Part shown: piece after piece, positions 1 through 49,257 of the stretch
Layout: each line of letters begins with the position of its first letter
How positions within the stretch are numbered: the first letter of the stretch is position 1
Origin: an uncultured Orrella sp.
Lineage (GTDB): Bacteria > Pseudomonadota > Gammaproteobacteria > Burkholderiales > Burkholderiaceae_B
NCBI GenBank assembly: GCA_964491995.1
Contig: CAZBIN010000002.1
Location: forward strand, 1 to 49,257
Length of the DNA: 49,257 nt
Direction: 5' to 3'
Notes under the pieces: model-generated
The model's database searches: none
The model's input: only the letters and a program-made list of their open reading frames with translations
Told to the model about the DNA's origin: nothing
Position numbers and translations under genes: made by a program

Positions 1-238
1 GGGTCGATACATGACAGACACCTTCTAGTCAGAAGTTTCCGTGTTGTTGTAACACGGTGAACCACCCTTGCCACCGTCGCACAACATCGCTCAGAATGAG
101 GCCATGCTCATGACAAACATGGGCGGTCGCTGGCACACCCGGAGGGCATGAACAGATGCAGGTAGACTTGATGCCATGCTTCAAGCCCGAAATCACCTGA
201 GACCCCCTCAATCAAACCACTATCTGATACTGAACGAT

Positions 239-541
239 ATGACGGACGAACGCCAGATCCTGATTCCACAGGACTTTCTGCAACTCTACACCCCCCCAGG
301 AGCATCACGCCCGAGTGCGTCACGATCCTGGCTGGAGGATCGGCACGAGCTCTGCGAAGACTTTTCGCAGATGCTCGCTGAACAGGTTCATCAAAAGGTT
401 CTGGAGCTCAACATCACACAGACCGATGCGCTCGAACGCGTCGCACGTGGCCTTGATGCCGACCCTGCCCCTCTGGCGCTGTCGGGTCCGGAAGTCAGCT
501 GGGTCAAATCACGCCTGGCAGAACTTTTGCGGCTGGGCTGA
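239..541 (+). CDS. Conserved hypothetical protein (small Burkholderiales family, often annotated 'ATPase with chaperone activity')
   Basis: ORF 176..541; likely start at ATG 239 (MTDERQILIPQDF…RHELCEDFSQML…WVKSRLAELL); no P-loop present. Confidence 0.65.
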   Translation: MTDERQILIPQDFLQLYTPPGASRPSASRSWLEDRHELCEDFSQMLAEQVHQKVLELNITQTDALERVARGLDADPAPLALSGPEVSWVKSRLAELLRLG

Positions 542-701
542 TGGCGGCACACAAAATCCCGTGAGCGCCACACATAGACCCGGCTCAAGGCGAAGCTGCA
601 CATAACTGTCACCACGTTTCAGACCGGTCACCCCCGCCCCGGGCAAATCGATTCAGGCTTAAACTCCAGAAAATTCCAGCGCTTGATCAGGAGCTCACGC
701 A

Positions 702-1763
702 ATGCAAGACCGAGGATGGATCAAGGACACACTGACCAAAATCGACGGCGATTATCGTCGTTCAGCCGACACACACCTGATCCCGTTGACGCTGCCTGCT
801 TCGATTGCCTCGCCGGACATCGACATCTACTTCAAAGATGAATCGACCCACCCGAGCGGCAGCCTCAAGCATCGGCTCGCTCGCTCGCTTTTTCTGTATG
901 CGATCTGCAACGGATGGATCCGGCAAGGCACAACCGTGGTCGAGGCTTCCTCGGGATCGACCGCCATTAGCGAAGCCTATTTTGCGAGGCTGATCGGCCT
1001 GCCTTTCTATGCCGTCGTGCCACGTTCCACGGCAAAGCACAAGATCGAGCTGATCCGCTTCTATGGCGGCGATGTGCACTTCGTTGACCATGGCAGTCAG
1101 ATTTACGAACAGTCACGCAAGCTGGCGCGCCAGACGCACGGCCATTTCATGGACCAGTTCACTTACGCAGAGCGGGCCACAGACTGGCGCGGCAACAACA
1201 ATATCGCAGAGTCGGTCTTTCTTCAGATGGAAAAAGAGCGCTTTGCGCAACCGGCATGGATTGTTGTGGGCGCGGGTACCGGAGGCACTTGCGCGACCTT
1301 TGGGCGTTACGTCCGGTACCAGCGACTGGCCTCGCAAGTGGCCGTGGTTGACCCTGAAAACTCTGTGTTTGCGGAATATGTCGAAACGGGTGACTCGTCG
1401 CTGACTTGTGAACGTGGCAGCAGAATCGAGGGTATTGGCCGCCCCCGGGTTGAGCCGTCCTTTATCAGAGAGGTGATCGATCAAGCCATCCGGGTCGCTG
1501 ATCTCGACTCCATCGCCGCGATGCGTCTGATGAGCCAGTGGATCGGACGCCGGGTGGGTCCTTCGACTGGCACCAACCTGATCGGCGTCTTGCGGCTCAT
1601 GGAACAGATGCGCCAGAGAAATCAGACCGGCAGTATCGTCTCCCTGATCTGCGACGGTGGCGATCGTTACGAACACCTATATGATGACAACTGGGTCACC
1701 CAGCACTTTGGGGATGGCTTGAATGACCGTATCGGTCGTTTGCAAAAGGGGATATTTTCTTGA
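702..1763 (+). CDS. PLP-dependent cysteine synthase-family enzyme (Cds1-like L-cysteine desulfhydrase)
   Basis: KDESTHPSGSLKHRLA PLP-lysine motif, EASSGST, GAGTGGT, IEGIGRP; RBS AGGAG upstream. Confidence 0.88.
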   Translation: MQDRGWIKDTLTKIDGDYRRSADTHLIPLTLPASIASPDIDIYFKDESTHPSGSLKHRLARSLFLYAICNGWIRQGTTVVEASSGSTAISEAYFARLIGLPFYAVVPRSTAKHKIELIRFYGGDVHFVDHGSQIYEQSRKLARQTHGHFMDQFTYAERATDWRGNNNIAESVFLQMEKERFAQPAWIVVGAGTGGTCATFGRYVRYQRLASQVAVVDPENSVFAEYVETGDSSLTCERGSRIEGIGRPRVEPSFIREVIDQAIRVADLDSIAAMRLMSQWIGRRVGPSTGTNLIGVLRLMEQMRQRNQTGSIVSLICDGGDRYEHLYDDNWVTQHFGDGLNDRIGRLQKGIFS

Positions 1764-2869
1764 AGTCAAAATCACTGACAAAATTTCTGGCAGCGATGGT
1801 TACCAGCGCCAGCATGATCGCCGCGCCTGTCGCATCTGCCTGCACCAGCTTTCTGTTACCGACGTCTGACGGCGGCTACGTATATGGCCGCACGCTCGAG
1901 TTTGGTCTGGATATCGAGTCCAAGGGTATCGCCTTCGGCCGTGGCATCGCGATGAAAGGCACCGGTATCGACGGCAAGTCCGGTACGGGCTTGCCATGGA
2001 CGACCAAGTACGCAGCCATTGGCGCCTCAGGTGTTGGTCTGCCTATCCTGGTCGACGGCTTCAACGAAAAGGGTCTGGCGGGCGGTATGCTCTACGCCCC
2101 CAACATCTCCGAATACCAGGATGTCACCCCTGCTGACTCGGCTCGTTCAATTGCATCCTACGAAATGCTGGTCTACGCACTGACCAACTTTGCAACCGTC
2201 GACGAGGTTCGCGAGGGCTTCAGAAAAATCAAAGTCAACCGTTCCCCGCAAAAACTGTTCAAAGGGGTTGTTCCCCTGCACCTGACACTGCACGATGCCA
2301 GCGGTAAAAGCATTGTGATCGAATACATCGGCGGCGAACTTCAGATTCACGACAACCCCACCAGCGTTCTCACCAACGCGCCTCAGTTCCCCTGGCACCT
2401 GTCCAACCTGGGCAACTACGCGGGACTGTCGCCCAGCAACCCTGCTCCGCTCAAGGCGGGTGACGCAAGCTTTGGTCCTCCTAGCTCTGGTGGTGGCATG
2501 ACAGGATTGCCTGGCGACATGTCCTCGCCGTCGCGATTTGTACGGGCTTTCTTCATGACACAGAATGCACCGGCCAGACAGAACACCAGACAGCAGGTCG
2601 CCAACGCTTTTCACATTCTGAACAACTTTGACATTTCTCCAGGAATGGTCAGCCTGAACACAGGCTTTGGAGGGTCATCCGGGGGTTATGAAATCACCTA
2701 TTGGGCCGCTGTCTCTGATCTTAAAAACCAGATTTTCTATATTCGCACCTTCGGGGATCCGAGCATTCAGGCCATCCGCATGCAAGACATCGACCTTGAC
2801 GCGCCGGAAATACGATATTTTGAGCTCAACAATCCGTGGGACATCAAAGTCCTCAGCCAGAAAAAATAG
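1760..2869 (+). CDS. Choloylglycine hydrolase / penicillin V acylase family Ntn hydrolase, exported
   Basis: Signal peptide ending ASA followed by nucleophile C-T-S; GRTLEF, DGFNEKGL, LTNAP, LPGDMSSPSRFVRA; TTG start overlaps the upstream stop. Confidence 0.9.
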   Translation: MKSKSLTKFLAAMVTSASMIAAPVASACTSFLLPTSDGGYVYGRTLEFGLDIESKGIAFGRGIAMKGTGIDGKSGTGLPWTTKYAAIGASGVGLPILVDGFNEKGLAGGMLYAPNISEYQDVTPADSARSIASYEMLVYALTNFATVDEVREGFRKIKVNRSPQKLFKGVVPLHLTLHDASGKSIVIEYIGGELQIHDNPTSVLTNAPQFPWHLSNLGNYAGLSPSNPAPLKAGDASFGPPSSGGGMTGLPGDMSSPSRFVRAFFMTQNAPARQNTRQQVANAFHILNNFDISPGMVSLNTGFGGSSGGYEITYWAAVSDLKNQIFYIRTFGDPSIQAIRMQDIDLDAPEIRYFELNNPWDIKVLSQKK

Positions 2870-2886
2870 GTGCTTGAAAGGGTCCG

Positions 2887-2917
2887 CACAACCCGAAGCC
2901 TGGAGTGACGGGTTGTG
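2887..2917. terminator. Hairpin between convergent genes, possible bidirectional terminator
   Basis: CACAACCCG…CGGGTTGTG 9-bp inverted repeat; no clear U-tract. Confidence 0.4.
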
Positions 2918-2919
2918 GC

Positions 2920-4308
2920 TCAGAGCACCTTGCCCGGGTTGAGAATGTCGTGCGGGTCCAGTGCCTGCTTGATCTTGCGCATCAAGTCAATCTCGGCCTG
3001 AGTTCTGGAGTGACCCAGCCACGCTTTCTTGCGTGTGCCAATGCCATGCTCGGCTGAAACAGAGCCCTGACACTCTCCCACAAGTCCATAGACCACTTCT
3101 TCGATCAACGCTTTGGGAAATGCGCCATGGTCCTTGGGAACGTGTACAACGACGTGCAGGTTACTGTCACCAATGTGGCCAAAGTAAAGTGACACTGCAC
3201 CCGGTACGCGCTGCTCGAGCCGGGATCTGAGAGTGTGGACAAAACTCCCAATCTCACGGATCGGCAAACTCACATCAAAACTCGTATAGGGTGCAAGCCG
3301 GACCGGAAACTCGGAGACTGAATCACGGATTTTCCAGAAATCCCGCGACTGTTTCAAAGAGCTGGCAATTGCCGCATCGGCGATCTCGCCCTGCTCGAGC
3401 GCAGCCCCCACAAACGCCTCGAATGTTTCTTGCGTCATGCCCGATGGGCCGCTGTCACACTCGAGCAGAACCACCAACTGGTTATTGCAAGCCACCGGCG
3501 TTTCAATCCCGGGGATTTCCCGGGTCATGAACTCATAAAAATCTGGCCACATGGCCTCAAATGCCAGCAACGATGCGCCGCATTGCCGACGTGCACGACC
3601 CAGAAGGTGCAACACCGATTCGTAGTCCGGCGCAACACACAGCGCACAGATGGTGTCCTCTGGCGCCGGATAGAGTCGCAGCACCGCCCGGGTGATGATC
3701 CCCAGGGTCCCTTCTGCACCGATAAACAGCTGCTTGGTGTCGTATCCCGCATTGTTCTTGAGCATCTTGTTCAGGCTGGTCACCACCGTGCCATCGGCCA
3801 TAACCACCTCAAGCCCGAGGATCTGCTCGCGCATCATGCCGTAGCGAATCACCCGGTTACCACCCGCATTGGTTGAGATATTGCCACCAATCTGACAAGA
3901 ACCTCTTGCCCCGAGGTCCACCGCAAAATACATGCCCTGTGCCAGCGCGGCCTCCTGCACAACCTGTAACGGGGTCGCAGCCCATACCGTCATCGTGGCC
4001 GCATCGGGATCAATCTCCTCGATGCCGGTCAGTCGCTCCAGACTGAGCACCACATCACCGGTGTTGGTTTGTGCGCCCCCGACCAGTCCTGTCATGCCAC
4101 CCTGAACAGTGACTGGGTGACGGTGTGCGTGACACAATCGCATCACGGTCGAGACCGCCTCCGTATTATCGGGTCGTACAACGACCAATGGCTCGCGATG
4201 ATGCTGACGCGACCAGTCGGTCTTGTAGCGCTCATCAATCGCCGAGCCTTGGAGAACCCTGTCCGGTCCAAGTGCCTGTATCAGAGCTTTGACCAGTGTT
4301 TCAGACAT
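2920..4308 (-). CDS. FAD-binding oxidoreductase (D-2-hydroxyacid / D-2-hydroxyglutarate dehydrogenase, GlcD-like)
   Basis: QGGMTGLVGG, GGNISTNAGG, LKNNAGYD, GAEGTLGIIT, FGHIGDSNLH, SAEHGIG, LDPHDILNPGK. Confidence 0.92.
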   Translation of the reverse strand: MSETLVKALIQALGPDRVLQGSAIDERYKTDWSRQHHREPLVVVRPDNTEAVSTVMRLCHAHRHPVTVQGGMTGLVGGAQTNTGDVVLSLERLTGIEEIDPDAATMTVWAATPLQVVQEAALAQGMYFAVDLGARGSCQIGGNISTNAGGNRVIRYGMMREQILGLEVVMADGTVVTSLNKMLKNNAGYDTKQLFIGAEGTLGIITRAVLRLYPAPEDTICALCVAPDYESVLHLLGRARRQCGASLLAFEAMWPDFYEFMTREIPGIETPVACNNQLVVLLECDSGPSGMTQETFEAFVGAALEQGEIADAAIASSLKQSRDFWKIRDSVSEFPVRLAPYTSFDVSLPIREIGSFVHTLRSRLEQRVPGAVSLYFGHIGDSNLHVVVHVPKDHGAFPKALIEEVVYGLVGECQGSVSAEHGIGTRKKAWLGHSRTQAEIDLMRKIKQALDPHDILNPGKVL

Positions 4309-5443
4309 AGCAGGGTCCCTCGATAAGTGGGTGCTTGTTCACAAAATCCACATCAACTTCAATACCGAATCCAACACCTCGCGGGGCGGTGACACAGCCA
4401 TTCGCGTCAAGCGAATACGGGGCTGCGGAGCCCAGATGATCCCTGAAAGGATTGAGCGCTGTGACATCACCCTCAAAGTAGCCGGAATTGTCCACTGCAC
4501 ACAACAGATGAAGACTGGCCGTCATGTTCAACGCCGTCAGCGAGGTGTGCGGATTGACCGAAATCTTGCGCGCACTGGCCATGGCGGCAATCCGCATGGT
4601 TTCCGTAATGCCACCGGTCTTCGAAAGATCGGGCTGTACGTAGCCCACACAGCGATCCTCCAGCAGTGTGTCAAATTCAAAACGGGTGAAATGATTTTCT
4701 CCGGCGGCAAGCGGTACAGCACTTACACTGGCCAGGGTTGTGTAAGCATGTCTGTCGTGAGCCGGGAAGGGCTCCTCAAGCCAGGCCACACCGCACTCTT
4801 CAAATGCCCTCACTACCCGTCTGGCCTGCTCAAGCGTGTAGTTGGTATTGGCATCAACCAGAATCTCGATGTCCTCACCGATCGCCTGGCGAACCGCTTG
4901 CACTCGCGCGATATCACGAGCTGGCGTGTCACCGACTCGCAACTTCAGTGCCCGGTATCCTGTTGCAATGTGAGACAACGCCTCTTGCGCCAGAGACTGC
5001 GGCTCCTGCCAGCCCAGGGCAATACCGCCAGCGTAAGCTTTGATAGGTCTAGGCATGCCACCCAGCATCTCGCACAAGGCCAGACCACTGACCTTGCAAC
5101 GGATATCCCACAGCGCCATGTCCAGACCGCTTAACGCCATCGCTGCCGCGGCCCCCATGCCGTGACTTGCCAGCTGCATGCGATAAACCTTGTTCCAGAC
5201 ACCGACCACATCGGTTGCATCAAGCCCCGCAACCAGTTCCGAGAGTGTCGTATCAATCAGGCGTGCAATCGCCCCTGGACAACGCCCATGGTGTGCCTCC
5301 CCCCATCCGATGACACCGTCATCGGTGGTCACCTGAATCAGTACGGCGTCACGCTTGACGCTGCGACCAATCCCCAAGGTCACCGATTTGTCTGGTGGCA
5401 CCGGGAAAGAAACTGGAAATGCCTTGATCCGGGCTATCTTCAA
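4301..5443 (-). CDS. Mandelate racemase / muconate lactonizing enzyme family (enolase superfamily)
   Basis: GWGE, LDMALWD, KLR, VDAN, WLEEP, AAGEN, QPDLSKTGGIT; TTG start with GGAG upstream. Confidence 0.92.
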   Translation of the reverse strand: MKIARIKAFPVSFPVPPDKSVTLGIGRSVKRDAVLIQVTTDDGVIGWGEAHHGRCPGAIARLIDTTLSELVAGLDATDVVGVWNKVYRMQLASHGMGAAAAMALSGLDMALWDIRCKVSGLALCEMLGGMPRPIKAYAGGIALGWQEPQSLAQEALSHIATGYRALKLRVGDTPARDIARVQAVRQAIGEDIEILVDANTNYTLEQARRVVRAFEECGVAWLEEPFPAHDRHAYTTLASVSAVPLAAGENHFTRFEFDTLLEDRCVGYVQPDLSKTGGITETMRIAAMASARKISVNPHTSLTALNMTASLHLLCAVDNSGYFEGDVTALNPFRDHLGSAAPYSLDANGCVTAPRGVGFGIEVDVDFVNKHPLIEGPCYV

Positions 5444-5512
5444 AACCGTCTCCGAAACTGCCTCATGAGTCAGCGGCTTTCTCAGACCACTGACCCGCTA
5501 GCTTTACCGTTT

Positions 5513-6481
5513 CTAAACACGAACCTTGCCTGAAACCTCAGGATTGACCACGTTATCGGGGAGCTTGCCTTCAAGCAGCGCGAGCAGCGTCTGCACGGAC
5601 CCACGACTCAAATTCTCCAGGCTGGTGGCCGTCAAACCAGCAACGTGAGGGGTCAGTAACGTATTGGGACAACCAAATATCGGTTCGGCACCTGACAAAA
5701 CCGCTGGCTCGTGCACATCGAGCACCGCAGCACCGACCTGGCCACTGTGCAGTGCGGGCACCAGTGCAGCGGTGTCTATCACCGGGCCCCGAGCCACATT
5801 GACAATCGCCGCACCGTGTTTCATGTGCGCAATCGCAGAGGAATCGATCAAGTGGTGTGTCTGTTCATTGTGTGGACATGCCAGCACAACGATGTCAGAT
5901 TGCTGGAGAAGCGTCGCCTTGTCGACAGCCTGCACAAAAGCGGGCAGTGATTCCGGTCGACGGGTCAAGCCAAGCACTTTGACGCCAAGGGCATCAAGCG
6001 CCGTGGCCAGACGAGTGCCAATGGACCCCACACCAATCACCCCGCAAGTACTGCCCGCGAGCTCGATGGCTTGATTTGACATGGGCTTGGCGGCATTCCA
6101 CCCCTGCCCACGCAAGGTGTGGTCGATCAGACTCAGACCACGCCGAATATGGAATATGGCAGCCAGCGCGTACTCGGTCACGGCAACGGTGTTGCCCCCG
6201 GGCATGTTGGCCACCACAATGCCGCGCGCGCTGGCCTGATGCATGGGAATCATGTCCAGCCCGACGCCGTGACGCACGACATATTTCATGCGGGGTGCGT
6301 GATCAAAAATATCTTCCGGCAGATGGGCCCTCACAATCATCGCATCACAGTCCCCGATCTCTCTCACAAGCGTCTGGGGCGAAGGGTCTGTTGCAAGCAC
6401 AACATCAACGTGCTTTGCGAGCTCGGCCTGATATGTGGGGTGAATCGGATTGGTCAACAAAACGCGCGCGCGCATGGGCAT
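5513..6481 (-). CDS. D-isomer-specific 2-hydroxyacid dehydrogenase (SerA-like)
   Basis: RHGVGLD, GVIGVGSIG Rossmann motif, VNVARG, LDVHEP, TPHVAG. Confidence 0.92.
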   Translation of the reverse strand: MPMRARVLLTNPIHPTYQAELAKHVDVVLATDPSPQTLVREIGDCDAMIVRAHLPEDIFDHAPRMKYVVRHGVGLDMIPMHQASARGIVVANMPGGNTVAVTEYALAAIFHIRRGLSLIDHTLRGQGWNAAKPMSNQAIELAGSTCGVIGVGSIGTRLATALDALGVKVLGLTRRPESLPAFVQAVDKATLLQQSDIVVLACPHNEQTHHLIDSSAIAHMKHGAAIVNVARGPVIDTAALVPALHSGQVGAAVLDVHEPAVLSGAEPIFGCPNTLLTPHVAGLTATSLENLSRGSVQTLLALLEGKLPDNVVNPEVSGKVRV

Positions 6482-7281
6482 TACCCTCCCGATCGGGTCA
6501 GCGCATCAAAGGCCGCGCTGACCATACCTTGCACGTAGGGCTTGACCTTGTCTGCGACTGATTTGCGGTACTCGAACGGATAGTCTTCGTTCATGTAGGT
6601 GCTCTGACACATCTCGAGTTGAATGGCGTGAACACCCCTGGATGGATCACCATACTGGCGAGTGATATAGCCACCCTTGAAGCGACCATTGGCGACCCAG
6701 GTAAATGGACAGTCAGCCAGTGATGCTTCAACGGCTTGAAGCAGCTTTCCATCACAAGCTTTACCATCAGACGTTCCAATGTTCAGATCCGGCAACTTTC
6801 CAGGGAACAATCGCGGCAGTTCGCTGGCAATCGAATGCCCCTCCCAGAGCAGAACATGACCGTGCTGTTGCACGATATCGGCCAGCGCCTGTTGAAGGCG
6901 CTGATGATAGGGCTTCCAGTACTGCTCGAGACGCTCGGCTTTCTCCGGCTCGGTGACCCCTTGACCTTCCAGATAGAGAGGTTCTCCGCGAAATGTGTAC
7001 TCGGGATAAAGCCCGGTCTTGGTCTGACCTGGATAGAGGTTGTCATCTGTCGGCGGGCGATTCAGATCCACCACATATCGCGAATAACGAGCGTGCAACA
7101 GTGAGGCACCCATTTGTCGGGCAAAGTCATACAGGATATCCAGATGCCAGTCAGTGTCGGGCACCTGATGCGCGATCGGCGTCATACGCGACTTGATATG
7201 GGGTGGAATTTCTTGCCCCATATGGGGAATCGAAATCAGCAAAGGGCTGGTGCCTTGAGTGAAGATATAGGGCGTCGTCAT
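6481..7281 (-). CDS. hutG: N-formylglutamate deformylase
   Basis: PLLISIPH, DTDWHL, SRYVVDLNR, YWKPYH, HSI, LPDLNIGT, NGRFKGGYITRQYG, HAIQLEM. Confidence 0.92.
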   Translation of the reverse strand: MTTPYIFTQGTSPLLISIPHMGQEIPPHIKSRMTPIAHQVPDTDWHLDILYDFARQMGASLLHARYSRYVVDLNRPPTDDNLYPGQTKTGLYPEYTFRGEPLYLEGQGVTEPEKAERLEQYWKPYHQRLQQALADIVQQHGHVLLWEGHSIASELPRLFPGKLPDLNIGTSDGKACDGKLLQAVEASLADCPFTWVANGRFKGGYITRQYGDPSRGVHAIQLEMCQSTYMNEDYPFEYRKSVADKVKPYVQGMVSAAFDALTRSGG

Positions 7282-7406
7282 GGATTAAGTGGTTGTTTGA
7301 TAATGATGTAAGCGGGTGTGGCCAGCCAACAGGCCGGACCACCTCTACCAGAGGAACTCGGTCGCAAGATTTTGCCAGATGTCGCGCAAAGCCAATCCAC
7401 CCAGTC

Positions 7407-8264
7407 TCAGCTGCCAGTTGCAATCGGTGCATTGGATCGAGAACACCATTCGCTCCAGGATCCAACGTACAGCGGTGCCGAGCCAAGACCGGCAACTTCC
7501 AGCGCCAGCAGATTATGGCAAGCGGAAACGCCGGAACCACACTGCATGATCAGATCGCCTGCACGGCGCGAGCCAAACGCAGCAGCAAACTCGCTAGCCA
7601 GTGAGCCGGCATCCTTGAACGTGCCATCATCCTTGAGATTCAGTCGGTAGAAACGATTGACTGCACCTGGAATGTGACCACCCACGGGATCAAGCGTTTC
7701 GTTCTCGCCTCTGAAACGGTCTGCCGCTCTGGCATCGACCACCAGCTTTTTTGCACTCTGAACGTTTTCCAGAACATCTTCAAACGACACCGAGGGCATG
7801 CTCGGACCCCTGTCACTAAATGCACCGGCTGCGCGAGACTGCGGCAGGGCTTGTGTGACATCCCCGCCCGCTGCCTGCCAAGCCTGAATGCCTCCGTCCA
7901 GAACAGCCACTGCCGGATGACCAAGCCAGCGCAAAGTCCACCACAGGCGGGATGCATGCGTACCCTGACTGCTGTCGTAAGCCACGATCTGCGTGTCGTT
8001 ATCTGCACCCAGACTTCGCATCAACTCGACTACCTTGGCACGCTCCGGCAAAGGATGACGGCCATTCTGACCGTTCTTGACCCCGCTCATCGCATCATCC
8101 ATCGACACAAAAGCCGCCCCTGGCAGGTGACCCTGAGCGTAAGCCCGCTGGCCCGCCTGAGCATCAAAAAGATCGTGACTGCAGTCCAGCAACAGAACCT
8201 TGTTCGTCGCAGACGACAGCAGGTCCTTGAGTTGTGCAACGGAAATCAAAGTTGAATAAGTCAT
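7407..8264 (-). CDS. sseA: Sulfurtransferase (3-mercaptopyruvate sulfurtransferase / tandem rhodanese)
   Basis: GHLPGA, GRHPLP, RLWW, DAR…RFRG, GHIPGA, active-site CGSGVSA, YVGSWSEW; likely start ATG 8264. Confidence 0.9.
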   Translation of the reverse strand: MTYSTLISVAQLKDLLSSATNKVLLLDCSHDLFDAQAGQRAYAQGHLPGAAFVSMDDAMSGVKNGQNGRHPLPERAKVVELMRSLGADNDTQIVAYDSSQGTHASRLWWTLRWLGHPAVAVLDGGIQAWQAAGGDVTQALPQSRAAGAFSDRGPSMPSVSFEDVLENVQSAKKLVVDARAADRFRGENETLDPVGGHIPGAVNRFYRLNLKDDGTFKDAGSLASEFAAAFGSRRAGDLIMQCGSGVSACHNLLALEVAGLGSAPLYVGSWSEWCSRSNAPIATGS

Positions 8265-8414
8265 GGTTTCGCCATTTCTCTTGAGTGTTCGAACATGCTC
8301 AAAAGAGTACTGCATTGACCCTTCTCTGCCTACCGGAAAATCATGCACCACGCTGAACCCTGTGAGCCGTCAGGATTTTTTCGTGAGAATCACCAGAGCC
8401 GATCCGGATCCCCG

Positions 8415-9383
8415 TCAGGCTGCAACCCCGCCTGAACCTTCACTGAACAACCGGCCCACCCCCCTGGTGGAGATAACGCCTGACTCATTTCGCAACAGAA
8501 ACAAGGCGCTGATGCCCTCTCGTGCGACGATGGTGGCGCCCGCCTCGGGACCGGCAACCATCAGGGCGGTGGCCCACGCATCGGCCTGCACACAAGTCGG
8601 CGCGATCACGGTGACCGAGGCCAGTGTGCTCTGCACTGGCGCACCTCGTCGAGGATCCATCGTGTGCGACAAACGTTGCCCGCCAACGTTCACCCAGTGC
8701 CTGTAGTCGCCGGAAGTGGCCACTGCCGCATCATGCAGCGACAAAACTGAATGCGGCGCGCGACAATCTGGATCTGGCACCTCGACCGCAATCGTCCAGG
8801 GCTCATTATCCGGACGCAGACCCGACGCGCGCATCTCACCATCGATGCCAACCAGCGCCGCCGTAATGCCATGTGCGCGCAGCGTCTGAGCCAGCCGGTC
8901 CACCCCATACCCTTTTGCAATACCGTTGAGATCCAGCGTGATCGCCACCCGCTTGCGCACGAGATTGCCTGTCACTTCCAGCGCCTCGTATGCCGGACAA
9001 CGTTGCGCAGCCAGGGCTGTGCGAATGCGCTCGACATCCGCCGGTTGCGGACCAAAGCCCCAGGCCTGCACGGCATCGCCCATACCGATATCAAAAGCCC
9101 CTGAGGATGCGCGGCCAATGGCCAGACCTTCAGTCAACACTCGGGCCAGATCCGGCGCCACCACAACGGTCTCACCTGCGGGGACCTGATTCAGGCGCAT
9201 CAGGTCGCTGTCAGGGTTCCAGGTGGACATTTGCGCATCCACCTCATCAACGGCCTTCTGTAGCGCGGCCTGGACCAGATCAGGGTCAAACCCGGGCCGG
9301 GTAAAGAACAGCGCCGTCCAGCGCGTACCCATGGTGGGGCCACTCAGTGCATGACGGCTCAGCTCAGTAGATGTCTTCGACAT
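8415..9383 (-). CDS. apbE: FAD:protein FMN transferase (ApbE family)
   Basis: TMGT, MSTW…SDL, GAFD, LDLNGIAKGYGVD, ATSGDY, HTMDP, ADAWATAL. Confidence 0.93.
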   Translation of the reverse strand: MSKTSTELSRHALSGPTMGTRWTALFFTRPGFDPDLVQAALQKAVDEVDAQMSTWNPDSDLMRLNQVPAGETVVVAPDLARVLTEGLAIGRASSGAFDIGMGDAVQAWGFGPQPADVERIRTALAAQRCPAYEALEVTGNLVRKRVAITLDLNGIAKGYGVDRLAQTLRAHGITAALVGIDGEMRASGLRPDNEPWTIAVEVPDPDCRAPHSVLSLHDAAVATSGDYRHWVNVGGQRLSHTMDPRRGAPVQSTLASVTVIAPTCVQADAWATALMVAGPEAGATIVAREGISALFLLRNESGVISTRGVGRLFSEGSGGVAA

Positions 9384-11571
9384 AGCGCCCCCGGGCTTTC
9401 AGCATTTCCGGCGTGAGTCCGACGGGCTGCAAAATATCCGTCAGCACCTGCGACACCCCCAAGGCCATATCACGTCCGCCGCAAACCATGATCTTGCCAC
9501 CTTGACCAACCAGTTGCGCAATCTGCGATCCTTGCTCACGCATGACATCCTGCACATATTGCGACCGCCCGCTGCGAGAGGCTGCCAGCCAGAGACGGGT
9601 CAGTTTGCCCTCGCTCTGCCAGCTCGCAAACTCGTGACGATACAGAAAGTCGCTTTCAGGATTGCGGATACCAAAAAACAGGTGAACCGGGCGCTGGGAC
9701 GAATTGTTACGGACGAAACCAGCCAGCGGCCCCACACCGGTGCCTGCCCCCACCAGAATCAGAGGGGCACGATCATTCCCCACATGAAAACCCGGATTGC
9801 GGCGCAAGAAGGCCCGAACCTTCTGCCCCGGCACGAGCGCAGTCAGCTGAGTGGACGCCACACCCCCCTCGTGGCGTCGCACCACGATCTCGATGAAGCC
9901 ATCGCGTGCGCTGCTCGCCAGTGAGTAAAGACGCGGGACAACAGATCCTTCGGGCAGGATGCCCAACAGATCGCCGGCTTCAAACCGCTGCAGACCTCGC
10001 CCTGTGATCCGCTGCAACAGCGATGCTGGCGGCATTGCAAACCGCAGGATCGCCATCGGCACCTGCACTGCGGCACCGAAGTCCTGACGCTTGAGCAAGG
10101 TCAGCATCTCGGCGTCAGGAAGAACTGGCTGGTGAATCAGCTCAAGCTCGATCCCCATGGCCTGGCCCAGCAGGCGACCCCAGCGCGTAAAGTCCTGCAA
10201 TGACTGGCGATCAATGGTGTTAAGCGCAAGCAAGGTTGGCCAGCCTTTCGCGTCAGCGACCTGCTGCACCGCCGAGGCGTATGCACAGAATTGCGCAAAA
10301 CTGCGGTCACCAAATCCCAACACTGCCATCGGTGTTGCAGGCACCTGCTTCAAACCCTCGAGTTTTTTCAGAAAACCGCTCGCCGAGGCCGGAGCATCGC
10401 CCTGGCCATAGGTTGCCGCGAGAATCAGGAGCCGTTGTGCCTTGCGATAACGCGTCGGCGCAAACGCACTCATTGGCGCAACATGCACTGACTGTCCGGC
10501 CTCACGCAAAGCACTGGCCAGCGTCGCTGCAAAGCCCCAGGTGCTGCCACCTTCAGAACCCACCAGTACGATCGTCTCAGCTTGCGCAGCCGGGCTGTTG
10601 CCTTTGAGACGAGGACGCGCGCGCACAGCACCTGCCCAGACCAGAATCCCTGTGACCACCATCACCGGTACACCCAGTGCCATCAAGCCAAGAACCAGGC
10701 CCAGAATCGCTGCGCCCTGCCCGGTGTGCAACATCTTGATCATTTCCGAGGCTTGCTGCCCCACACTCGGGTCTTGCCATGCCAGTAGCGTGCCCGTGCC
10801 CTGATCGACATACCCCATCCCGCGATCGGTCTTGATGGTCAGGACATCCTGCTCGTCTGCCGGATCCGCCAGGCTCAGCTCGCGCAGTTGTGTCACCGGG
10901 ATAAGTTCAAGCGCTTGCATCTCTTGCAGCGCAAGACCGGTGCGGCCACTGACTTGCACAGGCATCTCAAGGCTCGGCGGATCAACCGCGACAACCTCGA
11001 AGGTCTCCGCTGACATCCATAGCGCTGTTGCGCTCGAGAACACCAGACCGAACACCGCAACACGCGCAACTTCAGTATGCAGCCGACCGGCCAGAGGTCC
11101 TTGCAGGCGGGCGAACCAGTGCCGCCAACCTCCTGCGCGCCGGGCCACCAGCACAGCGCCGGATAATGCCAGAATCAGCATGACCAGTGCGCCAGCCGCA
11201 GCTGCCAGCCGCCCGGCATCGCCCATGAAAAGGGATCGATGCAAGTTCGTGAGCCAGCGACGCTGTGGATCAGGATCTGCCGGAGCAACGTTCTGACCGG
11301 TGGCTGGATCAATAATGGCCGATCCCGGCTCGTCACCGTGAAACCACCAGGCAGTGATCTGACCGGAAGGCGCACGCTTGATCTGTTCAAGTCCAGGATG
11401 GGTCTGTTGCACCCGCGCGGCCAGAGTGGCCACGCTCAGCTCAGCATTGGCCTGAGGTGACTGAAACGCCTCCATGGCGGGAAACAGCGCCAAAGCGGAT
11501 CCGCTCAGCGCTGTCACGAATAGCAAGGCAGACAGCACAAGACCTGGCCAACGGTGCAGGATACGCATCAT
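9364..11571 (-). CDS. PepSY-TM / flavodoxin / FNR-type oxidoreductase fusion (membrane electron-transfer protein)
   Basis: N-terminal LHRWPG, LHRSL and LHTG transmembrane histidines; flavodoxin GSEGGST, ATYGQG, GFGDR; RLYSLAS, GAGTGVGP, YVQD, VCG, RYVEDIY. Confidence 0.9.
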   Translation of the reverse strand: MMRILHRWPGLVLSALLFVTALSGSALALFPAMEAFQSPQANAELSVATLAARVQQTHPGLEQIKRAPSGQITAWWFHGDEPGSAIIDPATGQNVAPADPDPQRRWLTNLHRSLFMGDAGRLAAAAGALVMLILALSGAVLVARRAGGWRHWFARLQGPLAGRLHTEVARVAVFGLVFSSATALWMSAETFEVVAVDPPSLEMPVQVSGRTGLALQEMQALELIPVTQLRELSLADPADEQDVLTIKTDRGMGYVDQGTGTLLAWQDPSVGQQASEMIKMLHTGQGAAILGLVLGLMALGVPVMVVTGILVWAGAVRARPRLKGNSPAAQAETIVLVGSEGGSTWGFAATLASALREAGQSVHVAPMSAFAPTRYRKAQRLLILAATYGQGDAPASASGFLKKLEGLKQVPATPMAVLGFGDRSFAQFCAYASAVQQVADAKGWPTLLALNTIDRQSLQDFTRWGRLLGQAMGIELELIHQPVLPDAEMLTLLKRQDFGAAVQVPMAILRFAMPPASLLQRITGRGLQRFEAGDLLGILPEGSVVPRLYSLASSARDGFIEIVVRRHEGGVASTQLTALVPGQKVRAFLRRNPGFHVGNDRAPLILVGAGTGVGPLAGFVRNNSSQRPVHLFFGIRNPESDFLYRHEFASWQSEGKLTRLWLAASRSGRSQYVQDVMREQGSQIAQLVGQGGKIMVCGGRDMALGVSQVLTDILQPVGLTPEMLKARGRYVEDIY

Positions 11572-11591
11572 GAAGTTTTCTCAAATCCGGA

Positions 11592-12062
11592 TCAGAAATC
11601 GAAAGTAAAACCGGCAACATAACGTTTTCCGGCGACCTGTTTGCCAGCGCCGTCTTTGGTCAACGGCACCGATATCTCCCGGGGGCTGTCTCGCATGTCC
11701 TCAGCGGCGGCATCTATATTGATCTTGTAGCCCGCATCAAGCAGTGCATCGGCCAGATCAACCGTGACGGTGAGTGTCTTGCCGGCACCGACACTTGCAC
11801 CCGTGATGCCGTTGATCTGCGAAGGATTGCCACTGGTTGCCCGATACCAGTCGGTCAGATGCTTGTAGTACTTCGACTTCTCGCCCGCCAGCCACAGCGT
11901 GCGTACGTAGGCTCCTGAAGCATCTGTCAGGTACAGGGCAAGATAGGCACCATCACCCCCGTAGCTTTTGAGGGTAGTGTTCAAAGTCACGGGCCGTGCC
12001 ATGGCCAGACCTGGCAGCGCGAGCGCTGCGCTGACAACCAGACAACCGAGCGTTTTGTTCAT
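11592..12062 (-). CDS. DUF2271 family exported protein, probable flavinylation substrate
   Basis: Signal peptide, YLALY, YYKHLTDW and the flavinylation-type motif ITGAS; strong RBS AGAGGA. Confidence 0.85.
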   Translation of the reverse strand: MNKTLGCLVVSAALALPGLAMARPVTLNTTLKSYGGDGAYLALYLTDASGAYVRTLWLAGEKSKYYKHLTDWYRATSGNPSQINGITGASVGAGKTLTVTVDLADALLDAGYKINIDAAAEDMRDSPREISVPLTKDGAGKQVAGKRYVAGFTFDF

Positions 12063-12224
12063 GATCGAATTCCTCTTTCTGATGTTGTGATATGGGTGAT
12101 TGGGTTTCTTTAAACTTTATCTTCGCACTGTATTTTTTTCATACTCTAGCGAGTACTGCCTCTGACCTGTGATTCGGCACACAGCACCTGCCAGAGCTGT
12201 TAACGCAACGTAACTCAACATAAG

Positions 12225-13493
12225 TCAACGCAACTCAAACGCTTCGCTGTGCGTACGCCGTGGCTTTTGACCCATCGCCTCGAGCCCCGACAGGATTGTG
12301 TGCGTCAAACCCTGCGGACCGCAGTAAAACAACTCCGCATCCCGCACAGCAAACGTCACCAGACTGACCAGACGCTGCGCAGTCAGGCGACCCTCCAGGT
12401 CCGTCACTACAACGTGCACCTGCAACCTCGGGTGACCTGCAGCGATGGTGGCAAGCCGTTGTGCAGCAAAGGCCTCACTGCGATTCGACACGACCCAGAT
12501 GAGCACAATCTCCTGCTGGTCAGCATCGGTCAACGCCTGCGCCCATGCCAGAAAGGGTGTGATGCCAATCCCGCCCGCCAGCCAGATCTGGCGCTGCACC
12601 CTTTTACGAAATACAAACCTTCCATAAGGTCCCTCGACACGAACGCTCTGGCCGGCAACCAGACGTGCCGGCAGACACCTTGTCCAGTCCCCCAGGGTCT
12701 TTACGCCAAACTGCAGCCGACCAGTTGCAACGGGGGCACTTGCGATGGTGAAAGGGTGAGGCTGAGAAATCGCTTCGCCAGGGATGGAAACGAAGGCAAA
12801 CTGACCTGGCTTGAATGCCATGGCCCGACCATCGGGGCGAAGCGTCATTTCGGTGACCGCACCATGTCTATCAATGGCTTCAATCACAAAATTGCGAGCA
12901 CGCAGCCATGGCGCGGCAAACTGCGTAAACAGCCACGCCGCCAACCCGGCCAGACAAAGCGCATCCAGATATGGACTCAGCGCGTCATTGATACCCGCAG
13001 GTTTGTCGACGGCGTACTGGTGAAACGCGACCAGCGCAAACAAAAGTCCGGTGAACCGATGCGTAAAGCGCCAGATCGGCCATGGCAGCTCGAGTCTGGT
13101 GAATGGAATCCGCTTGATCCAGCTAAGAAGAATCAGACCGATGAAACCATTGAGCGCAATCTCCCCAAGATCCGAGGCAAACTCGCCAAGCCAGGTCTCA
13201 CGCACAACGCCCTCAAGCTCGGGCTCGACCGTGTTGTGCCCGATCATCAAAGCCAGTGCTGCAATTCCCAGCCACTTGTGAACGCCGTACATCCGGTCGA
13301 GCCCCCCGAAGAACGACTCGATGAAGCGGGGCCGTGCCGACAGGATAAGCGCCAGACTCATGGCCGCGATCGATGTTGCACCCAAAGCCATGCCCAGCGT
13401 GACTTGCGCACCATATGGTGCGTAAGTCTGCACGCTGAGTACTGCAGCATAGAGAACAGCCAGCGCAGTCAGTATCGGGCCGGTCAGTTGCAT
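12225..13493 (-). CDS. Ferric reductase-like transmembrane protein with FAD/NAD-binding domain
   Basis: GGLDRMYGVHKWLG, WRFTHR, PGQFAF, HPFTIAS, EGPYG, AGGIGITPF, YCGP, EAFELR. Confidence 0.92.
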   Translation of the reverse strand: MQLTGPILTALAVLYAAVLSVQTYAPYGAQVTLGMALGATSIAAMSLALILSARPRFIESFFGGLDRMYGVHKWLGIAALALMIGHNTVEPELEGVVRETWLGEFASDLGEIALNGFIGLILLSWIKRIPFTRLELPWPIWRFTHRFTGLLFALVAFHQYAVDKPAGINDALSPYLDALCLAGLAAWLFTQFAAPWLRARNFVIEAIDRHGAVTEMTLRPDGRAMAFKPGQFAFVSIPGEAISQPHPFTIASAPVATGRLQFGVKTLGDWTRCLPARLVAGQSVRVEGPYGRFVFRKRVQRQIWLAGGIGITPFLAWAQALTDADQQEIVLIWVVSNRSEAFAAQRLATIAAGHPRLQVHVVVTDLEGRLTAQRLVSLVTFAVRDAELFYCGPQGLTHTILSGLEAMGQKPRRTHSEAFELR

Positions 13494-13505
13494 CGAGCCG
13501 GCTCC

Positions 13506-13886
13506 TTACTTGATGGTTGCCCGAGTGGCGCCTGGTGCGGTCCCTGAAGTGGTGCCGGAAGGTGCGCCTGCCTCGGTGCGTGCGCCTCGCAGATAACGCG
13601 ACGCGTCAGCGCCCGGGCGAAACCGGACTTCAAGCTCCAGGGGCACCAAGGTTGCCGGATCCATCTTCAAATCAACGCGATTGCCATCGGCATCTTTGCC
13701 ACGGATCTCATAGCAACCATCGTCAATGCGCAGGCGATCGGTCGTGATGCCCATTTCAGTGACATGGGACATCACAGCATCGCGAGACTGCCATTCGGCC
13801 ATTGGACGACGGCAATCATCACTCGCCAGCGCAGCGCCTGAACCGGCCAGGGAAATCATCAGAACGACGGGCAAGATTGGTTTCAT
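13506..13886 (-). CDS. Periplasmic PepSY-domain protein
   Basis: Signal peptide, DDC..PMAEWQ, RIDDGCYEIRG, MDPATL; RBS AAGGAG before ATG 13886. Confidence 0.85.
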   Translation of the reverse strand: MKPILPVVLMISLAGSGAALASDDCRRPMAEWQSRDAVMSHVTEMGITTDRLRIDDGCYEIRGKDADGNRVDLKMDPATLVPLELEVRFRPGADASRYLRGARTEAGAPSGTTSGTAPGATRATIK

Positions 13887-13940
13887 TGCGGGACTCCTTT
13901 GTGTTTGATGCTTTATGATGAACGACCAACGTGATGGCAA

Positions 13941-13980
13941 CCTGAACTTCCCACAAAAACAGCTTCAGCTTCCCGTCAGT
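13941..13980. promoter_or_regulatory. Candidate OmpR-family response-regulator binding site in the divergent promoter
   Basis: Minus-strand CTGAC-N6-CTGAA (11-bp period) and CTTCCC repeated 22 bp apart. Confidence 0.4.
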
Positions 13981-14017
13981 CTCTTGAATGCAAGAACTCT
14001 CTGCCGAAGAAAAATCC

Positions 14018-14677
14018 ATGCGTATCCTGCTGATTGAAGATGACGCAGTTCTGGGTGGCGCCGTGCGCGACCAGATGACAAGTGATGGTCATTCCGTAGA
14101 CTGGGTGCAGCGGCTTGATGCAGCTAGCAGCGCAATCGCCGGGGTCACATACGACCTCGTGCTTCTGGACCTCATGCTTCCGGATGGCAGAGGGATACCG
14201 TTCTTGCGCAATTTGCGAACCCGCGGTGATGCCACACCTGTCATCATCCTGACCGCGCTTGATCAGGTCTCTGACCGGGTCGAGGGACTCAATGCAGGCG
14301 CTGATGACTATCTGGTCAAGCCCTTCGATCTGACCGAGCTTTCGGCGCGGATTGGATCAGTGGCACGCCGTTACAGTGGCAGCCCCAACCCCATCATCAC
14401 GCACGGAGCGGTCCAGATCGACCTTGCTGCGCGCAGCATTCATCTCAACGGGCACCGCGTGATCCTCACCGCACGCGAGTGGGCGTTGTTCGAGGCATTC
14501 ATCACTCATCCCGACCAGTTACTGTCCAAAGCGCAGCTTGAAGACAAGCTCTATGCCTTTGATGCCGAGGTCGAGAGCAACACAATCGAAGTCCACATCA
14601 GCCGTCTGCGCAAGAAACTCGGTGCAGGAATCATCGAGACCGAACGCGGCCTTGGTTATCGTCTGGGGTCGGCATGA
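14018..14677 (+). CDS. Two-component response regulator, OmpR/QseB family
   Basis: MRILLIEDD, LLDLMLPDG, LTA, GADDYLVKPF, winged helix with ERGLGYR. Confidence 0.95.
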   Translation: MRILLIEDDAVLGGAVRDQMTSDGHSVDWVQRLDAASSAIAGVTYDLVLLDLMLPDGRGIPFLRNLRTRGDATPVIILTALDQVSDRVEGLNAGADDYLVKPFDLTELSARIGSVARRYSGSPNPIITHGAVQIDLAARSIHLNGHRVILTAREWALFEAFITHPDQLLSKAQLEDKLYAFDAEVESNTIEVHISRLRKKLGAGIIETERGLGYRLGSA

Positions 14678-16029
14678 TCAGACCGCCCAGCCTCGAACGG
14701 CGACTCGGGCTGTCGTTGGGGATTGTGCTGGGCGTGATCTGGATCATTGCCGCTGCGTTGACTGCCGTCATGGCCCGTCATGCCATGGAGGAAATCTACG
14801 ACTCGGCTCTGCAAGAAACGGCGCAGCGGATTCTGCCACTCGCAGTGGCTGACATTCTCGCGCGCGAAGTCGATGGCGAGGGCGCCACACAGCGACTGTC
14901 CGAGGTTCGAGACCACGATGAATTCCTCTCGTACGTCGTGCGCGATGCGCAAGGACAAATCCTGCTCCAGTCGCACAGCGCTGACCCGGCCGTGTTTCCC
15001 GCCTGGAACGGCATCGGTTTCGATCAATCGTCCACCCACCGGTTTTACAACGAAGCCGCTTTGCAAGACTCTGTGCGGATCACCATAGCCGAACCCCTGG
15101 CATATCGCGATGCAGTGGCGCTCGAGATTCAACTGGGCCTGGGTCTGCCATTACTCATCCTGCTGCCGGTGGCGCTATTGGCCATCGTGCTCACGGTGCG
15201 CACCAGCCTGGCTCCATTGCGGCGTTTCCGCAAAGTTCTGGCAACCCGCGGGGCGCGTGATCTGGCGCTGGTGCCCTCAGCGGGCCTGCCCGCCGAAGTG
15301 GCGCCTGTGGCCGACACGCTCAACGGCCTGCTGATACGACTCGCTGAAGCCTTCGAAGCCGAACGCAACTTCACGGCCAATGCCGCGCACGAATTGCGAA
15401 CCCCGCTTGCGGGCGCCATCGCCCAGGTGCAACGTTTGCAAGTCGAATCCATGGAGCTTGCCACCCAGGCGCGCGCGTCCGACATTGAAGCCACCCTCAA
15501 GCGCCTGACGAGACTGTCCGAGCGATTGATGCAACTGGCCCGTGCTGAGGGCGCACGCCTGCGTCTGGACCAGGTCTCGGACCTGCGACCGGTCGTAGAT
15601 ATCCTGACAGAAGATTTATCGCGGATGCCCGGTGGACAAAGAATTCATCTGACGATGCCTGCAACGCCACTGATGTCAGACCTTGATCCTGACGTGTTCG
15701 CGATCATTTACAGAAATCTTCTCGACAATGCGCTGCGTCATGGAGCGCAGAAAGGGCCGGTTGATGTCTCGATCACTGGCGATGGCGTGCTGACCGTGTC
15801 CAATGACGGCGCTGTCGTACCCCACGATGCCCTGCAACAACTGACGCACCGATTCGAACGTGGACAAGCAAGTGCCCAGGGAAGCGGCCTTGGTCTTGCC
15901 ATTGTCGATGCGATTGCCCGACGTATTGGTGCGCCGCTCGAACTGAAGTCTCCAGCAACCGGAAAGGATTCTGGCTTCGAAGCATGCGTGAGGCTTCCGG
16001 TTAAAAAGCCAGACGAGTTCAGAACGTAG
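14674..16029 (+). CDS. Two-component sensor histidine kinase (QseC-like)
   Basis: Two TM segments, HAMP, H-box AAHELRTPL, N-box NLLDNA, G-box GSGLGL; ATGA overlap with the regulator. Confidence 0.95.
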   Translation: MIRPPSLERRLGLSLGIVLGVIWIIAAALTAVMARHAMEEIYDSALQETAQRILPLAVADILAREVDGEGATQRLSEVRDHDEFLSYVVRDAQGQILLQSHSADPAVFPAWNGIGFDQSSTHRFYNEAALQDSVRITIAEPLAYRDAVALEIQLGLGLPLLILLPVALLAIVLTVRTSLAPLRRFRKVLATRGARDLALVPSAGLPAEVAPVADTLNGLLIRLAEAFEAERNFTANAAHELRTPLAGAIAQVQRLQVESMELATQARASDIEATLKRLTRLSERLMQLARAEGARLRLDQVSDLRPVVDILTEDLSRMPGGQRIHLTMPATPLMSDLDPDVFAIIYRNLLDNALRHGAQKGPVDVSITGDGVLTVSNDGAVVPHDALQQLTHRFERGQASAQGSGLGLAIVDAIARRIGAPLELKSPATGKDSGFEACVRLPVKKPDEFRT

Positions 16030-16064
16030 TTAGTCTCTCAGCCAGACCAGGCGTGTTACGCGAA

Positions 16065-16982
16065 TCAGACACGCAGCAAGTCAAGCAAACGCTCGCGTAC
16101 CTCGGTCAGGCCTCGGTAGGCGAGCACAGCTTGGCTCATGCTTTGCAAAGCCTCGGCCAACTCCCGAGGACGGCCAGGATCAAGTGCCAGAACTTCACTT
16201 AATGGACACACCAGCACACGAATCAGAAACACCGCACGCTGTATCTCAGGCATAGGCAACGTCGTCTGGCACTCGAGTCGAAACATCACTTGTTCGAGAA
16301 GTCGGGGGTCAGAGGGTTCCATGCGCTGCAGCAACGTCCCCCACGCCTGAGCGCGCAGATGGGGAAACTGCGGCAACTGTGCACTCGGACTGAGCAACCA
16401 TACAAATCTGCGCACGCAGGCCTGGCGAAACGCCATCGCCTCAATGGCCCTGCGAGCAGCGATCAGGGTCTGGTTGTCCGCAACGGGCGCGTGGATCTGC
16501 TCAAAGTCCAGACCCAGCTTGTGTGATGGCTCCCAGTTCGAGGCAAAGCACACCGACAGACATCGCGCCCGAAACCGCCGATCTTTGTCTGGCGTGTCAT
16601 CAACCTCGTCATGAAGAATCACAAAGTCTTCAGGCAAACTGCTGACCAACTCGTTAAAGCTGGTGGCAGACACAACCCCCGTCTCATCACGATACCGACT
16701 GGCCAGAATCTCCAGCACTGAGGCATCGGGCTCACCCACCTTTCCATAGCCAGCCCCAAGCATAGTCTGCTTGGCCGCTCTGTAGGCATCATCGTGCGGC
16801 AGTCTGGTAAAGAGCGCCGACTCGAGCCGGCGCATCCCGGGCAGCATTCTGAAGGGCGTTTTGACAGGCCATGGCATGTCAGCCGGATCGGTCAACACCA
16901 CGGGAATCTGATTCTGCGTCAGACTGTGCTGCTCAGCCTGATTGCCTTCAGGACTGTCATTGGCAGAATTGCTTCGCATCAA
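16065..16982 (-). CDS. DUF3445 / heme-dependent oxidative N-demethylase alpha-like protein
   Basis: PFRMLPG, EDFVIL, SVCFASNW, KLG…IHAPV, RLECQT, VFLIR. Confidence 0.7.
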   Translation of the reverse strand: MMRSNSANDSPEGNQAEQHSLTQNQIPVVLTDPADMPWPVKTPFRMLPGMRRLESALFTRLPHDDAYRAAKQTMLGAGYGKVGEPDASVLEILASRYRDETGVVSATSFNELVSSLPEDFVILHDEVDDTPDKDRRFRARCLSVCFASNWEPSHKLGLDFEQIHAPVADNQTLIAARRAIEAMAFRQACVRRFVWLLSPSAQLPQFPHLRAQAWGTLLQRMEPSDPRLLEQVMFRLECQTTLPMPEIQRAVFLIRVLVCPLSEVLALDPGRPRELAEALQSMSQAVLAYRGLTEVRERLLDLLRV

Positions 16983-17006
16983 GCTGCCGTTGTGTGGTTG
17001 ACGCGC

Positions 17007-20000
17007 TTACTCATGCTGCGACTCATCCTTGTTTCGGTGATGGCTTCTGACAAACGCTTCAAAATCGTTTTCCAGGAGCGGTCGGCTGTAGTAATACCCC
17101 TGGATTTCATCGCAGTTCTTTTGTTTCAGAATCGCCAGCTGCCCTTCGGTTTCAACGCCTTCTGCAATGGTTTTCATACCCAGACTGTGCGCCATCTGGA
17201 CGATCGCCATCACAATAGCCTGGTCATCGTCATCACGCTCCAGATCGCGGATGAACGACTGGTCAATCTTGAGCTTGTCGACCGCAAACCGTTTCAGATA
17301 ACTCATTGATGAATAGCCTGTGCCGAAATCATCGATAGAGACCAGAAAGCCGGCATTGCGCAAGGCACTGATCGCCTGACCCGCCGCAAGCGGGTTATTC
17401 AGCGCAACCGACTCCGTGAGCTCGACCTCGATACAGCTCGAGGGAATGCCTGCCTTGGCAACGATCTCGATCACATTCTTGACCAGATCAGGCTGAACAA
17501 ACTGAAGCGCCGACAGATTTACGGCGACACTGAAATGACCCAGCCCGGCCTGGCGCCACGCTCTCATTTGCTGTGTGACGTGTTTGAGCACCCAGCTGCC
17601 AATCTCAAGAATTCGCCCACTCTGTTCGGCAATCGGGATGAATTCGCCCGGTGGTACATTGCCCCAGACAGGATGAGACCAGCGAAGCAGCGCCTCGGCA
17701 CCAATAAAAGAGCTGTCATGCAAAGACAATTGCGGTTGGTAGACCATATGAAACTCTTTGTCCATATCAGCCTGTTTAAGCGCACTCGCAATCTCGAGCG
17801 CGCGCAGCGAATGCTGTTGCATATCATGCGAGAAAAACCGCAGCCCGTTGCGTCCTTCCATCTTGACCCGGTACATGGCCGTCTCGGCGTTCATCATCAA
17901 GCCCGTCACCGAGTCACTATCCCCTGGATAAATGGACATACCGATTGATCCACTAACTGCCAGTTGCCTTTCGTTGAGCCGCAAAGGTCTTTGAATCACG
18001 TCCAGCAAGTGGCGGGCCAGCAGCGCTGCGGTTTGCTGGTCCGTGTGGGGCAAGAGCGCGACAAAGCCATCACCCGAAACGCGCGACAAAGTGACCTGCT
18101 CTCCAAGTTCCTGACGCAGACGATTCGAGATTTTGATCAGGAGGAGATTGCCTGCATCATGACCGAGCGAATCATTGATCGCCTTGAAGTTGTCCAGATC
18201 GAGCCACAGTACGGTCACTGGCAACTCCGCTTCTTTGGAGCGTCTGATGAAATGTTTAAGCCGCTCCTCAAGCACCTCCCGATTGGCCAGACCTGTCATC
18301 TGGTCGTAATTGGACAACTGATGAATCCGCTGCTCGGTTTCCCTCTGCAGGGTGATGTCTTCTTTGTGGGCAACGTAATTGGTGACTTCGCCGGCACTGT
18401 TACGAACCGGATAGATCATGGCCTTTTCTGTATAGATTGAACCGTCCTTACGCTTGTTAATCAGCTCACCCTGCCAGGTCTGTCCGATGCGGATCTTGCT
18501 CCACATGTCTTGATAGGTCTGCGCGGACGTCTGCCCTGACTTCAGAATATGTGGTGTCTTGCCAATGACTTCATGCAATTCGAAACCGCTTACCCGGGTA
18601 AACGCTTCGTTCACATACTCGATCCGTGACCGTGTATCGGTAATAAGGACAGGATAGGGACTTTGACCGAGTGCCGTTGACAGACGAGTGATGACTGCCT
18701 CCTGGCGACGCAGCTTGACGCCACGCCAGAAAGCATCCGCCAGTCGTTGCAGCACATCCACATCAGTCCCAGCGTAGCTACGCCCCCGGTTGCCCACACT
18801 CAACACCAGGCAAACGCGCCCGGCTTCCATCACGGGCACTGAAACAAACCGCAGCAACACCTGTCCATGGGTCGGACTGATGGTCGCTTGGACTTGCTTC
18901 GGATCATTCACCACCAAGACCTGCTGTCCGTCGATCGCGGGTTCCCAGATCTCCCGAAAGTACTCGAAGCCTTGAGATGAGCCAGACGATCTGGCAAGTA
19001 CCACTTCGTTCGAAGCGGAGGGTGTCAGATGGATAAAAGCAAAGCCGCTGTCTGAAATCGACTGGGTGCCATCGCTTGCCATCTCGAGATACTTGGACTC
19101 GTCTTTGGTCAGTGGACTTTCTTCCAGCTGCAACAGCAAGGCGTTAACCCTGGCCTCAACCTTCAGGCGTTGTTGCTGAAGAACCTGTTCAGTCGTCTCC
19201 CGTGCAAGTACCAAAAACGTCGTGTCGACCCCGTCCGGTTGCGGCTTGCGCGACATCGAAAGATCAAAGTAAAGGTTTTGCTCATCACCCGCGATCTCAA
19301 TACCGACGTTGCGGGTGCTGCCGGTGGACTCTGCCAGCCCAATGGCCTGTAAACAGCGCTCAGCCATGGGGCCGGGCAAGATATCACGAACATTGGCACC
19401 CTCACGAAACAAGCCGACATCAGCCTTGTCACGGTCGTAATCCGAGAATATCTTCAGAATAGTCCCATCGCGACTGACTTCAATCAGCTTGTCGGGCAGT
19501 GTGGCAATGGTCAGTTGCAGGCTGGTCTGGGCCTGTTTGAGCGCCTGAAATGGCTGCTGCACAACCCGCAGGAACAAACCCCGGTATAAAAAGCCAAAAC
19601 CAATGATCTTGTAAGTGTGACCCAGCAAGTTGTAAACATCGGTCACATTACCGTAGAGTGAAAGAAAATATTCGCCCATCGCAAATACAACACTTGCCGC
19701 AGCCAGATTGGCAGCACTGAGCTCACACTGATGCACGGCGTGTCTGTAAAACCCGACGCCAGCCAGAAGATACAGGGCGATCAGGACATATTCGAAACCA
19801 ATCTTGAACCCTGTCAGACCTTGGTCCTCGATAAAGGTCCTCGGTACTGTGTCTGGAAAATACAGGAACCAGACCGTCAAAAGCCCAACCACAAGCAGAA
19901 TCAGTCCGAGCCACAGGTATCGTGACTGACGGTTTAGCCATTCATCAGCACGATGAGGAATCCAGGCACAGAGCAACAGTCCGATCGCCATCAGCAGGCG

Positions 20001-20429
20001 AGCTGCCAGCCAGAAATTGATCGCCTTTTCAGGATCACTAGGGGTGACTAACGGGGGCATCCCCTTGTAAGACAAGGCATGCAAAAGGTCAAACAATGAG
20101 ACCCCCAGCGCGAATACGCCGATGAGCATCAACCTTCCGGCAGAGGAGTAGGTCTGGGTGCTCCAGACGACCGCAAAAATCATCCCGGCCACGGCCAGCG
20201 AGAGCACCTCCAGCACGGTATGAAGTGGCAGGTAAGACGCGAGACCTCGACTCAACTCTGGCATTGGCAGAACCACCGCCGCGAGCAGCATGAGACCCAG
20301 AACGACCAACCAGTTCAGCGCCGACCTGCTTTCCAACCGGTACGATGAATGAATCACAAATACTGCCTTATCCAAGAGACGGATCACGACGTTAACAACG
20401 CTGCCCCTGAATTTACTCCGAGGCTTCAA
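17007..20429 (-). CDS. Membrane c-di-GMP phosphodiesterase (MASE3-PAS-GAF-PAS-GGDEF[degenerate]-EAL)
   Basis: MASE3-like HTVLE…DLLHALSYKGMP…FWLAAR; PAS; GGDEF motif reads SGDGF; EALLRW, ELTES, DDFGTGYSS, KIDQSF, AEGVET; start uncertain. Confidence 0.9.
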   Translation of the reverse strand: MKPRSKFRGSVVNVVIRLLDKAVFVIHSSYRLESRSALNWLVVLGLMLLAAVVLPMPELSRGLASYLPLHTVLEVLSLAVAGMIFAVVWSTQTYSSAGRLMLIGVFALGVSLFDLLHALSYKGMPPLVTPSDPEKAINFWLAARLLMAIGLLLCAWIPHRADEWLNRQSRYLWLGLILLVVGLLTVWFLYFPDTVPRTFIEDQGLTGFKIGFEYVLIALYLLAGVGFYRHAVHQCELSAANLAAASVVFAMGEYFLSLYGNVTDVYNLLGHTYKIIGFGFLYRGLFLRVVQQPFQALKQAQTSLQLTIATLPDKLIEVSRDGTILKIFSDYDRDKADVGLFREGANVRDILPGPMAERCLQAIGLAESTGSTRNVGIEIAGDEQNLYFDLSMSRKPQPDGVDTTFLVLARETTEQVLQQQRLKVEARVNALLLQLEESPLTKDESKYLEMASDGTQSISDSGFAFIHLTPSASNEVVLARSSGSSQGFEYFREIWEPAIDGQQVLVVNDPKQVQATISPTHGQVLLRFVSVPVMEAGRVCLVLSVGNRGRSYAGTDVDVLQRLADAFWRGVKLRRQEAVITRLSTALGQSPYPVLITDTRSRIEYVNEAFTRVSGFELHEVIGKTPHILKSGQTSAQTYQDMWSKIRIGQTWQGELINKRKDGSIYTEKAMIYPVRNSAGEVTNYVAHKEDITLQRETEQRIHQLSNYDQMTGLANREVLEERLKHFIRRSKEAELPVTVLWLDLDNFKAINDSLGHDAGNLLLIKISNRLRQELGEQVTLSRVSGDGFVALLPHTDQQTAALLARHLLDVIQRPLRLNERQLAVSGSIGMSIYPGDSDSVTGLMMNAETAMYRVKMEGRNGLRFFSHDMQQHSLRALEIASALKQADMDKEFHMVYQPQLSLHDSSFIGAEALLRWSHPVWGNVPPGEFIPIAEQSGRILEIGSWVLKHVTQQMRAWRQAGLGHFSVAVNLSALQFVQPDLVKNVIEIVAKAGIPSSCIEVELTESVALNNPLAAGQAISALRNAGFLVSIDDFGTGYSSMSYLKRFAVDKLKIDQSFIRDLERDDDDQAIVMAIVQMAHSLGMKTIAEGVETEGQLAILKQKNCDEIQGYYYSRPLLENDFEAFVRSHHRNKDESQHE

Positions 20430-20731
20430 TCGATCACAGGAATTTTTTGACCAAACATTTGGTCGAACCCACCCGAGCGTGGAGAGTACGCGTAAAAAGC
20501 CAGCCAGACCGAACCCGATAGGCTTTCATCAAAACAATCATTGATTAAGATCAATCTGCGATGCTCCAACACATCAGCACACCCATCTGAATCGTCAATT
20601 TTTCCATGGCTCTACCCCTCTCGCCTGACTCTAAAGGAAAGCGGTCAGGGTTCTCTGGCAGCTTCATCCCTATCACCGCAGCGTCTGAAAACCAGACTCG
20701 TTAAATCCCTTCTGTTGTTTCACACCAGCGC

Positions 20732-21079
20732 CTAGAGATCGTCATCCATGCTTCGGCCTGGCCGCGCGCGGGCGCGGACTCGCTCCCGGGACAAGGCAAG
20801 GGTCTTGCCTTGCTCGTCTTTCTGCGGCGCGGCAACCTCGTCCATGTGATCCAGGAGATCGAGTGCCCACAACATCGCAGCGTAGACAGCCATCCCTGTC
20901 GAGGGCTTGCCACGTTCAGCATCGCCAACCGCACGAACCCCGGTGCCGATCTTGCGGGCCATGTCCTCAATTGTGAGGTTGCGCCGAACCCGTGCGGTGC
21001 GAAGATTGGCACCCAGTCGCGTGAGCGCCTGCTCGACGGGATAGGGCGGTGCTGCCAGCAGCTTGTTACGGGCCGTCAT
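20732..21079 (-). CDS. XRE-family helix-turn-helix protein (HipB-like antitoxin/regulator)
   Basis: LGANLRTARVRRNLTIEDMARKIG…AERGKPS; likely start ATG 21079. Confidence 0.85.
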   Translation of the reverse strand: MTARNKLLAAPPYPVEQALTRLGANLRTARVRRNLTIEDMARKIGTGVRAVGDAERGKPSTGMAVYAAMLWALDLLDHMDEVAAPQKDEQGKTLALSRERVRARARPGRSMDDDL

Positions 21080-21142
21080 AGATTCACCATTGCGTGAGAG
21101 TTGCACTCTGTGTGTGGGCGAGCATATCTTAGATATCAGAAT

Positions 21143-21193
21143 AAATGCTCTTAAGAGCATTTTAAATCGATAAAAATGCTCTTGAAAGCATTT
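21143..21193. promoter_or_regulatory. Two palindromic operator sites upstream of the HTH gene
   Basis: Perfect 20-bp palindrome AAATGCTCTTAAGAGCATTT (21143-21162) and near-copy AAATGCTCTTGAAAGCATTT (21174-21193). Confidence 0.75.
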
Positions 21194-21356
21194 AAATGAA
21201 ATTCATTTGAATAGCCAGTGCAGACCCTGTGTTAATATCCGCAAGTTTTGAGGTGCGCTGTCAGGCCCTGAACCCGTCCAGAGTTAATGTGCGGAGCGTC
21301 AGGAGCAAGTCGAGAGCCGCTTATATTGTTGTGCACATATCCAGGGATGTTAAGTC

Positions 21357-22976
21357 ATGTCGAACGGCCAAATCTTGGATGAAGTCAGGCGCAGAAGGAC
21401 GTTTGCCATCATTTCTCACCCCGACGCGGGCAAGACGACCCTGACGGAAAAGGTTCTCTTGTTTGCAGGTGCTATCCAGATTGCCGGCAGCGTAAAAGCT
21501 CGCAAGGCATCAAGGCACGCGGCATCAGACTGGATGGAAATCGAAAAGCAGCGTGGCATTTCTGTGGCTTCCTCCGTGATGCAGATTGAATATAAAGATT
21601 GTGTGATCAATCTGCTCGATACCCCCGGACACCAGGACTTCTCGGAAGACACCTATCGCGTGTTGACTGCCGTGGACGCAGCCCTGATGGTGATTGATGC
21701 TGCCAATGGTGTTGAGCCTCAGACCTTGCGACTGCTGGAAGTCTGTCGGGCTCGCAACACACCCATCATCACCTTCATCAACAAAATGGACCGTGAGGTC
21801 AAAGAGCCACTGGACCTGATCGCCGAGGTCGAATCCCATCTGCATATGGACGCCGTGCCTTTGACATGGCCGGTTGGCATGGGTCGCGCCTTTGCGGGTG
21901 TGTTTGACGTCAGACACGACCGGATGCGCCTGTTCAAGGCCGGTCAGGAACGGTTTGACGAAACACAGCAAGAATTCATTGAAGGTCTGGACAACCCTGA
22001 GATTGGCAGCCGGTTTGCCGATGCCTGGCCCCAGGCTCACAGCGAAATTGAACTAATCCGGGCAGCCTCACCCGAGCTTGACCGCCAGGCGTTCCTGGAA
22101 GGCAAGCAAACGCCGGTGCTGTTCGGTTCTGCGATCAACAATTTCGGGGTGCAGGAGGTGCTTGACACTCTGGTTGAACTCGCCCCCGCACCTGGACCCA
22201 GAGCCGCGCTCGAACGCATGATCGAGCCCGATGAACCAAAATTCACGGGCGTGGTTTTTAAGGTGCAGGCCAACATGGACCCTGCGCACCGGGATCGGGT
22301 CGCGTTTGTCCGAGTCAGTTCCGGACGTTTTAACCGGGGCCTAAAACTGCGCATCAGTCGCACAGGCAAAGACATTCGTCCCAACAACGTCGTTTCATTT
22401 CTTTCGCAACGCCGTGAACTGGTTGAAGATGCCGTGGCGGGTGACATTATCGGCATTCCAAATCACGGAATCCTGCACCTCGGAGATGTTCTGACCGAGG
22501 GCGAAACCCTGCACTTTACCGGGCTGCCTTTCTTTGCACCGGAACTGTTTCAAGCGGTCGAGGTAAAAGACCCTCTAAGGACCAAACAGCTTCGCACCGG
22601 TCTGGCGCAACTCGGCGAAGAGGGGGCGATTCAGGTATTCCGTCCTGTCGCAGCAGGAGGCGCTCTGTTACTGGGCGCTGTGGGTGTGCTTCAGTTTGAA
22701 GTCGTGGCACATCGACTCAAAACGGAATACGGTGTCGATGCAAGGATGATGCCCTCGCGCTACAACCTCGCACGCTGGGTCAGCTCAGAAGATTCCAGGG
22801 AGCTACGTAAGTTCCTCGATGCGAACGTTGCAAATATCGCCTACGATGTCGTCGACGCGCCCGCGTTTCTGGCGACCTCGGTGGCACAACTGCGAGTCGC
22901 ACAAGAGCGTCACCCGAAGATTCAGTTTCACACCATGCGCGAACACGGTGGTAAGGTATTTGACCAAGCTGGTTAG
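21357..22976 (+). CDS. prfC: Peptide chain release factor 3
   Basis: RRTFAIISHPDAGKTTLTEK, SDWMEIEKQRGISV, DTPGHQDF, NKMD, FKVQANMDPAHRDR, GAVGVLQFEV. Confidence 0.98.
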   Translation: MSNGQILDEVRRRRTFAIISHPDAGKTTLTEKVLLFAGAIQIAGSVKARKASRHAASDWMEIEKQRGISVASSVMQIEYKDCVINLLDTPGHQDFSEDTYRVLTAVDAALMVIDAANGVEPQTLRLLEVCRARNTPIITFINKMDREVKEPLDLIAEVESHLHMDAVPLTWPVGMGRAFAGVFDVRHDRMRLFKAGQERFDETQQEFIEGLDNPEIGSRFADAWPQAHSEIELIRAASPELDRQAFLEGKQTPVLFGSAINNFGVQEVLDTLVELAPAPGPRAALERMIEPDEPKFTGVVFKVQANMDPAHRDRVAFVRVSSGRFNRGLKLRISRTGKDIRPNNVVSFLSQRRELVEDAVAGDIIGIPNHGILHLGDVLTEGETLHFTGLPFFAPELFQAVEVKDPLRTKQLRTGLAQLGEEGAIQVFRPVAAGGALLLGAVGVLQFEVVAHRLKTEYGVDARMMPSRYNLARWVSSEDSRELRKFLDANVANIAYDVVDAPAFLATSVAQLRVAQERHPKIQFHTMREHGGKVFDQAG

Positions 22977-22979
22977 GTC

Positions 22980-23012
22980 GTTTAGCGTATCCTCTATCTG
23001 GATACGCTAAAC
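22980..23012 (+). terminator. Stem-loop after prfC
   Basis: Perfect 13-bp inverted repeat GTTTAGCGTATCC / GGATACGCTAAAC with 7-nt loop, directly after the stop. Confidence 0.6.
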
Positions 23013-23039
23013 CGCGATTTAATATTTTGATGCGTTGAC

Positions 23040-23687
23040 ATGTCCTGGCGATTTTTGACCTTTTTGATTGTTTTATGCATGGCGGGAGCCTCTGTGGCTG
23101 GCGCTATGCTGGGCAATTGGCTGGTCAGCGAAGCGCCCATGGCAGAAGAAGGGTCCCGAACAAACCTGCAAACCACATCCGAAACGGTGCTCGACGCATC
23201 GGGTCGCCCGCTGGTCGGGATTGCTCCGCAGCCTTTGCCCGATGGCACCATGGGGATTCCTCAAGCCATCATTCAGCCAATGTGGGAAATTCAGGCGGTT
23301 TCGCTGTTTGATTCCAACCTTGATCCGATGGTGACACTGGCGATCGGCAATCAGAGCTACACCATATCCGACGTTCTGAACCAGGCCGGTGCAGGGCTGG
23401 AGCAGGGGGGTGCGGAAATCTCGACGGTTGACGTCACCCAGGGTGGCTCTCAAGGCGGTGCATCCGATCCGATTGGGGCACTTGCCAGCTCAGGGACAAA
23501 CAACGCAACGTCGGCGAACTGGGAAAAGGCGCTCGACGACGCTATTCGTGCTTGTGGCGCCGTCAACTTCTTCAGTCGCCCAGGTTGCATCGATCGGGCG
23601 CAACAACAATACTGCGCACCCAACAACGCGTGGGGCAAACACCGCCACTGCCCCTCAAGACAGCAAATGCCCAATTCCGGGGCATGA
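23040..23687 (+). CDS. Hypothetical membrane-anchored or exported protein with Cys-rich C-terminal domain
   Basis: N-terminal hydrophobic helix, low-complexity linker, C-terminus with four Cys (C…C…YC…WG…CP). Confidence 0.7.
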   Translation: MSWRFLTFLIVLCMAGASVAGAMLGNWLVSEAPMAEEGSRTNLQTTSETVLDASGRPLVGIAPQPLPDGTMGIPQAIIQPMWEIQAVSLFDSNLDPMVTLAIGNQSYTISDVLNQAGAGLEQGGAEISTVDVTQGGSQGGASDPIGALASSGTNNATSANWEKALDDAIRACGAVNFFSRPGCIDRAQQQYCAPNNAWGKHRHCPSRQQMPNSGA

Positions 23688-23744
23688 TCGGGACAGAGCG
23701 GGAAAGTCTGATGATGACTGCCGCTGAACCCGACCACGCCTGAC

Positions 23745-25160
23745 TCACATGGCCGCTTGTGATTTGCGCAGAGAAGCCGTCGGGATTCGCATTTGCTCAC
23801 GATATTTGGCGATGGTCCGGCGCGCAATGTTGATGCCCTGCTCATCGAGCAATTTGGCCAGTTGCGCGTCAGAGAGTGGTTTGGCCCGATCCTCGTTCTG
23901 AATGTAATCGCGAATCTTGATCTGGACAGCTGTCGAAGACGTCGCCTCGCCCCCATCGGTCTCGAGCCCTGCACCAAAAAACCGTTTCAGCTCGACCGTG
24001 CCAAATGGTGTCAGCATGAACTTCTGGGTGGTGGCTCTGGATACCGTAGACTCGTGCAGACCCAGCTCGCCCGAGATCTCTCGCAACGTCAAAGGTCTCA
24101 CTGCGCCCCAGCCCTGCTCAAAAAAAGCCTGCTGGTGATCTGCAATCGCCTGCGATACCCGTAAAATCGTGTCAAACCGTTGCGCCACATTGCGTATCAG
24201 CCAGCGTGCCTCCTGTAGCTGCCCGTGTAAAGCTGTGTGCTCGCTGCTGCGTGCACTTCCCAACGCCTGGGCATACAGCTCGTTGACACGCAGTTTTGGC
24301 ATGATCGACTCGTTAAGCCTCATCTTCCAGCCGCTGCGGGTTCGATGCGCGATGACATCGGGCACTGCATAATCTGCCGCTGGACGTGACCAGTGGCCAC
24401 CCGGGCGTGGGTTGAGTTTGCGAATGGTGACGCAGGCCAGTTGCAACTGCTCGAGCGAACAGCCCAGTTGTTCTCGCAGTTTTGCAAGGTTTCCAGTGGC
24501 AAACACGCCCAGGTGGTTTTGACACACCTCGCGAGCCAGCGCCAGAACATCCTGATCAGCAAGCGCAGACAGCACGGTCAGATCCGGGTTGCGCAATTGA
24601 AGCGACAAGCACTCCGACAAGCTACGTGCGCCAACACCTGGCGGATCAAATGACTGGAGCAGGCACAAGGCGGCACTGAGCTCCTCAATCTCGACATCCA
24701 GATCAGGCGCCAGCATAGCCAGCACCTCCTCCAGAGTGGATTCCATCAACCCATCGTCATTGATGTCATCAATGAGCAAAGCGACCAGCGCGGCATCACG
24801 TGCACTCACGTGGGTGGTGCCCAACTGCTGCATCAGATGCTCTCGCAAGGTCGTATGTGCAGCGGACTCTGGTCGCTCAAACTGCTCGTCGTCGCGATCG
24901 TGACGGCTACCCGATGACAGCCGGTCAAACAACTGCTGCGGCTCATCGGCAGACTCGACCTGTTGTACCGGAACATCAGAAGCCTGAGACGGATCCTCTG
25001 AAGACTCGGGCAGCTCCAGCATGGGGTTCTCATCAAGCGCGCGTGCAATCTCCGACTCAAGGTCAAGCGTCGATAGCTGCAGCAATCGTATAGACTGCTG
25101 TAGAGCGGGGGTCAGCGCTAGGTGCTGGCCCATTCGAAGCTCGAGTGACTGGCGACTCAT
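23745..25160 (-). CDS. rpoN: RNA polymerase sigma-54 factor
   Basis: LTPALQQSIRLLQLS, ENPMLE, FDPPGVGAR, LHESTVSRAT, RpoN box ARRTIAKYRE. Confidence 0.96.
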   Translation of the reverse strand: MSRQSLELRMGQHLALTPALQQSIRLLQLSTLDLESEIARALDENPMLELPESSEDPSQASDVPVQQVESADEPQQLFDRLSSGSRHDRDDEQFERPESAAHTTLREHLMQQLGTTHVSARDAALVALLIDDINDDGLMESTLEEVLAMLAPDLDVEIEELSAALCLLQSFDPPGVGARSLSECLSLQLRNPDLTVLSALADQDVLALAREVCQNHLGVFATGNLAKLREQLGCSLEQLQLACVTIRKLNPRPGGHWSRPAADYAVPDVIAHRTRSGWKMRLNESIMPKLRVNELYAQALGSARSSEHTALHGQLQEARWLIRNVAQRFDTILRVSQAIADHQQAFFEQGWGAVRPLTLREISGELGLHESTVSRATTQKFMLTPFGTVELKRFFGAGLETDGGEATSSTAVQIKIRDYIQNEDRAKPLSDAQLAKLLDEQGINIARRTIAKYREQMRIPTASLRKSQAAM

Positions 25161-25175
25161 GGGTACAATAATCCA

Positions 25176-25796
25176 ATGCTAAATACAACACGATCAACCA
25201 CTTCCAGGGACGATCTCCGAGCCCTGAATGAGACCCTCAGAAGACGCCAGCTACCTGGCTGGCTCTTGCGAACAGGCGTACTTGCCGCAGTTGCCATCAT
25301 CTGGTTCTGGGTATGCCAGCAAATTCTTCGTGCAGGCTCGTTGATCCGATATGACGGTCTAGAGGCTTTGGGTCAAGAAGTTGTCAGATTGCTGACTCAA
25401 ATCAATCCTTACCTTTGGTGGGGCGTGATTGCCATTTTGAGCCTGATTGTACTTTCCGTTGCAAGAGCATGGTTTTTGCGTAGTGCCAAGCGCTCGCGTA
25501 CCGCTCTCGTACCCGTTGCCGATATTCAGAAACTCGCTACCTTGATGTCATCTGAAGGTATTCAGGTGCTGAAGTGGGTCTGGGACGCCACGGCAGACCC
25601 CGTGACCGTCGGCGATCTGATCGTCACCCGACAGGAGATTCAGTCTGGTCGTGTGCGCAAGCTGGCCATGGTGCAATCGCAACTGCAGGCACTCGAGCAA
25701 GGTGGCGCAAAGGAAGGATTCAATCTGCGTGGTGTGAGAGCAGAGCCCGGGGTGAGTGCAGAGGCTGGCAAGGACAAAGTCGAACCCGTGTTGTGA
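25176..25796 (+). CDS. Hypothetical membrane protein (two TM helices)
   Basis: 206-aa ORF with two hydrophobic segments and the motif INPYLWW. Confidence 0.7.
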   Translation: MLNTTRSTTSRDDLRALNETLRRRQLPGWLLRTGVLAAVAIIWFWVCQQILRAGSLIRYDGLEALGQEVVRLLTQINPYLWWGVIAILSLIVLSVARAWFLRSAKRSRTALVPVADIQKLATLMSSEGIQVLKWVWDATADPVTVGDLIVTRQEIQSGRVRKLAMVQSQLQALEQGGAKEGFNLRGVRAEPGVSAEAGKDKVEPVL

Positions 25797-26080
25797 AGTC
25801 ACGACACGTCAGGGTCGACCGTGATGCCTTTGCGACAGACCCCTTGCGTTTGACACATAGTCACGATTTTCAGCGAGGACACAACGGCTCTGGGCATCAG
25901 CGAACTCGTAATACTGTCACAACCCGGGCCCGATCACCGGTCGACAGGCTTGATTTTTAACGCTGAATATGTTTATCTTGTCATATGAGTACAAAAAAGA
26001 CCCATTTGACGACATTGCAGCAGGCAGCCACGCTGTCGGGTTTGCCTCGTCAATTGCGCTCGCGCAGCGCATTGTGGTTC

Positions 26081-26146
26081 ATGTCCTCACAGCATCAGAC
26101 GACCCAATCCCTATCCCTGCTACTAGCGATCGGTTGCCGGGCCTAG
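26081..26146 (+). CDS. Putative leucine leader (attenuator) peptide MSSQHQTTQSLSLLLAIGCRA
   Basis: Short ORF with Leu codons CTA-TCC-CTG-CTA-CTA upstream of leuA, followed by alternative hairpins. Confidence 0.75.
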   Translation: MSSQHQTTQSLSLLLAIGCRA

Positions 26147-26283
26147 TGCCTCGTGGCAGTCCGGCAGCCCACACATGCCACACCTTGCGGTGATGCAACG
26201 CATCTGCATGCTTCACGCACCCGCACCAGAATCATTTCCTAATTGCACGTTGGCCCCGCGAAACAGGGGCAAAAGAGGACAAA

Positions 26284-27993
26284 ATGCTCGCTGATCCATC
26301 CAGAAAGTACATTCCGTTCAAACCGTTCGAGCAAGATTTTGCTGAGCGTACGTGGCCCTCCAAGCGCATCACCCATCCACCGATCTGGATGAGCACGGAT
26401 CTTCGTGACGGTAACCAGTCCTTGATCGAGCCGATGAGCGTAGAGCGCAAGTTGCGCTTCTTTGAAATGCTCATCAAGATCGGTTTCAAAGAAATCGAAG
26501 TCGGTTTTCCATCGGCTTCCCAGACGGACTATGACTTCGTGCGCAAGCTCGTCGAGGAAAACCGCATCCCTGATGATGTCACCATCATCGCCCTGACGCA
26601 GGCACGTCCCGAACTGATCGAGCGTACGGTCGAGGCAGCGGCCGGTGCCAAAAAAGCCATGATCCACCTCTACAACGCCTGTGCGCCGGCATTTCGCAAG
26701 ATCGTCTTCAACATGTCTCGTGAAGAAGTCAAGCAAGTTGCAATCGATGGCACTCGTTGTGTGATGGAATGTATGGCCAAGTATCCGCAAACCGACTGGT
26801 CTTACGAATATTCCCCGGAAGTGTTCAGTACCACCGAGCCGGATTTTGCGCTCGAGGTCTGTAACGCGGTGACTGAAGTATGGAAACCCACACCGCAGAA
26901 GAAAATTGTCTACAACCTCCCGGCAACCATCGAAGCGACCACGCCCAACATGTATGCCGACCAGGTCGAGTACATGCACAAACGCCTGAACAAGCGCGAC
27001 TGCATCGTCATCAGCGTTCACCCCCATAACGACCGTGGCACTGCCGTCGCAGCCGCAGAGCTGGGTGTGATGGCCGGAGCAGACCGAGTCGAAGGATGCT
27101 TGTTTGGCAGCGGTGAGCGCACCGGCAACGTGGACATCGTGACACTGGCATTGAACCTGTACACCCAGGGCATTCATCCTGGCCTCGATTTCTCTGACAT
27201 CGACGAGGTTCGTCGCTGTGTCGAGTACTGCAATCAGTTGCCCGTACACCCCCGCCATCCTTACGTGGGTGACCTGGTTTTCACGGCATTCTCAGGATCG
27301 CACCAAGACGCTATCAAGAAGGGTTTTGCGCAACAGAAACCTGATGCCGTGTGGGAAGTCCCTTATTTGCCGATTGACCCCGCCGATCTCGGACGCACCT
27401 ATGACGCGGTTATCCGCGTCAACAGCCAGTCTGGAAAAGGCGGTGTCTCCTATCTTCTCGAACAGGAGCACGGTCTGGTCTTGCCCAGACGCCTGCAGAT
27501 CGAGTTCAGCCGCGCCATTCAGCGCGTGACAGACGAGACCGGCAGCGAGGTCACTTCAGGTGACGTTTACACCATCTTCTCCAAGGAATATCTGGAGCAG
27601 CGCACCCCCTGGACGCTGATCAGGCACCGGATCGCCGGGGATCCATCTGCTGCAGAGGGTCAACACTTCACGATCGAAGCGGAATTTGATGTGGGTGGCG
27701 ACCGACAGATCCTGACCGGGCATGGTGACGGTGCCATCTCGGCTTTCGTCAACAGCCTGAGCCTTCCGGTCAGAATCGTGGACTACCACGAGCACGCCAT
27801 TGGCACAGGAACCGAGACACGCGCTGCCTGCTATGTCGAAGTCAAGATCGGTGATTCGCAGCCTGGCTTTGGGGTCGGGGTGGATGTGGATATTGTGACG
27901 GCATCATTCAAAGCCGTTCTCAGTGCCGTCAACCGCTATGTCACAGCGAACAACGTGCCTGAGATCGCCTCGACGAGCACCACAACAGCCTGA
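26284..27993 (+). CDS. leuA: 2-isopropylmalate synthase
   Basis: [75 protein letters not shown]. Confidence 0.97.
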
Positions 27994-28824
27994 TCAGGCT
28001 TTCGGATCCATCAGCCGCGCCAGCTCGGTTTCATCGAATCCGGCTGCGCGGCGAGCATCCAGATTGAACGGCCCCCTGAATCTGGGAGCCGAATATTTTT
28101 GATGCATCTCAAGATCGACATCCTGACGATTGAGCCCTCGTTGTTCACATAGCCAGTGATACCAGTTATTACCGATCGCGACATGGCCGATCTCTTCTCG
28201 CAAAATCACTGACAGAATCTCACCCGCCCTTGCATCGCCGGCCTGAATCAGCTTGTCGCGAATCGGTGGCGAAGCATCGAGTCCTCGTGCCTCCAAGGTG
28301 CGCGGAACCATTGCAAGACGCCCCAGCAGATCATCGGTGGTTCTAAGTGCCATGTCCCAGAGCCCATCGTGCGCAGGAAAATCACCATAATCGTAGCCCA
28401 GTGACTGCAAATGCTCGCGCAGCATCTGGAAATGTGATGTTTCCTCCCGGGCGACCTGAATCCAGTCACGGTAAAACTGCTCCGGCATGCCAGGAAATCG
28501 CCAGATGATGTCCAGCGCCAGATTGATGGCATTGAACTCGATGTGGGCGATTGCGTGCAGCAATACCGCCCTGCCCTCGATCGACTGGACACGACGAATC
28601 TTTAACTCGGCAGGACTGACCAGCACGGGACGCTCGGGACGCCCCGGCAATGCCTGGTCCGGCAAATAGAGCGCCTGCGGATCAATCGGGCAAGTGTCGT
28701 CTATCTGCCCTACCAGATCGCATTTGAACGCGATGTCGGGCTGAGCAAGGGCCTTGAGTGCCATGGCACGACACTCGCGCACCTTCTGCGTGTGCGCAGC
28801 ACCTGATAAAGTGGTGGATGTCAT
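27994..28824 (-). CDS. Ferritin-like domain protein (DUF455)
   Basis: PGRPERP, LHAIAHIEFNAINLA, EETSHF, YGDFPAHDGLW, EARGLD, EEIGHV. Confidence 0.9.
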   Translation of the reverse strand: MTSTTLSGAAHTQKVRECRAMALKALAQPDIAFKCDLVGQIDDTCPIDPQALYLPDQALPGRPERPVLVSPAELKIRRVQSIEGRAVLLHAIAHIEFNAINLALDIIWRFPGMPEQFYRDWIQVAREETSHFQMLREHLQSLGYDYGDFPAHDGLWDMALRTTDDLLGRLAMVPRTLEARGLDASPPIRDKLIQAGDARAGEILSVILREEIGHVAIGNNWYHWLCEQRGLNRQDVDLEMHQKYSAPRFRGPFNLDARRAAGFDETELARLMDPKA

Positions 28825-28900
28825 ATCATCTCGCTTAAACAATCGTTAAACCGACGATGACCAAAACAGGCTGTTACCAGGCAGCACTGGAGTCAACCCG

Positions 28901-29362
28901 ATGCCAATAACCGAATCCCATAAAAACAGAATTCCAGGTGCTGCGCTGGCAACAGGACTGGGCGGCCTGATCCCCTTCTGGTTCCTGAGTCTGTCGCCAC
29001 TGATCATCCGTGATTTTCCGCCCGTCATTGCCCTGTTTGCCATCAATACCTACGGTGCCGTGATTCTATCTTTCGTCGGGGCAATCTGGTGGGGCCTGGC
29101 TGTCGCCATTCCAAACGCGCCACGCACGATGATGTTTAGCTGGAGTGTGGTGCCTGCATTGCTGGGATGGGTTGCTGCCGTGCCCTACATGCCTGCTGAC
29201 CTGGGGTTATTGATATTGATGGCTGGATTTGCGTTGCAATGGATTCTGGACATCGTGCTGTTTCCACGCATCGCCATCGATGTCTGGGTCTTGAAGCTCA
29301 GAACCATTTTGACCCTTGGCGTGCTCGCCAGTCTGGTCTGTGCATGGTGGATTCTTGTCTGA
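28901..29362 (+). CDS. DUF3429 family membrane protein
   Basis: GLIPF, YGAVILSFVGAIWWG, SVVPALLGW, LR..LT. Confidence 0.85.
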   Translation: MPITESHKNRIPGAALATGLGGLIPFWFLSLSPLIIRDFPPVIALFAINTYGAVILSFVGAIWWGLAVAIPNAPRTMMFSWSVVPALLGWVAAVPYMPADLGLLILMAGFALQWILDIVLFPRIAIDVWVLKLRTILTLGVLASLVCAWWILV

Positions 29363-29932
29363 TCAGATACCTGGCTTTGTCTTGCGCGCGCGCCGGGACA
29401 AAGCCAGCATGGTGCCACGACAGTTTTCGGCACCACAAAAGCATGCATACTGCGCTCTGACTTTGGCGGTCTTGCGACCATCGATGATCAGGCCGTAGTC
29501 GAAATTCAGCTCCTCACCTCGTGGAATGTCTCTCAAGGCCAGCACATAAACGTGCTTGCCTGACGCATCCTCTTCTGTCTCGCAGTTCGGTGCACAGGAG
29601 TGATTGATAAACCGGGCATCGTTGCCGTTTTGATTTCCGTCGATGATCTTGCCTGAGCTCAGGCTGAAAAAAAATGTATGAAACGGATCGTGGGGATCGG
29701 ACGGTTCCTGTTCATCAGCCTGTTTGCTGGTAATTCGCTTACCGGCATACTCGAATATACGGGTGCCGGCGGGAATCTTCCTGCGCGCAAACACGCCCTG
29801 ACCATGAAGCGCTGATCGCTTGACCCGGTGCCAGACTGTCTCTGGCAGGTCAGTCGCCTCAGACGTCACACTGGCAGACGCCTGATCCGGGGTCACAGTT
29901 TTCTTTTTACTTTTCTTTTTGTCAACTGCCAT
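29363..29932 (-). CDS. SET-domain protein-lysine methyltransferase
   Basis: HGQGVFA, EYAG, ARFINHSCAPNC, GEELNFDY, post-SET CFCGAENCRG; likely start ATG 29932. Confidence 0.93.
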   Translation of the reverse strand: MAVDKKKSKKKTVTPDQASASVTSEATDLPETVWHRVKRSALHGQGVFARRKIPAGTRIFEYAGKRITSKQADEQEPSDPHDPFHTFFFSLSSGKIIDGNQNGNDARFINHSCAPNCETEEDASGKHVYVLALRDIPRGEELNFDYGLIIDGRKTAKVRAQYACFCGAENCRGTMLALSRRARKTKPGI

Positions 29933-30752
29933 TTCGTTTGACACCAAAGCAATGACTGATGTCTGGAAATGTACCGGTACGCACTTCATCCGCATACCGC
30001 TCGACCGAACGTTTGATCTGGACATCCAGATCCGCAAACCGCTTCACAAATTTTGGTACCCGGGTTCCATTCATGCCCAGCATATCCTCGGTCACGAGAA
30101 TCTGTCCATCGCACGCGGCGGAAGCCCCGATCCCAATTGTCGGAATCGAGATGGCACCCGTGATCTCGGTAGCCAGGGTGTGCGCCACGCCTTCGAGTAC
30201 CACCCCGAAAGCACCCGCACGCTCAATGGCCAGTGCATCTGCCATGACAATGCTGGCAGTCTGCTCATCAAGGCCTTGTGCCTTGTAGCCACCCATCGTG
30301 TTGACATGCTGGGGCATCAGGCCAACGTGCGCGAGGACCGGGATTCCTCGTTGCACCAGAAACTCGATGGTGGGCGCCATCACCGCTCCCCCCTCGAGCT
30401 TGATCGCATCGGCCCCACCCTGGGCCAGCAAGATCGCTGCATTGCGAAATGCCTGCTCGGGCGACTCGTGGTAACTGGCAAAAGGCATGTCGGCAATCAC
30501 ACAGACCCTCTGGGTCGCGCGCACCACCGCTGCGGTGTGCGCGGCCACCTGATCGATCGTAAACGACAGTGTGTTCGGCAGACCATAGGCCACCATGGCC
30601 GTTGAGTCTCCGATCAGGATGAAATCCAGATATTCATCCATCAAACCCGCCATCACGCTGCTATGCGCTGTGAGCGCAGCAATTTTTCTATGGCCCTTGA
30701 ATGAACGCAATTGGGGCACGGTAATGCGTTTGACTGTTGAATGAATACTCAC
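29922..30752 (-). CDS. panB: 3-methyl-2-oxobutanoate hydroxymethyltransferase
   Basis: LIGDS, ADMPF.SY, KLEGG, HVGLMPQ, IGIGA, DGQILV, PKFVK; GTG 30752 is the likely start. Confidence 0.95.
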   Translation of the reverse strand: MSIHSTVKRITVPQLRSFKGHRKIAALTAHSSVMAGLMDEYLDFILIGDSTAMVAYGLPNTLSFTIDQVAAHTAAVVRATQRVCVIADMPFASYHESPEQAFRNAAILLAQGGADAIKLEGGAVMAPTIEFLVQRGIPVLAHVGLMPQHVNTMGGYKAQGLDEQTASIVMADALAIERAGAFGVVLEGVAHTLATEITGAISIPTIGIGASAACDGQILVTEDMLGMNGTRVPKFVKRFADLDVQIKRSVERYADEVRTGTFPDISHCFGVKRNGS

Positions 30753-30838
30753 TTCGGCTTCCTGCAACAAAAATTGTGAAACAAATCATGAAACATTCAG
30801 ACCGAACCCGAGGGTTCAGTCACTGGCTTGGTTGCTGC

Positions 30839-33463
30839 CTAAGTAACTGCCTTTTTCACGGCCTTCTTTGCAACCTTCTTGGCTGCTTTTTTCGCTGCTT
30901 TTTTTGCAACAACCTTCCTGGCAGTCTTGGTCGCAGCTTTTGTGGCACGTTTGGTCGCGACCGTTGAAGCCGCCTGACTGGCCGGCCTGGTCGCCGTCTT
31001 GCCTGGCCTGTCGGGCTTGGCCTCAAACTCAAAGCCGACCTTGCCCTTGGCATCACACGCCAGATACGCCTTGAACTTGCGGTTGGTTCTGCTCGAGACA
31101 AATCCGTCAAACAAATCCGTCTTGCCGGTCGCAAGCAACTTGGTGACCTGGGCGGCGGGAATCTCCTGCTGCAGGATGACCTTACCCGTTCTGAAGTCGC
31201 AAGATTTTTCCGGACCCACAGACTTTTCGCAGACAAAGCTCATACCATGCTCGAAGACACGGCTGTGACACTTCGGACACTCCCCGAGATCGGGCTGACC
31301 AGAAAAGTCGACAGGCGTGTCGTCATCTTCCTCTTTCTGCCCAAAATCAAACTCCAGCTTGCTGTCTGAATCCAGTCGCAGCAACGCGGCAAAAGGGCGT
31401 CCCATTTTGCTGATGAAACCTTGCAGGGGACCGATCTCGCGCGCCTTGAGCAAGAGCTCGACTTCTGCAGGCTCGAAGGTTCTGCCACCTGGGTGTTTGC
31501 CAATCGAAAAGTCGCATGCTGTGCAAGCGTACCGTCGGTAATTCTCTTTAACGACTCCGCCACACTTGGGACATGGCGTGCTCAGCGTAATGTAGTCACC
31601 CGGGACGGTATCGCGGTCGTATTCCTTGGCGCGTTTGACGATGATTTGCGTCATCAGAGCAATCTCGTGCATGAACGCCTGACGCTGCAGCGCACCCTGC
31701 TCGATCTGCTTGAGCTTGTGCTCCCACTCTCCCGTCAATTCCGGCGAAGTCAGCTCCTTGACATTCAATCCGCTTAAAAGGGTCATCAGCTGGCGTGCCT
31801 TGGCGGTGGGCACCAGATCACGACCCTCGCGCCGCAGATAGCTTTCGTTGATCAGTCCTTCAATGATCGCCGCCCGGGTGGCCGGTGTACCCAGACCGCG
31901 CTCGGACATCGCCTCGCGCAATTCCTCGTCATCGACAAGCTTGCCCGCGCCTTCCATCGCCGAAAGCAGTGTGGCTTCCGTATACCGTGGAGGCGGCTTG
32001 GTCGCCAACCCAACCGGCTCGATCGAGTCGATGCGCACAATCTCTCCCGCATCGACCGGTATCAGATTCTCGTCCTCGCCCTGGATCTCACGGCCGTACA
32101 CGGCCAGCCAGCCCGGTGAGGTCAGAATCTTACCCTCGGTTCTGAAGCGATAGGCCTGAACCTGGGTAATTCGGGTTGTGACACGATATTCGGCCGCAGG
32201 AAAGAAAATCGCCAGAAAACGCTTGACCACCAGATCGTAGAGCTTGCGCTCTGCATCACTAAGATCTTTTGGAATCTGCAATGTCGGGATAATGGCAAAG
32301 TGATCCGACACCTTCTTGTTATCGAACACCCGCCGGTTCGGTCGCACCCAGCCCTGGGAAATGACCTTGGACGCATGTACGGCCAGACCGGCCGCAGCCG
32401 TGCCCTCGCCATTGGCAAGCGCTGCCATGGTCTCCTTGACCGTAACAAGGTAATCCTCTGGCAGATAGCGGGAATCCGTTCGGGGGTAGGTCAGCGCCTT
32501 GTGGCGCTCGTAAAGTGACTGCGCCAGTGAAAGCGTTGTCTTGGCAGAAAAACCAAACCGGCCATTGGCTTCACGCTGCAACGACGTCAGATCGTAAAGC
32601 AGCGGCGAGAGCTGCGTGGTGGGCTTGGATTCTTCCGTGACAGTGCCTGACTGGCCGCGGCAGGCGGCTTCGATCGTGCGAGCGGCGGCTTCACTCCAGA
32701 GGCGTGTGTCACGTTTCTCCGGATCCTGCGGATCCTTCTTGAAATCCGGGTCGAACCACTTGCCTTCGTAAAAGCCAGCCGCAGCTACAAACGAGGCCCT
32801 GACCTCCCAGTAGTCTCTCGACACAAACTCGCGAATACGGGTCTCACGCTCACTGACAATGGCCAGCGTGGGTGTCTGGACGCGACCAACCGGTGTCTTG
32901 AAAAAGCCGCCATCCTTGCTGTTAAAGGCTGTCATGGCACGCGTGCCGTTAATGCCGACCAGCCAGTCTGCTTCGGCACGCGAACGCGCTGCCTGCTCCA
33001 GGGGTTTGAGTGCCTCGTCCGGACGAAGATTCTCGAAAGCTTCCCTGATTGCGTCACGGGTCATCGATTGCAACCACAGTCGCTGGACCGGTTTGGCGAG
33101 CCCCGCATATTGCTGGATGTAACGGAAGATCAGCTCCCCTTCACGCCCTGCGTCACACGCGTTGATCAGACGGTCAACGTCCTTGCGTTTGATCAGCCGC
33201 ACCAGCAGCTTGAGCCGCTCGGCCGAACGTTTGTCGGTTGGGTTCAGCTCGAAATTTGGTGGAATAACCGGCAGATGCGCAAAACTCCACTTACCTTTGA
33301 CAGGATCGTTGGGCGCAATAAGGCTCAGCAGGTGTCCGATGCTCGAGGCAAGGACAAACTGCTCACTTTCGAAATAATCCCCTTCACGAGTGAAGCCACC
33401 CAGTGCGCGGGATATATCGAGAGCCACAGAGGGCTTTTCGGCGATGATAAGTGCTTTGGTCAT
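30839..33463 (-). CDS. topB: DNA topoisomerase III with lysine/alanine-rich C-terminal tail
   Basis: IAEKPSVA, NACDAGREGELIF, GRVQTPTL, TYPRTDS, DHFAIIPT, GLGTPATRA, zinc-ribbon C-terminal repeats. Confidence 0.95.
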   Translation of the reverse strand: MTKALIIAEKPSVALDISRALGGFTREGDYFESEQFVLASSIGHLLSLIAPNDPVKGKWSFAHLPVIPPNFELNPTDKRSAERLKLLVRLIKRKDVDRLINACDAGREGELIFRYIQQYAGLAKPVQRLWLQSMTRDAIREAFENLRPDEALKPLEQAARSRAEADWLVGINGTRAMTAFNSKDGGFFKTPVGRVQTPTLAIVSERETRIREFVSRDYWEVRASFVAAAGFYEGKWFDPDFKKDPQDPEKRDTRLWSEAAARTIEAACRGQSGTVTEESKPTTQLSPLLYDLTSLQREANGRFGFSAKTTLSLAQSLYERHKALTYPRTDSRYLPEDYLVTVKETMAALANGEGTAAAGLAVHASKVISQGWVRPNRRVFDNKKVSDHFAIIPTLQIPKDLSDAERKLYDLVVKRFLAIFFPAAEYRVTTRITQVQAYRFRTEGKILTSPGWLAVYGREIQGEDENLIPVDAGEIVRIDSIEPVGLATKPPPRYTEATLLSAMEGAGKLVDDEELREAMSERGLGTPATRAAIIEGLINESYLRREGRDLVPTAKARQLMTLLSGLNVKELTSPELTGEWEHKLKQIEQGALQRQAFMHEIALMTQIIVKRAKEYDRDTVPGDYITLSTPCPKCGGVVKENYRRYACTACDFSIGKHPGGRTFEPAEVELLLKAREIGPLQGFISKMGRPFAALLRLDSDSKLEFDFGQKEEDDDTPVDFSGQPDLGECPKCHSRVFEHGMSFVCEKSVGPEKSCDFRTGKVILQQEIPAAQVTKLLATGKTDLFDGFVSSRTNRKFKAYLACDAKGKVGFEFEAKPDRPGKTATRPASQAASTVATKRATKAATKTARKVVAKKAAKKAAKKVAKKAVKKAVT

Positions 33464-33516
33464 TCAGATCCTGATGTCGCTAGTCGCGTTACCAGCGGCG
33501 ATGATACGGGTGCAGA

Positions 33517-34407
33517 TCAAGATGGCGCAAGTGGCGATGTACGCAAATCACTCGACCACATCTCTATTGCACCAGAAAAAAAGCTTTGTAAATTCGTTGC
33601 ACCAAACCGATCGAAGCCCAGACTGACCCATGCCTGCTCAAGCACGGCCAGAGGATCGCGTGTGTCAATGGCCGGCGCACCGTTCTGTTTGGACAGTTTT
33701 CTGCCATGGACATCCATCACAACAGGTATGTGCATATAGCGCAAGTCCGGCAGACCCAGAAGCCGTCCCAGCAAAATCTGCCTTGCCGTGCTGGTGAGCA
33801 GATCCGACCCTCGAACCACGTGCGTGACCCCTTGCCACGCGTCGTCCACGACGACTGCGAGCTGGTACGCCCACGGCCCATCTGCTCGCCTGAGCACAAA
33901 ATCTCCCACCACAGCTTGAACATCTTGTGACTGCAAACCATACCAACGGTCTTCAAACGATATGACGCCGGGGTCAACCCGCAATCGCCACGACTTCGCC
34001 AGTCTGCCCGGCTTGAGTCCATCACGACAAGTGCCCGGGTAAGGCCTCTCCCCGAGCGGGAATTCCCCGTGAAGCGCCAGCACCGAATCGGCAATCTCCT
34101 TGCGACTGCATCCACAGGGATATAAGAGACCTTGCTTGCGCAACTGCTCAAAAGCCGCTTCGTAGGATGCGTGGCGATCTGACTGATAAATCACCTCGCC
34201 GTCCCACTGCATTCCCAGCTGCTGCAATTGCTGCAAAATCAGCCTGTCGGCACCAGAGACGCTGCGAGGCTCATCCAGATCTTCCATGCGCACCAGCCAG
34301 CGCCCCCCGGCCGCTCTGGCATCCAGGTAGCTGGCAAGCGCTGCCACGACCGACCCTGCATGCAGCGGCCCACTCGGGCTGGGAGCAAATCGTCCTGCGT
34401 AACTCAC
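33517..34407 (-). CDS. gluQ: tRNA glutamyl-Q(34) synthetase
   Basis: [49 protein letters not shown]; no anticodon-binding domain. Confidence 0.95.
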
Positions 34408-34413
34408 GTCGAA

Positions 34414-34872
34414 TCAATGCGTCAAATGCTCACCATCATGACGCAGCAGTTCTTCGAGAATCAACCGGTCAACCTCGGCTTCCTGGCTCCAGAGAACCAT
34501 CAAAGCGATGATCTTAATAGTCTCCAACTGGACGGGTGACTCCGAGCAGGCCAGCGCGCGCTCGATCACTATCTCGCGCATCGGTGCTGCCAGCACACCA
34601 CTGTTTTCCAGAAAGGTGATGAAACCGATGGCATCCGGACCCAGTTGCTGCTGTTCAAATTCAGCATAGAACCGCATCCCGTCACTGTCGATATTGGCCA
34701 GTTCGACACAATCCTCTGTCGCCTCAGCCAAGCCCAGCAACCACCCCAGCGCCTCATCAATGTCTTCATGCTCAAAGCCGGCGGCAGCAAGCCGTTTGGC
34801 AAGGACATCAGCAGAAGGACAGGCTTCGGGGGTGTAGTAGTTATGGAACAGATAAACCAGAACTTCGAACAT
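34414..34872 (-). CDS. smg: Smg / DUF494 protein
   Basis: MFEVLVYLF, AAGFE..DI..AL.WL, GFITFLE, REIVIERAL, KII.LMVLW. Confidence 0.93.
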   Translation of the reverse strand: MFEVLVYLFHNYYTPEACPSADVLAKRLAAAGFEHEDIDEALGWLLGLAEATEDCVELANIDSDGMRFYAEFEQQQLGPDAIGFITFLENSGVLAAPMREIVIERALACSESPVQLETIKIIALMVLWSQEAEVDRLILEELLRHDGEHLTH

Positions 34873-35264
34873 CGCAAGCCCCCCGTTTCAAATCTGCGGT
34901 GCGGTTCACGAGTACCGCCGCATTGTCTTTAAATGTACGCCCAAAACGGACTTAGAACAATTGAACTCCCAGATATCCGGAGAGCTTTGCATGACCCGTC
35001 AATCCATCAACTCGCAATGGACATCTCTGACTATCCGGATATGGCAGACGATCCACAAAGTACCCATGTTGCGAGCGTTGCTTGCGACGCTGCCACCACT
35101 GAGCAGTCAACAGGTCAGATGGTACCTCATGAAGGACGTGCGGATCTCTGGGTAATGTCTGCTGAGTCGACCATGGACTGTCTGATATAGAACCTTTGGC
35201 GCGCTGCCACGCGCGCGTATATGATGGGCGCAGAATAATTCAAAACTCTGGAGTAAAGACCGCG

Positions 35265-36323
35265 ATGAATCCTTTGGAACACCAACTGACCTACCCGCTG
35301 GACAAACAGCTTCCCGAACCAGGACACAGCATCGAAATGGCCCCGGGCGTGCACTGGATCAAAATGCCACTGCCCTTCGCGCTTGACCACATCAATCTGT
35401 GGCTGTTGCGAGACAATATTGATGGTCAGGAGGGCTGGACCATCGTCGACTGTGGCGTGACCCGCGACGAAATCAAAGATCTCTGGGAACAGGTCTTCAC
35501 CAACGTGCTGCAGGGACTGCCTGTGCTTCGCGTAATCGTCACCCATATGCACCCGGATCATGTTGGCCTGGCCCACTGGCTTTGTGCGCGCTGGAAAGTG
35601 CCGCTGTGGATCAGTATGACCGACTACATCACCGCCCGTCAGTGGTCGAGTTCTGAAGGTGGTTCTTCAAATGGCGGCCAGGCTGCGGTAGACCACTTTT
35701 CCAGACACGGACTACGCGTTGAGGAGACGCTTGAGGGTATCCGCGCACGCTCGTCTTACTACAGCGGTCTGGTGCCATCGGTACCCGACCAGTTCGTCCG
35801 GATCATGCATGGCGACAAAATCCAGATCGGTGGAAAAACCTGGGAAGCAATCGTAGGTTACGGGCATGCGCCGGAGCACATGTCGCTGTTCTGTCTCGAG
35901 AACAAGGTTCTGATCTCCGGCGACATGGTGCTGCCACGCATTTCGACCAACGTCAGCGTGCACAATTACGAGCCTGAGGGCAACCCCTTGCAGCTGTATC
36001 TGGACTCGCTTGAGCTGTACAGCCACCTGCCAGATGACACACTCGTGCTGCCATCGCATGGTCGACCATTCAAAGGCTTGCATGAACGCATCGCCCAGCA
36101 GCAGTCTCATCATCAGGAGCGACTCGACGAAGTCATCGAAGCCTGTCAGGTGCCTCACTCGGCCTTTGATATCCTGCCGGTGATGTTCAAACGCAAACTT
36201 GACACCCATCAGACCACGTTTGCCATGGGTGAAGCTATAGCCCACTTGCACATGCTTTACTTCAACGGAAAACTTAGCCGGACACTCAGCCCGGACGGAA
36301 TCTATCTCTTCACCACAAAATGA
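35265..36323 (+). CDS. MBL-fold metallo-hydrolase
   Basis: LPFALDHIN, THMHPDH, GHAPEH, SGDMVL, PSHG; likely start ATG 35265. Confidence 0.92.
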   Translation: MNPLEHQLTYPLDKQLPEPGHSIEMAPGVHWIKMPLPFALDHINLWLLRDNIDGQEGWTIVDCGVTRDEIKDLWEQVFTNVLQGLPVLRVIVTHMHPDHVGLAHWLCARWKVPLWISMTDYITARQWSSSEGGSSNGGQAAVDHFSRHGLRVEETLEGIRARSSYYSGLVPSVPDQFVRIMHGDKIQIGGKTWEAIVGYGHAPEHMSLFCLENKVLISGDMVLPRISTNVSVHNYEPEGNPLQLYLDSLELYSHLPDDTLVLPSHGRPFKGLHERIAQQQSHHQERLDEVIEACQVPHSAFDILPVMFKRKLDTHQTTFAMGEAIAHLHMLYFNGKLSRTLSPDGIYLFTTK

Positions 36324-37510
36324 CTGATCACCACCTGCAAACCCGCCTGCTTCACGCTGACAGCGCCCCCTTTGACGACGAAACAGGAATTGCGCCTGTC
36401 AGCCTGCCTTCGATCCGGACCAGTACGGTTCGCTTCAAGAACCTGTCCTTGCTCGACCAGACACTGGCTCGCAAGAACAAGGGCGAGCGGGTGGTCAGTT
36501 ACGGTATCGCCGGGCTCGACACCCATCGCGCCCTGGAAGACGTCATCAACATGCTCGAAGGCGGTACCTATTGCATTCTGAACCCGTCAGGCCTGGCGTC
36601 TATCCATCTGACCTTCATGAGTGTGCTGCAAAGTGGTGACCACGTCCTGGTATCGGACAACGTCTACGGACCCGTGCGTGTGATGCATGAGACCCTGCTC
36701 AGAAAGCTCGGTATTGAGGTCAGCTATTTTCCATCGCACCTGCAAAATCTTGATTCACTGATCAGACCCAACACCCGGCTGCTTTACGTCGAGTCACCTG
36801 GTTCGTTATTGATGGAAATGCTCGATCTGCCCCGGCTTTCCAGCATCGCCAAGTCACATAACCTGATTCTGGCTATCGACAACACCTGGGGAGCGGGTAT
36901 GCTTTACCAGCCCCTTGCACTCGGGGCTGACATCTCGGTGATTGCCGGGACCAAATACATCAATGGCCATTCGGACGTCATGCTCGGCGCAGTAGTCACC
37001 AATCGCGATGACCTGGCCAGACAGATACATGCAACCCAGTATGCAGTTGGCAACAGCGTGAGTGCCGATGATGCATGGCTCGCGCTAAGGGGCGTTAAAA
37101 CCATGGCGGTCAGACTCGAGCATCATGGGCGTAGCGCCTTGCGAGTGTGCGAGTTTCTGAACAGTCACCCGATGGTCAGCAAAATTTACTTTCCCGCCTG
37201 GGACAAGGATCCCGGTCACGCTTTGTGGAAACGGGACTGCCTGGGATCGAACGGGCTGCTGAGCGTTTCTCTGAACTGCAGTGCGAACGCTGCCAGAGCG
37301 TTTGTTGACGCGCTCGAGCTATTTGGTATTGGTTTTTCCTGGGGCGGCTTCGAGAGCCTGGTGCAGTGGGTCAGCCCATCGGCGCTAGAGCCCCATAGTT
37401 ACTGGAAGGAACAGGGTAAAGCCTTGGTGAGACTGCACATCGGACTGGAAGATATCGGTGATCTCATCCAGGACCTTTCTCAAGCCCTGGACAAGATCAA
37501 GCCCGACTGA
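36320..37510 (+). CDS. metC: Cystathionine beta-lyase
   Basis: STV, PSGLA, VYGP, ESPGS, DNTW, TKYINGHSD, GFSWGGFESL, RLHIGLE; ATGA overlap. Confidence 0.92.
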   Translation: MTDHHLQTRLLHADSAPFDDETGIAPVSLPSIRTSTVRFKNLSLLDQTLARKNKGERVVSYGIAGLDTHRALEDVINMLEGGTYCILNPSGLASIHLTFMSVLQSGDHVLVSDNVYGPVRVMHETLLRKLGIEVSYFPSHLQNLDSLIRPNTRLLYVESPGSLLMEMLDLPRLSSIAKSHNLILAIDNTWGAGMLYQPLALGADISVIAGTKYINGHSDVMLGAVVTNRDDLARQIHATQYAVGNSVSADDAWLALRGVKTMAVRLEHHGRSALRVCEFLNSHPMVSKIYFPAWDKDPGHALWKRDCLGSNGLLSVSLNCSANAARAFVDALELFGIGFSWGGFESLVQWVSPSALEPHSYWKEQGKALVRLHIGLEDIGDLIQDLSQALDKIKPD

Positions 37511-37578
37511 GCTCTGATCGCGTACTCACTGATTAGTGACAGACAACTCATTACCGACTGATTACCGGCTGTGCGGCA

Positions 37579-38175
37579 TCAGTTGCTTTTAATCAGCTCG
37601 GTGGCGACTTCAAGCGTTTCTTTGTAACCGCCCGCTTCGGTGGGCGAGGTCAGAAACCGTCCACCCACTGCGATGGAAGGCGTTCCACGGACACCGTACC
37701 CTTCAACCAGCTGATCGGCACGTTTGATTTTTGCGGTCACTCCGAACGAGGTCATGGCTGCCTCAAAACTGGCGCGATCCAGCCCTTGTGCAACAGCCCA
37801 GTCAACAATGGCATCTTTGGTGAAGATACGCTTGTTTTCCTGATGAATGGCCTGAAACACCTTGGGGTGCAGATCGGTCCTTCCGACCGCTTCGAGCGCG
37901 TAATACATCTGTTGCAGTGGCTTCATGCCCGCATTGAATGCCACCGGTATCGCATGAAACACAACATCGCCTGGCAAGTCCTTTTTCCACTCCTGCACCA
38001 TCGGCTCAAGCACGGCGCAGTGCGGGCACCCGTAGGAGAAAAACTCCAGAACCTCCACCTTGCCTGGCTCAGTCGACTGAGGCGGATTCACATTGACATA
38101 TTTCTGCTGCGCAAGCGCGACCGACCCAGACACTGCAAAAACAGCGGCGACAAACAGTTTAAAAATTGACTTCAA
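37579..38175 (-). CDS. dsbA: Thiol:disulfide interchange protein DsbA
   Basis: EFFSYGCPHC, cis-Pro GTP, signal peptide; TTG 38175 with AAGGAG RBS. Confidence 0.95.
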   Translation of the reverse strand: MKSIFKLFVAAVFAVSGSVALAQQKYVNVNPPQSTEPGKVEVLEFFSYGCPHCAVLEPMVQEWKKDLPGDVVFHAIPVAFNAGMKPLQQMYYALEAVGRTDLHPKVFQAIHQENKRIFTKDAIVDWAVAQGLDRASFEAAMTSFGVTAKIKRADQLVEGYGVRGTPSIAVGGRFLTSPTEAGGYKETLEVATELIKSN

Positions 38176-38218
38176 AGTTGACTCCTTGACAAAAGACCTG
38201 CAAGCGCCATATCTGGCG

Positions 38219-38833
38219 TCACTGACGAACGACATTCGAATCGATCTTTTCTTGTGACAGCTTCGCACGCGCTTTGTTCATATCATCCAGTCGACCAAAC
38301 GGGCCTATCCGAACCCGGTTCAGTAAAACACCATTGACATCTGCTCTCTGAATCTGCACCGGAAGCCCTAGCAGAACCATCCGCGCCTGCATGGCCTCGG
38401 CATCCTCAACCACGCGGAATGCGCCCACCTGAAGGTAGTAAGAACGCCCATCCTCGGCCGGCTTGACCGGCTGGACGGGTGGTGGTTTCGGGGCGGGGGG
38501 CAAGGGTGGCGCACTCTTGCCGGGTTCGACAGGTAGCGTAGCAATAAGCGCGCCCAGCTCGTCTTTTGGCTTGACAGGACTGGCTGTGCCAGAAGAGCCG
38601 ACCGCCCCCGTGGTACCAGACGCACCGCTACCAGCCAGACCCCGGTTAGGGTCAGGTGCTGATCGAGGGTCTAGCCGCGAAGCCGGCTCGTCACGTGTTG
38701 CTTTGTCAACGAAGGGCATCGGCGATGACATCACAAAATAGGCGACTGCCGCTGCCGCGGCAAGACCGCCAACCAGACCTATGATGATCCCGTAGAAGGT
38801 ACCGCCCCGGGATGTCCGTTTCTGTCTAGCCAT
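38219..38833 (-). CDS. SPOR-domain cell division protein (FtsN-like)
   Basis: N-terminal TM, Pro-rich linker, YYLQVGAF…RVRIGPF; typical argS-SPOR-dsbA context. Confidence 0.9.
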   Translation of the reverse strand: MARQKRTSRGGTFYGIIIGLVGGLAAAAAVAYFVMSSPMPFVDKATRDEPASRLDPRSAPDPNRGLAGSGASGTTGAVGSSGTASPVKPKDELGALIATLPVEPGKSAPPLPPAPKPPPVQPVKPAEDGRSYYLQVGAFRVVEDAEAMQARMVLLGLPVQIQRADVNGVLLNRVRIGPFGRLDDMNKARAKLSQEKIDSNVVRQ

Positions 38834-38844
38834 ATGCCCGTCTG

Positions 38845-40530
38845 TTACATCCGTTCAGGAGCCGAAACCCCAAGCAAGTCCAGACCATTGGCCAGTACCT
38901 GACGTGTTGCATCTGCCAGCCGCAATCTGGCACCTTTAAGTGCCTCATCATCAACCAGGACCCGCTCGGCGTTATACCAGCCGTGGAAATCTGAGGCACA
39001 GTCACGCAACCAGAAAGCGATCAAGTGCGGCGACAGATCCTGAACTGCCTGCTGAACCACCCCAGGAAACTCGGCCAGTCGTTTGAGCAGCGTCTGTTCG
39101 GACACTGCGCTCAACAAAGAGGCGTCGGCGCTATGAATATCTCCCAAGGCAACACCGCCTTGCAGCAGAATGGAGCAGATCCGCGCGTGTGCATATTGCA
39201 CATAGTAGACGGGATTCTCTTCCGTTTGTGATCTGGCCAGATCAATGTCAAATACAAACTCGGTATCGGCACGACGCTGAATCAGAAAAAACCGCACCGC
39301 ATCACGACCGACCCAGTCGATCAGATCCCTCAACGTGACGTAACTGCCAGCACGCTTGGAAATCTTGACTTCTTCATTGCCCCGCACAACCTTGACCATC
39401 TTGTGCAAAACATAGGCTGGGTAGTCCGCTGGAACGCCCATATCCAGACCTTGCAGGCCGGCTCTGACGCGGGCAACCGTTCCATGGTGGTCGCTACCCT
39501 GAATATTGATGGCCTTGCGAAACCCGCGCACCCATTTATTGACGTGATAGGCCACGTCTGGCACAAAATAGGTATAGCCACCTTCGCTTTTGCGCATCAC
39601 ACGGTCTTTATCGTCACCCGTGCCCAGCTCCGTGGTTCGGAGCCATAGCGCACCGCCATCTTCAAATGTGTGACCGTTCTCGATCAGTCGGTTAACAACT
39701 GCCTGCACCCTTCCGCTTTCGTAGAGTGAGCTCTCAAGGTAATAATTGTCAAAGGCGAGTCCAAATGCCTTCAGGTCAAGATCCTGCTCCCTGCGCAAAT
39801 ACGTCACTGCAAACCGACGAATCGCATCGAGATCTTCGATATCACCTACCGCCTGAACCGGCTCACCATCACTTGCCTGCACGGTCTTGCAAGCCATGTA
39901 ATCGTTGGCAATGTCCAGAATATAGTCACCGCGATAGCCATCTGCGGGATAGTCGGGATGGCCCGGCTCGATTCCTCTGGCTCTGGCCTGGACGCTGATG
40001 GCAAGGTTGTGAATCTGGTTGCCGGCATCGTTGTAATAAAACTCGCGAGTCACGTCATAGCCGCCAGCCGTGAACAAGCGACACAGCGCATCGCCAAGTG
40101 CCGCCTGGCGCGCGTGACCCACGTGCAACGGTCCGGTCGGGTTGGCCGAAACAAACTCCACCAGAACTTTCTCGTTGCGTGCTGGCGCGTAACCGTACAG
40201 ATCCTTGCTCTTGTCTACCGCATCAAGTACCGCAACCACTGCCGCACTGGACAAGCGAAAGTTGATGAAACCAGGTCCCGCGATCTCGGCATGATCAATC
40301 AGCGCACCGGCCTGTTCATCCTGCTGAAGCCTTTCAATGATCGTCTGGGCCAGATCGCGGGGGCGCAACCCAGCCTTCTTTGCCAGTTGCATGGCCACGT
40401 TGGTTGCCACATCACCATGCGCAGCGACCTTTGGCCGCTCCAGAAGAACGGTCGATGCAACATCGGGAACCAGTTCGTTCACAATGCGTTGCAGACTCTT
40501 GATAAGGGTATTTGCTTGCTCCGGGAGCAT
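38845..40530 (-). CDS. argS: Arginine--tRNA ligase
   Basis: [61 protein letters not shown]. Confidence 0.98.
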
Positions 40531-40643
40531 AGTCAGACCATGAAATAGTAAAGTGCTAAATGATAGCTTGAATCAAATAAACGTATTGGCAGCGGCAAAT
40601 TTGCACTTTAACTTGATTGCCAGACAACCGCGGGAGAAAAGCA

Positions 40644-40997
40644 ATGTTGGTCACTTTTAGCAGTAAAGCCGATATGGACGTCCTGATGATGGAGAAGCAC
40701 GCGATTCAGGTCTTGATCGCCGCCGGCAAACTCACCGCCCCGGAGATCCCGCAACGTGGGGTATTCACCATCGAGCAGCTCGATGACGCGATCAAGAATC
40801 TGCAGGTTGCCATCCACGAGGAAGGCACGACCCTTGAAAAGCATCCCGATGATCAGGACGAGGATGACGATGACAACAAACCCAAAGCCGGTGAGGTTGT
40901 TCTGCTGGCCCAGCGTGCGGCACCCTTGCTGCAAATGATGCGCAAAGCCAAGGCTGCCCATGCGCCCATCCTCTGGGAAACCAGCTCGGGCTATTGA
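40644..40997 (+). CDS. DUF1840 family protein
   Basis: [12 protein letters not shown], acidic linker, L.QRAAPLL.M; GGAG RBS. Confidence 0.85.
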
Positions 40998-41019
40998 CGC
41001 AGAAAAAGACTGTCATACG

Positions 41020-41292
41020 ATGAACTGTCGCCCCCACTGCGCCGCCTGCTGTATTGCACCCTCGATCTCGAGTCCGATTCCGGGCATGCCGCACGGAAAG
41101 CCGGCGGGGGTGCGATGCATTCAGCTCGACGAGCTTGATCGATGCATGATTTTCGGGCAGACAGACCGGCCGCGGGTCTGTTCGTCGCTTCAGCCTGAAC
41201 CCGTCATGTGTGGTCAGAGCCGCGAGCAAGCAATCCGCTGGCTCAGTGAACTGGAAGCACTGACAAAGTCATCCTGCACCGCCAACCATTGA
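41020..41292 (+). CDS. YkgJ family cysteine-cluster protein
   Basis: [40 protein letters not shown]. Confidence 0.9.
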
Positions 41293-43134
41293 GCGGAAAT
41301 ACTCTCTGGTCTCAGCATCCGTGCAATAAACGTAGCAACCCTTCATGCCGCGAGTCATGAGAGTCCGGTATGTATTCCGGATAATCAGATCAACCTCGGC
41401 ACGCACCTGCTCAGGATCGGTCTTGAGACGTGTTTTGTAGCCACGGATGGTCTTGTCATGGCGGTCGCGGTTTTCTGGAATCGTGACGATCCGACCGCCG
41501 CGCACAGTAAGATCCGGGCCCACGATAACGCCAATATAGTCAACTTCCAGCCCCTGGCAGGTATGAATACAGCCCACCTGTGCGACGGACTCTGCCGCAA
41601 TGATCCACAGACTGCCGTCTGTACCGAGATTCCACTGCCGCTGGTAAGCATCACCAATAACAATGTCATAGGCTCGCGGATTTTTCTTGCTGAGCCAGGG
41701 CCAGCAATAGCCAGCGACCACTCTTGCCCTGTTTTTGTCATTCCTGGCTTCGATCGCAGCATGCAAACCCTGCGGCGTATCGAACACCTGAAAATCGTAG
41801 TAGGTCTTGTCGAGCTCGGTGTTGGCTGTAGGACGGATGCCTAACGCATTGTCGAGCCAGGCCAGATATCCATCAGAGCCACTGCACCGAAACTGAGACG
41901 CCAACTCATATTCTTCGATCTGTGCACCCTTTGCCTTGGCAAACGCCCTGATGCTTTGCTGAGTCCCAATATCGCTCAAAGCCACCCGCTGGTCCTCATC
42001 AATAAAGAAAACCGTGGCCCTGGACGATGCAATCAGCTCTTTGATCTGATTGTCTCCCAGATTGGCATAAAGACCACTTTTCTCGTTCAGACGGTGGGCT
42101 TCATCAACGATCAGAAAGTCATAGGTGTCTGGTTCAACAGAATGAAAACCACCGGATCCCGCAAACATACTGGAGAACTTTGTCTTGGTCATCGTGCCCA
42201 CGAGTTTGCTCTGGTAAACAGCTCGAGGCGCAGCATTCTTGGAAACATACTGTCCCAGAAGTCCGGCACTGGTCAATCGAACCAGCAAGTTGATAGCAAG
42301 GACTGTCTTGCCTGTGCCTGGCCCACCCTGGATGATCACAACCTTTGGACAGGCCGAAGATGCCGTTCTCAACGCAGCGAGGGTTGCTTCGAAGACCTCT
42401 TTCTGATCGTCAATCAGCACAAACTCGGCTCTGGCCGCAAGCAAACCCTTTAACGCATCCGCAAGTGCTTTCGACGGTCGGATTCTGCCGTTTGCCAGCT
42501 CGTAGAGAACTTCTTTCGAGTCGCCGTACCTGACATGTCTTTTGATAAATTCGCGCAACTGCTGCTGTTCTTTCGCCCCCTTGAGAAACAACGGCGCTTT
42601 GGCGACGTATCCTGAATAGTGCTCGCTATCCAGAACGCCATCTCTCACATAATTATGAAGAAACGCACAGGGACGTATGGATATGCCTCCCTCGTAAACA
42701 GCCTCATTGAAACCTTCCAGCAAAGAGGCATATGACCAAGCCTGATAGGAAGGATGAACAACTTCTCTCTGGGCTTTGCCGAGATAGGTCACAACGATGG
42801 CATCCTTGTCCGTCGCCGTGACCCGATCCCACTGTTTAAGCTCGATCACAATGGCATTCTTGTTGCCTTCACGATCCCGCCCAGTCAACGTGACATCAAT
42901 GCGTTTGGAAGACTGGGGTATGTGCAGTTCTACTGCAATGCCCATTGAGTCCGGAATTTCGTCATCGCGCAGAACCCTTGCCACATAGCCAAGCGACTCC
43001 CGCCAGGATCTGATCTCCGAGTCCGCAACACGCTTGCCCGTTGCTCGCCTGTAATTGGCCAGAATGACATTCTCAATGTCGTCGTAGTCAGAGTGATGCA
43101 GGAACTCCCGCTTGTCCGCTTCATAGACGATCAT
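41269..43134 (-). CDS. DUF2075 (Schlafen group-3-type SF1 helicase) with N-terminal PD-(D/E)xK-like nuclease domain
   Basis: E…RIDV…IELKQW nuclease-like motif; Walker A GGPGTGKT; Walker B IVDEAHRL; QFRC; IHTCQGLE; [10 protein letters not shown]. Confidence 0.9.
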
Positions 43135-43161
43135 TGTGAGTGCTCCGCAAAATGCTCAGTC

Positions 43162-43560
43162 TCAAATCTGGGTGTACTTTTTGCTCGAACCTCTGGCTTT
43201 TTCAACAGGGTATTTCAGGGCATTTTTCTGAATCTTGTCACAAACCGCGCTATTGAGGTCAACGCCCAGAACTGCAGCAAGCCTGACAAGATAGAGCTGC
43301 ACATCGGCCAGCTCATCACGAACCGCCTGAGAGGTCTCTGCGCGAACACCGGCTTCTTTGGACTGCTCCTCGGTCATCCATTGAAAAATCTCTGTCAGCT
43401 CTCCGACTTCTGCGCTCAGTGCCATCACCAGATTTTTGGGGGAATGAAACTGAGCCCAATCCCGTTCATCGGCAAACCTGTCTAATGCCCGAGTCAGCGG
43501 TGCAACATTTATCAGGGGCTCCGTGTTCGCCATGTCTGTTTGTTCTGTCACGTCTCTCAT
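43162..43560 (-). CDS. MazG-like nucleotide pyrophosphohydrolase (DCTPP1/RS21-C6 type)
   Basis: F..ERDW.QFHSPKNL, EVGEL.EIFQW, DELADV, K..KN..KYP; alternative start at 43533. Confidence 0.92.
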   Translation of the reverse strand: MRDVTEQTDMANTEPLINVAPLTRALDRFADERDWAQFHSPKNLVMALSAEVGELTEIFQWMTEEQSKEAGVRAETSQAVRDELADVQLYLVRLAAVLGVDLNSAVCDKIQKNALKYPVEKARGSSKKYTQI

Positions 43561-43990
43561 CCGTATCGTTTGTTAACTTATACGACAAGTCATCAGGGCA
43601 GGCAATCCAGACCCGCGCAATCGACGCAAAAGCAGAGCCAGAGCAGATGAGCCTCACAGAAAGCCTTGTCGCCACCAGACCCATCCACAAACCGTCGATT
43701 CCAGACTTCCAGATCGCGAGCTCTGTCGCCGTCATACATCACAACGTGTGAATGGCGAACGATCTTCAAGGCATTGCTACAGATCACTTGCACTTGCATG
43801 CTCTGCCCCGATAGACTCAGCAAAAATTGCAGCAATGCAATGACGGTAACTGTGGTGTTTCGTCGCCGTAAAAGCACCGTGAATTCGCTGCTTGCACAGC
43901 CCGGCATTCGGGCAATCCAAATAACTGTCAGGAACAGCGTTGGCAATGAGAACGAACAAATTTTGCACAACAGCGCTGTCGAGATGGGTC

Positions 43991-44863
43991 TTGACGCCAT
44001 GTCCGCCAAATCTGATCAGGCGGGCGTCGCTTGCGATCTGGTTGTCTGCTGCGATTGGCGCGCTCGCCCCCGGCAATGCACTGGCTCAACAGGCCAGCAC
44101 GCAAGCAAAGGAGAGCTCTGCCCAGGCTGATGGACCCTGTCCGTCGGGCGTTTACCTGATGGGTCGGGACACTCCCTGGGTACCAACACCTGACACACTG
44201 GTTCAGGCCATGCTGGATCTGGTCGAACTCACCCCACAAGACTACGTCATCGATCTGGGTTCAGGCGATGGCCGCATGGTGATCGCAGCTGCCCAGCGAG
44301 GGGCTTCTGGCCACGGTGTTGAATACAACCCCATCATGGTTGAGTGTGCAAACTGGCGCGCCAGACAAGCCGGCGTCACCGACAAAGCCCGTTTTATACA
44401 AGGCGACATGTTCACCGCTGACATCTCTGAGGCCACGGTGTTGCCTTTGTTCCTTCTGGACGAGAACTTGCACCAGCTCATGCCGACCTTTCTCAATTTA
44501 CGGCCAGGCACGCGAATTGCCACCAACGACTATGCAATCCCAGGCTGGGACGCGGTCAAGAGCCTGACGCTAAGTGGCAATTGCGGCCACTGGTGCACGG
44601 CGCATCTCTGGATCGTGCCTGCCCGGATCAGTGGAACCTGGAACCTGGATGGCGTGGGAGAACTGACGCTTGATCAGTCGGCCCAACAGATCTCCGGCAC
44701 CTTGTCATCGAGCAACGGCTCCCAGAAAGTTATCGGACAGGTGCACGGCGACAAGGTCACCTTCCAGGCTGGCGACATTGAGTACACCGGCACCGTGAAC
44801 GGAAATGTGATGACCGGCCAGAGCGCGTCGCACACATGGTCTGCAACCAGAAAAAGCTCCTGA
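43991..44863 (+). CDS. Exported class I SAM-dependent methyltransferase with C-terminal beta-rich domain
   Basis: RR-containing signal peptide ending ALA, DTPWVPTP, DLGSGDGR, GVE, GDMF; start uncertain (43940 or TTG 43991). Confidence 0.85.
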   Translation: MTPCPPNLIRRASLAIWLSAAIGALAPGNALAQQASTQAKESSAQADGPCPSGVYLMGRDTPWVPTPDTLVQAMLDLVELTPQDYVIDLGSGDGRMVIAAAQRGASGHGVEYNPIMVECANWRARQAGVTDKARFIQGDMFTADISEATVLPLFLLDENLHQLMPTFLNLRPGTRIATNDYAIPGWDAVKSLTLSGNCGHWCTAHLWIVPARISGTWNLDGVGELTLDQSAQQISGTLSSSNGSQKVIGQVHGDKVTFQAGDIEYTGTVNGNVMTGQSASHTWSATRKSS

Positions 44864-45122
44864 CTGTCGCTCTTGGAGGCCAAGGTGGGCGACAGGGAGG
44901 TCTGTTTTGGGTCGGAAGCGGACTATCGCCAAATTCAACTCTCGACCCATGGCTGTCGTCCCTTTTCTTAAAACTATTCAATTTTCCTTTTGAAGTACAC
45001 AGCCCGCTCAGTTTTCACAAAACCCAGTGTGACTCATCGGTGAAGGTCTGTTGCCAATACCGGCATTCAATCCCCCCTCTGGTAGGGGGATGTAGCCGTT
45101 TTCGGATCTGAGAACGGCGGGC

Positions 45123-46283
45123 TTACGGCTTGGGCATGGCCTGAAGCGCCTTATTTGCTAACCAGGCCTTGCTGACCAGGGGATCGGCGGGGATGAAAGT
45201 GCCGTGCCCGAGGCGCTGGATGAAATTGAGCTCTACCATGCGATTGGTCATGCCTTGCACCTGGCCTGAATCAACCGGGGATCCGATGAGCTTCGAATAC
45301 TCTGCCAGGGCGTCAGCGCTATACAGATTTTTGACGCCGTTCGGGGATCCCGAGGCAATCTTGTCGAAGATCACCAGCGCCAGCTCGCCGAGGTCTTCCA
45401 TGTTGGCGATCTCTGTATTCCCTGCGGTGGCCGCCTTGGTACTGCAAATAATCGGGAATGCGACATTGGGATCATGCTCGTGTGACTGCAGGACGTTGAC
45501 AGCCTGCAGCAATTCCTCCGGCCTGTTGCCCATGGTTCTAAATCCCTCCTGCAGCACGGCGAGGTCTGGGATCTTGTAGCCAGGTGCAGCGGTCATAGCT
45601 TGGTGAATCCACTCCACAAAATCGTCTCCAAGCGGTGCATAGTCTTGATACGTAGCGCCAGCAAAGGGCTTCGTGCGGCGCAAAGTCATATCGGCCACCA
45701 GCGACTTGTGCGAGCCGGTTCCGACGATCAGCAGGCGACCAGAACGGTGCGGGTTCAAGTTGACCTGATCACGGGCGGCCTTGAGGGCGTGCAGAAGGTT
45801 GTTTCCTTCATCTGTGGCCATGGCCTGCTGCACCTCGTCAATGATCAGTACCACATCGGTATGGGCCAGATCAGTGATCTCTTGAAATACCTGTCCCAGT
45901 GTTGCGCCGTTATTTGCGCCGATGCTATCAATTTGAAATCCGAAGCTGAAGCCTACCGCGCCAAGATTGAGGCCCTTCAAGCGCCCCAGGATGCCGCTGC
46001 CAGGCGTGGCCAACTGGTGCGCCACGGCCTTGACGGTCTCTGTGACCAGATCCGTGGTGCTTTTGGCCCTGTCAGCCCAAAGATCTACATAGATGGCGAT
46101 CGCGCCGTCTGCCTCGATCGCAGGTATCAGGTCTTGTTTGATAAACGTAGTCTTGCCCACGCGCCGGATCCCAGACAAAAACAGGCCTGACAGGATGCCT
46201 GCATCAAGAGGCCCAGGGTTGAGCAATGCGTTTTTGATGGCTTCGGCGTACTTGGGGCGTCGGAAGTATGAGGATTTAGCCAT
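45123..46283 (-). CDS. P-loop ATP-binding protein (AAA/STAND-like) with probable C-terminal winged helix
   Basis: Walker A GIRRVGKT, YVDLW, Walker B LIIDEVQ, VGTGS, PF.G. Confidence 0.88.
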   Translation of the reverse strand: MAKSSYFRRPKYAEAIKNALLNPGPLDAGILSGLFLSGIRRVGKTTFIKQDLIPAIEADGAIAIYVDLWADRAKSTTDLVTETVKAVAHQLATPGSGILGRLKGLNLGAVGFSFGFQIDSIGANNGATLGQVFQEITDLAHTDVVLIIDEVQQAMATDEGNNLLHALKAARDQVNLNPHRSGRLLIVGTGSHKSLVADMTLRRTKPFAGATYQDYAPLGDDFVEWIHQAMTAAPGYKIPDLAVLQEGFRTMGNRPEELLQAVNVLQSHEHDPNVAFPIICSTKAATAGNTEIANMEDLGELALVIFDKIASGSPNGVKNLYSADALAEYSKLIGSPVDSGQVQGMTNRMVELNFIQRLGHGTFIPADPLVSKAWLANKALQAMPKP

Positions 46284-46359
46284 AGGTCTTATTCAAAATT
46301 ATGCGATATCAATAATTATGCTTCATAAATAATTTAACGTAAATCCGGGTAAGATCCCA

Positions 46360-46395
46360 AAAACAAGAAACCCGTCAGGCGGCGGGTGGGTTTCA
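46360..46395 (-). terminator. Intrinsic terminator-like hairpin
   Basis: Minus strand GAAACCC…GGGTTTC followed by TTGTTTTT. Confidence 0.45.
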
Positions 46396-46577
46396 AGAGC
46401 GCCAGGACAGAACAGACAGAACTCCGGTACGAATTGTTACCTAGAGTCGCTGCCCTGCCCTTCGTCGTCAGCGTGGGAGAGGGTTCGGACAGGTACCACG
46501 TCGTGCACTCGGAGCTGATGACGGGAAAAATTGGCGTGCCGAACAGGTCGCCGCAGAAAAGGAAATGCTGAAGGGAT

Positions 46578-46602
46578 AAAAAAGACCACCCGAAGGTGGC
46601 CT
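46578..46602 (-). terminator. Intrinsic terminator
   Basis: Minus strand GGCCACC-TTCG-GGTGGTC-TTTTTT (UUCG tetraloop plus U-tract). Confidence 0.75.
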
Positions 46603-46792
46603 ATCTAAGATTAAACCGGAAAATCTAAACTACTCCGGATAAATCTAAGTTCTAATCGGATCCTACACAACCCTGTAGGATCCGATTAGAAGTTAGATCG
46701 AGCAACCCCCAGATCAAGCACTTAGAAATCTTAAATCGGACACTCAACTCGATCTGTCCGGTTTTGATTAGATTTTCCTACTAAGATTAGCT
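46603..46792. mobile_element. Head-to-head pair of DDE-transposon-like ends with arrays of putative transposase-binding repeats
   Basis: ATCTAA-N6/7-(C/T)CGGA repeats at 46603, 46623 and 46643, then TCCTACA-caaccc-TGTAGGA, then inverted copies at 46681 and 46757 (degenerate at about 46776). Confidence 0.65.
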
Positions 46793-47212
46793 TTCAACTA
46801 AATACTTGAAACTGTCTCCGTGGCTAGCGACCGGTCTCTTCTGTTGACGTTTACCAGAACCGACCGAGAAATAACAAGCTCTCCCTGTAATCGACCGGAA
46901 GATGATTGATGTTTCCGAACGGGCGGGAGCGAGAAAGTTTAATCAGAGCAACGATCAGGTCAAAATTGCCCTTTCAAACTGGAATCGTCGCTTTATAACC
47001 GTAGCAATTCAGAAGTCTTCAATAACTGCTCGGCAGCTTTCGACTAGGAGGCGTCCTTCGCTCGATGGCGACGTATAACTGAAATTCGAAGCGTCCCGGC
47101 CATTTGATCCCTTTGGATGTCAGCCACACAAATGCACCGTAAGCCTTGTGGTGCACAACTGCGGGGGTGGTATGCCGAGATCCTTCGATCAGAGTTGCGC
47201 AGCGCGCCAGAT

Positions 47213-49257
47213 TTAACTTCGATCAAAAAGATCGTCGACTTCATCTGGGCCGGCGGAGAACCGCGGCGAAGGATCACGATCTTCAGGATCCTCGCTATTC
47301 GTAATGTAGCTTTGCAGGCTGTTCTCGATGTCGATCGAGCGTGCGACCTCTCGGGCTCGATCTACTGCTATCACTAGCCCTAACTCCTCGAATTTCACCT
47401 GGACAATTTTTACAATATTATCTTCAGCTTGATCAATGTCCCCCCAGTCTATCCCAGAGAGGGCATCTGTGATTTCAACGAAATCGCCCAATGAATCCGA
47501 TGCTAGTTCCACAACGCGTTCAAAGATATCTGTCACGAGAGAGTCGCGTTCTGGCATGCCGTCGGGCAATTCATTTGCGATCGCCATTGCATCCAAAATA
47601 TCATCATCGTCAAGGATATCTCCCAAATTGTTAGTCAAAAACTGAATCGCATCGCCGACAGATATCTTCTCCAGAGTCAAACCGTACCTTATCGTAGACA
47701 GTGAGCGATCGGACCCGCCGATTGATCCTTTCGCAAGAACGAACTTCAACGCATCCGTCAAGTATTTGTTGGAGCTGTCAAACATCAGCGTTTCGTTGCA
47801 GAGAATAGAAATAAACGAGGCGTCATATTCCAAAAAACCTTCTTTACCGGATTCTATAAAGATGTCTCGACAAATCTCATTCGCGACGTTCTCGGAGATG
47901 ACCTTTTCCCTCTTAATGTTAAGAATCGTTTCAATCCCATTGACCGATCGGAGACTAAACGCTGCCTCCATGAGCATTCGGGTATCAGTAGCATATCTCT
48001 GCAATAAAAAATCACCAATTGACGGGTTGAATAGATCCAACTCAACATTAGATCCACCATTAAAAATTCTGCTAAGAAAAGAGCCAGTCAATAGCCGAAT
48101 ATAGGATCCGAAATCAAGGCGCCCGCGCAGATTTTGATTCCCTGGGCGGCCAGCAAGTCGGTGAAAGGCATCAGCAAGGACTAGCTCGTCGATACGTTTG
48201 CGATTGAGAACTACAAGCAAAACGATAGCTCTCTGACTAGCGTCTAATTGAACGTCAAACGGGTGACCCCATATCCTAGAAGGATCTGCAAGCGAACGCT
48301 CTATGTAAGGCCAATATCCTGCTACATCCTCGTACTCTCTTCGTGATGGATCGGTAATAAAATTGATAAGCCGAGGATTGAAATTTTGATGTGCTATTAC
48401 TTTGCGATAGCGCTTGTCCGTATAGAACTCTTCTCGAAACTCATCGGACAGCCCAGAATGCCAGATATGATTGTATAAAATACGGGCTTTATCAATCAAA
48501 CTTAGTGCATCGATTCGGAGCTCGTACTCGTTGCGTTTCAAATTTTCGTTCTCGAACGAATCAATAAAAAACTTACCCTGATTTAGTATGGTGCTCCGTG
48601 AGGTGAGGATAAATCGCTTTAATTTATTTGCTGAAATCCTTCGCATGAAGCCCGCAAGATGCCCTCCTTCGTGGCCCCGGAGGGCTTCAAGGTAGTTGCG
48701 CCCAAGAAAATCGTCAAAGTAAAAAATTTGCTTCGTATCTTTTGAAAAAATCTGTTCTGCCTCTTTGATATCCTCGATTACATTGACGAACTGAAACTCC
48801 TCGGATACATATTGCAAGCACAGGTGTTCTGCAAGCGTCGTTTTTCCGACGCCTGGATCACCTGAAATAATTAATACACCTAGCCTGTTTGAGATTTCCA
48901 ACGCTTTCTTGTGGTTTTCGGTTATGGCGTATCGTGCAGATTTTTGAATAATTTCGCCCAGCGAAAATTCGCTTCTTCCCATAATTCCGCTTTGTGCAAT
49001 AAAAGCAAGAATGTTCGCGCTGTGCAGCCAAAGTTTATAGCTATTTCTTTCGGCCTCTGGAAATTGTGACAGCAGGTCATTCAGATCTTCTTTCCCATAA
49101 ATATCGTCTTCCCGAATAACATACGGCTTCAAAGCACCCGAGATTTTTTTCTTGTCAGCTCGCGACAAGGGATTTGAAATCGCCAGTATGTAACGATTTG
49201 GCTTCAGTCGATCTAACTTTGGCTTCTCCTCCCGTACAAGCGTAGCGATGAGCTGCA
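47213..49257 (-). CDS. STAND-class (nSTAND3-like) NTPase, probably fused to an N-terminal restriction-endonuclease domain; 5' end lies outside the window
   Basis: Frame open to the window edge (…LKPNRYILAISNPLS…DIYGKEDLNDLL…YKLWL); Walker A GDPGVGKT; Walker B FYFDDFLG; ILTSR; ILYNH; NPRLI; visibly AT-richer than the core genes. Confidence 0.85.
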   Translation of the reverse strand, partial: QLIATLVREEKPKLDRLKPNRYILAISNPLSRADKKKISGALKPYVIREDDIYGKEDLNDLLSQFPEAERNSYKLWLHSANILAFIAQSGIMGRSEFSLGEIIQKSARYAITENHKKALEISNRLGVLIISGDPGVGKTTLAEHLCLQYVSEEFQFVNVIEDIKEAEQIFSKDTKQIFYFDDFLGRNYLEALRGHEGGHLAGFMRRISANKLKRFILTSRSTILNQGKFFIDSFENENLKRNEYELRIDALSLIDKARILYNHIWHSGLSDEFREEFYTDKRYRKVIAHQNFNPRLINFITDPSRREYEDVAGYWPYIERSLADPSRIWGHPFDVQLDASQRAIVLLVVLNRKRIDELVLADAFHRLAGRPGNQNLRGRLDFGSYIRLLTGSFLSRIFNGGSNVELDLFNPSIGDFLLQRYATDTRMLMEAAFSLRSVNGIETILNIKREKVISENVANEICRDIFIESGKEGFLEYDASFISILCNETLMFDSSNKYLTDALKFVLAKGSIGGSDRSLSTIRYGLTLEKISVGDAIQFLTNNLGDILDDDDILDAMAIANELPDGMPERDSLVTDIFERVVELASDSLGDFVEITDALSGIDWGDIDQAEDNIVKIVQVKFEELGLVIAVDRAREVARSIDIENSLQSYITNSEDPEDRDPSPRFSAGPDEVDDLFDRS

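What the first reader, a model, noticed from the sequence alone, without database searches (positions are those of the whole stretch)
46603..46792. Unannotated head-to-head junction of two transposon-like ends (…ACA-6 bp-TGT…) with clustered versus spaced binding-site arrays
Seen: a 25-bp inverted repeat with one mismatch (46643-46667 / 46674-46698; inner 18 bp perfect) around CAACCC. The left side carries three tandem ATCTAA…CGGA units at exact 20-bp period (46603, 46623, 46643) ending in TCCTACA. The right side starts TGTAGGA and carries inverted units at 46681, 46757 and a degenerate one near 46776. Known: Tn7/Tn5053-like, IS481/IS1202 and IS21 elements have TG(T)…(A)CA termini followed after about 7-8 bp by repeated 18-22-bp transposase sites; in Tn7 one end is clustered and the other spaced. 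Inference: a right end abutting a left end, either a tandem insertion at a hotspot or an integrated circle junction. A 6-bp spacer differs from the 5-bp TSD of Tn7/Tn5053, hinting at a distinct family. No transposase and no partner end for the left-hand element are visible in the window, and the right-hand element would carry the STAND defence gene as cargo.
Basis: partly seen in the sequence, partly recalled or inferred. Interest (0 to 1): 0.8.

Follow-up and report, generated by a model that had tools for sequence, protein, structure and literature searches.

The report
Stacked Tn7-like transposon ends behind gyrB
The palindrome is the seam where the left end of one Tn7-type transposon meets the right end of another, gutted one; related elements in many other bacteria begin a few bases after the essential gene gyrB, which is likely a dedicated landing site where they pile up.

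Summary
The repeats are real. They are the two ends of a Tn7-like transposon family. A complete genome of the same genus holds a 32.8-kb element bounded by the same ends (right 90/90 identical, left 112/125). It encodes TnsA, TnsB, TnsC and a long TniQ/TnsD, has a 5-bp duplication and sits behind gyrB. The window's island occupies the same gyrB–argS interval, although gyrB's 3' end is missing from this assembly. Eleven of 12 TnsD homologs in a 401-genome order sample lie downstream of gyrB. Of 16 elements with both ends found, 15 start 2–11 bp after the stop codon and 12 have exact 5-bp duplications. The 6-bp spacer is a 5-bp duplication (AACCC) plus one base, so it does not mark a new family: other junctions have 0–6 bp, and a relative shows the same 5+1. 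Best reading: two insertions stacked at a gyrB attachment site, the newer carrying an nSTAND3 gene, the older a relic. No full tns gene is in this assembly. I found no gyrB attachment site in nine paper searches. This scan noted gyrB-homing Tn7-like elements before on other DNA.

The parts
46578..46667 (-). Right (clustered) end of the older, left-hand Tn7-like element: terminal TGT at 46667-46665, three predicted TnsB sites at 20-bp period (46643-46660, 46623-46639, 46603-46620), then a terminator-like hairpin
   Evidence: 90 of 90 identical to the gyrB-proximal end of the complete element in G009. The same end lies 4 bp after the gyrB stop in contig L074 and in run X20.
46578..46602 (-). Intrinsic-terminator-like hairpin plus T-run inside the right end; would stop gyrB read-through when this end is next to gyrB (inferred)
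   Evidence: Such a hairpin occurs in 13 of 16 right ends and 5 of 16 left ends of relatives under a loose script rule.
46668..46668 (.). Single extra base, read as a 1-bp offset between two insertion points (inferred)
   Evidence: Absent next to the same left end in run X20. G012 shows the same 5+1 spacer at its gyrB site.
46669..46673 (.). 5-bp target-site duplication (AACCC on +) of the right-hand element
   Evidence: The same 5 bp flank the same left end in run X20, before a different neighbour. Its last four bases on the minus strand equal the four bases that follow the gyrB stop in L074. The matching copy at the far end is off the contig.
46674..46792 (+). Left (spaced) end of the newer, right-hand Tn7-like element: terminal TGT, predicted TnsB sites at 46681-46698, 46757-46773 and 46776-46792
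   Evidence: 112 of 125 identical to the gyrB-distal end of the G009 element; site positions.
47213..49257 (-). nSTAND3 NTPase gene (PADLOC PDC-S73 candidate defence model), cargo of the right-hand element, 5' part cut by the contig end
   Evidence: Pfam PF20720 E 7.6e-48; PDC-S73 E 2e-223. The left end plus this gene is 2 differences from an 11.9-kb contig in run X20.
46413..46529 (+). 39-codon fragment of a gene (metallophosphoesterase-like by its motifs, my reading) that lies inside the G009 element; marks the left-hand element as internally deleted
   Evidence: 85% identity over 39 aa to the G009 protein; 82% DNA identity.
45123..46283 (-). AAA/ATPase_2 gene; island gene, membership of the left-hand element not shown
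   Evidence: no hit in the gyrB-downstream regions fetched from relatives.
41269..44863 (.). Schlafen group-3 helicase, MazG-like and methyltransferase genes at the distal part of the island; probably older than the right end
   Evidence: Schlafen and MazG sit in the same interval in G009 at 72% DNA identity, like the backbone (72-77%), whereas the right end is 100% identical.
38845..41292 (.). Host backbone (argS, DUF1840, CxxCxxCC gene) that follows gyrB closely in relatives without an island; distal boundary of the island

Best explanation
The inverted repeat is a junction of a left end and a right end of a Tn7-like transposon family, likely made by two separate cut-and-paste insertions 1 bp apart at an attachment site just behind the gyrB stop codon. 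Shown: both ends match the ends of a complete TnsA-TnsB-TnsC-TniQ/TnsD element with a 5-bp duplication behind gyrB in G009. The window island lies in the gyrB-argS interval. Relatives start 2-11 bp after the gyrB stop with the clustered end towards gyrB, and head-to-head junctions with 0-6 bp spacers are common there. Inferred, by analogy with Tn7: the long TniQ/TnsD binds the last codons of gyrB and recruits TnsC, and TnsA+TnsB insert the element in one orientation outside the reading frame. The recognition site survives, so a later element lands at nearly the same base and pushes the older one outwards. Here the older element probably landed at +5 and the newer at +4, giving 5+1 = 6 bp. The older one has since lost its interior and left end. 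The hairpin in the right end would replace gyrB's displaced terminator.
For: G009 element C1:3135573-3168348 with GATGT on both sides and Pfam TnsA_N, rve/Mu-transpos_C, TniB and TniQ+HTH_17. End identity 90/90 and 112/125. Synteny. Order sample: 12 of 401 genomes hit, and 11 of the 12 have the gene 4-25 kb downstream of gyrB on the same strand. Family sample without G009: 7 of 8 full-length matches are linked to gyrB, against 2 of 6 matches limited to the N-terminal core. Of 22 gyrB-downstream regions examined, 16 gave both ends, 12 of them with an exact 5-bp duplication, and 15 start at +2 to +11. Junction spacers: 0 (G166), 4 (G065), 5 (G280, G432, G855, G938), 6 (G012). The window's right end lies at +4 of gyrB in L074 and X20. 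The same left end has the same 5 bp but another neighbour in X20.
Against: gyrB's 3' end, the newer element's right end and any full tns gene are missing from this assembly, so the window's link to gyrB rests on synteny. The G009 element sits at +56, not +2 to +11. In 4 of 16 elements the two flanks are shifted by 1-2 nt rather than identical. Related ends occur away from gyrB on C50 and C121. Distant TnsD relatives (23-25%) occur on plasmids, and the two regions read show no gene annotated as gyrB. In X20 the base after the stop differs by one from my reconstruction. Near-identical ends side by side conflict with Tn7-type target immunity. The TnsD query and profile came from gyrB-linked elements, and I ran no control with an unrelated TnsD. 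TnsD binding to gyrB is untested.
Confidence: 0.85

Rival explanations
1. The junction is a collapsed stack: three or more elements were inserted at gyrB, and recombination or deletion between near-identical ends brought non-neighbouring ends together. The family and site are the same, but the 6 bp do not record one 1-bp offset.
For: In X20 a 107-bp stretch that begins with another end type lies between the same 5 bp and a similar terminal repeat. Four of 16 relatives have shifted flanks that simple insertion does not explain. The left-hand element is deleted inside.
Against: G012 shows an intact element with matching 5-bp flanks followed by one base and an older end. The spacer fits the bases that follow the gyrB stop in L074.
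Confidence: 0.08
2. An excised transposon circle (right end-spacer-left end) was integrated by recombination, so both ends belong to one element.
For: The two ends belong to one family and face each other as in a circle junction.
Against: The element encodes TnsA, the nuclease for complete linear excision (PMC9308760 passage). The left end keeps its 5 bp while its neighbour changes between strains. Spacers vary from 0 to 6 bp, always at gyrB.
Confidence: 0.03
3. The ends belong to an IS21-, IS1202/IS481- or Tn5053-type element with a 6-bp duplication.
For: TGT…ACA termini with repeated sites are shared by these families (recalled). The window spacer is 6 bp.
Against: The element with these ends encodes TnsA and a 621-aa TniQ/TnsD and has 5-bp duplications. 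The genome's only two rve hits (C415, C412) carry none of these ends.
Confidence: 0.02
4. An assembly chimera joined two strains' contigs at the shared inverted repeat.
For: The assembly has 436 contigs. In run X2 three contigs leave the right end with other flanks, and depth differs across the junction.
Against: One contig of run X1 crosses the junction with 0 differences. Isolate-like, near-complete genomes show the same kind of junction.
Confidence: 0.02

Closest known systems
Tn7 (TnsABC+TnsD, attTn7 behind glmS)
   Same: TGT/ACA ends with a short terminal stretch and repeated TnsB sites, clustered at the right end and spaced at the left (PMC9308760, passages). 5-bp duplication and one-orientation insertion just downstream of an essential gene (PMC2918618, passages). 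Gene order tnsA-B-C-D.
   Different: The target is gyrB, at +2 to +11 from the stop, against about 20 bp behind glmS. Three right-end sites at 20-bp period instead of four. TnsB is far from Tn7 TnsB (E 2e-14) and closer to type I-F CAST TnsB (E 1e-47 to 1e-49). No tnsE was recognised, but it was not searched for. Same-family stacks are frequent.
Tn7017-type I-F3 CAST with parE-targeting TnsD
   Same: A protein-guided att site at a type II topoisomerase B-subunit gene (parE att from PMC11406308, passages; parE/gyrB paralogy is established knowledge). TnsB is related to I-F CAST TnsB. Three relatives have a short plus a long TniQ.
   Different: gyrB, not parE. I recognised no cas genes in the ORF lists of eight relatives (by eye, no profile scan). 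The relation of the two TnsD proteins was not tested.
Tn6022/AbaR and other Tn7-like island builders (comM, yhiN, tRNA, nrdB/nrdD sites)
   Same: Att-site homing, island growth, and repeated insertion in spite of target immunity (PMC11014353, passages; bioRxiv 2025.07.27.667033, passages).
   Different: Different target gene. The insertion lies outside the reading frame. A single long TniQ-HTH_17 protein is the likely selector.

Membership tests
Tn7-like transposons | TGT…ACA ends with asymmetric arrays of transposase sites | tested here: met
Tn7-like transposons | tnsA, tnsB, tnsC and tniQ/tnsD between the ends | tested here: met
   Met in G009, whose ends match the window's. Not found in G000 itself except an 84-aa TnsD fragment on C50; the assembly is 94.9% complete and the right-hand element runs off the contig.
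Tn7-like transposons | 5-bp target-site duplication | tested here: met
   12 of 16 relatives exact, 4 shifted. For the window only one copy is visible.
Tn7-like transposons | Fixed att site and orientation next to a conserved gene | tested here: met
   15 of 16 elements at +2 to +11 of the gyrB stop, clustered end first; the window by synteny.
Tn7-like transposons | TnsD binds the att gene and is needed for insertion | not testable with these tools
   Inferred from genomic linkage only.
Tn7-like transposons | Target immunity | tested here: inconclusive
   Stacks with near-identical ends exist, but rates and order of events are unknown.
Prototype Tn7 family (glmS, TnsE) | Insertion behind glmS | tested here: not met
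   The linked gene is gyrB.
Type I-F3 CAST | cas8/5f, cas7f, cas6f and a CRISPR array in the element | tested here: inconclusive
   None recognised in ORF lists; no profile scan of all cargo.
Tn5053/Tn402 | tniABQ(R) without TnsA, targeting res sites | tested here: not met
   TnsA_N present, TniQ is 621 aa, and the target is gyrB.
IS21 / IS1202-IS481 | One transposase (plus IstB) in a short element between the ends | tested here: not met
   The ends bound elements of 9-38 kb; those with tns genes carry tnsABC-tniQ. The family features are recalled.

The most novel reading that the evidence does not exclude
The 3' end of gyrB is an undescribed, protein-recognised attachment site used by several Tn7-like subfamilies across this order. 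Their target immunity is leaky enough that elements with identical ends stack within a few bases of each other, and their right ends carry a spare terminator for gyrB. The result is an integron-like, growing array of defence genes next to the replication origin, and a natural site-specific integration tool aimed at a universal single-copy gene.
Probability: 0.5. Interest if true: 0.7.

Novelty: new variant of a known kind. Interest (0 to 1): 0.5.

Why it matters
The junction alone is a scar of ordinary Tn7-type stacking. What it points to matters more: a Tn7-like family that homes to gyrB, a site not named in the Tn7 papers I could search. gyrB is essential, single-copy and near-universal, and it sits beside dnaA-dnaN here. 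A TnsD that reads its last codons would be a new safe-harbour integration system and would explain defence islands at this spot. Stacks of elements with identical ends give a direct test of how target immunity is bypassed.

Tried and rejected
Exact end pattern in genome contigs: 0 hits. TnsD by the search for related loci in genome contigs: no relative. End DNA against plasmids: one chance-level hit. Mu-transpos_C and TniQ profiles in G000: no hit, but the controls did not ring either; tblastn with 54 Tns proteins from relatives found only the C50 fragment. A left end for the left-hand element: none in the window at up to 8 mismatches, and no end in the genome is preceded by the needed 5 bp (C50 has CATGG). 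Rfam 44800-47300: no match. Class-wide sample: 3 of 400 genomes matched, and the 2 outside the order were N-terminal-only, on other contigs than gyrB and without an end after gyrB. Ends for G009's second tns cluster: none found. Runs X7 and X5 laid nothing. Iteron, oriT or res readings were dropped because the repeats bound complete transposons in relatives; no direct search for those elements was made. One search's genome-wide repeat count was swamped by runs of N and was redone.

Full report
Observation. The window is the whole contig C2 of a 436-contig assembly. The 25-bp inverted repeat around CAACCC, the three units at 20-bp period on the left and the three spaced units on the right are present as described. 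The middle left unit is one base shorter inside. No such repeat appeared in 100 shuffles of the window, and only one other locus in the genome meets the same rule. A 404-bp contig of run X1 crosses the junction without a difference; this run may be the source sample.

What the ends belong to. Of 61 genomes searched with the junction DNA, G009 (same genus, one contig) gave strong matches; three others matched only the hairpin. In G009 the two halves lie 32.8 kb apart and face inwards, at C1:3135573-3168348, with GATGT on both outer sides. Between them are an HTH gene and tnsA (PF08722), tnsB (PF00665, PF09299), tnsC (PF05621) and a 621-aa TniQ with an HTH_17 domain. The window's clustered end is 90 of 90 identical to G009's gyrB-proximal end, and its spaced end is 112 of 125 identical to the distal end. 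By the Tn7 layout (clustered right end, spaced left end; PMC9308760, passages) the window holds a right end at 46578-46667 and a left end at 46674-46792. Among solved structures this TnsB is closest to type I-F CAST TnsB (E 1e-47 to 1e-49) and far from Tn7 TnsB (E 2e-14).

Where the window lies. The window's minus strand is collinear with G009 downstream of gyrB: island, Schlafen and MazG genes, then argS. In most of the 16 genus members with a gyrB end, DUF1840 or argS follows within about a kilobase; G009 and G012 carry an element there. G000 lacks the gyrB 3' end: C194 stops at codon 631 of the 749-aa query. The link of this contig to gyrB is therefore inferred from synteny. Two other sources show the window's own right end 4 bp after a gyrB stop: metagenome contig L074 and run X20, from another study.

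gyrB as a landing site. The G009 TnsD found 12 of 401 genomes in an order-wide sample. In 11 of the 12 the gene lies 4-25 kb downstream of gyrB on the same strand; the twelfth is interrupted by three stops and is on another contig. A 20-row profile, built largely from gyrB-linked members, found 13 of 301 family genomes. Leaving out G009's two matches, 7 of 8 full-length matches are gyrB-linked. The eighth, in G1021, is on another contig and resembles G009's second tns cluster. Only 2 of 6 matches limited to the N-terminal core are linked. A class-wide sample added nothing outside the order. I examined 22 gyrB-downstream regions and found both ends in 16; in G057, G236, G279, G291, G936 and G1021 no distal end was found, in part because contigs or fetched stretches ended. 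G907, G914 and G1007 were read only to 1.5 kb. Fifteen of the 16 start at +2 to +11 from the stop, always with the clustered end first, and G009 starts at +56. Twelve have an exact 5-bp duplication, and four have flanks shifted by 1-2 nt. Some members (G855, G938, G975, G991) have different end repeats and a distant or undetected TnsB, so more than one subfamily uses the site. Homologs with names come from Alcaligenes, Azonexus, Sterolibacterium and Rhodocyclaceae, so the order is probably Burkholderiales (inference).

The 6-bp spacer. Left-end/right-end junctions recur at gyrB, with spacers of 0 (G166), 4 (G065), 5 (G280, G432, G855, G938) and 6 bp (G012); a second G280 junction can be read as 3 or 6. 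G012 is the clearest parallel: ATCGC on both sides of its element, then one base, then an older end. In run X20 the window's left end and nSTAND3 gene (2 differences in 2,589 bp) are flanked by the same AACCC but then by a different older end, without the sixth base. So AACCC is the duplication. On the minus strand the spacer reads G-GGTT-G, and GGTT is what follows the gyrB stop in L074. This fits a newer insertion at +4 behind a TAG stop and an older one at +5. That is a reconstruction; X20's own post-stop bases differ from it at one position.

State of the two elements. The right-hand element carries an nSTAND3 gene that matches the candidate defence model PDC-S73 and runs off the contig, so its autonomy is unknown. 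The left-hand element is a relic. About 50 bp inside its right end lies a 39-codon piece of a gene found within the G009 element, and no left end exists in the window. The Schlafen and MazG genes are as diverged from G009 as the backbone, so they probably predate the 100%-identical end. No full tns gene is in G000.

Mechanism. Shown: end structure, gene set in relatives, 5-bp duplications, fixed site and orientation, and stacking. Inferred from Tn7 (PMC2918618, passages): TnsD binds the end of the gyrB reading frame, TnsC is loaded, and TnsA+B insert outside the gene, so the site survives and is reused. The last 66 nt of gyrB are conserved at first and second codon positions in carriers, which any conserved gene would show; it does not locate the binding site. 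A terminator-like hairpin lies within 170 bp of 13 of 16 right ends and 5 of 16 left ends under a loose rule, and in the window's right end; it would replace gyrB's displaced terminator (untested). How near-identical ends escape immunity is open. Tn6022 shows strong immunity in tests yet repeated insertions in genomes (PMC11014353, passages). Insertion after the resident lost tnsB is my preferred guess.

Against. The G009 offset of +56, inside a hairpin split by the insertion, is unexplained. Four elements have shifted flanks. Family ends occur away from gyrB on C50 and C121. Distant relatives occur on plasmids, and the two regions read show no gene annotated as gyrB. Kin are not independent. 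No unrelated TnsD was run as a control.

Literature. Nine searches gave no paper naming gyrB as a Tn7-like att site. Term counts for gyrB or gyr were 0 in the main texts of PMC10293859, PMC11406308, PMC11014353 and bioRxiv 2025.07.27.667033 (passages only), and 0 in three supplementary files of PMC10293859, whose tables may not name neighbouring genes. PMC12452197 has two gyrB mentions that I saw only as a listing count. PMC4731212 (passages and one supplement row) lists a Tn7-like transposon at locus tags B479_00025-00140 of P. putida HB3267; the numbering suggests a place right after gyrB, but that is my inference and the passages read do not say it. The 2014 review on heteromeric transposase elements was not held. 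That Tn7-like elements stack at glmS is recalled, not read. Subscription papers, transposon registries and bioRxiv supplements were not seen and could name this site. This scan's notes report gyrB-homing Tn7-like elements on three other genomes; one was marked as partly fallen, without detail. I had reached the reading before that call, and those notes are not independent support.

Verdict. A real tandem junction of a Tn7-like family that targets gyrB: a new variant of a known kind. Confidence 0.85, interest 0.5.

Noticed in passing
G000:C121:1465-1766: A 302-bp stretch that starts with the family's terminal 10 bp and ends in a right-type end, with flanks TCAAA and TCAAG; possibly a gene-less mini-element away from gyrB. 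The same flanks appear in runs X1, X2 and X3.
   Followed up: partly
G000:C50:223-2372: A left-type end with the family's spacing, an ATPase gene and an 84-aa C-terminal TnsD fragment, beside a dioxygenase-like gene end (my reading of the translation); a decayed relative at a non-gyrB site.
   Followed up: partly
G009:C1:3135517-3135572: The complete element sits at +56, in the loop of a hairpin whose arms it separates, behind a degenerate end at +4/+7; unexplained offset.
   Followed up: partly
G009:C1:3185814-3191437: A second, divergent tnsA-B-C-D cluster inside the same island (about 25% identical TnsB), with an ortholog in G1021 that is not on the gyrB contig; its ends and target were not found.
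   Followed up: partly
L013:7128-9418 (G009 element cargo): A reverse transcriptase gene (PF00078) overlapping an AAA_21 ATPase gene, retron-like or other RT defence cassette; type I restriction-modification-like genes (by sequence, recalled) also lie in the element.
   Followed up: no
G280, G432, G855, G938 gyrB islands: The two flanks of the outer element are shifted by 1-2 nt and the left end is followed at once by another end; the repeated pattern suggests collapse between near-identical right ends.
   Followed up: partly
G094, G170, G279 elements: A short TniQ followed by a longer TniQ/TnsD, a dual-selector layout with no cas genes recognised.
   Followed up: no
G012:C7, gyrB +6 to +9209: A 9.2-kb element with a 5-bp duplication and no tns gene detected: a non-autonomous member with a different end sequence, the same type as the neighbour seen in run X20.
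   Followed up: partly
G000:C194 3' end: The match to G009 gyrB stops at 5713, about 95 bp before the contig end, and the frame then reaches a stop; may be an assembly join, and explains why the att site is missing.
   Followed up: no
window 41269-43560: Schlafen group-3 helicase plus MazG-like gene pair, shared with G009 in the same interval.
   Followed up: no
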